From: Tetramitus jugosus
Lineage: Eukaryota; Protista; Heterolobosea
Length of the DNA stretch: 64,000 nt
Direction: 5' to 3'
Assembly (NCBI GenBank): GCA_937625935.1
Contig: OW569353.1
Span: 124,001 to 188,000 of the forward strand
The notes beneath the pieces were generated by a model. That model did not search any database and had not been told where the DNA came from. It saw nothing but the letters and a program-made list of their open reading frames with translations. The translations under genes and the position numbers were made by a program. Below are positions 1-64,000 of this stretch, piece by piece; positions within the stretch are counted from its first letter, which is position 1; the number at the start of each line of letters is the position of its first letter.

Positions 1-224
1 AGGCTCTTGCTATTTTGAGTAAGGGCATTGATTTTGGTTTGTTGTCTGCATCGAACATGTCTCCTCTCGACAAGAGCATCTTGTACTTGGCCAGAGGATT
101 CTACTATGCGTATGAGGACGGAGATACGGAGCAAGCTCTCGTCGATTACAAGAATGCATTGGAGTGTGACGCTTCCTGTGCCAACAAAATACCAAAGAAG
201 CTCTATCAACAACTCAATCCATAA
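1..224 (+). CDS. 3' end of a TPR-like helical repeat protein (5' part outside window)
   Basis: Frame open from the window edge; 'LYLARGFYYAYEDGDTEQALVDYKNALECD' matches a TPR helix pair; stop at 222-224. Confidence 0.55.
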   Translation, partial: ALAILSKGIDFGLLSASNMSPLDKSILYLARGFYYAYEDGDTEQALVDYKNALECDASCANKIPKKLYQQLNP

Positions 225-458
225 AGCAAACGCTCGTTGTCGCTTTGTCAGATGTCGATCTCACAGGGTAACCTTTTCTCCGTCATATTCCTCGTTTTTC
301 TGACCAGTTGAAAAGTCCAGTTTTGTCTCGACAACTTGCCGTGCGACTTAAATGTCTGTCATCACCACTCACTCAACATCACCACACGAACTAACACAAC
401 AACAAGAGTAACGCACTCAACAAACTGCAACAAATTAATTGTAAGTACCACCACCAAA

Positions 459-2195
459 ATGTCCTCCACAACGACCAACAACCACACAAGTGATGACTTT
501 GAGAGACCAAGACGTTCACGCAGACCCCCTGCCTACCTCAACGACTATGAGCTGCACTTTAATTTCCGAACAGCCAACACAGTCGCTCGTCAATATAGAC
601 AACAAGCCCAACTGAACCAGAACACGCAAAGAGCACAGAGAGCAACAAGACAAGCACAACAAACAAGGCAACGCAGAGCAAGCACCGTTGCTGCTTCAAG
701 AAGAAGTAGTGATGACGACTCTGATGACTATACTCCAGCTGCCCCAACAACAACAAGGACAGCTTCTACAAGAGCTACAAGAGCTTCCACCAGAAACAAT
801 AACAACAACAACAACACGGCAACAACAAGAGCTACGACGAGAGCAGCTACCACAGGAAGAGCGACAAGAGCTGCTGCTAGAGCTACAAGAAACACGACAA
901 CCGTAACTGCCACTAACACTGCAAGAAATACCAACTCTAGGACAACAGCTGTTCAAGACCATGGACCTTCTCCAGTTCAATTGGAAATTTTCCGTTCAAA
1001 ACTCACTCCAGCAAGTCAATGCAAGCACAATTGGGCCATTTCGGAACACGAAACCAAAGAAGCAGTCTTTTACACAAAGACAAAGACGGAAAGAAGACTC
1101 ACAGTCGAAGAATTGCTTAATTCATGTCGTTTCCACCCTGGATTGTTGCACGATACGGGAAAGAAGCCAGCTGTTGAGATTGTCTTCTCATTTGATACGA
1201 CAACGAGCATGTTTCCTGCCATTAGTGAACTCAAGAAGAAGTTGAGTGACCTATTGAAGCAATTGTTGAGAGATTTGCCCGATATTCGTATTGCGATTAT
1301 TGCTCATGGTGATTACTGTGCCGCAGATCGCTTCTTTGGCAGTCAGTGCTACCCTGTCATGTACAAGCTCGATTTCACAAATGATTTGGACACGTTGATG
1401 AACTTTATTTATTGCATCAAGGGCGGTGGTGGATTGGACTTGCCAGAAGCTTATGAATTCTCGCTTATGGAATGTGGGAGATTAAATTGGTTCAAGAATG
1501 ATCTGACAAAGGATGAATATGATGACGATATCTCAAGAGTGTTGGTGATGATGGGAGATGATCAACCTCATGGTGCAGATGATTACTTTAAGATCAATTG
1601 GAAGACACAATTGGAAGCTCTGCACAACAAGATGTTGATCAAGGCTTATGGTATCAAATGTCTGAACAAGACTTACTCTCATGAGTTTTATCAGGAGTTG
1701 GCTGATTCGACATATGGTACCAAATTGGATCTGAGCAACTTTAACAAGATGCACGAACTGGTTCTCGGTCTATGTTATAGAGAAGCAGCTGAACATGCAT
1801 CGATTCAATATGCAAATCGGTTGGAAGCCGAGGCATCACAATCTTCATCAACAGATGTGACAATAGATGCTCCAGCTGCTGCAACAAGCACAGTTCCGGT
1901 TGAAGGAACAGAGCAAAGTGACGATGGATTGAGCGATGCAGATACATTGGCTGTTCACTCTGCAATTCATGACGCTAACCAAAGCTCTGTAACAGTTCAA
2001 GGTGTACAATATGAAATCTCTGTGAATCCAACAGAGTGTCGCTTTGCCAGAATCAATGACATTGTCTATGTCGAACAAAGCAAGCAAAAGAATACCAAAT
2101 ATGCTCAAATGGCGAAAGCGGGTCACAAGGTGACATGGATTTGTCACAAGGGCGCCTGGGGTCTTATTGTTGATGATGCCATTCAAAGACGATAG
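459..2195 (+). CDS. von Willebrand factor A (vWA) domain protein with Thr/Arg/Ala-rich disordered N-terminus and a small C-terminal domain
   Basis: ATG at 459; MIDAS-like 'IVFSFDTTTSM', 'HGDY', 'GGGGLDLPEAYE', 'VLVMMGDDQPH' are typical of standalone or alpha-kinase-type vWA domains. Confidence 0.8.
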   Translation: MSSTTTNNHTSDDFERPRRSRRPPAYLNDYELHFNFRTANTVARQYRQQAQLNQNTQRAQRATRQAQQTRQRRASTVAASRRSSDDDSDDYTPAAPTTTRTASTRATRASTRNNNNNNNTATTRATTRAATTGRATRAAARATRNTTTVTATNTARNTNSRTTAVQDHGPSPVQLEIFRSKLTPASQCKHNWAISEHETKEAVFYTKTKTERRLTVEELLNSCRFHPGLLHDTGKKPAVEIVFSFDTTTSMFPAISELKKKLSDLLKQLLRDLPDIRIAIIAHGDYCAADRFFGSQCYPVMYKLDFTNDLDTLMNFIYCIKGGGGLDLPEAYEFSLMECGRLNWFKNDLTKDEYDDDISRVLVMMGDDQPHGADDYFKINWKTQLEALHNKMLIKAYGIKCLNKTYSHEFYQELADSTYGTKLDLSNFNKMHELVLGLCYREAAEHASIQYANRLEAEASQSSSTDVTIDAPAAATSTVPVEGTEQSDDGLSDADTLAVHSAIHDANQSSVTVQGVQYEISVNPTECRFARINDIVYVEQSKQKNTKYAQMAKAGHKVTWICHKGAWGLIVDDAIQRR

Positions 2196-2266
2196 ATTGA
2201 TCAAGGATGACATCTCTAATTAAATTATCATTGTTTTTACAAGAACAGTTTGTTGCTCATGTTTAT

Positions 2267-2959
2267 TTACTTTCTACCACTTCTCAAGCTGTAAGACAAG
2301 TAGATGGACCAGAAGAAACCGACAAGATTACCAAACAAGACTCTGAGCTCTGGTGGTACATAATTCAAATTGACAAAGGAAGCAAATGGCCACACCATCC
2401 ATGACTTTGTCATTGTTGGCCACAAATCTCTCTTAATATTGTAAACAATCTTGTCAGGTTGATTATCAAAAATGGCCAACCATGACATAAAGATACAATT
2501 CAAAACAGGTGCCCACATGAGTTGATCCAATCCCAGAGAAACCATTTGCTTTGCGGGCACACCAGTCTCCTTGCGCACCGCTTCCAAAATAGGGTGCAAT
2601 TTTTGCATGATTGCGTCCAAAATTTGGAACCAGTAGTGCGACGCTGGCGCAACCAACGCTCCCGTCGCAACAAACTTGAACACCGAGTGCCAATCAATCT
2701 TTGGCAGCTTGAGAACGAATTTTTGAGCCGTGAGAGAACCAAGGAATTGAACAATGGCCGATGTGACCATTTTGGTGGCAATTGGGAACTTGCTCAACAG
2801 TCTCAGATACCATTCAATCACTTGTTGAAGAGTACTCTTGGAGTTTCTGCTATTGCTGCTATTGCTCTTGTTGTTGCTACTGTTGCTTCTCGCTCTGCTG
2901 CTAGGATTGTTGTTGAGTGATAGGCTACTGCTACTGGATGGTTGTTGGGAGCTGCTCAT
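2267..2959 (-). CDS. Mpv17/PMP22 family membrane protein
   Basis: 'YLRLLSKFPIATKMVTS', 'DQLMWAP', 'WMVWPFASFVNLNYVPPELRVLFGNLVGFFWSIYLS'; likely ATG at 2959. Confidence 0.9.
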   Translation of the reverse strand: MSSSQQPSSSSSLSLNNNPSSRARSNSSNNKSNSSNSRNSKSTLQQVIEWYLRLLSKFPIATKMVTSAIVQFLGSLTAQKFVLKLPKIDWHSVFKFVATGALVAPASHYWFQILDAIMQKLHPILEAVRKETGVPAKQMVSLGLDQLMWAPVLNCIFMSWLAIFDNQPDKIVYNIKRDLWPTMTKSWMVWPFASFVNLNYVPPELRVLFGNLVGFFWSIYLSYSLRSGRK

Positions 2960-3177
2960 GACTTTTTTTTTTGGGTCCAATGATCTATGCGAGTGAGGGT
3001 GAATGAAGAAGAGCTGATGCTTTTTGTTGTTGTTGGTTGTTCCTCTTATTTTTGGGTCATCGAAAGCTCCGTTGATAACAAGAATTTTTGCGTCCATGGT
3101 TGAACAGCAACAAAAAGCTACCAAAAACAAACAACAAATCTGAATTAAATCCAACAACAAAAAAGTAAACATATAGA

Positions 3178-3861
3178 ATGTCTGCTGATCAACAAACACT
3201 GACCGCCCAGATTCAATCAACCATCAATCAGTTCGTCCAAGATGCCGCACTCGACAGCTATCTTGTTTTTGTGCAAGACGGAACCATTTTGACACAATCG
3301 GAGAAATTAAACAACGTATCGGTGGAGGAGACAAGGTAAGATTATTGCTGCTTTTTTGCATGTCGATGGACGACGTACAGCATACCACATATGTTGCAGT
3401 GTTGCATTTCCCTGCCTTTTTTGTTGTTGTTGTTGATATCATCATCACCATGTTTAACTAACAAGCGCGTCATCCGTCTCATGCTTTTGCACTTGACTTT
3501 TGTTAATTTGTTTTCATTTGAATGTGTGATGTGAACTGGGATGGGATGCATCGTTTGTAGAAATCTGGTCAAGTTGTTTGATGATGAACAAGATGCATTT
3601 ACCAATGGTATTGCATTCAACAGTAAGATTTATGAAGTTCATAGATGGTTCGACAAGAATGAACCAGCGCTCATTTATGGTCGAACAACGATTGCTTCTC
3701 AAGATTCATTGGACAGTGAGGGATGTGCCATTTGTAGAACCAAGGCGTTGACCTCCAACGTGAATGTATATATTGTTGTTGTCTATAAGATGCCTACTCT
3801 GGCTGCCAAGGCTGTTAGTAAGTTGGTCGATTACTCAAAGAAGGTTGTGGAGCCATTGTAA
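3178..3861 (+). CDS. profilin-like protein, 2 exons (3178-3335, 3561-3861), about 152 aa
   Basis: Intron GTAAG 3336 to TTTGTAG 3560 joins 'MSADQQ...DSYLVFVQDGTIL...EETR' in frame to 'NLVKLFDD...GIAFNSKIYEVHR...LIYGR'; size and pattern fit the profilin fold. Confidence 0.6.
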
Positions 3862-3888
3862 AGTTACTTTCCTGTAATTGTTTTTTTA

Positions 3889-6800
3889 TTAAATGTGTTC
3901 CATAAAGGTGAGATCAGCAGAGGCTGGAATGGCTTTGGATGCTTGGATTGCATTCAAATGATTCTGAATAAATAATTTAAAGTCGGCATAGGTCATTGCC
4001 TTTCTGAACAAATCGTCCCATAGAGCTTGCTTCAATCGCACATCGTTTGGATTGGCAGATAGCTTATTTACATAGTAGATGTTGGTTTCTGTTTTGGTCG
4101 TGGCGGATGGTGCTGTTGTAGAAGTGGTAGAAGAAGCGGATGGTGCAGAAGTTGTTGCTGTTGACGAGGTGTTGCTGATGTTTGCTGGAGATAATCGAAT
4201 TGGTACTTGCTCTGTTCTCATCTCTGTACCACCCACTAGGCAATTGTCAATAATACAGAACGTACCAGGCAGCAGCTTCTGTATCTCATCGAGAGTATCG
4301 AGAATTACGACAAACACCTTGACCTTGCTCTCCTCATGTGCGTTCAATGTTTGGACAATCTTTTCAATATGGAGATTCACATTCGGCATATTTTCTTGTT
4401 GAGTTTTAACATTGTTCTCCTTATCCGTCGCAAACAGTTGTTGATGGAAGACAAACACTCGTTCAATGATGAGATCAGGATTCTTCTCGAGCAGTCTCTT
4501 GTTCATGTCAGCAATTTCATTCACGGTTTCAAACGTGAAATATGGAGAGCTCGATTTCTGGCTATGGTATGGTAACCAAGAGTGAACAGGAATGCAGCCA
4601 CGGTAGCACTTTTCAACGGTGCTCTCCAAGTCGTGAAGTCGTACTCTATGTCGATCAAAGAACTGAGAATTTGTTTCAATTTTTCCTTCAGAGAAGAAGG
4701 TTGTTAATGCACTCTCATAGCACTTGCAAATCTTTTGATACTTCTCCAGGAGTGTGTGTCTTGATCCCTCCGATAGCTCCTCCAACTCTGTTAGAGGTGG
4801 AATGGATACGAGTGAAGACAAGACGTTCTTGAATCCGCTGAGCATTGGATTCAAGTGGTGCTGTATCGACTTCATATTATCCTCTGACTCAAAAGAGAGC
4901 AAAGGATCTGTTAGAGACATCATTCGTGACGCGTCTTTGTAGGACGAGTTGTTTGTAGGAGGTTGGATAAGTGGTTGTGAAGGTGCAATCTCTGATGGCA
5001 TAAGTCCAGGTTGATGCTTGAGAATATATTCGTCCAGGGTGATTGATGCATTGTGCAAATAGACCCAAACAGAGTAGTACATGTCCGCTACCGTCTTTCT
5101 GTTGAATATTAAGACAGATTTTGGATAGTCGTTCTCCATGTATAGCACATGACACAATCGAGAGTCAATGATGGAAAAGTTTCTTGGTATTTCCTTCCTC
5201 TTTTCAACGTCGTCCTTGAAGACGACTCGAACATCAATTCCTGACAGTTTGTGGTACTCCATAATCTTCAAGAGATTGATTATTTCAGAGCGGATCCTAT
5301 AGCTTCTTTCGAGAATAAATATTCTCTTGACCACAGCATTTGGATTGTTGCGCAAAAGCGATGCATTCACATCGGCTAGCTGATACGGTTTGTGTGACAT
5401 CCATTCTTCCAATGGGCTATATACACCTAGGTAGGATTGTTTCGCTGTATTGTACACCTCTGTCACATTCAATCGCATATGAGCATAGAAATCTGATCGA
5501 AGCTCTAGTGTTTGTTTCGATAGCAGATTTGAAATGGCATCTAGATAGAATTTGCTGTTCTGGAAAAACTTGATCTTCATCAGTTGTAGTAGAGATTCTT
5601 TCGTGTGAATATCACCAAGGTTCATATTCTGCAAGTACTCCTCATACACACAAACAAGAGAAAGTATCCTCTCAAGCTCAGTGTTTGGTGACTTGTGCGA
5701 GCCAGACTTTGGAATAAACATCAATTGGCCATCACCAATCTCTAAGCGCCCATACTTTGGAACTTGTCTTCCGTTTGAGTCTTTGATGACTCGTTCCTGC
5801 ACGAATTGACCTAATTGATCAGCAGTACTGAATTGAGTATTGTCGCTAATGATGTGTGACTTTGTTTTGAATCGCATGGTTTTCAAGGCAGTAATCAGAT
5901 GCCGAGTGAACAAACCCTCGGACAGAAGTGGGATATCGTTGATATCACCACTGGCACAAATGACTTGAGCTGCCTTGTTGCGTGCATATGAGGGAAGGCT
6001 TCTGAAGTATTGCAAATCATCTTGGTTCGTTCGAATCTTGAATAATCTTCCCATGTAGCAAGTATCCAGTATGTAGCAAATATGTTTTGCAGGGAAGCAT
6101 TTGTATGTATTTACAAAGCTCTCGTGAGAAATTCCAGTGTTTAGAATATTGTCTGGGTCAGCATCATAGGGAGCAATAAATCCTTCAACGTGATTATTGC
6201 TATATCGCTTAAAAACTGAGTGACCAACAAAATACACCAACACACAGTCTTCTTTGTGTATGTTTTCAGACAGAGATTCAAAGAGCTTCAGTATATTGCC
6301 TCTAGTAGCTTGTTCGTTAAATAGTGTACAGACGTTGAATCCGAACTCCTTGGATAGAATATTCATCAGATTTGTAGCATCATTCACACACTCCTTTTGA
6401 CTAGCCAGTAACGTCTTCGATTCGTAATTACTGATGGCAATTATAATAGCCCACTCTCTGCGATAAACGATACGATCAACATCGGAAGTAGGAGAGCTTG
6501 CCTCAATATCAACTGATGGAGTGCTTTCCTTGGCTCTCTTTGAGGCTCTCTCATCTATCACCAATGCTCCCTCGTACGACTTCCGCTTGCTATCAGAGGG
6601 CAGTGCCGGTGTATATTCAAAATAGAGGTCTTGGTCAGATATCGTAATATTTCCACTATGAATCTTAACCTGTACTCTGCCCTCGGATTCTCCAGGCGGC
6701 ACCTTCACAAAGATTGCATTTTGATCAATTTGCTGAATTTCAGCAGGCTTATCTCCAAAGAGAATAAAACTATGTTCTGGAGTGCCATCAATCATAACCT

Positions 6801-9078
6801 TATTCCGCTTAAATTGGATAAACACTAAATAATTACCAGAGACTGAACCACTTGGAGGAGAGATCAAGAAATTAGGTTGAGCAGGAGGATGCATATCGGG
6901 TTCCTCATCGTTGAACAAATCTTGATCTTGTTTCAATTCATCCGACGTAGTCGACGTATAGGACAAGTTTCCAAAACTACTCACTCGAGATAAACCGCCT
7001 GTCATTGGTGTGTCCAAGTCATCTGATGATCCAAACTTCTTTTTCCGCTCCTTCTTTGAGGTTTTACCACAATTAATGGCAAATGTGTTTCCAGAGTCTA
7101 CTTGGAACACGAACCAGGAATCATAAAGTACCTTGTAACGCAGTTTGCAATTCTTCTTGTTACTAGAGACAACTTTAGCTCTCAGAGGCACAAATTCCAC
7201 ATGCTTGTGAGATTCGACCGTAGGGCTGTCTTTCACTGTATAAGCATGCCTGGTGTCATCCTCGCCCTTCTTCTTCTTCTTCTTTTTCTTGGAAGCACCG
7301 TCTCCTGACTTCATAGCAGTCACTGTAGATCCAGCAATGCCCCCTCCATCGCTCTCCAAACCATTGTCCTGCTCAGAGTCATTCACAAGCAAAACTACTT
7401 CAGAAAACCATCGGTCATCACAAAACTCTGTCGTATGGCCTGATTCAACCTTTGACTTCAACTCTTCCAAATCAATAAACAAATGATGCATGGCACAAAC
7501 ATTTAAAAACGATTCAGCATGTTCCATCACAGCATTCTTCTGCATTACCATCGTAATCAATACTTCTACCCATTGTCTCAGCTTATCAATGTCCACTGTC
7601 ATGGAAGTAATAAGTGGTGTTCTTCTACGCTTTGTCACACTCTTTCCTCCAACAATAGTAGCCGGTATTTGATCTTCATTGACTTGTACGATAGGCCCTC
7701 CGCTCGTATCTGAGATGAACTCTGACCACACTTGCAACGAAGTGATCGACTTGTTGTTCATATTGCTCGCACTACTTCCACCGTTGCTATACATGTGAAA
7801 TGAGAGATCATCGTTCGAATCACCACCATTGCTACCGGCACTAGCACCACTGACCAGCACACCACCATCAGATGCCAAATCCAATATATCATCCGTGGTT
7901 ACATTCTTCACATGATGATGAGCGTGATGATGGAGTGATTGAAGTGACTGTAGAGTGTGATGAGAGTGCGGATGGTGCATGTGCCTGGTTGCTCCCATCA
8001 AATGAGTTGCGGCATTCGGTGAGATTTGAAGTCCCATTGCTGATTGAAGACCAGAGTAATCCACATATGAATCCTGTGTCGCCATCAATGATTGTGCAGA
8101 GAGACCTCTGGCTGTTGCATCATACAAGGCTGCAAAATGCTGTTGTGACGCAGAGGACGGAGCAGATGCTTGTGCGCTTGATTTACTCGTTGCACTGGTC
8201 GCTGTGGTTGCACTACTATTATTATTATTGTTACTACTATTGTTATTGTTGTTACTGTTCACATAATCAGAACTATTTGTGTCTTGAAAGAGATCAGACG
8301 GTGAAGAAAATCGATAGAGTGATGCTTGTTGACCGTCCAAGTAGGCCGTAGTCACAGACGATGATCCATTCATTGCATTCGATAAGCTCGTCGGCGATGA
8401 TGAAGGTGATACCGTAGTCGAAGAAGGTGCTGATGTTGATCCACTATGACCATGATGATTACTATTATTGTTGTTATTGTTGTTATTATTATTATTCGTA
8501 TTGTTACTCGTCACATTGGCTGGTGGACTGGGACCATATACGACACCAGCAGCAGCAGCAGCATTCAAACTAGCCAACAAATAATTCAAATTGGCGGAAG
8601 GATCCAATGAATTCATCATTGCTTGTTGATGTCTCTGTTGTTGTTCATGATAGAGGTCCAATGCACTCGCACCAGCTGATGATGAACTCTGTTGCGTTGA
8701 AAATGGTGAGTGAAAGTATTGCATTTGTTGTTGTTGCTGTTGTTGTTGTTGAGAGAATAGAGAGGCTGCCGTAGGTGATGAAAGAAGAGAGTGATGGTGT
8801 TGGTGGTTATGATGAGGATGGTGTTGATGGTGGTGGTGGTGGTGAGCATGTGGATGATGATGAGCATGGTGGTGAGGATGATGAGCACCACTTGTTGATT
8901 GTTGTTGCAAGTGATGAAGTGGTGATCTTCCTGGAGGAGAAGTCGTTGTTGCTGCTGTGAGAGGAATGAAACCTTGTTCGAATTGATTCAATTCATTGAG
9001 TGTTTGTCTGAAAGCTTGCTCTTCTTGAACATTTGTTCCACCAGAATTCAGAGCCAGATGGCTCGATGAACGTTTCAT
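3889..9078 (-). CDS. 1729-aa multidomain protein: low-complexity N-terminus, putative DNA-binding domain, IPT/TIG, caspase-like (C14) peptidase, two PLD-fold-like (DUF6879-like) repeats
   Basis: IPT 'ILFGDKPAEI...IFVKVPP...GRVQVKI...FEY'; C14 'WAIIIAISNY...NDA...LFNEQATRGNI...YFVGHS...ILDTCY'; two internal repeats 'KRIFI...VRVV...NFSIID' and 'ERVFV...VFVV...TFCIID'. Confidence 0.75.
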   Translation of the reverse strand: MKRSSSHLALNSGGTNVQEEQAFRQTLNELNQFEQGFIPLTAATTTSPPGRSPLHHLQQQSTSGAHHPHHHAHHHPHAHHHHHHQHHPHHNHQHHHSLLSSPTAASLFSQQQQQQQQQMQYFHSPFSTQQSSSSAGASALDLYHEQQQRHQQAMMNSLDPSANLNYLLASLNAAAAAGVVYGPSPPANVTSNNTNNNNNNNNNNNSNHHGHSGSTSAPSSTTVSPSSSPTSLSNAMNGSSSVTTAYLDGQQASLYRFSSPSDLFQDTNSSDYVNSNNNNNSSNNNNNSSATTATSATSKSSAQASAPSSASQQHFAALYDATARGLSAQSLMATQDSYVDYSGLQSAMGLQISPNAATHLMGATRHMHHPHSHHTLQSLQSLHHHAHHHVKNVTTDDILDLASDGGVLVSGASAGSNGGDSNDDLSFHMYSNGGSSASNMNNKSITSLQVWSEFISDTSGGPIVQVNEDQIPATIVGGKSVTKRRRTPLITSMTVDIDKLRQWVEVLITMVMQKNAVMEHAESFLNVCAMHHLFIDLEELKSKVESGHTTEFCDDRWFSEVVLLVNDSEQDNGLESDGGGIAGSTVTAMKSGDGASKKKKKKKKGEDDTRHAYTVKDSPTVESHKHVEFVPLRAKVVSSNKKNCKLRYKVLYDSWFVFQVDSGNTFAINCGKTSKKERKKKFGSSDDLDTPMTGGLSRVSSFGNLSYTSTTSDELKQDQDLFNDEEPDMHPPAQPNFLISPPSGSVSGNYLVFIQFKRNKVMIDGTPEHSFILFGDKPAEIQQIDQNAIFVKVPPGESEGRVQVKIHSGNITISDQDLYFEYTPALPSDSKRKSYEGALVIDERASKRAKESTPSVDIEASSPTSDVDRIVYRREWAIIIAISNYESKTLLASQKECVNDATNLMNILSKEFGFNVCTLFNEQATRGNILKLFESLSENIHKEDCVLVYFVGHSVFKRYSNNHVEGFIAPYDADPDNILNTGISHESFVNTYKCFPAKHICYILDTCYMGRLFKIRTNQDDLQYFRSLPSYARNKAAQVICASGDINDIPLLSEGLFTRHLITALKTMRFKTKSHIISDNTQFSTADQLGQFVQERVIKDSNGRQVPKYGRLEIGDGQLMFIPKSGSHKSPNTELERILSLVCVYEEYLQNMNLGDIHTKESLLQLMKIKFFQNSKFYLDAISNLLSKQTLELRSDFYAHMRLNVTEVYNTAKQSYLGVYSPLEEWMSHKPYQLADVNASLLRNNPNAVVKRIFILERSYRIRSEIINLLKIMEYHKLSGIDVRVVFKDDVEKRKEIPRNFSIIDSRLCHVLYMENDYPKSVLIFNRKTVADMYYSVWVYLHNASITLDEYILKHQPGLMPSEIAPSQPLIQPPTNNSSYKDASRMMSLTDPLLSFESEDNMKSIQHHLNPMLSGFKNVLSSLVSIPPLTELEELSEGSRHTLLEKYQKICKCYESALTTFFSEGKIETNSQFFDRHRVRLHDLESTVEKCYRGCIPVHSWLPYHSQKSSSPYFTFETVNEIADMNKRLLEKNPDLIIERVFVFHQQLFATDKENNVKTQQENMPNVNLHIEKIVQTLNAHEESKVKVFVVILDTLDEIQKLLPGTFCIIDNCLVGGTEMRTEQVPIRLSPANISNTSSTATTSAPSASSTTSTTAPSATTKTETNIYYVNKLSANPNDVRLKQALWDDLFRKAMTYADFKLFIQNHLNAIQASKAIPASADLTFMEHI

Positions 9079-9829
9079 GTCTCTCTCTCTCTCTGTTGTT
9101 TATTGATGTTGTTGTGCGTTCTTTTGTAGTGCTACTCTTGTTTTTTGTGTTGTGTGGTGGATGAGAGCAAAAAAAGCAACCAGAGACAAGACGAACTTGG
9201 TGCAACGAAGGAAAATCTCTCAAGGTCTACAGTTGGGTTTCCTATTGGTTGTGCTGTAGCAAAATGCTCGCTCTGTGTGGTGTTTGCTTGAAGAAGAGAT
9301 GCCGTCGGTTGTGTTGTTTTGGACCAAAGGATATTTTGTGCGGACAAATGGAAAGTTTGTGAATGTCCAAGAAAGAATTGCCACTTCGGAGAATAATAAA
9401 GGAAGCTTGGATAACGAGTGCAATTGGAAAGCGAGTGGGTTGTTTTCAGCTGTTGATGTTCCTCTTGAGCACTTTGGAGCTGGTTTTCGTTGAAGGTGTG
9501 ATTTTCTCAAGTACGCAGTTCCCTCTTTTGATATAGGACATGTTTTGGAAGAGCGTATTAAATACTCATAAATTTGCAATGCCTCATGTTGGCTGTTCGC
9601 TGGTGGTCTTATTCTTCGAAGAAGAATGATTCACACTTCGTAAATCACAAGCAAGTCAACCCGAACAACTGAAATTTGACATGTTTCCCGCCAAAAAAAT
9701 CTCCTACCCAGCGATCTCACTTTTTCGCATGGACCACTTCTGCCACCCAAAAATCTCAACAAACACCAAGCAAAAAACGTTACCAACTTTTTTAATCACA
9801 CAACAACAACAACCAACATCAACAAAAAC

Positions 9830-10258
9830 ATGGTCCTCAACAAAGACAAGTGCCAAGAAGCATTCCACCTATACGATTCCAGAGCTACAGGTAAAATTGA
9901 GATTGATCAATTGGGCACTCTCTTGAGAGCTTGTGGAAAATCACCAACGAATGCTGAAGTGGAAGACTTCAAGAAGCAACTTGGTGCCAACGAATTTGAC
10001 TTTAACCAATTCTATCAAATCTTTGAACAAGCAAAGTCATACACAAGAGAAGAAATTTACAAGTGCTTCCAAATCTTTGACAAGGATCAAACTGGAAAGG
10101 TCTTGAAGGCTCACTTGGTCAACGTTTTGACCAATGTCGGTGAAAAGTTGACTAGAGATGAAGTCGATAAGATTTTGGATGGTGTTGTTGTTGACTCTGA
10201 AGGCTATTTGAACTATAGAGAGTTTGTGGACAAGAAGTTGATGCCTGAAAATCAATAA
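9830..10258 (+). CDS. EF-hand protein, myosin (essential) light chain / calmodulin-like
   Basis: 'EAFHLYDSRATGKI...LGTLLRACGKSPTNAEV', 'FQIFDKDQTG', 'VGEKLTRDEVD'. Confidence 0.9.
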   Translation: MVLNKDKCQEAFHLYDSRATGKIEIDQLGTLLRACGKSPTNAEVEDFKKQLGANEFDFNQFYQIFEQAKSYTREEIYKCFQIFDKDQTGKVLKAHLVNVLTNVGEKLTRDEVDKILDGVVVDSEGYLNYREFVDKKLMPENQ

Positions 10259-10552
10259 GCTCGCACTGTACCAATCAACATGTGTATCATTGTTGTTATT
10301 CTTATTGTAATCACCGCAATGTGAAGAAAATTGTGTCTTATGATGATGACGATGATAATGATGATACAGATGAAAAATGGCTGTTTGACGCTGCTAGATT
10401 GGCAGAGGCTTTGCGATGCACAGTCGCTGTCGAAAAGCACTCACACATCCATTGTCATTATGATTATTTATATGAAATTGCAGGCAGTCCAATCGATTGT
10501 CGATCACACAATAATAAAATGCTAAAACCAAATTGTACAGTTGATCATGATG

Positions 10553-13500
10553 TTACGTCAATTGTTCGTACTCGACCACAACACCATTGACGGACCTCAA
10601 GCCAGATTTCTTTGCTCGCTGGCTGTCACTCGTTGAAGAGGAGCCAATGGAATCTTCTTCCTCGTCTTCCATCTCATCGCCCAAGTCAAGATCGTGATCA
10701 TCTTTGTCCTCATGATCGTCAAGCATAGACGAGGCGACAACCTTTTTCTTCTGCTTCTCTTGCTCTGCGACCAGCAAGTGACCATACCGAGAGTGGATAT
10801 CCTCTCGGGCCAATAGACCGAGCACCAACTTTCTCCAATTCTTCCTGATGCGCAACTCCTTCTTCTTCTTCAATCGTTCGAGCTTGATGCGCTGATTCTG
10901 CACGTAGGCATCCTTCAACAAATCTTCATACTCACTGCATACGATAATACCTTCAATTTTGGGAACTGATCGTCTTGCATGCACCTCGAATCCTGTCATG
11001 GCTGGAGCATAATCAATTTTAAGCCTTCTTGCCACTTGGGCGATACCTCGAAGGTTGATGTGCACAGTTCCAGTAGGTAGCATTCTCTCATGCCATAAAT
11101 CTACTTGTCCTCTTTCATTCTTTGGAACCATTCCATCCTTGGCCACAGGGGGTTCATAAGCCTTAGTTTGCCACTCACCGTACAACTCACAGTTGGCACC
11201 AGAGCTGAGATGCGATGCTTTGACAACCTTGTAAGGTTTTTCTCCATCGAGAACTTGTCGACCCTCCTTCAACCATCGATCTTTACGATGGAGCGTGTGA
11301 ATATTGGACCTTGCATACACATTATGTTGACCACACTTGCCCAAAATAGGCGGATCAGGAGGATAGAGTGCCTCATACTTTGATATCCACTTCTCGATGC
11401 AGTAGAGAGGATGGGCCTTGTAGGCATCTTGGGTTTTTGGAATTTGTTTCAGCAAGTCATCCGTGATGGTCTTAATTTTCTCTTGCTCGTTTTCGATGAT
11501 GTTTCTTTCATATTCAGGCAAGGACCGATATTCTTCCTCCTTGTTAAAAGTGTTAACAAGGGTTTGGAACCAACCCGTGGATGACTCGAATTGTTGGTGA
11601 CCTGATATCGTGTCTTTTGGTCTTGTTACGAAGAAATTATAGGTGACGTCCCGAATGTATGAATTATTCTTTCCAAAGGCCAAAATAAACACAGGAAATT
11701 CACATATTCTGGTTGATACAGTGGGTTTGTCCTTGGATGAAGAGTTAGTAAACTTAAAGTTGTTCATAATCGATTGCATAAGGTCTTTTTGTTCATAAAG
11801 GTCATGGTCAATTCTGATCCATGTCTTCTGAGCGACCGAGTACATCTCAATCCAGATGTCATTATGATTGGTCGTAGTTGTTAATGATGCATTCGATAGT
11901 TCGAATGGGTTCTTAGATGGCGATTTTCTTTTCTTTTTCATCTTTTGTTCCTTAATGTATTGTTTCAGCTCCTCGTCTGATGACAATACTTCTTGTACTT
12001 CACCATCACTATCACTGTTCTTAGACTTTGAATTCTTTTTCGACCATCGACTGTGAGTTCCATCTCGATTGGAAGAGACACTCTCTCGTTTTCCTTTGCT
12101 TGACTTCGTGACTTCAATCTTCTTGTTCCACTCAAGTCGTTTCAAGAACTGGTAGGGATCAATGACCGATACTTGACGACAGCTGACACCCAAGCACCGA
12201 AACATGGATAGAAATACGATAAAGGAATCGCTGTCTCTTAATTTTCTGTCCTGAATTGCTCGAACTAACTTGCTTTCATTCGTTGTGAGAACAAGGTTAT
12301 TCATATATGAAATACCTGCTTTGCGGTAGTCATCTGCCTCAACTTCCGGTGTTTCAATCTTGAACGTAGTCTGAAACCACTTCACCAGCGATTGAACGAG
12401 AGTGATATCACTCGTTGGAGTCACACTTTTGTTTTTACCTTTTGAGGTCAACCGTGAGGTCCGAGAAGTAGGGCGTTTTTCTTGCCGTGCGTTCTTCTTA
12501 TTGTCCACTTCACCGACCTCCTCTGATTCTCGATAACTACTTGTCATCTTAAGAATATTATCAGGTATCATGGAAAACAACAACCCCTGTATCAATTGAC
12601 TGTCTGCCAACCTGTTTCTTCTTTCATTGTAACAAAAGAAGACAGATAGCAAAGTTTTGAAGGAATCCAAGTCGGACTGCTTTTCATACTTTGTTTTCCT
12701 CTTGACTGATTGATCAATGTTGCTTTTCCTCTTCTTCTTTTCATTGTCTTGACTCTCAGTCGTATCTGATGGCTGTTTGTCGTTTTGCGAGTGACTCGCT
12801 GGTGGAACCGACATGAGCGATGATGTAGACACAGTTGGTTGATTGTATAAATCTAAAACTTGTTCCTCGTCTTCTTCTTGCTCTTGTTGCTCTTCATTCA
12901 CGAATCCTATCATATTATCATCGAGACCATACTGAGTTTCATCATCCATTGCAGATTCAAACTCTTCATCATCGTTGGCATCCATCATGACATCGTGGAG
13001 AGAAGAAGAAACAGATGAATTAGTCAAGGAAACAGATTCAAACTCTTCATCATCGTTATTCTCATCATCCATATCTTTGGATGCTGTTTGTTCTATTGTT
13101 ACACTTGAGCTACTACCAGAATCAATCTTGGCCAACAAAGCTCCTTGCTGCTGTTGTTGATTCTGTGCATTCTGAATATTCTCCTCCATTTCCCGTATTT
13201 GATTCATATCATTCACCAACTTACTCTTTGTCTTGATTTGTGCCTTCTTTGACTTTCTATCCTTGGATTTCTGTACAGTTTTCGCAATGATATCCGTACT
13301 CTTTTGTGTGAGATCACTCACAGTGAATCCATCATCTTCTTCTTCATGTTCAGTGTACACGAGGGACTTTAAGAATCTTTGTTTCTCTTCTTCATAAGTT
13401 TGTTCTTCTTCTTCTGAAGGCTCCACTTGTTCCATTTCTACTTCAGCTTGTTGTTGTGGCTCTACTGCTGGAGCTGTGCTTGAGCTGTTGAGTTTAATCT

Positions 13501-13570
13501 TTTTGGGAGAGGGTTGTTGTTCTGCTGTTGACGCATCATGTTCATTCTTTCCACTGTTCAGTCTCTTCAT
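10553..13570 (-). CDS. XPC: DNA damage recognition protein XPC/Rad4
   Basis: BHD motifs 'YKAHPLY', 'WLKEGRQV', 'LYGEWQT', 'VPKNERGQVDL', 'IDYAPAMTGF', 'GIIVCSEY'; likely ATG at 13570. Confidence 0.93.
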   Translation of the reverse strand: MKRLNSGKNEHDASTAEQQPSPKKIKLNSSSTAPAVEPQQQAEVEMEQVEPSEEEEQTYEEEKQRFLKSLVYTEHEEEDDGFTVSDLTQKSTDIIAKTVQKSKDRKSKKAQIKTKSKLVNDMNQIREMEENIQNAQNQQQQQGALLAKIDSGSSSSVTIEQTASKDMDDENNDDEEFESVSLTNSSVSSSLHDVMMDANDDEEFESAMDDETQYGLDDNMIGFVNEEQQEQEEDEEQVLDLYNQPTVSTSSLMSVPPASHSQNDKQPSDTTESQDNEKKKRKSNIDQSVKRKTKYEKQSDLDSFKTLLSVFFCYNERRNRLADSQLIQGLLFSMIPDNILKMTSSYRESEEVGEVDNKKNARQEKRPTSRTSRLTSKGKNKSVTPTSDITLVQSLVKWFQTTFKIETPEVEADDYRKAGISYMNNLVLTTNESKLVRAIQDRKLRDSDSFIVFLSMFRCLGVSCRQVSVIDPYQFLKRLEWNKKIEVTKSSKGKRESVSSNRDGTHSRWSKKNSKSKNSDSDGEVQEVLSSDEELKQYIKEQKMKKKRKSPSKNPFELSNASLTTTTNHNDIWIEMYSVAQKTWIRIDHDLYEQKDLMQSIMNNFKFTNSSSKDKPTVSTRICEFPVFILAFGKNNSYIRDVTYNFFVTRPKDTISGHQQFESSTGWFQTLVNTFNKEEEYRSLPEYERNIIENEQEKIKTITDDLLKQIPKTQDAYKAHPLYCIEKWISKYEALYPPDPPILGKCGQHNVYARSNIHTLHRKDRWLKEGRQVLDGEKPYKVVKASHLSSGANCELYGEWQTKAYEPPVAKDGMVPKNERGQVDLWHERMLPTGTVHINLRGIAQVARRLKIDYAPAMTGFEVHARRSVPKIEGIIVCSEYEDLLKDAYVQNQRIKLERLKKKKELRIRKNWRKLVLGLLAREDIHSRYGHLLVAEQEKQKKKVVASSMLDDHEDKDDHDLDLGDEMEDEEEDSIGSSSTSDSQRAKKSGLRSVNGVVVEYEQLT

Positions 13571-13805
13571 GTCTCCCCAACAAGTTGTTTTCTTAAGCTT
13601 ATTCTGCTTTTGTGCGCTTTGTTGGAAGAGAGGATCGACTTCCAGCGAACGATAGAACTCTTCATTTTTGCCGCTCAATGAATCCGTGCAATGTTCAACG
13701 AAAAATTCCACACAAACAACACGGTTTTCACCGATAAGCAACAAAATTGCCAGGAAAGACCACCAATAACACCACCACCACCAACAACAACAAACTTTTT
13801 CCCCA

Positions 13806-15407
13806 ATGGTGACCAAAACCAAAAAACAATTGTTCAATGAAATATTTGACAGCACCAACAAGAGTGATGACTATGACCCAGAAGACATTGACTCTTTCGA
13901 TTCCAACAACAACAACAACAACAATAGCAAACAATCACTAATCATTGATGAAGAACAAGACAATAAAATCATTTCGCGAAAATCCGCACTTAGGACCAAA
14001 GCTCAACTCGACGAAGCACTCACCACTGGAAAATACTCTGGTCACAGTGTTCGTCGCTCTGATCTCTTTTCACACACTACTGAAAATGAATTTGAAGCTC
14101 TTCAATCTAGTGATTACATGGATGATATCAAGAGAGCAAAATTGGATTTGGCCATGGAGAGAGAAGGTTTTACTCAAATGGATGATGATGATGCAAGTGA
14201 TAGTGATGATGATGATGCATCAAGAAAACTCAAGTCTCATTTGAGTCAGTTGGCAGTAGACAGTAAGAGTGTAATGGAGAGTATACAAAAGGATCGAATG
14301 AAACAAAAGATTCATGCTCAATCTGTTCTTCATCAAAAAACAATTTATAATCAATTGTTGAAGACGAGAATTTTGTTGCAAAAGCCATTGGTTGTCGCGA
14401 ATCAGTTGCCACAGGGTGATTTATTGTTGAATTATTTGGATCAAACTTCAAACGATGATGAAAATGATGAAAATGAAGAGAGTGTTTCAAGTGAGAAGAA
14501 ACGTGTCATGTGTTCCGAAGTGAGAAGTGAATTGTTTCATTTGTTGTGTGATATGCTCGATATGCAGAGTCAATTGTTGACATCAAACGAAAAGTGTCTC
14601 AATCAAGAATATAGAAGAACAAGCGACGATAGCGAAGATGACGAAGATGAAGAAGCAACAGAAAATACAAGAACAAAGAAAAAGTCTGTCGTGTCTGGTG
14701 AAACACTGTTGAATCTGAGAGAGGCCAAGAGACAAAAATTGGACAAGAGTGGTGCAGTTGCCAAGAAGAACAATAGTAGCAATGATTTCATGGATGATGT
14801 GTGGCAAGTGGTCAACGAGTCCTATGAAATGTATTCGAATTATCGTGAGGAGTCATTGGACAAGTGGAACAGAAAAACGAGAATGCAATCTGCGTTGAAC
14901 TCGAAACAGTTCAAGACGATGAATATGGATATTGTGTCACAGGTCAAGAGCGCAATGAATGACGATAGAATGAAACAGAGAGCACATGTGAAGCGATTCC
15001 CTGAGAAGATTCTCGGTAAGAGAACAAGAGTTGTGAATAGTGATGATGAAGACGACGAAGAGGAGATTGTGCCAGATAGTGAGGAAGAAGTGATTGATGA
15101 GGAGATTTTTGATGACAAGGACTTTTATCAGACAATGCTCAGAGATTTGATCCAAGATGTGGGATCTGCAATTGACAAGTCAGGATCTGCGAGCATGATG
15201 TCCGCCATTCAGAAAGCCAGCAAGACAAAGAACAGAAAGGAACCTGTTGGAAAAACGAAAGATCGGTCAATTGTTTACAATGTTCACGAGAAACTAGTCA
15301 GTTTTATGGCTCCAGTTGAATCTGAAATACCAAAATCAGCTGAGACTCTTTTCCTCAATTTGTTTGGTGGAGGCACAGTTGTCATCGATGATGAAGACGA
15401 AGACTAA
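13806..15407 (+). CDS. AATF: AATF/Bfr2 ribosome biogenesis factor
   Basis: 'RILLQK', 'EIFDDKDFYQTMLRDLI', 'KDRSIVYNVHEKLVSFMAP', 'LFLNLFG' (TRAUB domain). Confidence 0.9.
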   Translation: MVTKTKKQLFNEIFDSTNKSDDYDPEDIDSFDSNNNNNNNSKQSLIIDEEQDNKIISRKSALRTKAQLDEALTTGKYSGHSVRRSDLFSHTTENEFEALQSSDYMDDIKRAKLDLAMEREGFTQMDDDDASDSDDDDASRKLKSHLSQLAVDSKSVMESIQKDRMKQKIHAQSVLHQKTIYNQLLKTRILLQKPLVVANQLPQGDLLLNYLDQTSNDDENDENEESVSSEKKRVMCSEVRSELFHLLCDMLDMQSQLLTSNEKCLNQEYRRTSDDSEDDEDEEATENTRTKKKSVVSGETLLNLREAKRQKLDKSGAVAKKNNSSNDFMDDVWQVVNESYEMYSNYREESLDKWNRKTRMQSALNSKQFKTMNMDIVSQVKSAMNDDRMKQRAHVKRFPEKILGKRTRVVNSDDEDDEEEIVPDSEEEVIDEEIFDDKDFYQTMLRDLIQDVGSAIDKSGSASMMSAIQKASKTKNRKEPVGKTKDRSIVYNVHEKLVSFMAPVESEIPKSAETLFLNLFGGGTVVIDDEDED

Positions 15408-15473
15408 GGTTTTTATTGCCTAGAAGTAGGCATTAATAAATTAAAGGTGCGATAAATTAATAATGTGGTTGAG

Positions 15474-17645
15474 CTACTGTGTACGTGTCTTGGAGGTTAC
15501 CTTGACTCTTTTGTTCTCTCTGATTTCGTTCCAGTATTGAATCTCTTCGGAACTGTGAGCATAAGCACATGCATGAGGCTTTCTTCCGTGATCCTTGTAA
15601 CTCGGGTGGCTCGAGCCAGCATGTTTGCACATGCTAGCCTTCCAGTTCGGTTTCATTTCAATAATTGCTTCTGCCAAACTGATTCCAGTTTTAGTTGAGA
15701 ATTCAACTCCTGACCTGAAGTTCATTTTCCCTTGCTGTATTGCAGATATGGTTTCTCTCAACTGTGAGTCGGTATACAACTGCTTTGCGACCATGGGCTG
15801 AAATATCTCATCCTCGGTTGATGCATTGCTAAGTGGAGAGGAATTGTTCGATGAAGGAGCAGAAGTATTGGAACGAATCTGCTTCTTTGTCACTTTTGAT
15901 TGTTGAGGGACTGGATCACTTGCCATGGCACTCGACAACCAAGAGGAATCAACTGCAGATATGAGTCTTGCATTATTGTATGCCTGTTTGAGTGAAAATA
16001 TTGTTCTTATGTCGTACTTGTACGTGGGCTTCTCGGGATCCAGTGACTCATTTTTTAAACCGAGAACCAAGGCACAATCAACTCTCTCTGAATTTTGATA
16101 ATCTAGGTTGATAGGCAACATCAATTGCATTTCCGCTTTTCCTGAATGTCTGGCAAAGAATGGTACAGCTAACCTTCTGTTTCTCTGTGCTTGAACTACG
16201 GAGAGCTTCAAACCAGATTCGAGTCTTCTTAAGAAAGAGTCTCTGTCTCTCTCTAACTCCTCAAATCCACCACATCTCTCTATATGTTCAAACAAGTGTT
16301 CTTGATCACTATTATGCCAATCGATTTGTAACTTAGGATCAAACTGAAACACTTCCACGGGAGCACCTTCAAAGTAATTATTGATTGTTGGAAGCTCATC
16401 ACTGGGCACAAGAGGAACATTAAGATCTGCGATTTTGATTGTATGACCTTCATCTTGTGGAGGATGAATTCTCATGACAATCTCAGAAAATTGTTGTCCC
16501 AGCGAGCTCTCGAACCTCTTACGTTGTGAGAATTCAGCTCTTGATGAGAACCACTTCAAATGCCAGCGAATAGAAGGTATTTGTACGATGTTGGTCTCAT
16601 ACGGCAGATAGGGAATCATGATACCATAAATATCTTGTGCTGCGCTTGTTACTAAGCCAGTATTCCATATTAAAATGCAGGCAGCCATTGTTCGATCCGA
16701 GCTTAATAGAGGTGGACACCACGAGTCTAACTTGTTCTTATCCGTTGGACTCAAACCCTCAACTTCATCAAGTATTTCTCTTTCTTCGACATGATAGTCT
16801 TCTGTTGCACGAACATAAGGAATCCAGAGTCCCAACACCTTATTCTCTTCTGTACACCTTCGGAATGTGTGATCCAGATAGGAGATCAGCACTTCATTAC
16901 CTGGTCCCCAATTCTCTCCTCTTGCTTTCCTAGTCAACTGGGATATCTGCTCAAAGCATTGGTCATATTTGACCAGACCAATGGTCTTCTTGGTATGACT
17001 CCAGAGAGAACATCGATTCAATGGACCTGGAGGTACGTAGCTCCACTCAGACTCTTTCATGGGTTCATATACCGCACATGATTCCTCTACTTGATCAACA
17101 GAAGATTCCTGTGCGATTGTTGCTTCCACACTTGTACCGCTTTGCTTCAACAACTGCTGAATGTGAAGCGCCACTTTTTTAGAGCTTGCAGTTGATTCAT
17201 TGACACAACAATAATCAAACAGAACACTAAATTGTTGCTTCTCCCTGATATAAGCAGCAGATTGACACAGTAATGTCGCATACTTTTGATCATTGATTGG
17301 TTCATGATCAGTCATGGCATTCATGGTTTCAGTCACACTGACGACGTTTCTGAGGAAAGCTCTCAGATCTCTCCTCGAGAAGAATGGCAGTAGATTCAGT
17401 GCATAGAGCACAACAAGAAGATCAAACAGCTGCACAGGTCTTCCCTGATGAGGTTTTTCACTCAGACACTCCACCAGATCACAGATTTCCTTCTCTGTTG
17501 CATGAAAGCAATGATGAGGCAAGTTGATCAAGGACGAGTAAACATCAGACACGTCCTGGGCGAATTCGCCATAATTTTTGTTGAGCGCCATCCCCTTAAG
17601 GGACCTTACAACATCTCCGTCGTTGTTTGCTTTCAAACTTTTCAT
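15474..17645 (-). CDS. DUF3825-domain protein with C-terminal CCCH-type zinc finger
   Basis: 'LISYLDHTFRR', 'WNTGL', 'RLAVPFF...QLMLPI', 'TIFSLKQAYNNARLI...SSWL' (DUF3825); 'WKASMC...CAYAHSSEE' (CCCH-like). Confidence 0.75.
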   Translation of the reverse strand: MKSLKANNDGDVVRSLKGMALNKNYGEFAQDVSDVYSSLINLPHHCFHATEKEICDLVECLSEKPHQGRPVQLFDLLVVLYALNLLPFFSRRDLRAFLRNVVSVTETMNAMTDHEPINDQKYATLLCQSAAYIREKQQFSVLFDYCCVNESTASSKKVALHIQQLLKQSGTSVEATIAQESSVDQVEESCAVYEPMKESEWSYVPPGPLNRCSLWSHTKKTIGLVKYDQCFEQISQLTRKARGENWGPGNEVLISYLDHTFRRCTEENKVLGLWIPYVRATEDYHVEEREILDEVEGLSPTDKNKLDSWCPPLLSSDRTMAACILIWNTGLVTSAAQDIYGIMIPYLPYETNIVQIPSIRWHLKWFSSRAEFSQRKRFESSLGQQFSEIVMRIHPPQDEGHTIKIADLNVPLVPSDELPTINNYFEGAPVEVFQFDPKLQIDWHNSDQEHLFEHIERCGGFEELERDRDSFLRRLESGLKLSVVQAQRNRRLAVPFFARHSGKAEMQLMLPINLDYQNSERVDCALVLGLKNESLDPEKPTYKYDIRTIFSLKQAYNNARLISAVDSSWLSSAMASDPVPQQSKVTKKQIRSNTSAPSSNNSSPLSNASTEDEIFQPMVAKQLYTDSQLRETISAIQQGKMNFRSGVEFSTKTGISLAEAIIEMKPNWKASMCKHAGSSHPSYKDHGRKPHACAYAHSSEEIQYWNEIRENKRVKVTSKTRTQ

Positions 17646-17824
17646 TTTCCTGTTTGGACGAAAATGAAATGTGAAGAATGTCCGCCCTTATTCCTGCAGC
17701 AGATTGGAAGCTTCGGCCGGGAACTTGAAGCAAGGAAATTTTTGACCCCAGGCAAAATTGTCACCCTTTTTCTTCAAAACATATCACACTATCACCCAAA
17801 GCTAAACAAACACACATTGCAATA

Positions 17825-19104
17825 ATGAGAAGAATTGTTTTGTTGACAGTCGCCCTTTTGGCTGTATTGTTGCTCACCATGAGTGTCAACGCAAAGAAGG
17901 TTAATCGTCGTTCCTTATTGAAGAATTTGTCAGCAAAGAAGAGCTTGCTTGAGCAATGTTCTGACTCTTGTGTTGGCAAGTCTGGCAGAAGCATTGTTCA
18001 ATGCTTGATTGCGTAAGTATCATACTCACTGATGTTTCCTAGGATTTTTCTTGTTGGCTCTTTTTTTTTTCATGTCAGATCGCTTACAATATCGCTCACA
18101 CCCACATACTTTACAACAGTTGCAAGAAGAACAAGCAAATCAAGAAGGCAACCAAGGTTGAAGAACAAGCTGACTATTTCTTCAGACCAAGTTCCTCTCA
18201 CCGTAGAAGCAGCTCTCATAGAAGCTCTCACCCAAGAAGCAGCTCTCACAGAAGTTCTCATCCAAGAAGCTCATCCTTCTTTGCTGATTCCTACTATCCA
18301 AGCAGCTCTTATGTGCCATCCAGCTCTTCTTTCTTTGCTGACTCTTGGTCAAGCTCTTCTCACAGAAGAAGCAGCTCCCACAGAAGTTCTCACAGAAGCT
18401 CCCATAGAAGCTCTCACCCAAGAAGCTCCTCTTCCTTCTTTGCTGACTCCTGGCCAAGCTCCCACGTGAGACCTTCCTCTTCCCACAGAAGAAGCAGCTC
18501 TCATAGAAGCTCCCACAGAAGTTCTCACCCAAGAAGCAGCTCCTCCTTCTTTGCTGATTCATGGCCAAGTTCCTCCAGATACTATCCATCCAGCTCTCAC
18601 AGAAGCAGCTCTCATCCAAGAAGCTCTTCTTTCTTTGCTGATTCATACTATCCAAGCAGCTCCTATGTTCCATCTAGCTCATACTATGCTCAGAGACCAA
18701 GATTCTTCAGAAGAATGTTGAACGATGTCCAATATTTCTTCGGAAGAGGTTCTTCTCACCCATATTATCCATCTTCCTCGGTTCATCCAAGCAGCTCTCA
18801 CAGAAGCTCATCCTTCTTTGCTGACTCTTACTATCCAAGTAGCTCTCACAGAAGCTCCCACCCAAGAAGCAGCTCTTTCTGGCCAAGCTCCTCCCATGTG
18901 AGACCTTCCTCAAGAAGCTCTTTCTTTGCCGATTCTTACTATCCAAGCAGCTCTCACAGAAGCTCTCACCCAAGAAGCTCTCATCACAGAAGCTCCTTCT
19001 ATGCTGATAAGGCTAAGGTCTTTGCTCAACAGAAGCTCAAGAAGCACTTGAAGCCAATCAACAAGCAATACTTGAAGAAGAAGATTATGGCTGCTCAAGC
19101 TTAA
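17825..19104 (+). CDS. secreted Ser/His/Arg-rich repetitive protein, 2 exons (17825-18012, 18120-19104), about 390 aa
   Basis: Signal peptide 'MRRIVLLTVALLAVLLLTMSVNA'; intron GTAAGT 18013 to CAG 18119 restores the frame; 4-Cys motif followed by repeats. Confidence 0.8.
18170..19008 (+). repeat. imperfect coding tandem repeats (SSHR/SSHPR units, FFADS[Y/W] junctions)
   Basis: Recurrent 'agaagctctcac', 'ttctttgctga' and 'tactatccaag' units. Confidence 0.9.
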
Positions 19105-19198
19105 ACATTTGGAATAAATGATACGCTATGAGAATGTCTTGCTCTCCCTTTTGTGTGACAAATTTTTTTGTGGAAGAGTTTGACTGGATGAAGTTGGT

Positions 19199-21100
19199 TC
19201 ACTCATTGTCTTTACTGAGAAACATTCCATCAATCTTTAGGATCTGAAGAGCAGCATTGGTGGCCATTTGCCACTGAGCATACTTGCTTGCATAAGGTTC
19301 AATGATACCCTTTTGGAACATGTCGGCCACCTCTATCGTTGGTCCTAAGTTCTGAGGTATAAAGATACCTAATCTTAGTTTCTCGTTAGTCTTATTAACA
19401 ACTGCTCTCTTGTGCGTCCGTTTGAGCTGATTGAGAGTGCTTACAGGACTTGCCCCTGCGTTCTGGCACAGAGTTAATGGGATCTCTTCGATTGCTTGTC
19501 TGAAACATTGGATAACCATCCGCTCTACAGAGGATACTGTCTGCAGGTCGATTGTGGCACTGGTTGCTTCTCCATCGAGAATCATTTGTAGGAAGACACT
19601 AGCAGATATTTCACACGTTCCACCTCCTGGCAAGAGCTTTGGTTGAGATACAAGAGTGCTAAGGACCCGCAATGTATCATGGAGAGCTCGTTCCAGTTCA
19701 TCAATCGCGATTTGACTAGGTGCTCTCAGGACAACAGTCGAATGTCGATCGTCCTTGGTTTCAGGGCTATTTTCAGTGTACAATATAGTATAGTCTTGTT
19801 CTCCGATTGTGTGAGATTGTACCACATCGACTTGTTTCACGTGTGCGACTGCTTTAGGCTTATCTTCTGCTAAACTTTGGAGTTGTTCATAGGATAGAAT
19901 AGGCGCTATGTGAAACACTTGACACAAATGTTCAATCTCATCCAGTTTCATTGGTACGAGGAGTTCAATCTTTGAGCGTTTGATCCAGTTTTTGGCAGTA
20001 TCAGAAACAGTGGAGCTTAATCCAGATACACTCTCCTGAATGCACAGCAACTGCACACCAATCTTTTTTAAATAAACGACCATCTTTTTAAAGTATGTTT
20101 CTTCCTCTTTGATTAGCCTGTCTAATTGTGACAACGATGGAACATCAATCTTGTATTGGTGGGACGAGATTCCTTTGGCAATCTCCAATTCAAAAGTTAT
20201 CACAGCAACCTTTACCTGCTTTAGATTGAGATGATTTCCAAACATTGACTTCGACTGAAGAACAACATTGTTGCCAGGAACAATAAACGATTCCTCCATG
20301 CTCGTACCACCTCTAAATCCGCTCACCATAGGATTCTCTATCGAAACACCACCTCGAATGACATGAACCCTCTTTTCACTTCCACCACTATTCAATATTG
20401 CGGAGACAGCAATATCAGCGAGTTTTGGCGCCGAATAGGAAGCAATCTTTGAATTGAGACACGTTCGAGCCACTTGCAACAAAACATTTCTATACTCTTC
20501 CTGGAAGGGCTCAATACTTTGCGACAAACCACTACTGCTCGACAAAAAGTCAAGTGCGAGCTGCATTGCTACTGTGTATCCTCTAATGATCCATCTTGGA
20601 TGAACAGAGTAGTTCTTTATGAGATATGACGCTTGATTTAACAATGCACCAGCTAGAATAACCACTGACGTTGTTCCATCACCCGAATCATCATCCATGC
20701 TCACACTGAGCTGTGTCAAAATTTTTGCAGCAGGTGATCGATGATTCACAAACAGTAGAGCCGTGGCGCCATCGTTCGTCACGGAAATTTCACCATCGCG
20801 ATCAATTAAAAGCTTGTCGCGACTCCGTGGACCCAGTAAGCTTTTCATGCGATTGGCCAAGGAAGCACATTCCTCTAGGTTGTTGAGCAGACATTGATAC
20901 TTTGACAGGGAGGAATCAGCACTGGTGACCAACAGATTATCACTAAACAGCCTCTGATTCATTTGATCCACTGTTTGAATCATGTGATGGGCATTGTGAT
21001 GCATGTGAGTCGATGAAGGTAAGGACAGAGTTTTTGGTGGACCTTGTCGCGATCCACCTCGGTGCTCTTCTTCAGGAAATGACTGCTGGTCATCGATCAT
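19199..21100 (-). CDS. divergent group II chaperonin (CCT/TCP-1 family, epsilon-like)
   Basis: 'SLLGPRSRDKLL', 'VTNDGATAL', 'GDGTTSVVILAGALL', 'LPGGGTCEI', 'LKID'; likely ATG at 21100. Confidence 0.85.
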   Translation of the reverse strand: MIDDQQSFPEEEHRGGSRQGPPKTLSLPSSTHMHHNAHHMIQTVDQMNQRLFSDNLLVTSADSSLSKYQCLLNNLEECASLANRMKSLLGPRSRDKLLIDRDGEISVTNDGATALLFVNHRSPAAKILTQLSVSMDDDSGDGTTSVVILAGALLNQASYLIKNYSVHPRWIIRGYTVAMQLALDFLSSSSGLSQSIEPFQEEYRNVLLQVARTCLNSKIASYSAPKLADIAVSAILNSGGSEKRVHVIRGGVSIENPMVSGFRGGTSMEESFIVPGNNVVLQSKSMFGNHLNLKQVKVAVITFELEIAKGISSHQYKIDVPSLSQLDRLIKEEETYFKKMVVYLKKIGVQLLCIQESVSGLSSTVSDTAKNWIKRSKIELLVPMKLDEIEHLCQVFHIAPILSYEQLQSLAEDKPKAVAHVKQVDVVQSHTIGEQDYTILYTENSPETKDDRHSTVVLRAPSQIAIDELERALHDTLRVLSTLVSQPKLLPGGGTCEISASVFLQMILDGEATSATIDLQTVSSVERMVIQCFRQAIEEIPLTLCQNAGASPVSTLNQLKRTHKRAVVNKTNEKLRLGIFIPQNLGPTIEVADMFQKGIIEPYASKYAQWQMATNAALQILKIDGMFLSKDNE

Positions 21101-21147
21101 TTGTTTGTTGTTTTTAATTTCACATAAAAACTTTTGAGGACTTCTGA

Positions 21148-21882
21148 TCAGGCAAAGCAAATAATTGCGTCCTGAGTACAAGGACTGGAAGGACAAGACT
21201 CCAAGAAGGATCGACCATGAGGGCTAATAATGTTTGGACCAAAAAAGAATTCATTCTCCTTGTGTTCTTCCCATTCACATGCTAATTCAATCCCGGATGG
21301 ATTATTCACAACTGCCTGAGCTCGAATGGAAGACCATTCCATTCTGTGTTGGGTAAGATGTCTCTCAAAACGATCCATATAGTCTCTGGCTTGTTCTCTC
21401 ACTTGTTTTCTATGTTTTGTTCTTCTTGTTGAAGCAGTTTTTCCGGTTGACCAATAATCCAGATACTTGCACTCTACAACAAGGAAGTTTCTGTTTCCAT
21501 CGGTCATAATTAAGTCTCCTTTGCCATATTGAGTGTATCCTGGTATGCATTCATACTCATATCCATAGACATACTTGTACGAGGTGTCTGAAACATTCAT
21601 GCAATAGTCAATTATGACTTTGCGTACTACAGATTCCTCTCCATATCCGGCATTGTCCAACACACTATGCAAAACATGGGTTCTGTAGAAAGAATCTCGT
21701 TGAGCCACAGCCTTGAGGGTCAGAGATATCGTTGGTAATCGGCCAATGCATGAGATTTCAGATTTCCCTCTGGTAGAGAAACAAGTCGAACATTCCAACT
21801 TGTCAGAGGCTGTCCTACGCATGTTACTATCATTTTCAATGTCGAAACAACTCATACACACAGTGAAGTTTCCTGACACCAT
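21148..21882 (-). CDS. PD-(D/E)xK nuclease-like protein with N-terminal C4 Zn ribbon
   Basis: 'CMSC...CSTC'; 'YEYE...GKGDLIM...FLVVECK...EQARDY'; ATG at 21882. Confidence 0.6.
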   Translation of the reverse strand: MVSGNFTVCMSCFDIENDSNMRRTASDKLECSTCFSTRGKSEISCIGRLPTISLTLKAVAQRDSFYRTHVLHSVLDNAGYGEESVVRKVIIDYCMNVSDTSYKYVYGYEYECIPGYTQYGKGDLIMTDGNRNFLVVECKYLDYWSTGKTASTRRTKHRKQVREQARDYMDRFERHLTQHRMEWSSIRAQAVVNNPSGIELACEWEEHKENEFFFGPNIISPHGRSFLESCPSSPCTQDAIICFA

Positions 21883-22009
21883 TTTTCTGCTTTGTGACAA
21901 TTGCTTTCTGGTTCTTCCCACGAATTTGAAGGACAGTCGGAAAAAAAATAACAGGTTCGAGAGTCAAAGTTCAATAAGTTATGTATTGGTTGTTTATGGA
22001 GCAGGTGGC

Positions 22010-25000
22010 TCACATAGAGAATGTATCTGTGTCTTTGCGCATAGTTCTCAAATTAACAGTGGCCGTATTGCCATAGTAGTTGTAGGGATTGTTGTACGTT
22101 CGAGCGGTCATGGCTCCATCCAACGCCACACTGGCAAACTCTCTGTAGGTGAGTGCATCACCGGGCACATTGAGTGGAGTTTTGGCAGAGTTGTCCGAGT
22201 TGAGTGATGAGATTTCTTCATCAAGTTCAGACAACGAGATAGTAGGCAGAATGCTGATAAAGTTACTGTCGGTAGCAGATCTAATCTTTGGCACGTTAAT
22301 TGGATAGAGAGGACCGGCAATTTCTCCCAATGCAGGCTGTACAAACACTGTGGAGCCGTTGATGGTACTCTCACCATCTGATAAATATCGTGTGAGCAGT
22401 TTTTCTTTGGAAACGTGCTCCAACACGAGAGTTGGTATTTGAGCGTAACCTCCGACCAGAGGAACTACCTGTAACTCAAACACCCACTTTCGTCTTGCTG
22501 GATCATCACTTGGAACCAAATTTGAATTATCCAATAATTGTCTTCTCTTTCCTGCAATAAGCCAATCTTGTGCTACAACTTCACACATGATTGAAGGTAG
22601 AGCAACGAGAGCTTTCTTGTCTATTGGGGATCGTGTCTTATTCTCAATAGTGTTAGGTGCTTCGATTTGAGGAGCTGTGACCTCAAATTTGACTCTACAC
22701 AATTCACCCATGACCATATTGCCAATGGATGTAACAGACACTACATAGGGTTTGTGGGTAATTGTTGAGAACGATACTTGAATATCATTAACCAATGTTA
22801 AGTCCGAGCCTCGGGATTGATATGACACCCGCAGGATAGACTTATGGAAGTCCAGAAGGGTATGATTTGGTGATACAACAAACACGAAGGAAAGAGCTTG
22901 CTCTGGTAACAATGCTCTCGTTGAAGCGAAATTTCCTGCGTTAAAGTCTTGAACTAAGTCAACTCCTGCCTTTGGATCTAAATTGTAGCCAACAATATCT
23001 AGTGGTGTTGGTGTAGTGCACTCAATGATCACTTGAAGCATGATGTTATGATCCTTAGTAATGGTAGTATGATAGAAATAGATAAACGGTTCATAGAAAC
23101 TCATCTCCATCACTTTGGTAATATTGAATTCCTCTATTATACAGGTCAAGGAACACAGAGTACAGTTGCCTGCGTTAACCTTTTGAGCACGTATTCGAAT
23201 TGGATATAGCTTGGTTTCTGACGGTTCCAACTTGTCAATAATTAACTTATTCCTGATGGGTGATATGACAGAGAGACAAGGGTCGGATGGAACGAATGTG
23301 ACAGTTATGTTCTCCATAGCCTCATCATCGCTTGGATTCTTGACTGTTAAATATATTTCCTGTTCTTGATCAACAATGAGACATGCTTTTTTGGAGAGAG
23401 TCACATCCAATACACTCTCACCTGAGCCCACGTTGACCAGAAAGCCTGGATCGAAATATGCTGAGTATGGAACGGCATGATGCGCTTCTCCGTAGCTACT
23501 CAAACTGTCGACATCAAGCTTGACCGGCTCAGGTTTTGGAGAAGCATCTGACTGTGGAAGTGTTGGAGGTGCTTGAATGACTGACTTCTTTCGTTTAGAT
23601 GTTTGCACGATGCCCACCAAACAACATGGCAATTTTTGCAGCGTCTCTTGTGGTAGTAGATTGGCGGGATGATTCTTTTCAATAGGTACCTCCATGCGCA
23701 AATGGCCACTAATCAACTGAACGCGCTTCACCTGGAATATGCCAATTGTGGTCATTCGCTCCTTTAAAACAATTTTTTGGATCGATTCATTCATTATGAA
23801 TCCAGAACCTTCGACTAGAATCGTTTTCATTGAGTTTTCTTGTAGTTTTTCTTTAAATTCTACAATAATCTTATCCACTTTGAAGTCTGTTAGACCATTG
23901 TTGTAAAATACAAGGGCAAACTTGAGAGGTGCTCCTCTCTCCACAAAAGCTTCTGGACGACCATGAATGCTCTCGATACCCACACGTAGTGCATCCTTTG
24001 GAGCTGCGCTATCAACATCAGCTGTGAGCAGTGGAATATTCTTCAAGAGTTCGGAGTAGTAGTATGGATCATTGATTAAATCTACGCATAACTTCACGTA
24101 ATATTCGGAACGACCTAATCCTTGTTCACAAAGAGCTAACTTTCGTTGCGTTTCTTTTCTTAAGACCTTCCAATTATCAATTTCATAACGTTGCACTTGG
24201 GGTTGGAGAAGAATCAAAGCCTCCTCATGTCTTCCCTCTTTGAATCTGATTGATGCCATCTCGCTATTCAATCTATCAACAAATCTCTCCCTCTTGCCGA
24301 TTCCATACTTACTGGATGCAGATGTTGATACATCGATATACAAATTATCAAAGAGTTCTTGAGATTGTACCATCTCCTGCAAGCGCTTAGCGATAGGATA
24401 TTCGGTCTTAAAATCCATTAGAGATATCTTTGAAGAAATATCAGTGCTAGGGCTTCTTGTTTGATCAATGATAGAAAGTGTAGTTTTCATGGAAGGATCC
24501 TTTCTTATTGGATTATCATATGAGATATTTGCCAAATCAAGGGCATCTTCAGTAGCAAACTGTCTTCGCGTAATAGTCGATAAGCCAAACACATTTCCAA
24601 TAATCTGCATCTGGAAACGCATCACCATATATAAATCACCAACTCTACGGAATAGGGCATGAAGGCTAGATGTCTCATTCAGTAGCATTCCTCTCATTTC
24701 ACACGCTTCAACAACACATGACGCTGCACAATAACCCCATAATCGAATAAATAGGAATTTTCGAATGTCATCATCACTCCATCGCCTTCGTCTCTTTGGG
24801 AATAATCGGACAAGCACTTCTGAACTATCAGCATCATCATCCGCTTCCTCAACATTCATTGATATTTTCTCGGTTTCGTTGTCTGGATCCTCCGGTAACA
24901 AGTGATTTTGAAGTTGCAGCATCATCTTTGGAATATAGGTCGTTGCTAATTCAGCAGCCATATCAGGATTTCCCAAGCTAAATAATAAATGAATCTGTCT

Positions 25001-26564
25001 GGCGAAGACATAATTATTAAAATCAAATTCGGAGATTCTAGTTTCATACATGAGTTGCCTATAATTTTTGACCGATGTATCCAAGATGGGAAATATTGTA
25101 AAATCATCTTCATCAATAAACTTGTTAAATCGTACAGAGTCGGTTGATGAGTTGAGGAAAGACATCAATTGTTGATACATTCCATGAGCGTTCACTGGTA
25201 ATTTGAATTGTTCGAACGTAAATGCCAATCCTTCCTTGATTAAAAAGAAGTGACAAAATTGCCATCCAGGCACCGTACGATTACTCTCTGATTTTTTCAT
25301 TTCCTTGTCGTACATGATTGTTCGTCTCACAAACTCCTCGACAACACCGTCTCGAATACGTACTGCCACATCCATCTTTATAAAGTCTTCAGCAAATGTT
25401 TTTTCTTCCAGTTTAACAACGTTGTCCTTGTTGAAATCAGTCTTTAACCGATCAAACACCTTGAAGAATGAAAATTTTTTGGCAGGTTGTTGCAAATACA
25501 GAATCAAATAGCTATAATCCTTTTCTGACATGTAATCTGTGAATGCCTTGAGCTTTGGTTTTACATAGTTCTTGTATTCCTCTCCGTCCTATTTCATAAA
25601 AACAGTTGTCAACAACAACACTTGAATGAAACAAGAATAACAAGCAAAAAAACCACATACCTCACACTTGACAATATAAATATGAAAATATGGATTTCTG
25701 TACCAACTATTCCAATGACGCGAGAATCTACATTGTGGATGATTCGAAGTCACATAGTCCAATGAAACCTAATCAATCATATAACAATCAAAACAATAGA
25801 ATGAGAAAAAAACACATGGTCAATATGGCTCATCACCAACAACAACCACAATATACCACAATTTTGAAAAACAAAAATTTTCTCACCTTTTGCACAGCCT
25901 TCAAAAACACATTATTGTTCACATATTGATTCTTGCTCTTCAAATTTCTCAAATCAAAGTGCATGGCATACTTTTCAATGCATCCAATCAACAATTCTCT
26001 CCAAACAATGAATCCACTTGGATCGACTCGATCGTCCATCTTTCTAAAATCATCTTCATTTTCTTCGTCGTCATAATTGTGCGTCGAAGGTGGTGATGCA
26101 GAATTCAACTCTGTGCCACCACCACCACTTCCACTGATACTGCTACTGCTACTACTGTTACTACTACTACTGCTGCTATTGATACCACTCGTACTATTTT
26201 TTCTCATTGTCAATGATTCCAAATTGTCTGAAGAAGCAGCTCTCGTTGCATTACTCAATGGAGTCAAATGAAAAGTATTGTTTGATGTTGTTGCAGTCGT
26301 TGTTGTTGTTGTTGGAGGAGATGTCGAACCCAACACACTTGAACTACCACTACTACCATTCGTTGCTGCTCCAGTGACACCTGCAATCGTAGAAGAAAAT
26401 GGCACGTTGCTCAACATGGATGTCCAAGTTTTGGTTCGAGTGTGTTGATGGTGCGGTCTTTTGGACTTTGAAACAAGTGAAGGATTGGGATCGTTGGTCA
26501 CTTCACTTCTCTCATGAATTTCCCAAATGACAACATATGGGTGTAGGTATTGATGATCTCTCAT
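22010..26564 (-). CDS. TRAPPC10: TRAPPC10/Trs130 (TRAPPII subunit), 3 exons (26564-25887, 25768-25661, 25588-22010), about 1454 aa
   Basis: In-frame GT-AG introns 25886-25769 and 25660-25589; 'PYFHIYIVKCED', 'VFDRLKTDF', 'WQFCHFFLIKEGLA', 'NYVFARQ', 'WLIAGK', 'VPLVGGY'. Confidence 0.85.
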
Positions 26565-26912
26565 ATTTGTAGTAGAAGCTTATGAATATGATGTTGTTGT
26601 TGTTGTTGTTTGTTGAGAATGATCATGTACTGTTGTTGTCAGGTTCGTGTCACACAACAATCACACAACAATTCAAAAAAATGTCAAAGAGGTTGATGCG
26701 TGGAATCTGAGTTGGTTTTTTCTTGTCGGAGTGAACATGAGTTGTTTTTCGAACGTCTGAAAACCGCGAAAAAGAATTGTAACAGCAATCGGGATAATAG
26801 GGATACAACAAGTACCAAAAATAACAGTTGAGATCATGGTGGACTTGTTTATTGTTGTCCCAGCAACCCAAAACAACACACAGAGAAATAAGAACATCCA
26901 AATCAACATACT

Positions 26913-27767
26913 ATGCTATCAAAAAGTGTCACATTGAGTGCTTCTCTCCTTAAGCGAGCCCAGTCAACCCAGAAAGCTCTCCCAACCTTCTTCGTTGTTC
27001 TTCCAAGACAACAGATAAGGCAAATGTCAGCCTTCTCCCATTTCCAGACATTGGTAAAAAGCCACAAGAATATCAAACACAATTATTCATTGGCGTTCAA
27101 AGAGTTGGATAATTTGGTCAAGAACAACGAACTCCACAAGAATTCAGTGGAATCCACTGCTGATACGACAGATATTCGTACCTTGTTTGACACTGTGCAT
27201 GCATGTTTGGTAGCAAGATCAAAACTCGAAGATCACAATTATCTTCCAATACTTAAGGAAGATGTCAATATGAGCGATCTTCTGGATAATGGACAGAAGA
27301 AGTTGGTTCACTCATTCAAGAAGGATCACGTAACAGAACATCAAGCTCTAAATCATACCAAAAAGTTGATTGATACCCTGTACAGTCACCATAAGAGCCA
27401 ACAAGCTGAAGCTCTGAAGAACATTGGTCCAGAATTCGAAACTGCACATCGAAGATTGGATCTCTTGTTACAGAAAGAGGAAGACAACATCCTGTATCCT
27501 CTGATGGATACCATGCTGGGTGAAGATGGAAGAAGAGAGGTATTGGAATCAGTGCGAAATCACCAGAGAGCAAACAACGTTATTGAGATTGCCAACAACT
27601 TGGCCGAAGCCACACTGAGCGATATCTTGCGAGTGAAGGAATTGTATCCCGAAGTCAAAGGAGATGTCGCTGATTCCATCTTGAAAGAATTTAGCAAGTC
27701 TGTGCCGCATCACATTTGGATGAATATTTCTTTCAAGAACGATCAAGTACCAGACGTTGTATTATAA
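26913..27767 (+). CDS. hemerythrin-like (HHE) helical protein with predicted mitochondrial presequence
   Basis: Basic, acid-free N-terminus; 'H..I', 'EDHNYLPIL', 'EH', 'KEEDNILYPL' resemble HHE repeats with some ligands degenerate. Confidence 0.55.
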   Translation: MLSKSVTLSASLLKRAQSTQKALPTFFVVLPRQQIRQMSAFSHFQTLVKSHKNIKHNYSLAFKELDNLVKNNELHKNSVESTADTTDIRTLFDTVHACLVARSKLEDHNYLPILKEDVNMSDLLDNGQKKLVHSFKKDHVTEHQALNHTKKLIDTLYSHHKSQQAEALKNIGPEFETAHRRLDLLLQKEEDNILYPLMDTMLGEDGRREVLESVRNHQRANNVIEIANNLAEATLSDILRVKELYPEVKGDVADSILKEFSKSVPHHIWMNISFKNDQVPDVVL

Positions 27768-27802
27768 AAGGAGAATAAAGGATTTGGGGTGAGTCAATCA
27801 TT

Positions 27803-29287
27803 TTACAAAAACTGTTGGCTCTCAGAGTAGAGCTGTGAGTCCGTATTGCACAAAGAAGCAATCAAATAAGCTCTTTCATACAGAAATCGTATCAGTGGAT
27901 TATCATTCGTATTCATCATGTGATGCATTGTCACCATATCTGAAAATTGTGAATTTTGAGAGAGTGGCGTGAGCAAACCCATGTTATCAGCATTCTCCCC
28001 GTGACAATTGTCCAATCTCTCATTCAATATCACCAAAAATTCAGTCAATGACCGAACAGCAACCAAATAATCCTCAAAATACAATGTGGCATCTTCATCA
28101 TTCTCATTATTCTCACAATCATTCGTTGTTGTTGCCTTTTTCAATATCTTCTTCTTAATCAAACAATAAGCAATAACGCATCCATTATTATTGCCACCAC
28201 CATTATTACCGCCATGACCATTGTCATGTTGTGGCTCACAATCAATACAAAACATGTCAAAATCATTGTTCGGGAATTGAGTCGATTGCGAGATCCATGA
28301 CGATGACGTATAAGCAAACGGTATCCAATAAGGTGAATGAATAAATCGATGAGTGGATTCACTGTTTTGTCTCATCTGTTGCAACACATGATAAGATTGG
28401 ATCATTTCACCCGTATTCATCACTCGCACTTCACAATTTCTTTCATTGTTTTGATTCAATACGTCACAGTTACGATGATGATACAGAGATATGACTTGTT
28501 TCACATCATCTGCATACTTGATCTTTTCATTATTCGTTGTGTGCGATTGTATCAATTGAGAAATTTGTTTCAATGCGTTTCGCGTTTCATCCATCGCATC
28601 TCTTGTTGTTGTCGATGATGATGATGATGATGGTACAACGATAGACGATGGTTCTTCTTCACGTGATGAAAAATAATATCGATCAAACAACAATGTCACA
28701 TGCTCTCTCATTTCACTCTTGTATATCCAATGTTTCATTGCCAAACAACTCTCTTCGACACAACTCCAATCACTCTCGATTGTATTCTCATTATTCAATC
28801 TTCTCTTTTTCCTTGTTGGTTCTGCTTCTTCATCATCATCATCGTTATCTTCATTGTCATCATCATCATCATTTCCATCACTGTAACCAAAATCAATCCA
28901 ATCATTGATCAAATATTGTTTCCATAGTGATGAATCATGACGAATAGAGTGATACATGTGCTTGTTGACACCATACAGTGAACAAAGGAGTTGTTTTGGT
29001 GTAAAATACAAGCAGAGTTGATGAAAGATTTTGGAGTTGTTTTGAAGTGCTTGATACAAAGTCAACGACTGTCGATCTTGTTGTTGAGATGAAGAAGTGT
29101 GATCAATATCATGGTTTGTTTCGATGGTGGATAATTTTTGTGTGCCGTTGTTGATGTCATTGGGTGTGCTTAGACTGTTGTTGATGTCGTGATTGCTTGG
29201 GAACAACCATTCATCTGTACAGCTCTTATCCCAGGATGTTGGGCCCAACTTCACAATCAGGCCTGAACTTTCTTGATTCACATTCAT
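27803..29287 (-). CDS. F-box + SMI1/KNR4 (SUKH)-like domain protein
   Basis: F-box 'IFHQLCLYFTPKQLLCSLYGVNKHMY...LWK'; 'WIPFA...FCIDCEP...GCVI...VRSLTEFL'. Confidence 0.6.
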   Translation of the reverse strand: MNVNQESSGLIVKLGPTSWDKSCTDEWLFPSNHDINNSLSTPNDINNGTQKLSTIETNHDIDHTSSSQQQDRQSLTLYQALQNNSKIFHQLCLYFTPKQLLCSLYGVNKHMYHSIRHDSSLWKQYLINDWIDFGYSDGNDDDDDNEDNDDDDEEAEPTRKKRRLNNENTIESDWSCVEESCLAMKHWIYKSEMREHVTLLFDRYYFSSREEEPSSIVVPSSSSSSTTTRDAMDETRNALKQISQLIQSHTTNNEKIKYADDVKQVISLYHHRNCDVLNQNNERNCEVRVMNTGEMIQSYHVLQQMRQNSESTHRFIHSPYWIPFAYTSSSWISQSTQFPNNDFDMFCIDCEPQHDNGHGGNNGGGNNNGCVIAYCLIKKKILKKATTTNDCENNENDEDATLYFEDYLVAVRSLTEFLVILNERLDNCHGENADNMGLLTPLSQNSQFSDMVTMHHMMNTNDNPLIRFLYERAYLIASLCNTDSQLYSESQQFL

Positions 29288-29333
29288 TTTTTACAATTAT
29301 ATTACACATTGTATACAACACATGCGCTCACTC

Positions 29334-29807
29334 TCAATGTAGCTTCTCTTGTTTCAACACTGTAATTTTCTTTGAGGCTCCATTGTACATGAGTAGCTTC
29401 ATTGAGATGGGAGAGAGCAATGAATCTGTTGGACTGGATGGTTGAGAGTCATTGTTGTTGTTGACTTGATTTGAGGAATGAACATCTGTGCCTAGCTCTT
29501 CCACAGAGGATGGAAGTCTGGCAGAGGAGAGTGTGGTGCTCACTGACATGGACCGAGTTCTCATTCCAGACAAGATACTTGTTGTTGTCGTTGTCGTTGT
29601 TTCATCCATAAGGTAGGTGGTTGTGGTTGGACCACTGCTGTGTAGGGTGTCAATTCTTATACAGGGAGACTTTAGTCTGGCAGAGAAGGAAGCAGCCCTC
29701 GTGCGTTGTCTGGATATCGTCGTTGCTGAACCATTCTGGTGCAATTGTTGGTGGATGACATGGGTGTTGGACTGTTCGTTGTTGGATGTGTCGTTGTTGG
29801 AGACCAT
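29334..29807 (-). CDS. small disordered protein with Spo12-like motif
   Basis: C-terminal 'SSPTDSLLSPISMKL' resembles the Spo12 core motif SPTD-x-LLSP-x-S-x-KL. Confidence 0.5.
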   Translation of the reverse strand: MVSNNDTSNNEQSNTHVIHQQLHQNGSATTISRQRTRAASFSARLKSPCIRIDTLHSSGPTTTTYLMDETTTTTTTSILSGMRTRSMSVSTTLSSARLPSSVEELGTDVHSSNQVNNNNDSQPSSPTDSLLSPISMKLLMYNGASKKITVLKQEKLH

Positions 29808-30227
29808 TGTTTTTTTCGTTGCTGGTAAGATTTGAGTTGGATATTGGTTATGCTTTGTCTTGAAGGCAAAGGATTACAAATGTGTTGTGTTTTATGATGT
29901 TCTGTGTGTTTTGGACAAGGCCAAGAATACCGGTCTCACTTTTTATACAGCTGAACAAGGTGCGTTGAAGCGGTGCGGTGGTCCCAATTTGAGGCAGTTT
30001 TGCTCAATTTACGCTTGAGAGTTCGAACGGAAATGGACTCGTTAGACAGTAAGATGGTTTGTAAATCATCAACGTCGCGATGTGCCCCTGACGAACATCA
30101 CCAGCAGGCCAAACGATAGTTCGGAGAAATGATGTTTTGGTGTCGGGATTATGATCAAGATTACATAAGCCCGACAACAATCAATCACCAAAACGAAAAC
30201 AACGTATTTATTGACCTAAAACTAGAC

Positions 30228-32657
30228 ATGAGCTCTGGTCAAGCGTGGCAATGGATTAAATCTATTGAGAGCACTATTGATCAAGCACTCGAAATCAACG
30301 AAAAAGACAAGAAAAATGAAACAAACAACGCGCCACCAAATTCTCCGTCAACGATTGTCTCTCCCGCCAAAACACCTGTAATCGCTAATGCACCTTCTCT
30401 TTCCCAAGTGTTCACAACAGTGTCAAGCATTGTTTCTTCTGGTGCATCATCAACCGTTTCAACTCCGAATAAAACATCAACTAAAATAGCTACCGAAGTC
30501 ACATCAAGTGCGGCCGATGATGAAGACGATGATGAGTTTCATGATATTGAAGAAGATGATGGAGAAGAAGAAGAAGAGACAGTAGACAGTGCAACAGAAC
30601 AATCAAAAGACTCGAATGTTGCATCGTCGCCCAAGAATACGAACAATGCTGACGATGCTGCTGTGGCAACACAAAAACCAACTGTAGACAGTAGTAAAGG
30701 CGAGAAACAAGTTTTGAAAAGCGACAAATCGGATCATGTGAACAAGAAGAAGGATGATGACTGGATTAGAGTACGATTGATTACATCATTGTCCTTTGAT
30801 GATGATGAACAATCATTGGAGAACAATAAGAATGAAAAAAAGGCGAGCGCAAAGTTGAATGGAAGCACAAAAGTAGCGACTCCATCGCCTGAGCTCTCAC
30901 TATTGCAAGAACAAGTCAAGAGACAAACAAATCAATTGAACAATGTGTTTTCAGAGTTGTCAAATAGAGAAAAACAAATTCAACAATTGAACTCTGAATT
31001 AGCTCAACTAAAGAATGAAAATGTTAGAATATTGAGATTGAATGACGATGTAAAAATGGAGGCAAAGGAGGCCACAGATCAATTTGAATCACTCAAGAAT
31101 GAATTTAGTGAGAGATTGGCAAAGGAGGAACGAAAAGTGGCTCAATTGCGTCGAGAGAAACAAGAATTGAAGGAGAAGAATTCCACAGAGTTGTTGCAAG
31201 CTCAAAATCAAAAAGTGGATGCACTAACACGAGAAACAGAACAATTGACAAAGAAGATTACGAGCTTGGAGCAAACGTCGCGCAAATTAAACAAAACGAT
31301 TCAAGAATTGGAATCAGAGAAGAGCAATTGGAATCAAATGAGCGAATCGATGAAGACTGAGATGAATTCATTGAGAGACAAGATGACCAAGAAGGACAGT
31401 GTTGTTATGAGCGATGCTGATGATATTGCCAAGAGATTGAGATTGATAGTAAGTGCTGTACTGAATGAATGGGAACAGAAATCAAAAGCCTTGTTTGATG
31501 CTCGTACTTCAATCAAGAGTCTAGAGTCAAAACTGACACAAAAGAACGATGATTATCAAAAGTTGTTCAACGACTATGAGCATTTGCAGGAGACGATGGT
31601 TCTCAATACGGATATTGCTGAAAAGAAGCAAGACGCACTCAGAAAGGAGATTGAGACATTGCTAAAGCGCTGTAATATGGCTGATGTGAAGAATGAGGAT
31701 ATGATTACATCGTTACCTGATATGACAATACCGCTGTTGGAGCAAATTGAACAATTGGAAAAATCAGCCAACTCCAAGGAGGAACAATGGAAAGAAGTAG
31801 AACAACGCCTCAACTTCAAGTTGAAGATTGCTGAGAATAATTCCAAATTGGCACACATGGAGCAACAGAAGCTCCAGGGTGCAATTGATCAATTGAACGC
31901 AACGATTGAAGAACAGCGGAAGCACATTGAAAAATTGAATCATCAAGTGAGAGAATGGGGTGAACTTTCTAATCGGACGAAACAACAATTGAACGAAAAA
32001 ATGGAGATGCTACAACCACTTCAGAGAGAGAATTCAAAACTGAAGTTGGATATCGAGCAACTGCAGATCCTGCTCGGAGACTCGCGTAAAGAGAACGAAC
32101 AATTATATCAACAGATTGAAAAATTGAAAGAGAAACAATCAAGTTCAAATTCTACGAATGATAATCGTCAACAGTTATCATCAATTGAAATTAGCGAGAA
32201 GACGCAATCGACTAGCACTGAGAACAGCAGTGATACTACGCATGGTGATCGCACTCCAGTGTCTCCCTCATCAACAGAAGATACCTTGTCATTGCTGGCT
32301 CTTGTTCATAACTATGAAAAAGATCTCCGGATGCACAATGCCAAGAACCAATCACTATTGAAAAGAGTAGAAGCTCTCGAAGCAACAAAGAATCAATTGT
32401 CAGAAGAGCTTGTGGTTTATACAACCAACAACAGAAAATTAGCAAAGCAAATAACGGATCAACAACAACTTCAAAACGAGCTACAGGAGCTACAAAAACG
32501 ACATAATGCAGCTTTAGAACTCATCGGAGAAAATGAAGAAACTATTGGAGATCTTCAGCAAGACTTAAAGTATGTGAAAGAAAAGTTTAGAATCCAAATT
32601 ACCACTCTGTTAGAAGAGATTGATCTCTTAAAGAATAAGGGTTCAATTGTACAGTAA
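30228..32657 (+). CDS. TMF1: golgin TMF1/Sgm1 (TATA element modulatory factor) coiled-coil protein
   Basis: Long heptad coiled coil; 'PLLEQIEQL'; C-terminal 'ALELIGENEETIGDLQQDLKYVKEKFRIQI'. Confidence 0.8.
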   Translation: MSSGQAWQWIKSIESTIDQALEINEKDKKNETNNAPPNSPSTIVSPAKTPVIANAPSLSQVFTTVSSIVSSGASSTVSTPNKTSTKIATEVTSSAADDEDDDEFHDIEEDDGEEEEETVDSATEQSKDSNVASSPKNTNNADDAAVATQKPTVDSSKGEKQVLKSDKSDHVNKKKDDDWIRVRLITSLSFDDDEQSLENNKNEKKASAKLNGSTKVATPSPELSLLQEQVKRQTNQLNNVFSELSNREKQIQQLNSELAQLKNENVRILRLNDDVKMEAKEATDQFESLKNEFSERLAKEERKVAQLRREKQELKEKNSTELLQAQNQKVDALTRETEQLTKKITSLEQTSRKLNKTIQELESEKSNWNQMSESMKTEMNSLRDKMTKKDSVVMSDADDIAKRLRLIVSAVLNEWEQKSKALFDARTSIKSLESKLTQKNDDYQKLFNDYEHLQETMVLNTDIAEKKQDALRKEIETLLKRCNMADVKNEDMITSLPDMTIPLLEQIEQLEKSANSKEEQWKEVEQRLNFKLKIAENNSKLAHMEQQKLQGAIDQLNATIEEQRKHIEKLNHQVREWGELSNRTKQQLNEKMEMLQPLQRENSKLKLDIEQLQILLGDSRKENEQLYQQIEKLKEKQSSSNSTNDNRQQLSSIEISEKTQSTSTENSSDTTHGDRTPVSPSSTEDTLSLLALVHNYEKDLRMHNAKNQSLLKRVEALEATKNQLSEELVVYTTNNRKLAKQITDQQQLQNELQELQKRHNAALELIGENEETIGDLQQDLKYVKEKFRIQITTLLEEIDLLKNKGSIVQ

Positions 32658-32793
32658 TGTGGAGAGCAATAAATCACCGTGGGTAGAATTGTTCATGGTG
32701 AACTTGTCTGTCAAACTCACATCGCAAAACAGAATGAATCATTGCACTTCTCCGGTTCTCGGCTGAGGATTCTGTTCTGAATATCAAATTCGT

Positions 32794-35670
32794 TCACCAA
32801 TGAGTTGGTTCAAAGTCCTTCAAAAGCAATCCATATTTTCCACTCGAGGACAGAATTGGGTGCAGTATACGAGCAGCTCCATCTTCACAAGTCAGTGGAG
32901 GTTCCTTATACGTTTGAATACCGGAGGAAATCCATCCAGTATCTACACCGTTCATCAATACGCCATGACTGGCAAAGTAGTGACTAGAGGATCTGGTCAA
33001 CATATTCAATGCTGCTTTGCTCATGTTGGTATGGATGTGGTAGTCTGTCTTTCCAGTCGTAGCGAATTGACCTTCATGTGAAGTAACATTAATAATGTAG
33101 GAAGGTCCCAAACGAGGGGATAGAATGTTAACTTCTTCCTTGTCGTCATGGATGCGTGCTTCTTCTCCTTCGTTATCTTCCCCTTTGTTGCCGTTGCTTG
33201 GAAATGTCACGGTACTGTTTGATTCATTCTGAGCATTGACCGCACAGTCATTGTTTTCTTCATCTTCATCTTCACCTTCGCCTTCATCTTCTTCTTCATC
33301 CTGCTCTTCATTCTGCTTCTTGTGCATCATCAGAGGGAATAATTGACTAACAAGCATCGTTGGAGCAATCTGATTGATTAACTGAACCTCCAGCATCTCC
33401 ACTGTATCTACATCATCGATTGTAGTTGTCCATGTATTCTCTTTTCTCAGATCTAAGGGCTCCCCAAATCTATCTGTCTTATCCAGAGGGAACAACCCTT
33501 CAGGTGTCTCATCCTCTTTGCACAAATTTCTTTGAAAGGAACAAAGGGTGAGATATTGAGATCGAATAATCGGGTCTTGCAAATTGTTCACTCTATCTAG
33601 AGTCGAAGAATTTAACACCAAAGTACTGACCGCTCTACTACTGTTGCCATCGTCAGTAGCAGAAGAGTTGAGTGCACCCAGCAAAGAATTCTTCTCTTTC
33701 TCAAGCAGCTGTCTATAATATTGGAGTGGTCTTCGAACCGTCTGAGCAGCATTATTAATAAGAATATCCACATGATCGAATTTGCTCTGCACAAACTCAA
33801 CAAACTCTCGAATACTATGACCATCTTTCAAATTGAGCCCAAATAGAATCAGACGATCACTGAACTCGTTATAATCTGATTCTCTGGAGAATTTATCTTT
33901 TGCGTCTTCAAGGAAACGGGTAGTGCCTATAACAGTAGCATTACAGCGAAGTAGCTTGAGCGCAGTACTGAATCCGATCTTAATTCTGGCACCAGTGACA
34001 ATTGCTACTTTCCCAGACAAGTCTCTCTCCAGATTCTTCATGGACTCATTTTTCTGTGCACAACCAGTGCATATGTATGTTTCGCCCTGATGTGGAAGTT
34101 TCTGGTAGTGACCACACATGTAACACTTGTGGAACAGATACTTTTCCATCAGATGCTTCTCAAGATAGCCCTCTGTGATGAAAATTGTATAGTCTCGTTC
34201 GAACAATTCGGTAATGCTGAGCAAAAACATGTGATCCACACTGACTAGTTCATCCATCTCTTTAAATATTGCCCATTTGAAACTCTGTTCCCAATGTGAA
34301 CGATAATTGTTTTGTATCCAGAATTCATCATTGACATTTCTCAAGAATGATTTGAGACCCTTCTTCGAAATCGCAATAATCTCTGGATATCTTACTGTGT
34401 TGAACACAGTGTACATACCAGCATCCATATCATTATTGCTTGAAATAGAACATATCATGCAACCATCCTCCGTCGATTTAACTCTCTTCGCCCAGTATTC
34501 CAATGGTAGCACATGAGAAAAGCGATCAATAGAATCAAAGAGTAGAGTTTCAATTCCTCTTGCAGCATACTTGATAGCTCTCTTGAAGTACAATTCACAT
34601 TCTTCGTGGCATGGCTCCAGAATATTCGTATGTATCATCATGGATCTGATACCTTCGTATATAGTATACACATTGTCTGCATCGAATGAAAATCTGCAGC
34701 AATCCAGATCAAAGAAATTCATCAATTCTTCAATATTGTATACTCTACGAAGAATGAACTGAATCAAAGGATCGTCCATGCTCTTTGGGGTAATGTTAAT
34801 TGTGGAATTATTTTTCATGAGAGCGTAATCCAACTGTCTGCTCTTCGCCACTTGCTCAATCTTCAGCAGGGCGTCTTTCAAAAAGAAGTGTACCTGTTCT
34901 GGTGTGGCACCATTCTCCATCACGAAAATGTCAATATCTGGCTCTGAAGTATTATTTGATCCTGCATTACCATATTCAGGTTCCAGATCTTCCTCCCCTT
35001 CTTCTTCTTTCTCTTCTCCATCTTCCTCAGATTCTTGAAACTGATAAGGCTTCTTTTTTGACCTCAGTCTCTTCATCCTCCTTGCTACACGATCAATAAA
35101 GAATTGAGCCACAAACCCACCAGCAATCAGAAACTTTGGTCCAGTTAAAGACAGTGAGTTGCATTCAAACAGGACATCCAAAACAGCAACTCCGATCGGT
35201 CCAGCATTTCTTCTCCAATAATTTTCGAACTGTTCCAGTGTAATCGAACTCCAAATCTTACGAGTATCCATCATTGATGTCGCACGAATCACTTGCTGAG
35301 AAACAGCAACAGTGGCACTCGATGGTGTTTGCTCCAGATCAGAAAACACATGAATCAGGTTGCCCTTCTCCTCAATAGAGAAACCCATCATTGCATTGCC
35401 AGTCCTTCTCAACTGTTTCTCCTTTTCATTCAAGTAATGCAATCGTACAGATTCCAGGTTTGTTCCAGTAATGGTCTCATAGAGTTGATACGTGCTCTGG
35501 TTCACCAGAGCTAAATGCAAACGATCTACGCCAGAGGAAGCAAACAAGAAGAACTGTGAGACAATTTCATTTGGCAATTGAGAAAACAATGGTGCCACCA
35601 TCGATTTATGCTTCTTGCTGGCTTGTGATGAAGAATCATCGTTGCTCAACTCACTGTGCTTCCTTCGCAT
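32794..35670 (-). CDS. F-box + Pol-beta-like nucleotidyltransferase + Zn finger + short-chain dehydrogenase/reductase fusion
   Basis: 'LPNEIVSQFF'; 'LIAGGFV...PDIDIFV...IQFILR...FDLDCCR...RAIKYAARG'; 'CYMC...CTGC'; 'AIVTGARIKIG', 'ILINNAAQT', 'HTNMSKAALNM', 'VDTGW'. Confidence 0.75.
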   Translation of the reverse strand: MRRKHSELSNDDSSSQASKKHKSMVAPLFSQLPNEIVSQFFLFASSGVDRLHLALVNQSTYQLYETITGTNLESVRLHYLNEKEKQLRRTGNAMMGFSIEEKGNLIHVFSDLEQTPSSATVAVSQQVIRATSMMDTRKIWSSITLEQFENYWRRNAGPIGVAVLDVLFECNSLSLTGPKFLIAGGFVAQFFIDRVARRMKRLRSKKKPYQFQESEEDGEEKEEEGEEDLEPEYGNAGSNNTSEPDIDIFVMENGATPEQVHFFLKDALLKIEQVAKSRQLDYALMKNNSTINITPKSMDDPLIQFILRRVYNIEELMNFFDLDCCRFSFDADNVYTIYEGIRSMMIHTNILEPCHEECELYFKRAIKYAARGIETLLFDSIDRFSHVLPLEYWAKRVKSTEDGCMICSISSNNDMDAGMYTVFNTVRYPEIIAISKKGLKSFLRNVNDEFWIQNNYRSHWEQSFKWAIFKEMDELVSVDHMFLLSITELFERDYTIFITEGYLEKHLMEKYLFHKCYMCGHYQKLPHQGETYICTGCAQKNESMKNLERDLSGKVAIVTGARIKIGFSTALKLLRCNATVIGTTRFLEDAKDKFSRESDYNEFSDRLILFGLNLKDGHSIREFVEFVQSKFDHVDILINNAAQTVRRPLQYYRQLLEKEKNSLLGALNSSATDDGNSSRAVSTLVLNSSTLDRVNNLQDPIIRSQYLTLCSFQRNLCKEDETPEGLFPLDKTDRFGEPLDLRKENTWTTTIDDVDTVEMLEVQLINQIAPTMLVSQLFPLMMHKKQNEEQDEEEDEGEGEDEDEENNDCAVNAQNESNSTVTFPSNGNKGEDNEGEEARIHDDKEEVNILSPRLGPSYIINVTSHEGQFATTGKTDYHIHTNMSKAALNMLTRSSSHYFASHGVLMNGVDTGWISSGIQTYKEPPLTCEDGAARILHPILSSSGKYGLLLKDFEPTHW

Positions 35671-35961
35671 CCTTTGTCTTTTGTTGTTTTCAGTTTTGGG
35701 CGGGGTGGTCGAATTGTTCCTGGAAAACTGGTCAGCTCAATTGATTCGAAGACAACAAGAACCCAATTCTAATTCAGTAGGCATTCTTCTGCACCAAGTC
35801 TTGCAGTACTCGTCCACGGTGCAAGTTGTCATCAGGGTTGGATGGAGAATAGAGTGAAAGCCCGCCATCACATTCTATTTTCGCCTCACGAACAAAATGG
35901 AGCAAGAGGTGACACACAGTGCCAGAACCAAATCCGCGGACATAAAAAAGTCAAACGCAAT

Positions 35962-37842
35962 ATGATTCGTTCGTGGAGAAAGATCGCATTCCTGACCAGT
36001 GCTCTATTCATGGTTGTTGGCATATGTGCCAGTTTTTATGTGTGCTATGATCTTAGTGCTGGTCTCGAACAAAAGTTCAAAACCAAATTCTTGAAGCAGG
36101 ACGGCTGGTTCATGGGCCGTGAATACAGGGACAATATTTCTCAGTATGAGGAAATCCGTGCTGCATTTCCAGTTCTTGCCATACTGACCATTGTTCAGTT
36201 GCTCTTGTCTCACTTGAGCATGTTTTTGGTGAGTGTTTGTACACGAACTAGTAATGTACGGCTCTTGAGAGATACAAGGTTGATGGCGAACGGTTGTTTT
36301 GCTCTATTGTGCTTTCTGGCACTGCACGGATCGAATCTTGTTTGGATCATCGTCATAAATATCGTTCAGTATGGCATGATAAAGTTGTTAGGCAAACGAA
36401 AGCGATTAGCAATGGCTTATGTTTGGGTATCCGTGATTGCGCTGTTTTATTTCCTGTGTACAGACGAGAGATCGATTGATTTGTATCGTGTAGTTTATCG
36501 ACTGTTGGATAGATTGAAGTGGGATAAAGAGTCAACGTTCATGATGTGGTTGAAGTACTGTGAAAGGAACCAGGGTGTGATGCGTTCGTGGTCCAATATC
36601 TATCGACTGTCATTTCTCAGGATTGTTAGCTTTCAGATGGATTATATTTGGTACATTCATGAGTTGCAAGATTCGAGCATTGAGTCCTCGTTTTATTCCT
36701 TTTCCAATTACTTGGGATTCGTGAACTATTTGCCATTGTATCTTGCAGGGCCACTTGCAACATTCAACAGTTTTGTGTCTGGATGGACATTGAAAGAAGT
36801 TCCGGATTATATGCAGTTATTATCACTGGAATATGTTTCGAAAGCTATTCGAAGTGATTGGTGGAAGAATTATCTTAAGAACTTGACTTATTGGATGTGT
36901 TTCGCACTTGTTTTTGATATTTCCTCTCATTTCATATACATATGGAAAGTTTACTATAGTTATGATTGGAACACATTATCGAGTGTTCAGCTAACATGTA
37001 TGACCTATGTTCTATCATACTGGGATTTTTGGGGTAAATACTTTATTATTTTGCAAATGGGAAAGATGTGGGCAATGGCAGATTTTGTGCATGGAGAATG
37101 CGCAGCACCATTGGATCATGTGGAAATTCCAGATGATTTACCAATGAGTACTCTCAGATGCAATTCAACATTGCGAATCAATTTGGATACATGGCATACG
37201 TCATTCATTTACTTCGCTATTCGTTATCTTTATGTTCCTTTGGGTGGAATGAAACGGTTGTATCTCTCTGTCCCGGCAGTATTTATGTTCTCTGCTTGGG
37301 TACATGGAATCTCTCTCCTCTGGACACAAAGAGCAGCGATCACACAGGCTTTGCCGCTTGTCATCGAATGGATGCTACGATATTTGTATTACAATCAATG
37401 GCAACAAGGTTCTCAGACCGTGAAGCAGTTCTTGGCCTTCTTTTCTGTAGTGCTATTCGATGTTTCTGCCGTGACTGCCTATGGATGGCCAGCAGAAATT
37501 CCAGCTCGCCACATATTCTATATGATTTTCTTCCGCAACAAAGAAGGAATTCTGAGTCTTCTACTCGTACTCCTTTTCTTTTCGGCCAAGGTGTATTACA
37601 TATTTGTTATTGAGGCACCAGTCGATGAGGTCATGAAACAACCTAGAAGTGACATACTCTATTTCCAGTTGGAAGACAGATCGAACAGCCCAGTCGACGT
37701 TATTTCGGCTGAAAATACAACAGAGGAGCAGATGATAGCTGCAAAACACAAAAAACCAACAGAGTGGAACATTTATCAACGAGCACTCACTCTCGATCAA
37801 GTTGAACAATACCAATCCACCTACCATCCCTTGTTATTGTGA
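35962..37842 (+). CDS. MBOAT membrane-bound O-acyltransferase (Gup1/HHAT-like)
   Basis: 'LRIVSFQMDY', 'YLPLYLAGPLATFNSF', 'WHTSF...RYLYVPLGG', catalytic His in 'SAWVHG'; multiple TM segments. Confidence 0.85.
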   Translation: MIRSWRKIAFLTSALFMVVGICASFYVCYDLSAGLEQKFKTKFLKQDGWFMGREYRDNISQYEEIRAAFPVLAILTIVQLLLSHLSMFLVSVCTRTSNVRLLRDTRLMANGCFALLCFLALHGSNLVWIIVINIVQYGMIKLLGKRKRLAMAYVWVSVIALFYFLCTDERSIDLYRVVYRLLDRLKWDKESTFMMWLKYCERNQGVMRSWSNIYRLSFLRIVSFQMDYIWYIHELQDSSIESSFYSFSNYLGFVNYLPLYLAGPLATFNSFVSGWTLKEVPDYMQLLSLEYVSKAIRSDWWKNYLKNLTYWMCFALVFDISSHFIYIWKVYYSYDWNTLSSVQLTCMTYVLSYWDFWGKYFIILQMGKMWAMADFVHGECAAPLDHVEIPDDLPMSTLRCNSTLRINLDTWHTSFIYFAIRYLYVPLGGMKRLYLSVPAVFMFSAWVHGISLLWTQRAAITQALPLVIEWMLRYLYYNQWQQGSQTVKQFLAFFSVVLFDVSAVTAYGWPAEIPARHIFYMIFFRNKEGILSLLLVLLFFSAKVYYIFVIEAPVDEVMKQPRSDILYFQLEDRSNSPVDVISAENTTEEQMIAAKHKKPTEWNIYQRALTLDQVEQYQSTYHPLLL

Positions 37843-38097
37843 TATGTTCTCATGGTCAATTTCTACTCCAAGTCTGTTGTTTTCAGGAAGGAGAGCTTTC
37901 GTTATGGTATCCTGATGACTTTGCACTAACTAGCAGCTCACAGAAGCCATTTTATCACAAACAATGACAATGATACATCCAATACAATGGTTACCCTTGA
38001 CACCAAATATCGCGACAGAGGCTCAACAAATCAACATGCCAAGTAAGCGTTTTTTTTTGGGCAGAAAACAACATCAAGTTCCAAGAAATAACATCCA

Positions 38098-39471
38098 ATG
38101 CATCGTCAGTCCAGTACTAGTAACATCATTTGTCATAATATTCGAAAGTACGCCACTGTTTCGGATCCAAATAACGTGTTACTGGTGCGGAATGAAAATT
38201 GGCCTTGTATGGAACTTTGGACTGAACAGTCAAGTGCTCAGCAGATGGAACAGATTTCGGGAATGAACCCAACTCCATACAACGGACAGACTATGACTTT
38301 GGATGACATTGAACAACACTGTCCCCGTTTCTCAACTCTTAAAATACCCTATGTTCTGGACTCGAAACTATCCAATGTTCAGCTGAAGAAGATTGCAGTC
38401 GGGAGCGTTCATTGTTTGTTCTTGACAGAGGAAGGCTTTGTTTATGGTATGGGTCAAAACTCATTTGGTCAATTGTTGTCTTATGATCAGGATCATTCAT
38501 TGCATAGAGGAGATGTGATTGTGCCGACAGTGTTATTGTGGTTTGTGGAACACAACATTCGCATCAGAGATATTGCCTGTGCTGGCTGGTTCTCTGCTTT
38601 TATTACAACAGATGGTGAGTTGTATACAGTAGGGCGTTTGGGATCCAACTCCACCTCTACAAATGAACCTGTCCTCAGATCGAAAACAGGGTTTGTTTCC
38701 ACATTTGGGGTCGGTCTTCACCACCTTTTGTTTCAGTATGATTCAAAGCTTGGAGATCAAGTATATTCTTTGGGATCAAACAACTATGGTCAATTGGGAT
38801 GTGCCAAGGGAATTGGTTTTGCCGACGATGCAGTAGAGGTGAAAGTAGATGAGACATTGGTCGAGCCTCCAAAACCGTTTAACTTCTGTCGCTTGGCAAA
38901 GATCCATGGTGGCACAAACTTCACGGTTGTACTGACGATACGAAGCGATGTTTTTGTTGCAGGACTTATCCGCGAGCGTCCTACTCTTGCAAACAACGGT
39001 TTTACAAAGTTAGATTTGAGTCGTCTTGGAACTGCACTCGTCAGAGACTTTTCATGCTCGTGGTACGATACTGTTTTCGTAGACTCAATGAAGCGTGTCT
39101 TCACTTCTTCAAGCCTTCACGACAATGATGAAATACTTTGGAAAATTGATGCTTCATTCCTAGCAAATCCAGTGGTTACTTCAAGAGCGAGAGCGTTTCA
39201 TGTTGTAGATACATGTACTGGGCGCTTGTTCAATCTGATATTCAACAACAATTCTGTGCTCAAGCTCGAAGACCAAACAGCAAGCTTGGACTTCAATCAA
39301 ATGTTGGGCCCTCAATATCAAGTGGCCAGTTATTCCTCTGGGTACTACATCAACATGGTGTTATTGAAATCATGGGAATCAAAGACGAGCTTGCGTTTCT
39401 TTATGACCAATCTGAAACGCTGCACATTATCACATTCAATATTTAGTGATGTAGAATTTGTTTTCGAATAA
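38098..39471 (+). CDS. RCC1/BLIP-II repeat protein
   Basis: 'KIAVGSVHCLFLTEEGFVYGMGQNSFGQL', 'IACAGWFSAFITTDGELYTVG', 'YSLGSNNYGQLG'. Confidence 0.85.
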   Translation: MHRQSSTSNIICHNIRKYATVSDPNNVLLVRNENWPCMELWTEQSSAQQMEQISGMNPTPYNGQTMTLDDIEQHCPRFSTLKIPYVLDSKLSNVQLKKIAVGSVHCLFLTEEGFVYGMGQNSFGQLLSYDQDHSLHRGDVIVPTVLLWFVEHNIRIRDIACAGWFSAFITTDGELYTVGRLGSNSTSTNEPVLRSKTGFVSTFGVGLHHLLFQYDSKLGDQVYSLGSNNYGQLGCAKGIGFADDAVEVKVDETLVEPPKPFNFCRLAKIHGGTNFTVVLTIRSDVFVAGLIRERPTLANNGFTKLDLSRLGTALVRDFSCSWYDTVFVDSMKRVFTSSSLHDNDEILWKIDASFLANPVVTSRARAFHVVDTCTGRLFNLIFNNNSVLKLEDQTASLDFNQMLGPQYQVASYSSGYYINMVLLKSWESKTSLRFFMTNLKRCTLSHSIFSDVEFVFE

Positions 39472-39660
39472 ACTCTGATCAGCTGATAAGAGATTCCAAT
39501 TACGGATAAAATGGGATGTCTCAAGATAGCCGTAGTTCCGTGTCATCCGCCTGTCGTTCACATCCCGCAACGTTCGATAGCGCCAAAAAAGTCTCAAAAA
39601 TTATCCATTTCGTGAACGAAAAAAAACCAACCCAACACACGATATCTCAACAACAACACC

Positions 39661-41091
39661 ATGTCCAGTTACTTTGCAACACCAAGTGAACTCGTCTCAC
39701 TTATCCGAATGAAACTGACCATGTCAGTTCCTAAACTCTCCAACGAAGACAACAAAAACTTTTGTTATCGTACTTTGATTCATGTGAGCAGAAGCTTTGC
39801 TACTGTCATTTGTGAATTGCCTGTTGAGTTGCGTGATCCAGTATGTGTACACACATTCCTACGTGTCCCTTTCATCTCTCTCTCTCTCTCATGTTTTCAT
39901 CATCCATGTGCTGCTTTTTGGTGTCATCCTATCATCACACATGTGTGTGTGAAAAAAAAAAAAGGAATCTTAAAGAACTAACACTTATAATTCATTTGTG
40001 TGTGTGTGTACTTTTCAAAGGTTTGCATCTTTTATTTGGTGCTCAGAGCTTTGGACACTGTAGAAGATGACACAAAGTTTGACATTGAGAGAAAAGTGCC
40101 AATTCTGCTCAACTTTTATCAATATTTGGACGATGAGACCTTTTTGTTGACTGACTGTGGAGAGAAGCACTACAAGGATTTGTTGCTCAACTGGTCAAAG
40201 GTCGTTGCAGTGTACAAGTCACTCGATGTCAAGTATCAACACGTCATCAAGTACACCACAAAGGCAATGGGTGAAGGCATGGCAGAGTTCATTAACACCA
40301 AGAATGTTGACACGACCCGTGATTACAACCACTATTGCTACTATGTGGCCGGTCTTGTCGGAATTGGTCTCTCTGACATGTTTGTCCAGTATGGTGAGAG
40401 CGATGTGTTGATGGATCGTCAAATTCAAGACATTCATGACACCATTTCGAATCAAATGGGTCTCTTTTTGCAAAAGACTAACATTCTGCGTGATTATCAC
40501 GAAGACATCTTGGAAGATAGAATCTTTTGGCCAAAGGATGTCTGGTCCAAGTATGCAGACCGATTGGAAGACTTCCAAAAGGAAGAACATATTCCAAAGG
40601 GTGTCCAATGCCTCAATGAGTTGATTACCGAGTCATTGGATCAAATTCCACACTGCATTCGCTACATGGAGCTGTTGAAGGATCGTCAAATCTTCAACTT
40701 TTGTGCCATTCCTCAAGTGATGGCTGTTGCTACCATGGCTGAAATTTACAACAATCCAAACGTGTTCAGAGGCGTTGTCAAGATTAGAAAGGGAACTGCT
40801 GCTCAATTGATCCTGAACACCAAGAACATTACTGAGGTCAAGAAGACATTCTTCCACTTCTTGAGCAAGATGGAGAACAAGATTGACAACAAGGACCCTA
40901 ATGCCGAAAACACAAGAAGAAAGATTCAAAAGGCAAAGGTCACAGTTGCTGGTTGTGGTACTCTGTCTGAGGGACCATCCTTCTTCCGTCTGTTTGCTAC
41001 CACCACAGTGACAGCACTTGCTGGATATGCAATCTTCAAGTACAGAGACTTGATCACTGAGAAGATTACCAAGACTTGGAACAAGAACTAA
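39661..41091 (+). CDS. FDFT1: squalene synthase, 2 exons (39661-39840, 40021-41091)
   Basis: 'VSRSFATVI', 'FYLVLRALDTVEDD', 'YCYYVAGLVGIGLS', 'MGLFLQKTNILRDY', 'FCAIPQVMA'; intron GTATGT...AAAG in frame. Confidence 0.97.
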
Positions 41092-41466
41092 CTCAGGTGT
41101 ATGCTCAGCAACTGACCCCTATCTATGTATTAAGCCATGTGTATCATCATCAATTTATTTACTCCAGAGAAACATTTTTTATTTGGTAAATGGAAAACCG
41201 ACATGTCTCCCGCCTTTTCGCGCCTTCACTTTTCCTAACGGAATTTGAGGGAATTCGATTCCTCTAGGAATTATTCAAACTTCTTGACGCTTGATTTCAC
41301 ACAAGCTGCATTCTTCCTGTTTTTTTCCTACTGGGTGGGGACCCCAAGGTTCGAACGTTGGCCGATGATACCCTCATGTCAGAACAACTGAAACCACGAC
41401 CCCACCAACACTTTCAAAACACTAACAAACTAGTAGTACTTTCTCACCCTCCACCTAACAACAGCA

Positions 41467-42488
41467 ATGAACGCACTGTATGCAAAGCTTCTAGAGTACG
41501 AAAATATGGTGGCCAATCAGTCTTGGCATCAAGACTTGGCCATTCCAAACTATGTTGAACCATATAGACACTACCTTCCATTTGGTTCAGTCATTGTGTA
41601 CTTGTTAATGGTCTTTTTGTTGCCAAAGCTTTTGCAACTCAGCAGCAACGCCAAAGCTAAGCCAAGCAAATTCTTGACCTATTTGAACGCTGGTTGGAAT
41701 TTGTTTTTGACTGTTGGTTCAGCTGTCATGTTGTTTGGATTTTTGCCACACTTTTTGAAGGCAATGGAGAGAAAGGGACCAATGGGCATGATTTGCGATA
41801 CTGAACATGACCTTTTTGATAACACAAACATCAAATTCTGGGTCAACATGTTCATCTTGTCAAAGTACGCTGAACTCGTTGATACATTGTTCTTGATTGT
41901 CAAGAATCCATTTAGAGCAGGTATGTGTGCTTTGAATTGCTTTGAATTTTTTTTTGTTGTTGTTGATTGCTTTGCAAGAAGAAGAAGAGCAAAGCTTTCT
42001 CATTCATGGTTTCTTCATTTTGACTTACGCCATTCTCCATTTTTTTTTTGCGTTGTTTCATTTGCAAATGATTAGTTCCATTCTTGCACTACTATCACCA
42101 CGCAACTGTCTTGTTGTTCTGCTGGTACTGTGTCGGATACTATAGATTTGGTGTTGGTTTCTGGTTTGGTATGATCAATGCCTCCGTTCACACCATTATG
42201 TACTTTTACTACTTTTTGGCAGAGTTGGGCTATAGACCATCATGGGCCTTCTTGATTACCATTATTCAAATTTCGCAAATGGTTGCTGGCATTGGTTTGA
42301 ACATTACATGGGCTGTTCAATGGTTCAAGGGTGAAAATTGCGAGTGCACTGGCCCAAGAAAGGTTCTCGTTTTCACTTTGGTCATGTACGGAAGCTACTT
42401 GTACCTGTTTGTGCAATTCTTCAAGAAGAGATACTTTAGCGGTCCTCCTGCTCCAAGAGGAACCAAGGCTGATGTCAAGAAGGAGTAA
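41467..42488 (+). CDS. ELO/GNS1 fatty-acid elongase, 2 exons (41467-41920, 42076-42488)
   Basis: 'SKYAELVDT', 'FLHYYHH', 'HTIMYFYY', 'TIIQISQM', C-terminal KKE; intron 41921-42075. Confidence 0.95.
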
Positions 42489-42658
42489 AAGCTCAAGCTT
42501 TTCTACCATCCTTTTATTCACAATATAATTATACAAGAGATAATGATCTCACACAATGCATGGAGTGATCCTTGAACAATAAAAACAATTTGACAAATTC
42601 ATAAAACATGATGTGCACATATGATGGTTCGATTGTGCTCGTGAGTCATCATCGTATC

Positions 42659-43312
42659 TTAGAAGGAAATGTCGGATGATTGAACGATTTGAACTCCTGC
42701 ATTTTTCAATTGTTCAATGGCTTCTTGCTCTCCCTGCTCGCTCAGTCCTTTGCTTGCGTCAGCAACCAAGAATGTCTGGTATCCCAACGGAACAGCATCC
42801 AACGCAGTATATTTGACACAATAGTCCAACGCCAATCCAGTAACGTACACATCAGTAATGTTCTCCTGTTTCAACACACTGTCCAACTCTGTCTTTTGTT
42901 TCTTTTCATTGTCAAAGAATCCACTGTACGAGTCAACTTTTGGATTGGTTCCCTTTGTTACAATGACATCGTTACCGTCGTCCACTGTGAGACTAGGATG
43001 GAAATCGGCTCCTGTTGTTCCCTGGACACAGTGATTCGGCCACATGACCTGATCCAATCCATCTTCAAGCTTCACTGTACTAAACACTGTAGCACCCTTG
43101 TTATTCGATGCAAATGACACGTGGTCACTTGGATGATAATCCTGTGTTAACACAATCAGATCCCAGTTGACTTGGTTGCGGAGTTGGTTGATGACGGGAA
43201 TAATGGAGTCACCATTGTCAACAGCGAGGGAACCACCAGGACAGAAATCGTTTTGGACGTCTACGATAATGAGAGCTCTCTTTTGATTGTCGTTGTTGTT
43301 GTTGGATGACAT
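42659..43312 (-). CDS. pncA: nicotinamidase/pyrazinamidase
   Basis: 'ALIIVDVQNDFCPGGSLAV', 'TQDYHP', 'WPNHCVQGT', 'DSYSGF', 'GLALDYCV'; ATG at 43312. Confidence 0.95.
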   Translation of the reverse strand: MSSNNNNDNQKRALIIVDVQNDFCPGGSLAVDNGDSIIPVINQLRNQVNWDLIVLTQDYHPSDHVSFASNNKGATVFSTVKLEDGLDQVMWPNHCVQGTTGADFHPSLTVDDGNDVIVTKGTNPKVDSYSGFFDNEKKQKTELDSVLKQENITDVYVTGLALDYCVKYTALDAVPLGYQTFLVADASKGLSEQGEQEAIEQLKNAGVQIVQSSDISF

Positions 43313-43682
43313 TGTTGGATGTTTGTTCTTGTTTTTTTTGAATGAAATGGAGATCTTGTTGTAATCCGTTACTATTTCAGAGCGTGGGAACATCTGTTCA
43401 TTTTCGAGTTCTTTTGGTATCCACAAAATCTCATGTAAAAGTTAGGGACGTACAATACTTGCGCGTGCCCTTGACCAACAACCTCCGAGAACTCCAAGGG
43501 AAGGAAAGGTTGTTGTAAGAAACGGACTTTTTCTACGCCAGAGGCCGGAATGATCTCACTTTTCAGATGTCCAAACTTAAATTGAGACGTCCATATCACC
43601 TGGGGCACATCACTACAAAACACTTTTGACCACCAACAAACAAAACCAAACTACAACCAGATTTACTAGAATATCTACTACA

Positions 43683-44297
43683 ATGACCAAGGTTCTCGTT
43701 CTCTTCTATTCCACCTATGGACACAACTATTTGATGGCAAAGGCTGTCGTTGAAGGAGTCAAGCAAGTCGACGGAGTTCAAGTCGATCTCCACAGAATTG
43801 CCGAGACACTGCCAGAGTCTGTTCTTGTCAAGATGAATGCACTAGAAGCTCAAAAAGCATTTGCTCATTTGCCTGTTGCCGATCCTCATCACTTTGCCAA
43901 TTATGATGCTGTGATCATTGGTGTACCAACTCGTTTTGGTCTTCCATCTGCTCAAGTCAAGACATACCTGGATGCGTTGGGGCAAATTTGGCAGCACAAT
44001 ACCGCTGTGGGAAAGGTTGCTTCCTGTTGGTCCTCCACTGCCACTCAACACGGTGGTCAAGAGTCAACCATCTTGGCCACGCATCACACCTTTTTCCATT
44101 TGGGTATGGTTGTTGTTGGGTTGCCTTACACTGCTGTTGATCAATTTGGTCATGATGAAGTCAAGGGAGGAAGTCCCTATGGTGCCTCAACAGTTACTGG
44201 AGGTGATGGAAGCAGAATGCCATCAGATGCAGAGTTGAGAATGGCTCAATTCCAGGGCAAGCACGTTGCTACCATTGCCAAGAAACTCTCTTCATAA
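43683..44297 (+). CDS. wrbA: NAD(P)H:quinone oxidoreductase, WrbA family flavodoxin
   Basis: 'FYSTYGH', 'PTRFG', 'TQHGGQEST', 'GGSPYGA', 'DGSRMPS'. Confidence 0.95.
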   Translation: MTKVLVLFYSTYGHNYLMAKAVVEGVKQVDGVQVDLHRIAETLPESVLVKMNALEAQKAFAHLPVADPHHFANYDAVIIGVPTRFGLPSAQVKTYLDALGQIWQHNTAVGKVASCWSSTATQHGGQESTILATHHTFFHLGMVVVGLPYTAVDQFGHDEVKGGSPYGASTVTGGDGSRMPSDAELRMAQFQGKHVATIAKKLSS

Positions 44298-44399
44298 ATA
44301 AAATACATAGCCATCTCTCAAATCGTTAGTAATGGAAGCAAACCAACAAAACTATAGACGGAAAAAGGATAAGAGCCTACATTACTGAGGGTTCTCGGA

Positions 44400-46970
44400 A
44401 TGGGAAGAGGTGGTTCCACCATTGTATGAACGTAGACTCTAAAAAGAAAATAAATCTGCTGGCGATCCAAATAAAAAACGCAACGGACACAAAAAACGCC
44501 GATGAAAAAACAAACACGGATCACAGCTCCAAGAGGGACTGCCCCAAGCAGCAAGGAAGTCATCATCACTGGAAAGTGTGATGACTCTCCCAAGGCTGCC
44601 TTGGGCAAGAAGATTGGCTCGGATTTTGGTGAATTGCTCACCAGGGTTTTAGTCATCAAGAAGGGCCCCAAGAGGTTTGTTGCGTGGGTAACTGTTGTTG
44701 ATGACAACATTACCCATTTGTTGAAATATCCAACCGCAACAAGAAGATTAGTGGCTGCAAGGTAACACTCAAGCACAACGTAGATTGTGCCAAGAAGGTC
44801 ATCCTCCATGATTTCAAAGGTAAGACGGGGACGACGTCAAGGCCATGCTCGGCACAACAAAAGTCAAGAACGTGCTCAAGAAACAAAACACCCCTGTATT
44901 GTGAGGGAGACTGAAACTTATGATGAAACGTTGCTTCGTGGCGTTAAGTCCATGCCAGTGGAAATGGAAACAAAGTACTTCCTTCAACACCCAGGTGATC
45001 CTGTCAAGACAGTCAATCAAATTCCCCTCTCACCCATCCCCAAGGACAACAGAACGAGTCTCCGAATTCAAACTTTTGAATCCGTATTCGGCCGATGACT
45101 GGTAGTCGATAATGCGAGGTGCTCACAAAACAAGTCAATAAATGAACAATCGTTTGCTTGCTGAGCAAGCACATGGTTATGTGGAAAATTTTTTTTATGC
45201 TGGCGATCCAAACTACAACAAAAACGCGAACACATGTCACAAGGACCATCAGTACAGGCGGTAATGATCAGCAGAAGTAAATATGTTGTATGGACAAAGA
45301 TGAGCAAAGAAGCATCATCTAAGAGAGATGAAGTGATCGTGCAGCAATGTAACCAGAAGCAATAGCAAACAAACTCGTTGCTAGCTGCTCGGAGTGGGTA
45401 AAGAGGGCACAAGTAGTTAGGCGTGGATAATTGTCGGAGATGACAAAGTTTGGGAATTCATTCAGTAGTTCAACTGCAAAACGGAAGAATGAGAGCGACA
45501 CATGACGTAGTGATTATCTTCAGCTGGGAAGATATTGAAACTTGGGCTGGTCGAGCTAACGTGCAAAGCGTGGAATTAAGACATACATGGCTGATCTCCC
45601 TCTTAATTCTGGTAGATGGCTGAGCTCCCTCTTACCTCCATATTGTAGTTATGTGAATTCACTTCTCGAAAAGACACCCATGGGCAATACCAAGACAAGG
45701 AAATTTGTTCACAAAACACTCGAACCAATGGATTTATTGAAGAGAAGTGTAGCTCAGCTTCAGAAAGACATGAACAGATGCTAGATGATTATAGGAGGAG
45801 TGTGGAAGAAATTCGATTTCTTTAGTTGGAAATGATGAAGATGAGACTTAGGGCGAGTAAGCTGGATGGAGCGAACAAAAGCTTCAGACAAGAGAAAGTA
45901 ACTACACTTAGGGAAATACTGGAGGAACCACAAAATACAGTGCAAACAATGGAGGATGATCCGGTGAGCACACCAGTGGCCCAGATAAAAAACAGGGGAA
46001 AAGTATTGATTGAAGGTCAGAGGAGAATGGATGATTTTGTAAGCAACAGAGGAAAGAAGCGAGATGCTAGGGAATTCGACGATGAAGAGGTACAAAGGAA
46101 GATAATTATGACTAATTCCCCTAATGGAACCATTCGAATGAACAGTACTCAAGAGAGTGTGGTTCCACCACAAGAGCACTAACAAAGTGAGCAATGAGTA
46201 CGATACTCAATTTCGTTTGGTACAACATCAGAGGGTTAGGAAGGAAACGAAACGATGTTGTTGCCATGATGGAGGCGATCCTCAGCTGAAGGATAGAATG
46301 GTTTTGGTGGAGCGATTGTCCTCCCATGACATCGGTTCACCGAAACTCATGAGTGTTTGCAATGCATACAAGGAAGACTGTACTCTGAGAGGTGTTTTGG
46401 CGTCACTACAGAACTGCAGAATTCGTGGACCCCCGATTCTTCTTCAATGCCGCCACTGGTAAGAAGGCACTGAGTCTAAGATTCAAGAGTTACAAGAGTG
46501 GAGAAAAGGTGATCATGGCTCCGGAAAAAGTAGCTGAGCATTCTGATGACTTTCTTCAATAGAATATTTGAGACCGGAAGATGTGTTATAGTTCCGGCGT
46601 TCAAGAAGGGTTACCCTATGTTGATAGGGAGCTTTCACCCAATATGCCTGCTCAGTGGTCTTTCAAAAGCTTTCGCTCGGTTGCTTAACCAAAAAGTGTC
46701 AGTAGCTGCTGAGAAAATGGGTATATTCAACAACACACAAGGGGGAGGGCGTAGAATGCGCGACATCTGAGAAAAGCTGTCCATCATTAAAGGAGTGATC
46801 GATCACGTGAATAAAAATGATAAGCAGTTGTATTTCCTGCTTACCGACATCTCGAAGACTTTCGACAGTGTACCACACAATGCCGTCACTGCTGCCTACC
46901 GGTATTTCAACTTCCTAGAAGGTATCATCGTCAGGAACATGTTGGAATCGACTGTTGTCACCCATACCGG
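44400..46970 (+). mobile_element. decayed non-LTR (LINE-like) retrotransposon: fragmented upstream ORFs plus a truncated reverse transcriptase
   Basis: 46546-46960 reads 'FFNRIF...PAFKKG...FHPICLLSGLSKAFARLL...Q GG...*...LLTDISKTFDSVPH' (N-terminal RT motifs with an in-frame stop); no YADD motif; left boundary approximate. Confidence 0.7.
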
Positions 46971-46989
46971 TCGATTTATATCGACAGAG

Positions 46990-47852
46990 GCGAGACCTGC
47001 ATCACTGATCTCTTGCCCCTTTCCACCATGTTGCTGTTGCATGAATAGCGCTGCTTTCGCAGGCATCGCACATGCAGAATTGATGCAACAAGCGCTCCTG
47101 AAAAGGAATTTCGTTACCAAACCAGTAAAGTATGGCACAAATGAGGCTGCTCTTCAACTTGGTTGTACCGTCATAGTTACCTTCCTATCCACCCCTTGTT
47201 CTTGTCATCAGTCGCGCAATGGATTTGTACACAATTCCATCATAGACATCTAAAACAATTGGTTCTTCGATAGCTTTCTCGGTGTTGAGCCAAAGCTTAG
47301 AACCTCTTGTCGCTGGCTAGCCTCTTTTAAATTGTTCCACCGGATTTCCCCATAGAAAGTCCATTTCATAAGACTCGTCTGCATGATTCAACTGACCGCA
47401 ACACACTGGTTAGTTGCAAAAATGAACTTTATTCATGCTTGCATGGATCAAACACTTTAAAAATCGATGTTTGTCTTGACCAGAGCATTATCCTTTGGCT
47501 GAAAGGCTTGAATGAAAGCAAGGAGTTTTCCAAATGCTGCCTTGCTCAAGTGCAGTTGGACAGTCAAGAAGAGGATCAATGTATATGCACAGTAGAGAGT
47601 GAGAGAGGTATCGACATACTTTATCATTCCACTATCTATCCAAACTGTGGATCAACTGCAGCTCTGGAGCATCATCTACCTCTTGCTGCACACCTTCATT
47701 TTCCGAGGAGAACAGAATTTCAGGTTGTTATTGAGGTTGAAATTTTGGATACACTTTCGCTGGTTTGTGGTCGTGACAGGACTCACTTCCTTTTTGTCTA
47801 GCATCTAACTTCCAGTGATCGAAGATGCTTCGATCTAGCTTTCCTCCTTCAT
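46990..47852 (-). pseudogene. probable decayed gene, possibly F-box-like
   Basis: ATG in an A/C-rich context at about 47852 followed by broken frames; fragment 'ELQLIHSLDR*WNDKVCRY'. Confidence 0.25.
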
Positions 47853-48169
47853 TCTCTGGTTCTGTTGTTTGTTTGTTTCCAACAAATTTGAGTTTTTTGT
47901 GTGAGTCCGGTAGTTAACCCAAAAGCTCCGCATGTCGGCTCACGTAATCAATCTCGCAAGAAAAACACCATGAACGTAAATAAGAAAGCAAGTATACCCT
48001 AGCAAAGCAGAGCTACCCAAAGTTTAAAATATGAACTCTTCTTTATTATCCTCAAGAACAAGAAGGAGGTTTCTCTCTCTCCAAGAACCAATTGTATGGA
48101 AATCATGAAAGATACAGTGCAAGACAAGTGCGCTGAGGAAAAAAAGTTTACTGGTTGACCAAGGGTCAA

Positions 48170-50000
48170 AAATGTTCAAGAATACAATTTTGAGTGTCGC
48201 CCCTTAGGAAGGTCTCCAACAACAGAACCTGAAATTATCGTAGTTCGAGACTCCAATGTCACCTTTGCTCCAAGTAAAACGGTTTCTAATTCCAAGGTTG
48301 TTCTCTTGTTGGAATACAACAACAAGTTGGTGAAATTTGGTCTGGGGCAGTTGAGTGATTCCACGAATGATTATGATTCCAGTTTTAGAAAGGTCTCGGT
48401 GGTGGGTCCCGAAGAACAATTTGTGTCTGGGCATAAAAGTCTCGGTGAACAAGATTGTAAGAACCAACAAAAGTTCTACCGGCTCTTGACTTACCTGTGC
48501 CAAGATCGATCTGTTCATCTTCTTCAATGACAGAAGATACACTCTTACCACCAGTTGAATTTGAATCAACGAGTTGTTCTGTCGGAGTTCCTTGCAAAAG
48601 ATAAAGGCATTTCAAAAGTCTGGATGTGATATAGCTTCAAGACATCACCTCCCTTTGATGATCGATCACTAACCTGCAACAAGACTCCAAAACTAAAGTT
48701 TGGTATGTGATACAGAGCTTTGTCGAACTTTACTTTCATGTCCAAACAATTGATTGGTTCCCCGTATGAAAAGAACTCAACACCAATGGGAGATTCTGTA
48801 TAGACAGAAATAGATAAATTAGGTGCGAGGAAAACAAAAAACCAACTCACTTTGATTTCCAAGATGTTGAGAATGTGGTGAAAAGAACACTCAAGATGAT
48901 TGAGTAGCGCACGTATGTTGGAGGGATATTTTCTGTACAGTCTTGTTTTGATTTCTTTGTTTTACAACATTTATTGAGAATGATGGCAAACCAACAGACA
49001 ATAGTCCAATATAAATACACTTTTTTAAGATATTGCGTCAAGTGCATGATCTCTGTGTATTCGACAATGGTACTAATCAACCTCACTGATAACAATATCT
49101 ATCCTGACACCAGCATTGTGTAATGAGTACTTCTCTGTTTTTTATCGTTCTTCTTCAGCTAGATCTACAGCAACAATTCATATCCCAAATTCAGAAAGTC
49201 CTTCCAAACATTCTCTGTTTAACTCTTCTTAGATATCCAAATACAGATTTGTAATTAAACAGTTATTGTCCTTCCAGTTGTTTTCAAGAGATAAATCTAG
49301 TAATGACGAAAGTTAAGTTGTCTCAGATGATTCTCAGTAGATACTCTGTAAAGTCATCTATAAATGATACGTGCCTATCTTGTATAGGGTTGTAGAATAA
49401 ATATCCAATTACTTCTTATCAGTTTGAAAGGAAGTTCAGACTTCATCTAATATTCTTGTATCTCGTGGAAGAAATTGGGAAGAAGAGAGTAGAATGGTGA
49501 GTAGATCTGAATGCAGGAGGAATCTTCAGATAACCCTGCAACGATCAACAACCACATGTTCACCTCATGTTTTCACACAACCACAATGTTCAACACAGAT
49601 ACGGCAAGACATGCCGGTTCACTTCAACCTGGGAACCGGTAAGTGGTGTTTCTCATCAACTATATGCTCGTTCCAATGAGAAGTATCATCCTAACCCAGT
49701 AAAATGTGATCTAGTAGGGAAATATTGCCAGTAGATGCGATCCATAAACTCAACTACAGAAATCGGCAATGCCTTTTGGACTAGAGGACGGTCCAAAATA
49801 GAATAGTTCTCTCCAAATGTTAAAGTATGAAGAATATCGACACGAGTTCGAAGAGCATACGTGGAAACATATCTGGAAACTGTCTTTGCCTCATGGACAA
49901 ATATTGTGGGAGATATTAATATGATTTGATGACACACCGTGAGAGAATTCACCATTTACTAAAAAAAGCATGAAAGTGCGTTTGGAGATGTTTGGGTATG
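48170..50000 (-). pseudogene. probable decayed paralog of the adjacent NTPase+REase gene
   Basis: Coding-like fragments in several frames; 'TGLG*Y' resembles 'PGLGQTY', and 'DRSSKGGDVL' resembles 'APKSIGGDLY'. Confidence 0.35.
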
Positions 50001-50078
50001 AAGTATTACAAGGATTGAAGCTCAGATCACCTGGACCTAAAAACTAGATAAATACTTCCTTTTCCCATTTGTTTTGTA

Positions 50079-52300
50079 CTATTCGTTCTTGCGAGACAAC
50101 TTGGTTGTTTCTGCTGGCACCTCACCAGCACCTTCTCTTTCTCGTTTCTTTCGTTCTACGTGATCTCCATTGTGCCTCTGATAACTGTAGTTCCTGAGAA
50201 TTATTTCAGGGATGGATTTCAAACTTTCTCCAAATCGTTCTTCATCGTTCAAAGTCATTAAGGCTTGGTAATTAATATCTCCAACTAAAGCTTTCACACC
50301 ATCACCTGATAAGAACAGTACTTCCATGTTGCTCGGTACAATGAGCTGGGGTTCTAGGGCAGTGCAGATCGTCAATTCCTTGTCGTACTCTCCTTCGGTC
50401 AAATGAAGGGCAGAACAACTCCTAATAGCACATTGCTTTGTAATGGCGTTGAGCAGCTGGTTTCCGAAGCCAAAACATACGAACGATAAACTTATCTTCA
50501 ACTTTTCCGAAGACTTCCCTTTGGGGAGCAACATTGAAACATCATTAATTTGCTCTTGAACAACACTCCATGTCACATCATTCCTCTTGTGATACTTGAA
50601 TTGGAACACCAGCAAGAAATTACTTCGAATATTCAAGTACAGATCACCTCCAATACTCTTGGGAGCCGGCTTGAGAAACATACACTCAGTTACGTTGAAT
50701 GACTTCTTATCGATTATTGATTTGAAGGACGTCCAACAAGGCTTTAGAGTACGAGACCATGGATCTTTTCTCAACGGACCTAATATATCCTTGGTAATGC
50801 TCTTGAGTGAAGAACTCTTACTGAAGCCTGGGATATGTTGGATGATATACCCTTCATTATCTGTTGGTACCAAACGAGCAGCTTCATTTGCAAAAAAACA
50901 ATCCTTGAAGATTCCATCACACAGTCCTTTGAATTCAGTTGTCACAGAAGAAATCTGCATGTGAGTAGCTACGCAATGAAACACCAGTTCCTGGAGTAAT
51001 TCTCCCTTGTCTGTGATGTCTTTCCTCAGGTGGTTGCTCAGCACAATGAGCGGTGCGTCTATTCTGTCCTTGAGATACATTGAGAAATATCTGGGTAGAG
51101 ATAACTTCATCAATGGAGAATCTTTCTTGTAGTTTTCATGGACAAAATTAAGAGATGATATTAGTTCCATTATGGGATATGCGAAGTTTGACTCTGGAAT
51201 GACGATCTTGAGTTCCGGATCCAAGGGTAAACCTAAAATTGCGATCAGAAGCAATTTAGACACCAATGAATTCATCCACTCACTTGCTGCTGTTGGTACC
51301 ATTAGGTCAAGACCAATTTGTCGATTGTAACCTTCTTGTTCAAAAAATTTGATCAAGGATGTCTTCCCATCGAATTTACCTTCGTTCTCGGGCTTGAGCA
51401 GACCTAGTAAAGCAAGGGACACGTTACTAACAATTCTTGGAATACCAGAGGAGTAAGAATCGCAATGGGTAAAAAAATCGGTTACCACGGTGGTATCGTA
51501 CCCACATAGGTATTGCAAGATGTCGAACGATGTGATGAAAAAGCTGTCATGTGGGATTTTCACCTTAGTCAATTTGAAACTTGTCTTGACATGATCAGGA
51601 GTCAACCCGGGTAAAATAACAGGAAGATAGCCAGTTGGTGAATGTCCGTCACCCTTTCCAATCAATGGAAGTAAAGAACTCCTTCCTGCAATGATTGTAA
51701 ATATTCTATCATATTCCATAGATATCGAAATATATCTCCAGAGGGACAACAATCTCTGATAGTCGTTTGTACCTCTCATATCTCCAAAAGTTACATGTCT
51801 ATTGTCAATTGAATTAATAAAATCAATCTCATCAAACAATAGTAGTAGGTTCAACTTTTTGGTTTTGCAGTGATCTTGAACGGCAGAGAACAATGATTTC
51901 AAAGTGCGAACATCATAGGCTTCAAAATGCTTCAAGATACTCTCTCGCAACAGTTCAATTCTTCGATCTGAAACACTCCCAAATGCTGATACAACACTGT
52001 TCCACAATACTTGCTCTAGTGAGCCATAGCTATTAAGCCCTATGTTACGTAAATCCACTGGAATAAACACGGATGCTTTCAATCGTTCTAGTGGTTCCCA
52101 ATCATAGATAGTGGTAGTGGTTTCAAAGAAGTTAATACTCCTCAAAACAGGGACTAAATTTTCAACAATAGACGTTTTCCCAACTCCATAGGTTTGTCCC
52201 AATCCGGGTAATACCTTGTTACTCAAAGATGCTTCTGTACAGTTAAAAAGGAGTGTATCCAAGTAAATTTGGAGCCAAAAATTTTGGTTTCTCTGCAACA
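50079..52300 (-). CDS. P-loop NTPase + PD-(D/E)xK restriction-endonuclease-like protein (Crinkler/RHS-type CR effector); 5' end unresolved
   Basis: Walker A 'GQTYGVGKT', Walker B 'LLLFDEID', 'SGIPR', REase 'GELLQE...KSIGGDLY...FQFK'; no ATG before Walker A. Confidence 0.65.
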
Positions 52301-52344
52301 ATTTCAATTTTCTTGAAGCAACACAAAAACAACAAACGGCAGCA

Positions 52345-53811
52345 ATGAACAAACGAGAACGTCAAGAAAAAAGCACAAACGAATCAACAAGCAAGCGTAA
52401 GAAGATCAACCAAAGCGATTCGCCAAACAAAAATGAAATGATTGATATTTGTTCACAAGTTTGCAGAGACGTGTGGTCAGCAATCATTGAGTTTTGTGCC
52501 ACTCCTGAATGGTTGCAATTGAGTTACACTTGCAAAGGAATCAATCAATTCAAATTCAATCGATTGCTCATGTCCAACAAGGTGAGAACACTAAAACAAG
52601 CTTTGAAAGAAGAAGAGATTGAACACTTCTTTCGATTGGCAAGAGGAACATTGTTCAATGTTCACTTAAACAAGAATAATTGTGTGGAGGATGATCATTT
52701 TCTACTGTTGGAAGGAATTCACACACTCAATATGAGTCATTGTTTTCAAATCTCAGAACGAGCTTTTTGTTACTTGACTGGTATTCACAAGCTTGATATG
52801 AGTCATTGTAAGTACATTACAGACGAAGCATTCCCTCATTTGGCTGGTATTCATACACTCAATATGAGTCATTGCAAGAGAATTACAAACGAATCATTTC
52901 CACATTTAGCAGGCATTCACACACTCAATATGAGCTATTGCAAGCAAATCACAGATAATGCATTTTCTCATTTGACTGGTATTCACACACTTAACATAAG
53001 CCGTTGCGAGAGAATTACAGACGAAGCAATTCCACATTTAGCTGGTATTCACACACTCAATATCAGTGGTTGCAATCAAATCACTGACAATTCATTTTAT
53101 CATTTGAGTGGAATATATGCGCTCACGATAAGTCCGTGTAACCAAGTTACAAACAAAGCATTCCCATATTTGACTGGAATTCACACACTCGCTATGAGTT
53201 GTTGCAATCAAATCACAGACGACATATTTCCTTATTTGGCTGGTATTCACACACTCAATATCAGTGGTTGTGAGCAAATCACAGACGATGCATTTCATCA
53301 TTTGACTGGCATTCACACACTCAATATAAGTAATTGTAGCCAAATTACAGACAAAGCATTCCCTCATTTGGTTGGTATTCACACACTCCGTATGAATTGT
53401 TGCAGGCAAGTCACAGATAGTGCATTTTCGTATCTGACTGGTATCCACACCCTCTCCATGAATAGCTGCAATCAAATCACAGACAAAGCATTCCCATATT
53501 TGACTGGTATTCACACACTCAATATGAATTGTTGCAACCAAATCACTGATAGTGCATTTGCTCATTTGGTTGGCATTCACACACTCAACATGAGTCATTG
53601 CAAGCAAATCACAGACAATGCGTTTTATCATTTGGCTGGCATTCACACACTCAATATGAGTTTTTGCAAGAAACTAACAGATCAAGCCTTCTCTCATTTG
53701 GTTGGCATTCATACACTCGATATGAATGGGTGCTATCAAGATTCAATCACAGAGAAGTCGCTAGTTTATTTGAAGGGCATCCACATACTCGCTCATGGCT
53801 ATGCCTACTAG
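52345..53811 (+). CDS. F-box + Cys-containing leucine-rich-repeat protein
   Basis: N-terminal basic NLS, F-box 'VCRDVWSAIIEFC...LSYTCK', about 16 x 22-aa LRR 'GIHTLNMSxCxQITDxAFxHLx'. Confidence 0.9.
   Translation: MNKRERQEKSTNESTSKRKKINQSDSPNKNEMIDICSQVCRDVWSAIIEFCATPEWLQLSYTCKGINQFKFNRLLMSNKVRTLKQALKEEEIEHFFRLARGTLFNVHLNKNNCVEDDHFLLLEGIHTLNMSHCFQISERAFCYLTGIHKLDMSHCKYITDEAFPHLAGIHTLNMSHCKRITNESFPHLAGIHTLNMSYCKQITDNAFSHLTGIHTLNISRCERITDEAIPHLAGIHTLNISGCNQITDNSFYHLSGIYALTISPCNQVTNKAFPYLTGIHTLAMSCCNQITDDIFPYLAGIHTLNISGCEQITDDAFHHLTGIHTLNISNCSQITDKAFPHLVGIHTLRMNCCRQVTDSAFSYLTGIHTLSMNSCNQITDKAFPYLTGIHTLNMNCCNQITDSAFAHLVGIHTLNMSHCKQITDNAFYHLAGIHTLNMSFCKKLTDQAFSHLVGIHTLDMNGCYQDSITEKSLVYLKGIHILAHGYAY
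52714..53790 (+). repeat. 66-bp coding tandem repeat, about 16 copies
   Basis: 'ggtattcacacactcaatatgag...caaatcacagac...gcatt...atttg' recurs every 66 nt. Confidence 0.92.
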
Positions 53812-54355
53812 TATACGAACATAACTCGAATCATGATCCATTCAGGATAGAATTGTGAATGATTTACCCCACATCAACCTCAAGATGGTCCCGCACAACG
53901 CACTCTAGCTCTGATGCAACTGCGAGTACACAAGTGAGATTGATCGATCCTGCGAACAAAGCTTGAAATTGCGGGTTTATCAGTGTACTGTTCATTGGTA
54001 TCATATCATGACTGGTCTCTGAGGTCATCTGAACAAGCTCTCGGGGTGGCTTACATCGGAAAAGCTCACTGACTGATTTAAAGATTCTTAGTCGTTTACT
54101 TCTCTTGTAGATCTGCAGTGCGTTGAGATCACCGATGTTTCACTCATGTTCCCAGGTTCTGTCTCCCACATACTGTATCTCACTCCGCATTGGTAACATT
54201 AGTTTGTCCAATTTTCCTTTCATCTTCGAGCATCTTTCTGGCATTATAATGGCGATGAGAATGGCGATGAGTTAGTGTTGAGAAAGGAGACTACTCGAGA
54301 ACCCTCAGTAATGCAGTCTTTTTTTTTGTGACAAAAAATTGCCCAAAACCATAGC

Positions 54356-55129
54356 ATGAAGAGGAAACAGCACAACGAGTCACCAGGAGAGACCTTCCAC
54401 AAAAAGATCAAGTCCAATGAAACATTGAGTACAAACTACTGTTGTTTGAGTGATGATGTTTTATCTAACATGTTCAGCTTTTGTGATGCGACAGATCTGT
54501 GTCACCATATTGCCCTTGTCTGCCACAAATGGAACCATAGTCAATACCAAGCTTGGAAAGAATTGTACAAGAGCAAGTACGGACCAAATCTACCTGTTGG
54601 TTTCTCAAGTACAGATCAGATTGATCCAGAGTTGCAGGTCAGTCAGGAACAAGCCTACAAGTTCTTTTATCGAGTGAAATCTCAATACAGGAAGAATTTG
54701 TACGTATCTGAGTCAACGAGATATGGTATGTCTGATTTCCCGGACAAGGAAAGCGAGAGTTCATGGTTTGTCAAGCAAGTACTCTCCTCAGGTTTGCGTT
54801 ACTCAATTGATGGAGAACCATTTTGGCCCGATCTGGCATGCATGCTCGGTGAGGAGGAAGATTCAGTTGATGATCATGAATTCACCCAAATGACAGTTGT
54901 GGACCGATTAACTCACCTCAAGTACTATGTGTATACGTATGAACTGGGAAATAGTGTTTATGGAGCTGCCTTCTTGGGAAAGGCCACGGATGATACGGTG
55001 AGTGTTATGAGCGATGCAGGTTTTTATGAATGTGACCAGCCGAATAAGCATCAAGACGACCTCCAGTTGAGAAATGCACTGAATCGTATTTTATCACCTC
55101 TGGCTTATGCAGATGAAGAGGCACTCTAA
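54356..55129 (+). CDS. F-box protein
   Basis: 'LSDDVLSNMFSFCDATDLCHHIALVCHKWN...WKELY'. Confidence 0.8.
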   Translation: MKRKQHNESPGETFHKKIKSNETLSTNYCCLSDDVLSNMFSFCDATDLCHHIALVCHKWNHSQYQAWKELYKSKYGPNLPVGFSSTDQIDPELQVSQEQAYKFFYRVKSQYRKNLYVSESTRYGMSDFPDKESESSWFVKQVLSSGLRYSIDGEPFWPDLACMLGEEEDSVDDHEFTQMTVVDRLTHLKYYVYTYELGNSVYGAAFLGKATDDTVSVMSDAGFYECDQPNKHQDDLQLRNALNRILSPLAYADEEAL

Positions 55130-55449
55130 TGGGCTGTGACATGACTAGAATCCTTGACCCAGCATTCGTGCAAGATCTGCGTTGCGAATAAACCTCATTT
55201 TCTGGATAACTCTCTGTAAACCGTCATCGAACAAAACACTCTGATCATTGACAAGGCATTATTGTTAGATATATGGTCCCATGTGGTACAGTTTTGTGAC
55301 TGTTCCCTCCCTTGAGTGGCATTCATACGTTGATATTGGTATTCAGTCTTTGTCCTTTCATTATTGCTCAAATTTCTGAAGACATCCACAAGAGATATGA
55401 GACAAAAGAAACCCAATCTTAGATGAACGATAATTGTTTACTCAAACTG

Positions 55450-57549
55450 TTAAATTGATAAGCATACTTCAGCTGTTGCCAAAGAAGCTTCTCCCTTTGA
55501 TTCGACAGGTAGTTCTTTTCCGCTCCTAATACATGGTATATACTGAACCAGCCCCACAACTTTCAATTTGATCAACCGAGTCGCGTTGAGTATTGGTGTG
55601 AATCTTCGAGTGAGAAAGGCATACATCTTGTCTATTGCTCCTCGAGGTAGTTTTAATCTCTTAGTTTGTGTTCTCTCTGGAGGTACGAAATCGGGAACCT
55701 CCACCAGCTCGTTGTCGAAGTAAAAGAGTTGCTCCCTGGTGAACAAGAGAACCATCACTAACTTTCTCACCGGTATCAACATTAAGATCAGCAATGGGAA
55801 AATAATCGCAGCAGGAGTCCACGTAATTGCATAAATGATTGCCCAACACATGAATTGTATTAGAGTGTAAACCACGGTATGGAATAAAGGTATCTTTCGT
55901 ATGAATTCGTGTCTGATATCCTTGTAGAACATGGGATGAGTGAACCATAGTTTAATCCGATCGACAAACTGATTTCCATCGAAACCTGTGACACCCATGA
56001 ACAAGAATAATCCTGTCATCACTCCCTGAGGAATCAATTTCAGAGCCTTTTGGCCAACCATTGCTACGACTCCTATCAGTAAAGCATGAACAAAACCACC
56101 AATTCTATTCTCTCGGACACCAACAATCTCCTCCCTTAACTTTCCATCTTTCTCTTCTATTTGTTGTATTCTAGTGACACTTGCGATATGAAGAGGTGCT
56201 TGAGGAATGAGTCCATTGGTCACTGGAATTCCAATGATACTACAAACTGCGATGTTCACTCCGATGATTAAAAAATCCCAATGATAAGCAGTTCCTTTCT
56301 TCAATTTAAACTCCTTTTTCTGTGACAACAATGAACTCACATTGTGGTCAAAGAAGAATAAGGCAGTTAAGATAAGCGCGGGGATCAACGCAGCAAAGAA
56401 TGCCCAAATTGGTAAACCATCATATCTGATGACCCATTGTCCATTACGCGCTGGATCAGTTGGTGTAAACTTGGTCGGTATATCGAGGAATGGTGTGCTA
56501 ATCTTGTTTAACTTTGGCAGGTACGCAATGCACGTAAATATTCCGATACTGATAGGAACTGCCAAATCAGCCATAGTTTTACACACGATTCTAGGAAAAT
56601 AAATCCAAGATCTGGCATAGTGAAAACAATAAGCGAGATAGAAAGAGCCAAAAGCAATGAGGAGAGAGAAGAGAGCACCTTCAATCGACTCGCCCTGGAA
56701 AAAGGCCACAAGTTGCTCGAATGCACTCACAATATAGATGATCGCGATCAAGGCACTGAATATTTCTGTTGTAAATCGTGTTACGTACTTGACTAACGTC
56801 GTAGCATTAAAGACCGCAAGCAAGATGTGCATGAAGGCAGATTCAAATCCAATAATGCAAAGCCATGGAACAAATGGAATGTTGAATCGTTTAGACAAAT
56901 CATAAACTGTCGTAGAAAAGATAACCACAGGTCCAGTTACTCCAACAATAACCATTGGTTGACCAGCAGTCAATGCAAATCCCATTCCACAAACCGCAGT
57001 GGCAAACAACACTTCAGTTACGCCTAGTTCGGAGTTTGTTTTGGTACTTAACAAGGAACCAAAGGACAAAGCAGGAGCAATCGACGTGAAAAACATGAAA
57101 ACGATTGATGCAATAATCTTGGGATGAATACCATCGATCAAATCAGACAAGTACCAGGGCAATCGTCTCCGAACATCCCTATAAATTCCACTTCCAGGTA
57201 TAAAACAGCCTCTTCTCTTCTTGGGTTCATTCGGAGGCTCTCCTCTCTCATCATGCCTCTTCTTGTCCTCCTCTGCGGCAAGTTCGCATTCTTCCTTGGA
57301 TGACGGTACAGTTGCTTCATCACTCCCATCATCTCCTTCTTCATCCTCTTGCAATTGAATATTGATGTCTTGTGTCTCATGAATCACCGTGGCTGGCGAA
57401 TCAACAAGGATATCTGGACCAACGGAGATGGTACTCACTTGGTTCTCTGCATAGGTCAAGTAACTCTCTTGCAATGCCAAATCATCTCCAGCCATGTGTT
57501 TCGCTTCGTGACGATGAGTGATACCAGACTGAACCTCGCTTGATTCCAT
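55450..57549 (-). CDS. SLC4/BOR-family anion (borate/bicarbonate) transporter
   Basis: 'RRLPWYLSD', 'GQPMVIVGVTGP', 'TRFTTEIF', 'FFDHNVSS', 'YHWDF', 'NGLIPQAPLH', 'GLFLFMG'. Confidence 0.93.
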   Translation of the reverse strand: MESSEVQSGITHRHEAKHMAGDDLALQESYLTYAENQVSTISVGPDILVDSPATVIHETQDINIQLQEDEEGDDGSDEATVPSSKEECELAAEEDKKRHDERGEPPNEPKKRRGCFIPGSGIYRDVRRRLPWYLSDLIDGIHPKIIASIVFMFFTSIAPALSFGSLLSTKTNSELGVTEVLFATAVCGMGFALTAGQPMVIVGVTGPVVIFSTTVYDLSKRFNIPFVPWLCIIGFESAFMHILLAVFNATTLVKYVTRFTTEIFSALIAIIYIVSAFEQLVAFFQGESIEGALFSLLIAFGSFYLAYCFHYARSWIYFPRIVCKTMADLAVPISIGIFTCIAYLPKLNKISTPFLDIPTKFTPTDPARNGQWVIRYDGLPIWAFFAALIPALILTALFFFDHNVSSLLSQKKEFKLKKGTAYHWDFLIIGVNIAVCSIIGIPVTNGLIPQAPLHIASVTRIQQIEEKDGKLREEIVGVRENRIGGFVHALLIGVVAMVGQKALKLIPQGVMTGLFLFMGVTGFDGNQFVDRIKLWFTHPMFYKDIRHEFIRKIPLFHTVVYTLIQFMCWAIIYAITWTPAAIIFPLLILMLIPVRKLVMVLLFTREQLFYFDNELVEVPDFVPPERTQTKRLKLPRGAIDKMYAFLTRRFTPILNATRLIKLKVVGLVQYIPCIRSGKELPVESKGEASLATAEVCLSI

Positions 57550-57785
57550 TTGAATGTGTTATCGATGCATCCTTCAAACACCATCTTCTTCAACCACCTC
57601 TTGAGTTGCGAGGTTCGAGATTTCGGATGCCAATCGGAAACAGAATCGATAAACAAACACCGATCGCGACAGTTTTTGGGCATTTTTTGCAAGTCCGATA
57701 GCTAAAATCCCGATCACTTCCAGAATTCAAGCGAACAAAAAAACTTCAAACCACCAGCTGCCGATACAAAACAAAAATATTGTTC

Positions 57786-59500
57786 ATGAATACGCACTTT
57801 GCCTCACTCCCACGCTTCACCTTCTCCCACCAAACCCACCATCACTACCATCACCATCACAACAAACAAAGACGTTTCGATCCCCACACTGGTCAACTCC
57901 TCACCACCAACACTCCTCCATCTCACCATCATCGTCATCATCATCACCAACAACAATCACAACCACAATCAAAAGCTAACCATGTTTTTCCAACAGTCAC
58001 CAATGTGAATCACATGTGTCAACAACTCATCATACCATTGACTCTGCTTGGCCCTCACATTAGAATCGCAGGTGAAGCCAAAATCATTTGCCAATGTCGA
58101 ATCCTTGCACAAAAAATTCAACAGGCATGGTCACTGCTCGTTCATTCATTGTACACGTTGCACGTTCCACTTGTTCCTTCCTTTCAACAACAACAACTAC
58201 AACAACAACCATACTTGAACAACAATAATGGTAGTAGTGGGAGTGGGAGTGGTGGTGCATCATCATCAGTTCTCACTCAAGAACAATTGTTCTTTCAATA
58301 TAGTTGTTCCATTTTGATTCAAATGTCTCAACAACAACAACAACAACAACCATTATCATGTACAAGTAATCATCATCATCATCATCATCACTCTCAAAGT
58401 GTACCACTATCACCACTATTATCATCACCATCATCAACTACTACAACAACAATAAGAGACAATGTAAATACGAATGAACAAACTTTAGAAGCATCACCAC
58501 CACCATCACCACACAATGAAATGTCAAGTGATGAATGGGAAGCACTGTTGGATTTGAGTGCACTCAATCCACTGTTGACAACAGTGCAGACTGAACATGA
58601 ATTATCAGTGCGCAGACTACTCTTCAAATGTAGTCACTGGTTGCCTGCCGCAATCGAGATCAATTGAGGAATTTTGCAGATTTGAATGCGAGTTTGGCCA
58701 ATGATTTTGAATTGCAAGGAGGTGATCGATTGGCCAAACAAAAGAGAATATTGTCCAATGTGGAATCGGCTCTCGTCGCTCGAATCGATTACTTGTTGAA
58801 TGGTTGTACTAGTAGTGATCGGAACAAGAATGAAAATTTGTTGTTTCAGTCGTGGGATGAACTGTTTGAGATTGCATTGGATGAAAACACGAGCAACGGT
58901 AATAACAAGGATAGGAATAGTGGTAATGATCAATTGAATATTGATAAGGAGAAGAATGACAATGTACATGATGCAAATGTGGAAGAATTGAATGAGCGAC
59001 GCGAGGATGACGATACACCACGGGTGGAGAAAGTGATGAATAACGGTGATGTTGCTGCCACTGATGTGAATAACAAGAGTATTGACTTTGATGATCATGA
59101 CGAGGACGATAATGTCACTGATGGGAATCATGGAAGGGAGACTGATGCGATTACGGACCCAAATACTAATCAATCCATTAGTCCCATCGACTATATCAAT
59201 GGAGGAAGTGACAATGCAAGCGTATTGAGCTCTGATGAAGTTCGTGCAGCTAATGAGATTTGCGTTCGTGACGATTTAACTTTTACTCATGACAGTTTTA
59301 TAGACGGATTCAATACACAGAATACAAACAACGAATACAACCGGAAACGAAAAATTGCAGAGGTGAACAACAACATTGCAAGGAGAACGACACATGACGA
59401 AGACTTTGATGAATTGATGGATTGTCACTCGGATGGAGATGATCAGGTAGAAGATGAACTTTCGACTCAAGTGCACAAGCAACAACGACTGCAACAATAA
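57786..59500 (+). CDS. low-complexity hypothetical protein(s); two ORFs overlapping by 4 nt, probably one gene
   Basis: ORFs 57780-58667 and 58664-59500; the second starts at TTG; a candidate acceptor TAG lies at 58631-58633. Confidence 0.4.
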
Positions 59501-59583
59501 ATTTTGCTTTCCACAATGATTCTGGCAACTATTGTAATTTTTAATCTACATTGTATATGTACAACTATAACTTAGTGTCGCGA

Positions 59584-61020
59584 TTAGAATATTGGCTCAT
59601 CGTCATTCACATCACTGCTTTCTTTCTCTCTCATTGATGGGGAATGCATTGATCCTCGATGCGAAGGATCTTGTTGCTTTGCTATATCTGTCTCATGAAC
59701 GTCATACTCATCTTCATTGCTCTCCTCGATCAACACGAGAGAATCATGATCAATCACTTCTTCGTCGCTTCTTCTTCTTCTATGGTTCACTGCACCTTCG
59801 TTGATATCGTTATTATCCTCATTGCTGCTCTTGTGGTCATTTTCATTGTCTTCCTTCTCATAAGTGGGCAAATTCTGACCAGCAACATTTCTCATGTGAA
59901 CAATCAGATGCAAATTAAATTCCTCTGCACGGCACAAGTATGGAAACGTTCCACCATCCTTTAGCATTGCATACCGCGCATCTGGATAATATTCCTGTAA
60001 TTCATTTCTGATTGAAATGGGGTACAATGAACCGGGATCCATTGTCTGAATCACCGTTACTCGATCATCAGGCAATTGCTTCTCAAAAAGTGAGCGATCA
60101 ATCTTTTTTGATGAGCACAGGAGACGCAACCTCGATGCATTCTGTTCCTTTGACAAGGCACACATGGAATCATACATGAACTCATTGGACAGCACGAGTA
60201 ATTTCTCCCCTTCCATGGTAACCGCAGAAAAAAGTCCCTCCATTTTCATCCGTAGTAGAAAATTGGGCGCCAACTGATAAAAATCACTGAGCAGAGCAGT
60301 GTCAGAGAACCAAGAGTTATTGACAAAGGAATTGCAGAGAATGAGACTTGAAATGTACTGTGCTTGTTTCTCAGCATAGCACTGAGCCAAGAATCCTCCC
60401 ATGCCCACACCCATCAAATGAAACTTTCCATTGAGTGAAGACATGATGTGATAATCACACAATTCATGAAAAGACAAGACAAATTCATCATGTGTATAAC
60501 AAGGTGCTATATCAACCAAAATGACATGATATCCTCTGGGCACCAAACTCAAAATTTGTTGATAAAATGAGTGAAGAGAAAATTGACAACAAATGTCATG
60601 AAGAACAATCAATGGTGGTGCAATCACAGAGCTTGTTGTAGCTGTGGTTGCATTACTCACGGGACTGCACTTGTAATACGTCCATTTTTTTTGGTTGGGC
60701 GTCAGTGTAATGGCCACTTTTTGAGTCATGAATGAATCCATTTGAGATTGATACTGATTGCACTGTTGTTCAAAATAATTTTTAGTCTTGATGCTGGTGG
60801 TGTTGGTAGTGGTGGTAGTAGTAGTAGCAGGTTGTGTGGGAGCTTTTTGTTGGCGGTAGAGAGTTCGATGTGGGTCATCAATGAGATCACTGGCTGCACT
60901 GACACTGCGACCACGAGGAGCTGGAGTGATCAATGGACTGTTGTTGTTTTGAATAAAGATTTGGTTGATCGTATCATCATTGTTGTTGTCGTCGTGATGT
61001 TGGGCGAGTGGATGCGACAT
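59584..61020 (-). CDS. SPG21: maspardin (alpha/beta hydrolase fold)
   Basis: 'FYQQILSL..RGYHVI', 'HLMGVGMGGFLAQ', 'SLILCNSF', 'ASRL', 'LKDGGTFPYLCRAEEFNLHL'. Confidence 0.88.
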   Translation of the reverse strand: MSHPLAQHHDDNNNDDTINQIFIQNNNSPLITPAPRGRSVSAASDLIDDPHRTLYRQQKAPTQPATTTTTTTNTTSIKTKNYFEQQCNQYQSQMDSFMTQKVAITLTPNQKKWTYYKCSPVSNATTATTSSVIAPPLIVLHDICCQFSLHSFYQQILSLVPRGYHVILVDIAPCYTHDEFVLSFHELCDYHIMSSLNGKFHLMGVGMGGFLAQCYAEKQAQYISSLILCNSFVNNSWFSDTALLSDFYQLAPNFLLRMKMEGLFSAVTMEGEKLLVLSNEFMYDSMCALSKEQNASRLRLLCSSKKIDRSLFEKQLPDDRVTVIQTMDPGSLYPISIRNELQEYYPDARYAMLKDGGTFPYLCRAEEFNLHLIVHMRNVAGQNLPTYEKEDNENDHKSSNEDNNDINEGAVNHRRRRSDEEVIDHDSLVLIEESNEDEYDVHETDIAKQQDPSHRGSMHSPSMREKESSDVNDDEPIF

Positions 61021-61524
61021 GGTTGTTGTGTTTCTGATGTTCGTCGTTTGTTGTTGTGGCTCCAGGGATGAAATTTCGAGTTTTCTTCAGTTCGGAGCAT
61101 TCTTGGAGGAGAAATCACGTGTTTTCTCCAAGTGGGAGAATGCGGAGTGTAAGTTAGCCATCGGTTGAAGGTCATGGTCATAAAAGGAGAATGTTGTGTG
61201 ATTTCAAAAGATATCTGTTTTTTACAAATGCACTAACAAAAAATTTGAGTGTCCCAGTGAAGCGACACACTCTCATTAAGGTTGTATGAATAAAACTGCC
61301 GTTTCAACACACCTACGAGCGGATGAGAAGGTATCCATCGATTGAAGGATCTTTCTTCTCCGTCCTGTACAAGAAAACTGTGTAAGTCTCTTAGGACACA
61401 CACCAACGAATACAGCTCTGCTGCCGTTTGAGAGAGAGAGATATGAACCACAAACAACAACAACAACAGCAATTACCAAGAAACACTTGGCAACATGTTG
61501 TTATTGCTGGGAACGGTCACTCAC

Positions 61525-62772
61525 TTATCCAAGGATCCATGTGTGACTATCAAAAAAGTCGTGCACACCCTTGGCCACTCTCTTTGCAAATCGAGCAGGC
61601 TTACTCTTTGTTGTCTGCTTTTCAATTCTCTTGCTGAATCGTATGGCTCCCATGGTGTATCTTCTTGCTGCATCAGTTGGACTGGTCACTCTCTCTCTTC
61701 TCTCCAATTGCTTGACTTGTTCGAATTCAATGACATTTTCATTGAGTGGGAAACTGGGCATGGAGACTGGACGTGACAGACCAGTACTGGTCGATGCCGA
61801 TGGTTCTTCATGTGCCTCATGATCACTATCGACAGAGTCGGTGTGAGAGTCTTCAGCATGATGATGATGACTATGTTCAAAGTCTTCATCAAATGTGAAT
61901 TGTGTGTGATCGATTATTGCAGGTTGCGGTTGTTGCAATGACAAGTCAGACAAGGAGAGATCAATGGACGACGTGTTCAATTCTTCACTCTCAACTGCTG
62001 CTCCTGACGATTCAACAAAGTCCAATTCTTGACCAACAGTGCTCTGTCGTCTCTTTGGATTGAACATTTGCTTATTGCTCTTAAAGTAGGTGCTTGGTGA
62101 GGAAGGTGAAGAGGACAAATTTGGTGTAATGACACTGGTAGTAGGTGTGATGAGGGAGGATGCTGCCGAGTCAAATGAGAAAAAGTTGCGATGATGATGG
62201 TGATAATGAGGCAATGCAGGTGCAGAGTGTGGTGTTTTCATGTCTGTGCTGCTACCTACTGAATTGACTGTACTAGCGACACTAGAAGCACCAGTGTTAG
62301 TAGTCGCAGTAGTAGTAGTAGATCGAATTTGTGAGACATCAAATGTGAATGCAGCAATAGCAGATAAAGGTGTAGGAAGAGGAGACAATTGTCCACTCAT
62401 GACAATGTCTTGAGCAGCACTCAATGATTGTTGTCTCTTGTGAACGTGAACACGAAGATCCAATCTCTTGTTTGTAGGTGGACCAGTCACTACAATGCTC
62501 TTTGTGGTCATGCATTGGTTGTTGAGTTGAATGTTGGGTCGACTGAGACTGGCTGATCTGTATCGACGAGGTGACATGACATCAACGTTGACACTGAGAC
62601 TGTTGCTGCGTTTGGAACGAGGAGAGTATGGTGGGATAATGACGTTGAGGTGATTGTTGGAAGTGTTGTTGTTGTTGTTGGATGCCAACACAACCTTGAT
62701 GTTATTATTTTGTTCTTGTTGTTGTTGTTGCTGCATGTAATTTTCTAGGAAGCTAGAGTTGTAGCTGGGCAT
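61525..62772 (-). CDS. Ser/Thr-rich intrinsically disordered hypothetical protein
   Basis: 415-aa ORF with ATG; many RxxS and SP motifs; no recognisable domain. Confidence 0.55.
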   Translation of the reverse strand: MPSYNSSFLENYMQQQQQQEQNNNIKVVLASNNNNNTSNNHLNVIIPPYSPRSKRSNSLSVNVDVMSPRRYRSASLSRPNIQLNNQCMTTKSIVVTGPPTNKRLDLRVHVHKRQQSLSAAQDIVMSGQLSPLPTPLSAIAAFTFDVSQIRSTTTTATTNTGASSVASTVNSVGSSTDMKTPHSAPALPHYHHHHRNFFSFDSAASSLITPTTSVITPNLSSSPSSPSTYFKSNKQMFNPKRRQSTVGQELDFVESSGAAVESEELNTSSIDLSLSDLSLQQPQPAIIDHTQFTFDEDFEHSHHHHAEDSHTDSVDSDHEAHEEPSASTSTGLSRPVSMPSFPLNENVIEFEQVKQLERRERVTSPTDAARRYTMGAIRFSKRIEKQTTKSKPARFAKRVAKGVHDFFDSHTWILG

Positions 62773-63239
62773 ATTGTATGTGCTTGACTGTTTGTTTTTT
62801 TGGTGGTTGTTGGATGATGATGAGAAGCTTTTTTTGTGGTGAGGTGTTGTTTGAAAGAGATGTTGTTTGTTGAGATAAAAGGAAAAACTTTAATACGTGT
62901 ATTCCTGCTGCTTGATAACGACAGTGGGGTGTTTGAGTTTGTTGTTTTGGTTTTCTTTTCTAATGCAAGGAAGAATTCTTTTATTGAGGAGTGGGGCTCC
63001 GGAGCGCACAATGTGATCGTCCCTTTGGCCCAAAGATTTTTGAGGATTTTCGAGGAAGTTGGAGAATAGAGGCAGAAGATGTTCCTGAACGATGCCAAAT
63101 ATCCAACGGCGACGGGCCAATGCGGACGTTACGGAGCGGATGAACGTCGCTTCGGACCTGAACCAGAAATAGTCCTCAGTCCTAAAATCCGATAGATCAA
63201 TTTGCTGATTGACTCAATACAACCAGCAAGAAAGTAAAA

Positions 63240-64000
63240 ATGTATCACAATGAACAATCGTACACATTCTATTCAACCATAAACCAAAACTACATACAAG
63301 AGAACAACGATCATAGACACTTTCATGTGATCGAGCATCTGTTACATCATAATCACGATTTAACGACTACCACCTCGCTGGGAGTGTCTCCATCCACAAT
63401 TCAAACCAAAGAAAAAGATTCTTACAACATTTTATGTCTAGATGGCGGTGGCATGAGAGGTCTTGTTCAATGTGAGATGTTAAAGTCACTTCACCGGTAC
63501 TGTCATAACAAACCAGTTCACGAGTTGTTCGACATGGTGGTGGGAGTGGGCGCAGGATCTATTTTGGCATGTTTAATTGCTCAACAAAAAGATATTGGAG
63601 TTGCTATCCACATGTATGATCAAATCTCAAGAGAGGTTTTCAGCAGAAAGAGTGTCCGTGGAGTACTCAAGATGATCAATGACGAAAACAAAGGAAAATA
63701 CAACTCCAAACTCTATCGATCTTTTGTGGAGAACACAATGGGGAGTGATTTCTTGCTGAACCCGATGGATCCTGATCCTAAATTGAAGTTGGTTGTCCTT
63801 GCAACAGAGTTGGACAGAGCAATGGATTCATATGAAACAGTTTTGTTTCGAAATTACAAGAGCCGGTATCAAGATAGAGGTTGTGATTTCGAGAATATTA
63901 GAACCCATGAAGCGATTAATTCCTCAACCGCGGCTCCATTCTACATGGATGCCGTTCAAATTGGCGACACAAAGTTTGTTGGAGGAGGCGTAGTGAACAA
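63240..64000 (+). CDS. patatin-like phospholipase (iPLA2-like), apparently catalytically inactive; 3' end outside window
   Basis: Open frame from ATG 63240, absent from the ORF track because it has no stop in the window: 'ILCLDGGGMRG', 'LFDMVVGVGAG', 'LFRNY', 'STAAPFY', 'FVGGG'. Confidence 0.85.
   Translation, partial: MYHNEQSYTFYSTINQNYIQENNDHRHFHVIEHLLHHNHDLTTTTSLGVSPSTIQTKEKDSYNILCLDGGGMRGLVQCEMLKSLHRYCHNKPVHELFDMVVGVGAGSILACLIAQQKDIGVAIHMYDQISREVFSRKSVRGVLKMINDENKGKYNSKLYRSFVENTMGSDFLLNPMDPDPKLKLVVLATELDRAMDSYETVLFRNYKSRYQDRGCDFENIRTHEAINSSTAAPFYMDAVQIGDTKFVGGGVVN

Follow-up and report, generated by a model that had tools for sequence, protein, structure and literature searches.

A single-copy heterolobosean protein that joins a candidate p53-like DNA-binding domain and an IPT/TIG domain to a probable pseudo-caspase

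Introduction

Heterolobosean amoebae (Naegleria, Acrasis, Tetramitus) switch among amoeba, flagellate, cyst or fruiting body, and to our knowledge few of their regulators have been identified. Here, we describe a conserved single-copy candidate regulator that is missed by profile searches. It is encoded in a window of gene-dense eukaryotic DNA from Tetramitus jugosus, the window being the whole 64,000-nucleotide stretch that was analyzed. The gene is a stop-free open reading frame of 1729 aa at window positions 3889-9078 on the reverse strand, on which all domain coordinates below are given. An earlier note, made from the sequence, had interpreted the product as a possible NF-kB-like transcription factor activated by its own caspase domain, which raises two questions: does the protein have the layout of a transcription factor, and does it cut itself? 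The motifs quoted in that note were all found at their positions. The transcription-factor half of the interpretation is upheld by moderate structural evidence, in that structure prediction, fold searches and conservation agree with a beta-sandwich DNA-binding domain followed by an IPT domain and a nuclear localization signal (NLS). The self-activating protease did not hold up, since the catalytic dyad is intact in only 4 of 11 orthologues.

The gene and its orthologues

From the N- to the C-terminus, the protein consists of a low-complexity region, a beta-sandwich, an IPT/TIG domain, basic clusters, a C14 caspase fold and two domains here called C1 and C2. The same order was found in orthologues from Naegleria lovaniensis, N. 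fowleri, Willaertia magna, Acrasis kona and five metagenomic contigs, at 37-68% identity. The neighboring genes for XPC, an EF-hand light chain, profilin and Mpv17 are common to close relatives, and we therefore consider the gene to be a resident nuclear gene. A search with each domain against the genome itself (26.35 Mb, 56 pieces) identified no paralogue, and the gene is present in a single copy; the published T. jugosus assembly has 26.3 Mb in 55 scaffolds plus the mitochondrion (PMC11106597). Judged from these sequences, the family is single-copy and Heterolobosea-wide.

The caspase and C1 domains have a bacterial look, as would be expected if the frame were bacterial contamination, a mis-assembly or a read-through of adjacent genes. 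Such an artefact is hardly credible and is refuted by four observations: the identical domain order in nine independent orthologues, full or near-full; the synteny with eukaryotic neighbors; the RNA data; and the strain differences listed in the frame, with 38 synonymous versus 2 non-synonymous changes. A contig from an oligo-dT RNA library spans 3905-7511 without gap or joint, a contig from a second library covers 4189-8442, and contigs from four libraries in total map to the frame without joints. Thus, the split into separate genes that the earlier note had considered finds no support, although contigs of this kind cannot prove a single transcript.

The orthologues are named in the databases as hypothetical, IPT/TIG-containing, caspase p20-containing or caspase-family proteins. 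The Acrasis model appears to lack the first domain because the annotated start of AKO1_010790 has been placed too late; the pre-IPT domain is complete and in frame upstream of it (GCA_026419775.2, L010:5341-6001). The orthologue P0015 from a Naegleria-like metagenome has a frame change where C1 begins (L009:4482-4520), probably an assembly error or a short intron. Paper searches found the architecture nowhere described, although subscription journals may mention it; it was also unfamiliar to the author of the earlier note. We conclude that the architecture is real, conserved and apparently undescribed.

The front half resembles a transcription factor

The first 440 residues (7759..9078) are rich in His, Gln, Asn and Ser, as the earlier note had reported, and constitute a candidate activation region. 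The corresponding N-termini of the orthologues are 153-338 aa long, of similar composition and not alignable.

The globular beta-rich region that follows (aa 444-681, 7036..7749) was predicted to fold into an Ig-like beta-sandwich, in agreement with the earlier description, from which a helical insertion of about 50 aa (aa 497-546) had been absent; a disordered Lys-rich loop is also predicted. Fold searches with a two-domain model were swamped by the IPT domain, and the pre-IPT domain was then modeled alone. This model, which carries out the check on a p53- or Rel-like fold that had been suggested, retrieved p53-like DNA-binding domains in 9 of the top 13 rows and in 15 of 50 rows of a wide search, and again in 9 of the top 12 rows of a second-look search. 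These matches represent seven families, and the sandwich superposes on members of the class over most of its length. The p53-like alignments were longer, mostly 113-142 residues (about 100 for Runt), while Ig-like chains fill the candidate list. A viral fold library gave nothing. By sequence profile, the domain matched three orthologues and nothing else among 1.84 billion representatives, and no relatives beyond Heterolobosea were found in PDB sequences, Pfam or ESM features.

Conserved basic residues are located in three segments of the sandwich. The loop between strands 1 and 2 (7609..7659) contains an invariant GGKSV motif, with K479 and R484-R486 basic in 10/10 rows, and is the equivalent of loop A in velvet proteins and of the recognition loop in NF-kB. 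It is in the strand 1-2 loop that DNA-binding residues lie in velvet (VosA loop A) and in NF-kB (PMC3876986). A second basic loop (7129..7173) has K641, R647 and K649 invariant. The last strand and its basic tail (7027..7086), with an invariant FAINCGK motif and K672, resemble the strand plus tail that closes the DNA-binding domains of Runt, p52 and NFAT. Taken together, K479, R484-486, K641, R647, K649, K672 and K679 are basic in 9-10 of 10 rows, and both the strand 1-2 loop and the C-terminal tail thus carry conserved basic residues.

The IPT/TIG domain (aa 735-826, 6601..6876), which had been recognized previously, matched Pfam TIG above the cut-off (E 2.8e-6). It is followed by a predicted bipartite NLS with the clusters KRK ... 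KRAK (aa 831-850, 6529..6588). Basic clusters are kept in the otherwise variable linker (39-81 aa) of 11/11 orthologues, with two clusters in most of them, so that the Rel/NF-kB trait of an IPT dimerization domain followed by a basic NLS is present. A poly-Lys run (7267-7290) lies in the disordered loop inside the sandwich; it is shortened in Naegleria and absent from Acrasis-like orthologues, and was therefore rejected as the conserved NLS.

The same features could belong to a nuclear or cytosolic signaling scaffold in which the sandwich and the IPT domain are protein-interaction modules. We consider this unlikely, since p53-like domains rank higher and align over longer stretches in spite of the many Ig-like chains among the candidates, the conserved basic loops coincide with DNA-contact positions, and the NLS-like clusters are conserved.

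The caspase fold is probably a pseudo-protease

The C14 domain (aa 872-1125, 5704..6465) is of the bacterial, orthocaspase-like type. The match to PF00656 is strong (E 5.5e-15, 56.1 bits versus a curated cut-off of 21.4), and NF047832 matches below its cut-off. The nearest matches found were bacterial caspase-family domains (22-32% identity). In a caspase tree, the 11 orthologues group together (98/100), apart from the metacaspase of the same genome; the branches are long and the tree names no donor. No C1-like domain is encoded at the bacterial caspase loci that were fetched.

The earlier note had assigned both dyad residues, and in the T. jugosus protein His953 (6220..6222) and Cys1007 (6058..6060) indeed occupy the catalytic positions; this does not extend to the family. 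The His column reads, in order, H, L, H, L, H, H, V, V, V, H, V (H 5, L 2, V 4), and the Cys column contains six Cys, four Phe and one Leu. Both residues are kept in 4/11 orthologues, namely the T. jugosus protein, P0002, P0004 and P0005, which belong to two clades; the dyad is broken in the other seven. The residue after the His position, Ser in T. jugosus, is Ser or Thr in 11/11 orthologues, whereas Gly was found in 10/10 outside caspase domains compared, including the metacaspase of the same genome and the bacterial relatives. The pattern His-Gly ... Cys of active C14 proteases is thus absent: the dyad is intact in 4/11 and the post-His Gly in 0/11. The His-to-Leu change is encoded by TTG and TTA codons on four contigs, and a sequencing error was therefore rejected; the dyad changes are multi-base codon changes present in several samples. 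In the full-length tree, the losses are spread over three separate clades; with both residues in the ancestor, at least about four events are required: two in the clade of the T. jugosus protein (P0001 and P0003), one in Acrasis and one or two in Naegleria/Willaertia.

The remainder of the domain is 44-76% identical despite these losses, and 60 of 256 positions are invariant. Of the columns in the domain, 68% are better conserved than the His column and 53% better than the Cys column, while the acidic pocket is retained, with Asp1005 invariant and Asp900 kept in 10/11. Bacterial pseudo-orthocaspases have likewise lost the dyad and retained the pocket (PMC6426788). Because the dyad is lost, the pocket kept and the domain otherwise conserved, we infer that the conserved job of the domain is not proteolysis and that it is probably a pseudo-protease. 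The four proteins with His and Cys, that of T. jugosus included, may have residual activity.

These data also bear on self-cleavage, in which a ligand of C1/C2 would dimerize the caspase, the protein would cut its own chain and the DNA-binding half would be freed. A self-cleaving p53-like factor exists in MYRF, and the presence of His953 and Cys1007 or their counterparts in four proteins spanning two clades, together with the retained pocket residues, would fit such a mechanism. It could apply at most to the His-Cys lineages, as the dyad is broken in 7/11, including P0001, the sister of the dyad-bearing P0002, and the post-His Gly is missing throughout. At about 56% domain identity, chance retention of the two residues has a probability of about 0.3 by a rough estimate. 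We regard self-cleavage as very improbable, and as the least likely explanation when set against control of the intact protein or removal of the back half in trans.

The C-terminal domains are a tandem pair

C1 (aa 1126-1356, 5011..5703) comprises a helical linker and a DUF6879-like alpha/beta domain, and C2 (aa 1385-1706, 3961..4926) is a diverged duplicate of it. The homology noted previously was confirmed by hhalign (probability 99.4%, E 8.5e-22). Of all parts of the protein, C1 is conserved best: 72 of 231 positions are invariant, with Arg, Lys, Tyr and Trp abundant among them, whereas in C2 the count is 41 of 322. DUF6879 matches C1 weakly in 7/10 orthologues (best E 1.3e-4, under the cut-off), and the ESM features of C1 are similar (0.90-0.95) to bacterial clusters, one set of which carries DUF6879.

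The HxKxxxxD (HKD) motif was absent from C1 and C2 in seven orthologues, and the pair is therefore not a PLD-type enzyme. The last strand in the strand-helix pattern of C1 reads P-x-N-F-x-I-I-D at the place of HxKxxxxD in PLD, and by this pattern the fold may be PLD/TrmB-like. Searches of PDB sequences with the C-terminal domains gave no match, and the C1 profile gave nothing usable against a 5.8-billion set, GTDB genomes, plasmids and phages. A Rhodococcus match (E 0.1) was an AraC-type protein and was rejected as chance (hhalign probability 3.8%). C1 resembles DUF6879 in its weak profile match and language-model similarity, and through its strand pattern it may resemble the HKD-less, effector-binding PLD-fold domains of the TrmB type; it differs in that the DUF6879 match is under the family cut-off and the domain is duplicated in tandem. 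C1 and C2 may bind a small ligand or a partner. We found no papers on DUF6879, and the pair offers a eukaryotic handle on this uncharacterized bacterial domain.

Comparison with known systems and proposed mechanism

In NF-kB p105, Relish and Capsaspora NF-kB, an ankyrin inhibitor is located in the C-terminal half (PMC8677719). Compared with these proteins and p100, the T. jugosus protein has a helical insertion, no match to the RHD profile and no RFRY-type recognition motif, and its C-terminal block has a caspase fold and two DUF6879-like domains instead of ankyrin repeats, which were not detected, and a Gly-rich region. RHD_DNA_bind had no match at E<=1 in eight orthologues, nor in a search of the genome that was run without a positive control. 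The family belongs to Discoba, the NF-kB systems compared to Holozoa.

No Pfam match was obtained to Velvet (VosA, VeA), CSL/RBPJ, Runt, NFAT, STAT, Ndt80/MYRF, EBF or Spt23/Mga2; for the family profiles of Velvet (PF11754), CSL (PF09271) and Spt23/Mga2 (PF25603), two of the searches were without a positive control. None of these families carries a caspase fold, and the CSL beta-trefoil, the STAT SH2 and the ICA self-cleavage domain of MYRF are all missing here. Hydropathy revealed no transmembrane or signal segment in seven orthologues (maximum 1.24), and the membrane anchor of Spt23 and MYRF is thus also missing. As in bacterial orthocaspases and pseudo-orthocaspases, cFLIP and Trypanosoma MCA4, a C14 fold with a replaced dyad and a retained acidic pocket is part of a multidomain protein. 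The substitutions differ, being Leu/Val and Phe/Leu rather than Tyr/Ser, as do the fusion to a eukaryotic DNA-binding module and the variable dyad state inside one orthologous family, which provides a natural series of repeated dyad loss in one caspase domain.

The leading explanation, in which our confidence is evenly balanced, is an Ig-fold (p53-like or Rel-homology-region) transcription factor that acts as an intact protein under the control of its back half. The sandwich would read DNA through the three conserved basic loops, the IPT domain would dimerize and place the front half on DNA as a dimer, the basic clusters would carry the protein into the nucleus, and the Gln/Asn/Ser-rich N-terminus would activate transcription. 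The back half, in the position of the inhibitory ankyrin repeats of p105 and Relish, would inhibit the front half. C1, with C2, would sense a small ligand or partner, and a conformational change would lift the inhibition. The caspase fold would be a non-catalytic interaction or dimerization scaffold whose surface passes on the C1/C2 signal; more speculatively, a basic peptide, for example the NLS of the same chain, might be bound in its acidic pocket.

Alternatively, the chain could be cut in the basic linker by another protease, which the pseudo-caspase may recruit, so that the inhibitory back half is lost. Relish is cut by a separate caspase, p105 and Spt23 are cut by the proteasome, and cFLIP pairs with caspase-8. 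The genome contains two further C14 genes with intact His-Gly and Cys, a short stand-alone form with a 271-aa frame (L011, G000:C9:524102-524803, reverse strand) and L012 (G000:C41:318904-319470, forward strand), which are candidates for processing in trans. Moreover, the layout is that of p105 and Relish (PMC8677719), and metacaspases cut after Arg/Lys, with a Trypanosoma pseudo-metacaspase being processed by a true one (PMC6426788). Against this, the linker contains no conserved motif beyond the basic clusters and no Gly-rich stop region, and no link to the two genes was found. Cleavage in trans is thus a minority explanation, about as doubtful as the scaffold without DNA binding.

If the protein binds DNA, the p53/NF-kB/STAT fold class gains a new family, found in a lineage remote from those in which a layout of DNA-binding domain, IPT domain and NLS has been described. 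The case would then also inform the question of whether eukaryotes inherited this layout from their common ancestor. A broader proposal, which we consider improbable, is a complete NF-kB-like switch in Discoba, distant from animals and fungi, whose Rel-homology-like DNA-binding half answers, in the same polypeptide, to a caspase fold and tandem ligand sensors that came from bacteria. Self-cleavage would be the ancestral state; some lineages would have kept the proteolytic activity, whereas in others the protease would have become a scaffold. Were it true, the design would date back towards the last common ancestor of eukaryotes or else have arisen twice.

Other genes in the genome and the window

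A 606-aa low-complexity protein encoded elsewhere in the genome (G000:C26 ~438635-440455, forward strand; L028:1015-2835) showed a weak Velvet match (E 0.0012-0.015). Its domain-final strand, S-x-E-F-S-V-V-S-K-P, resembles that of CudA/CSL/STAT, and the protein is a candidate second p53-like transcription factor; it has no sequence similarity to the protein studied here. Within the window, a 619-aa protein (336-2195, forward strand) has a vWA-like DTTxS motif and no Pfam match at E<=0.1. A profilin-like gene with a probable intron (3178-3861, forward strand) is convergent with the studied gene, and its syntenic counterpart in L008 matches Profilin weakly. Finally, a 723-aa protein (15474-17645, reverse strand) combines DUF3825, a mainly bacterial domain (E 2e-27), with a C-terminal Cys/His cluster.
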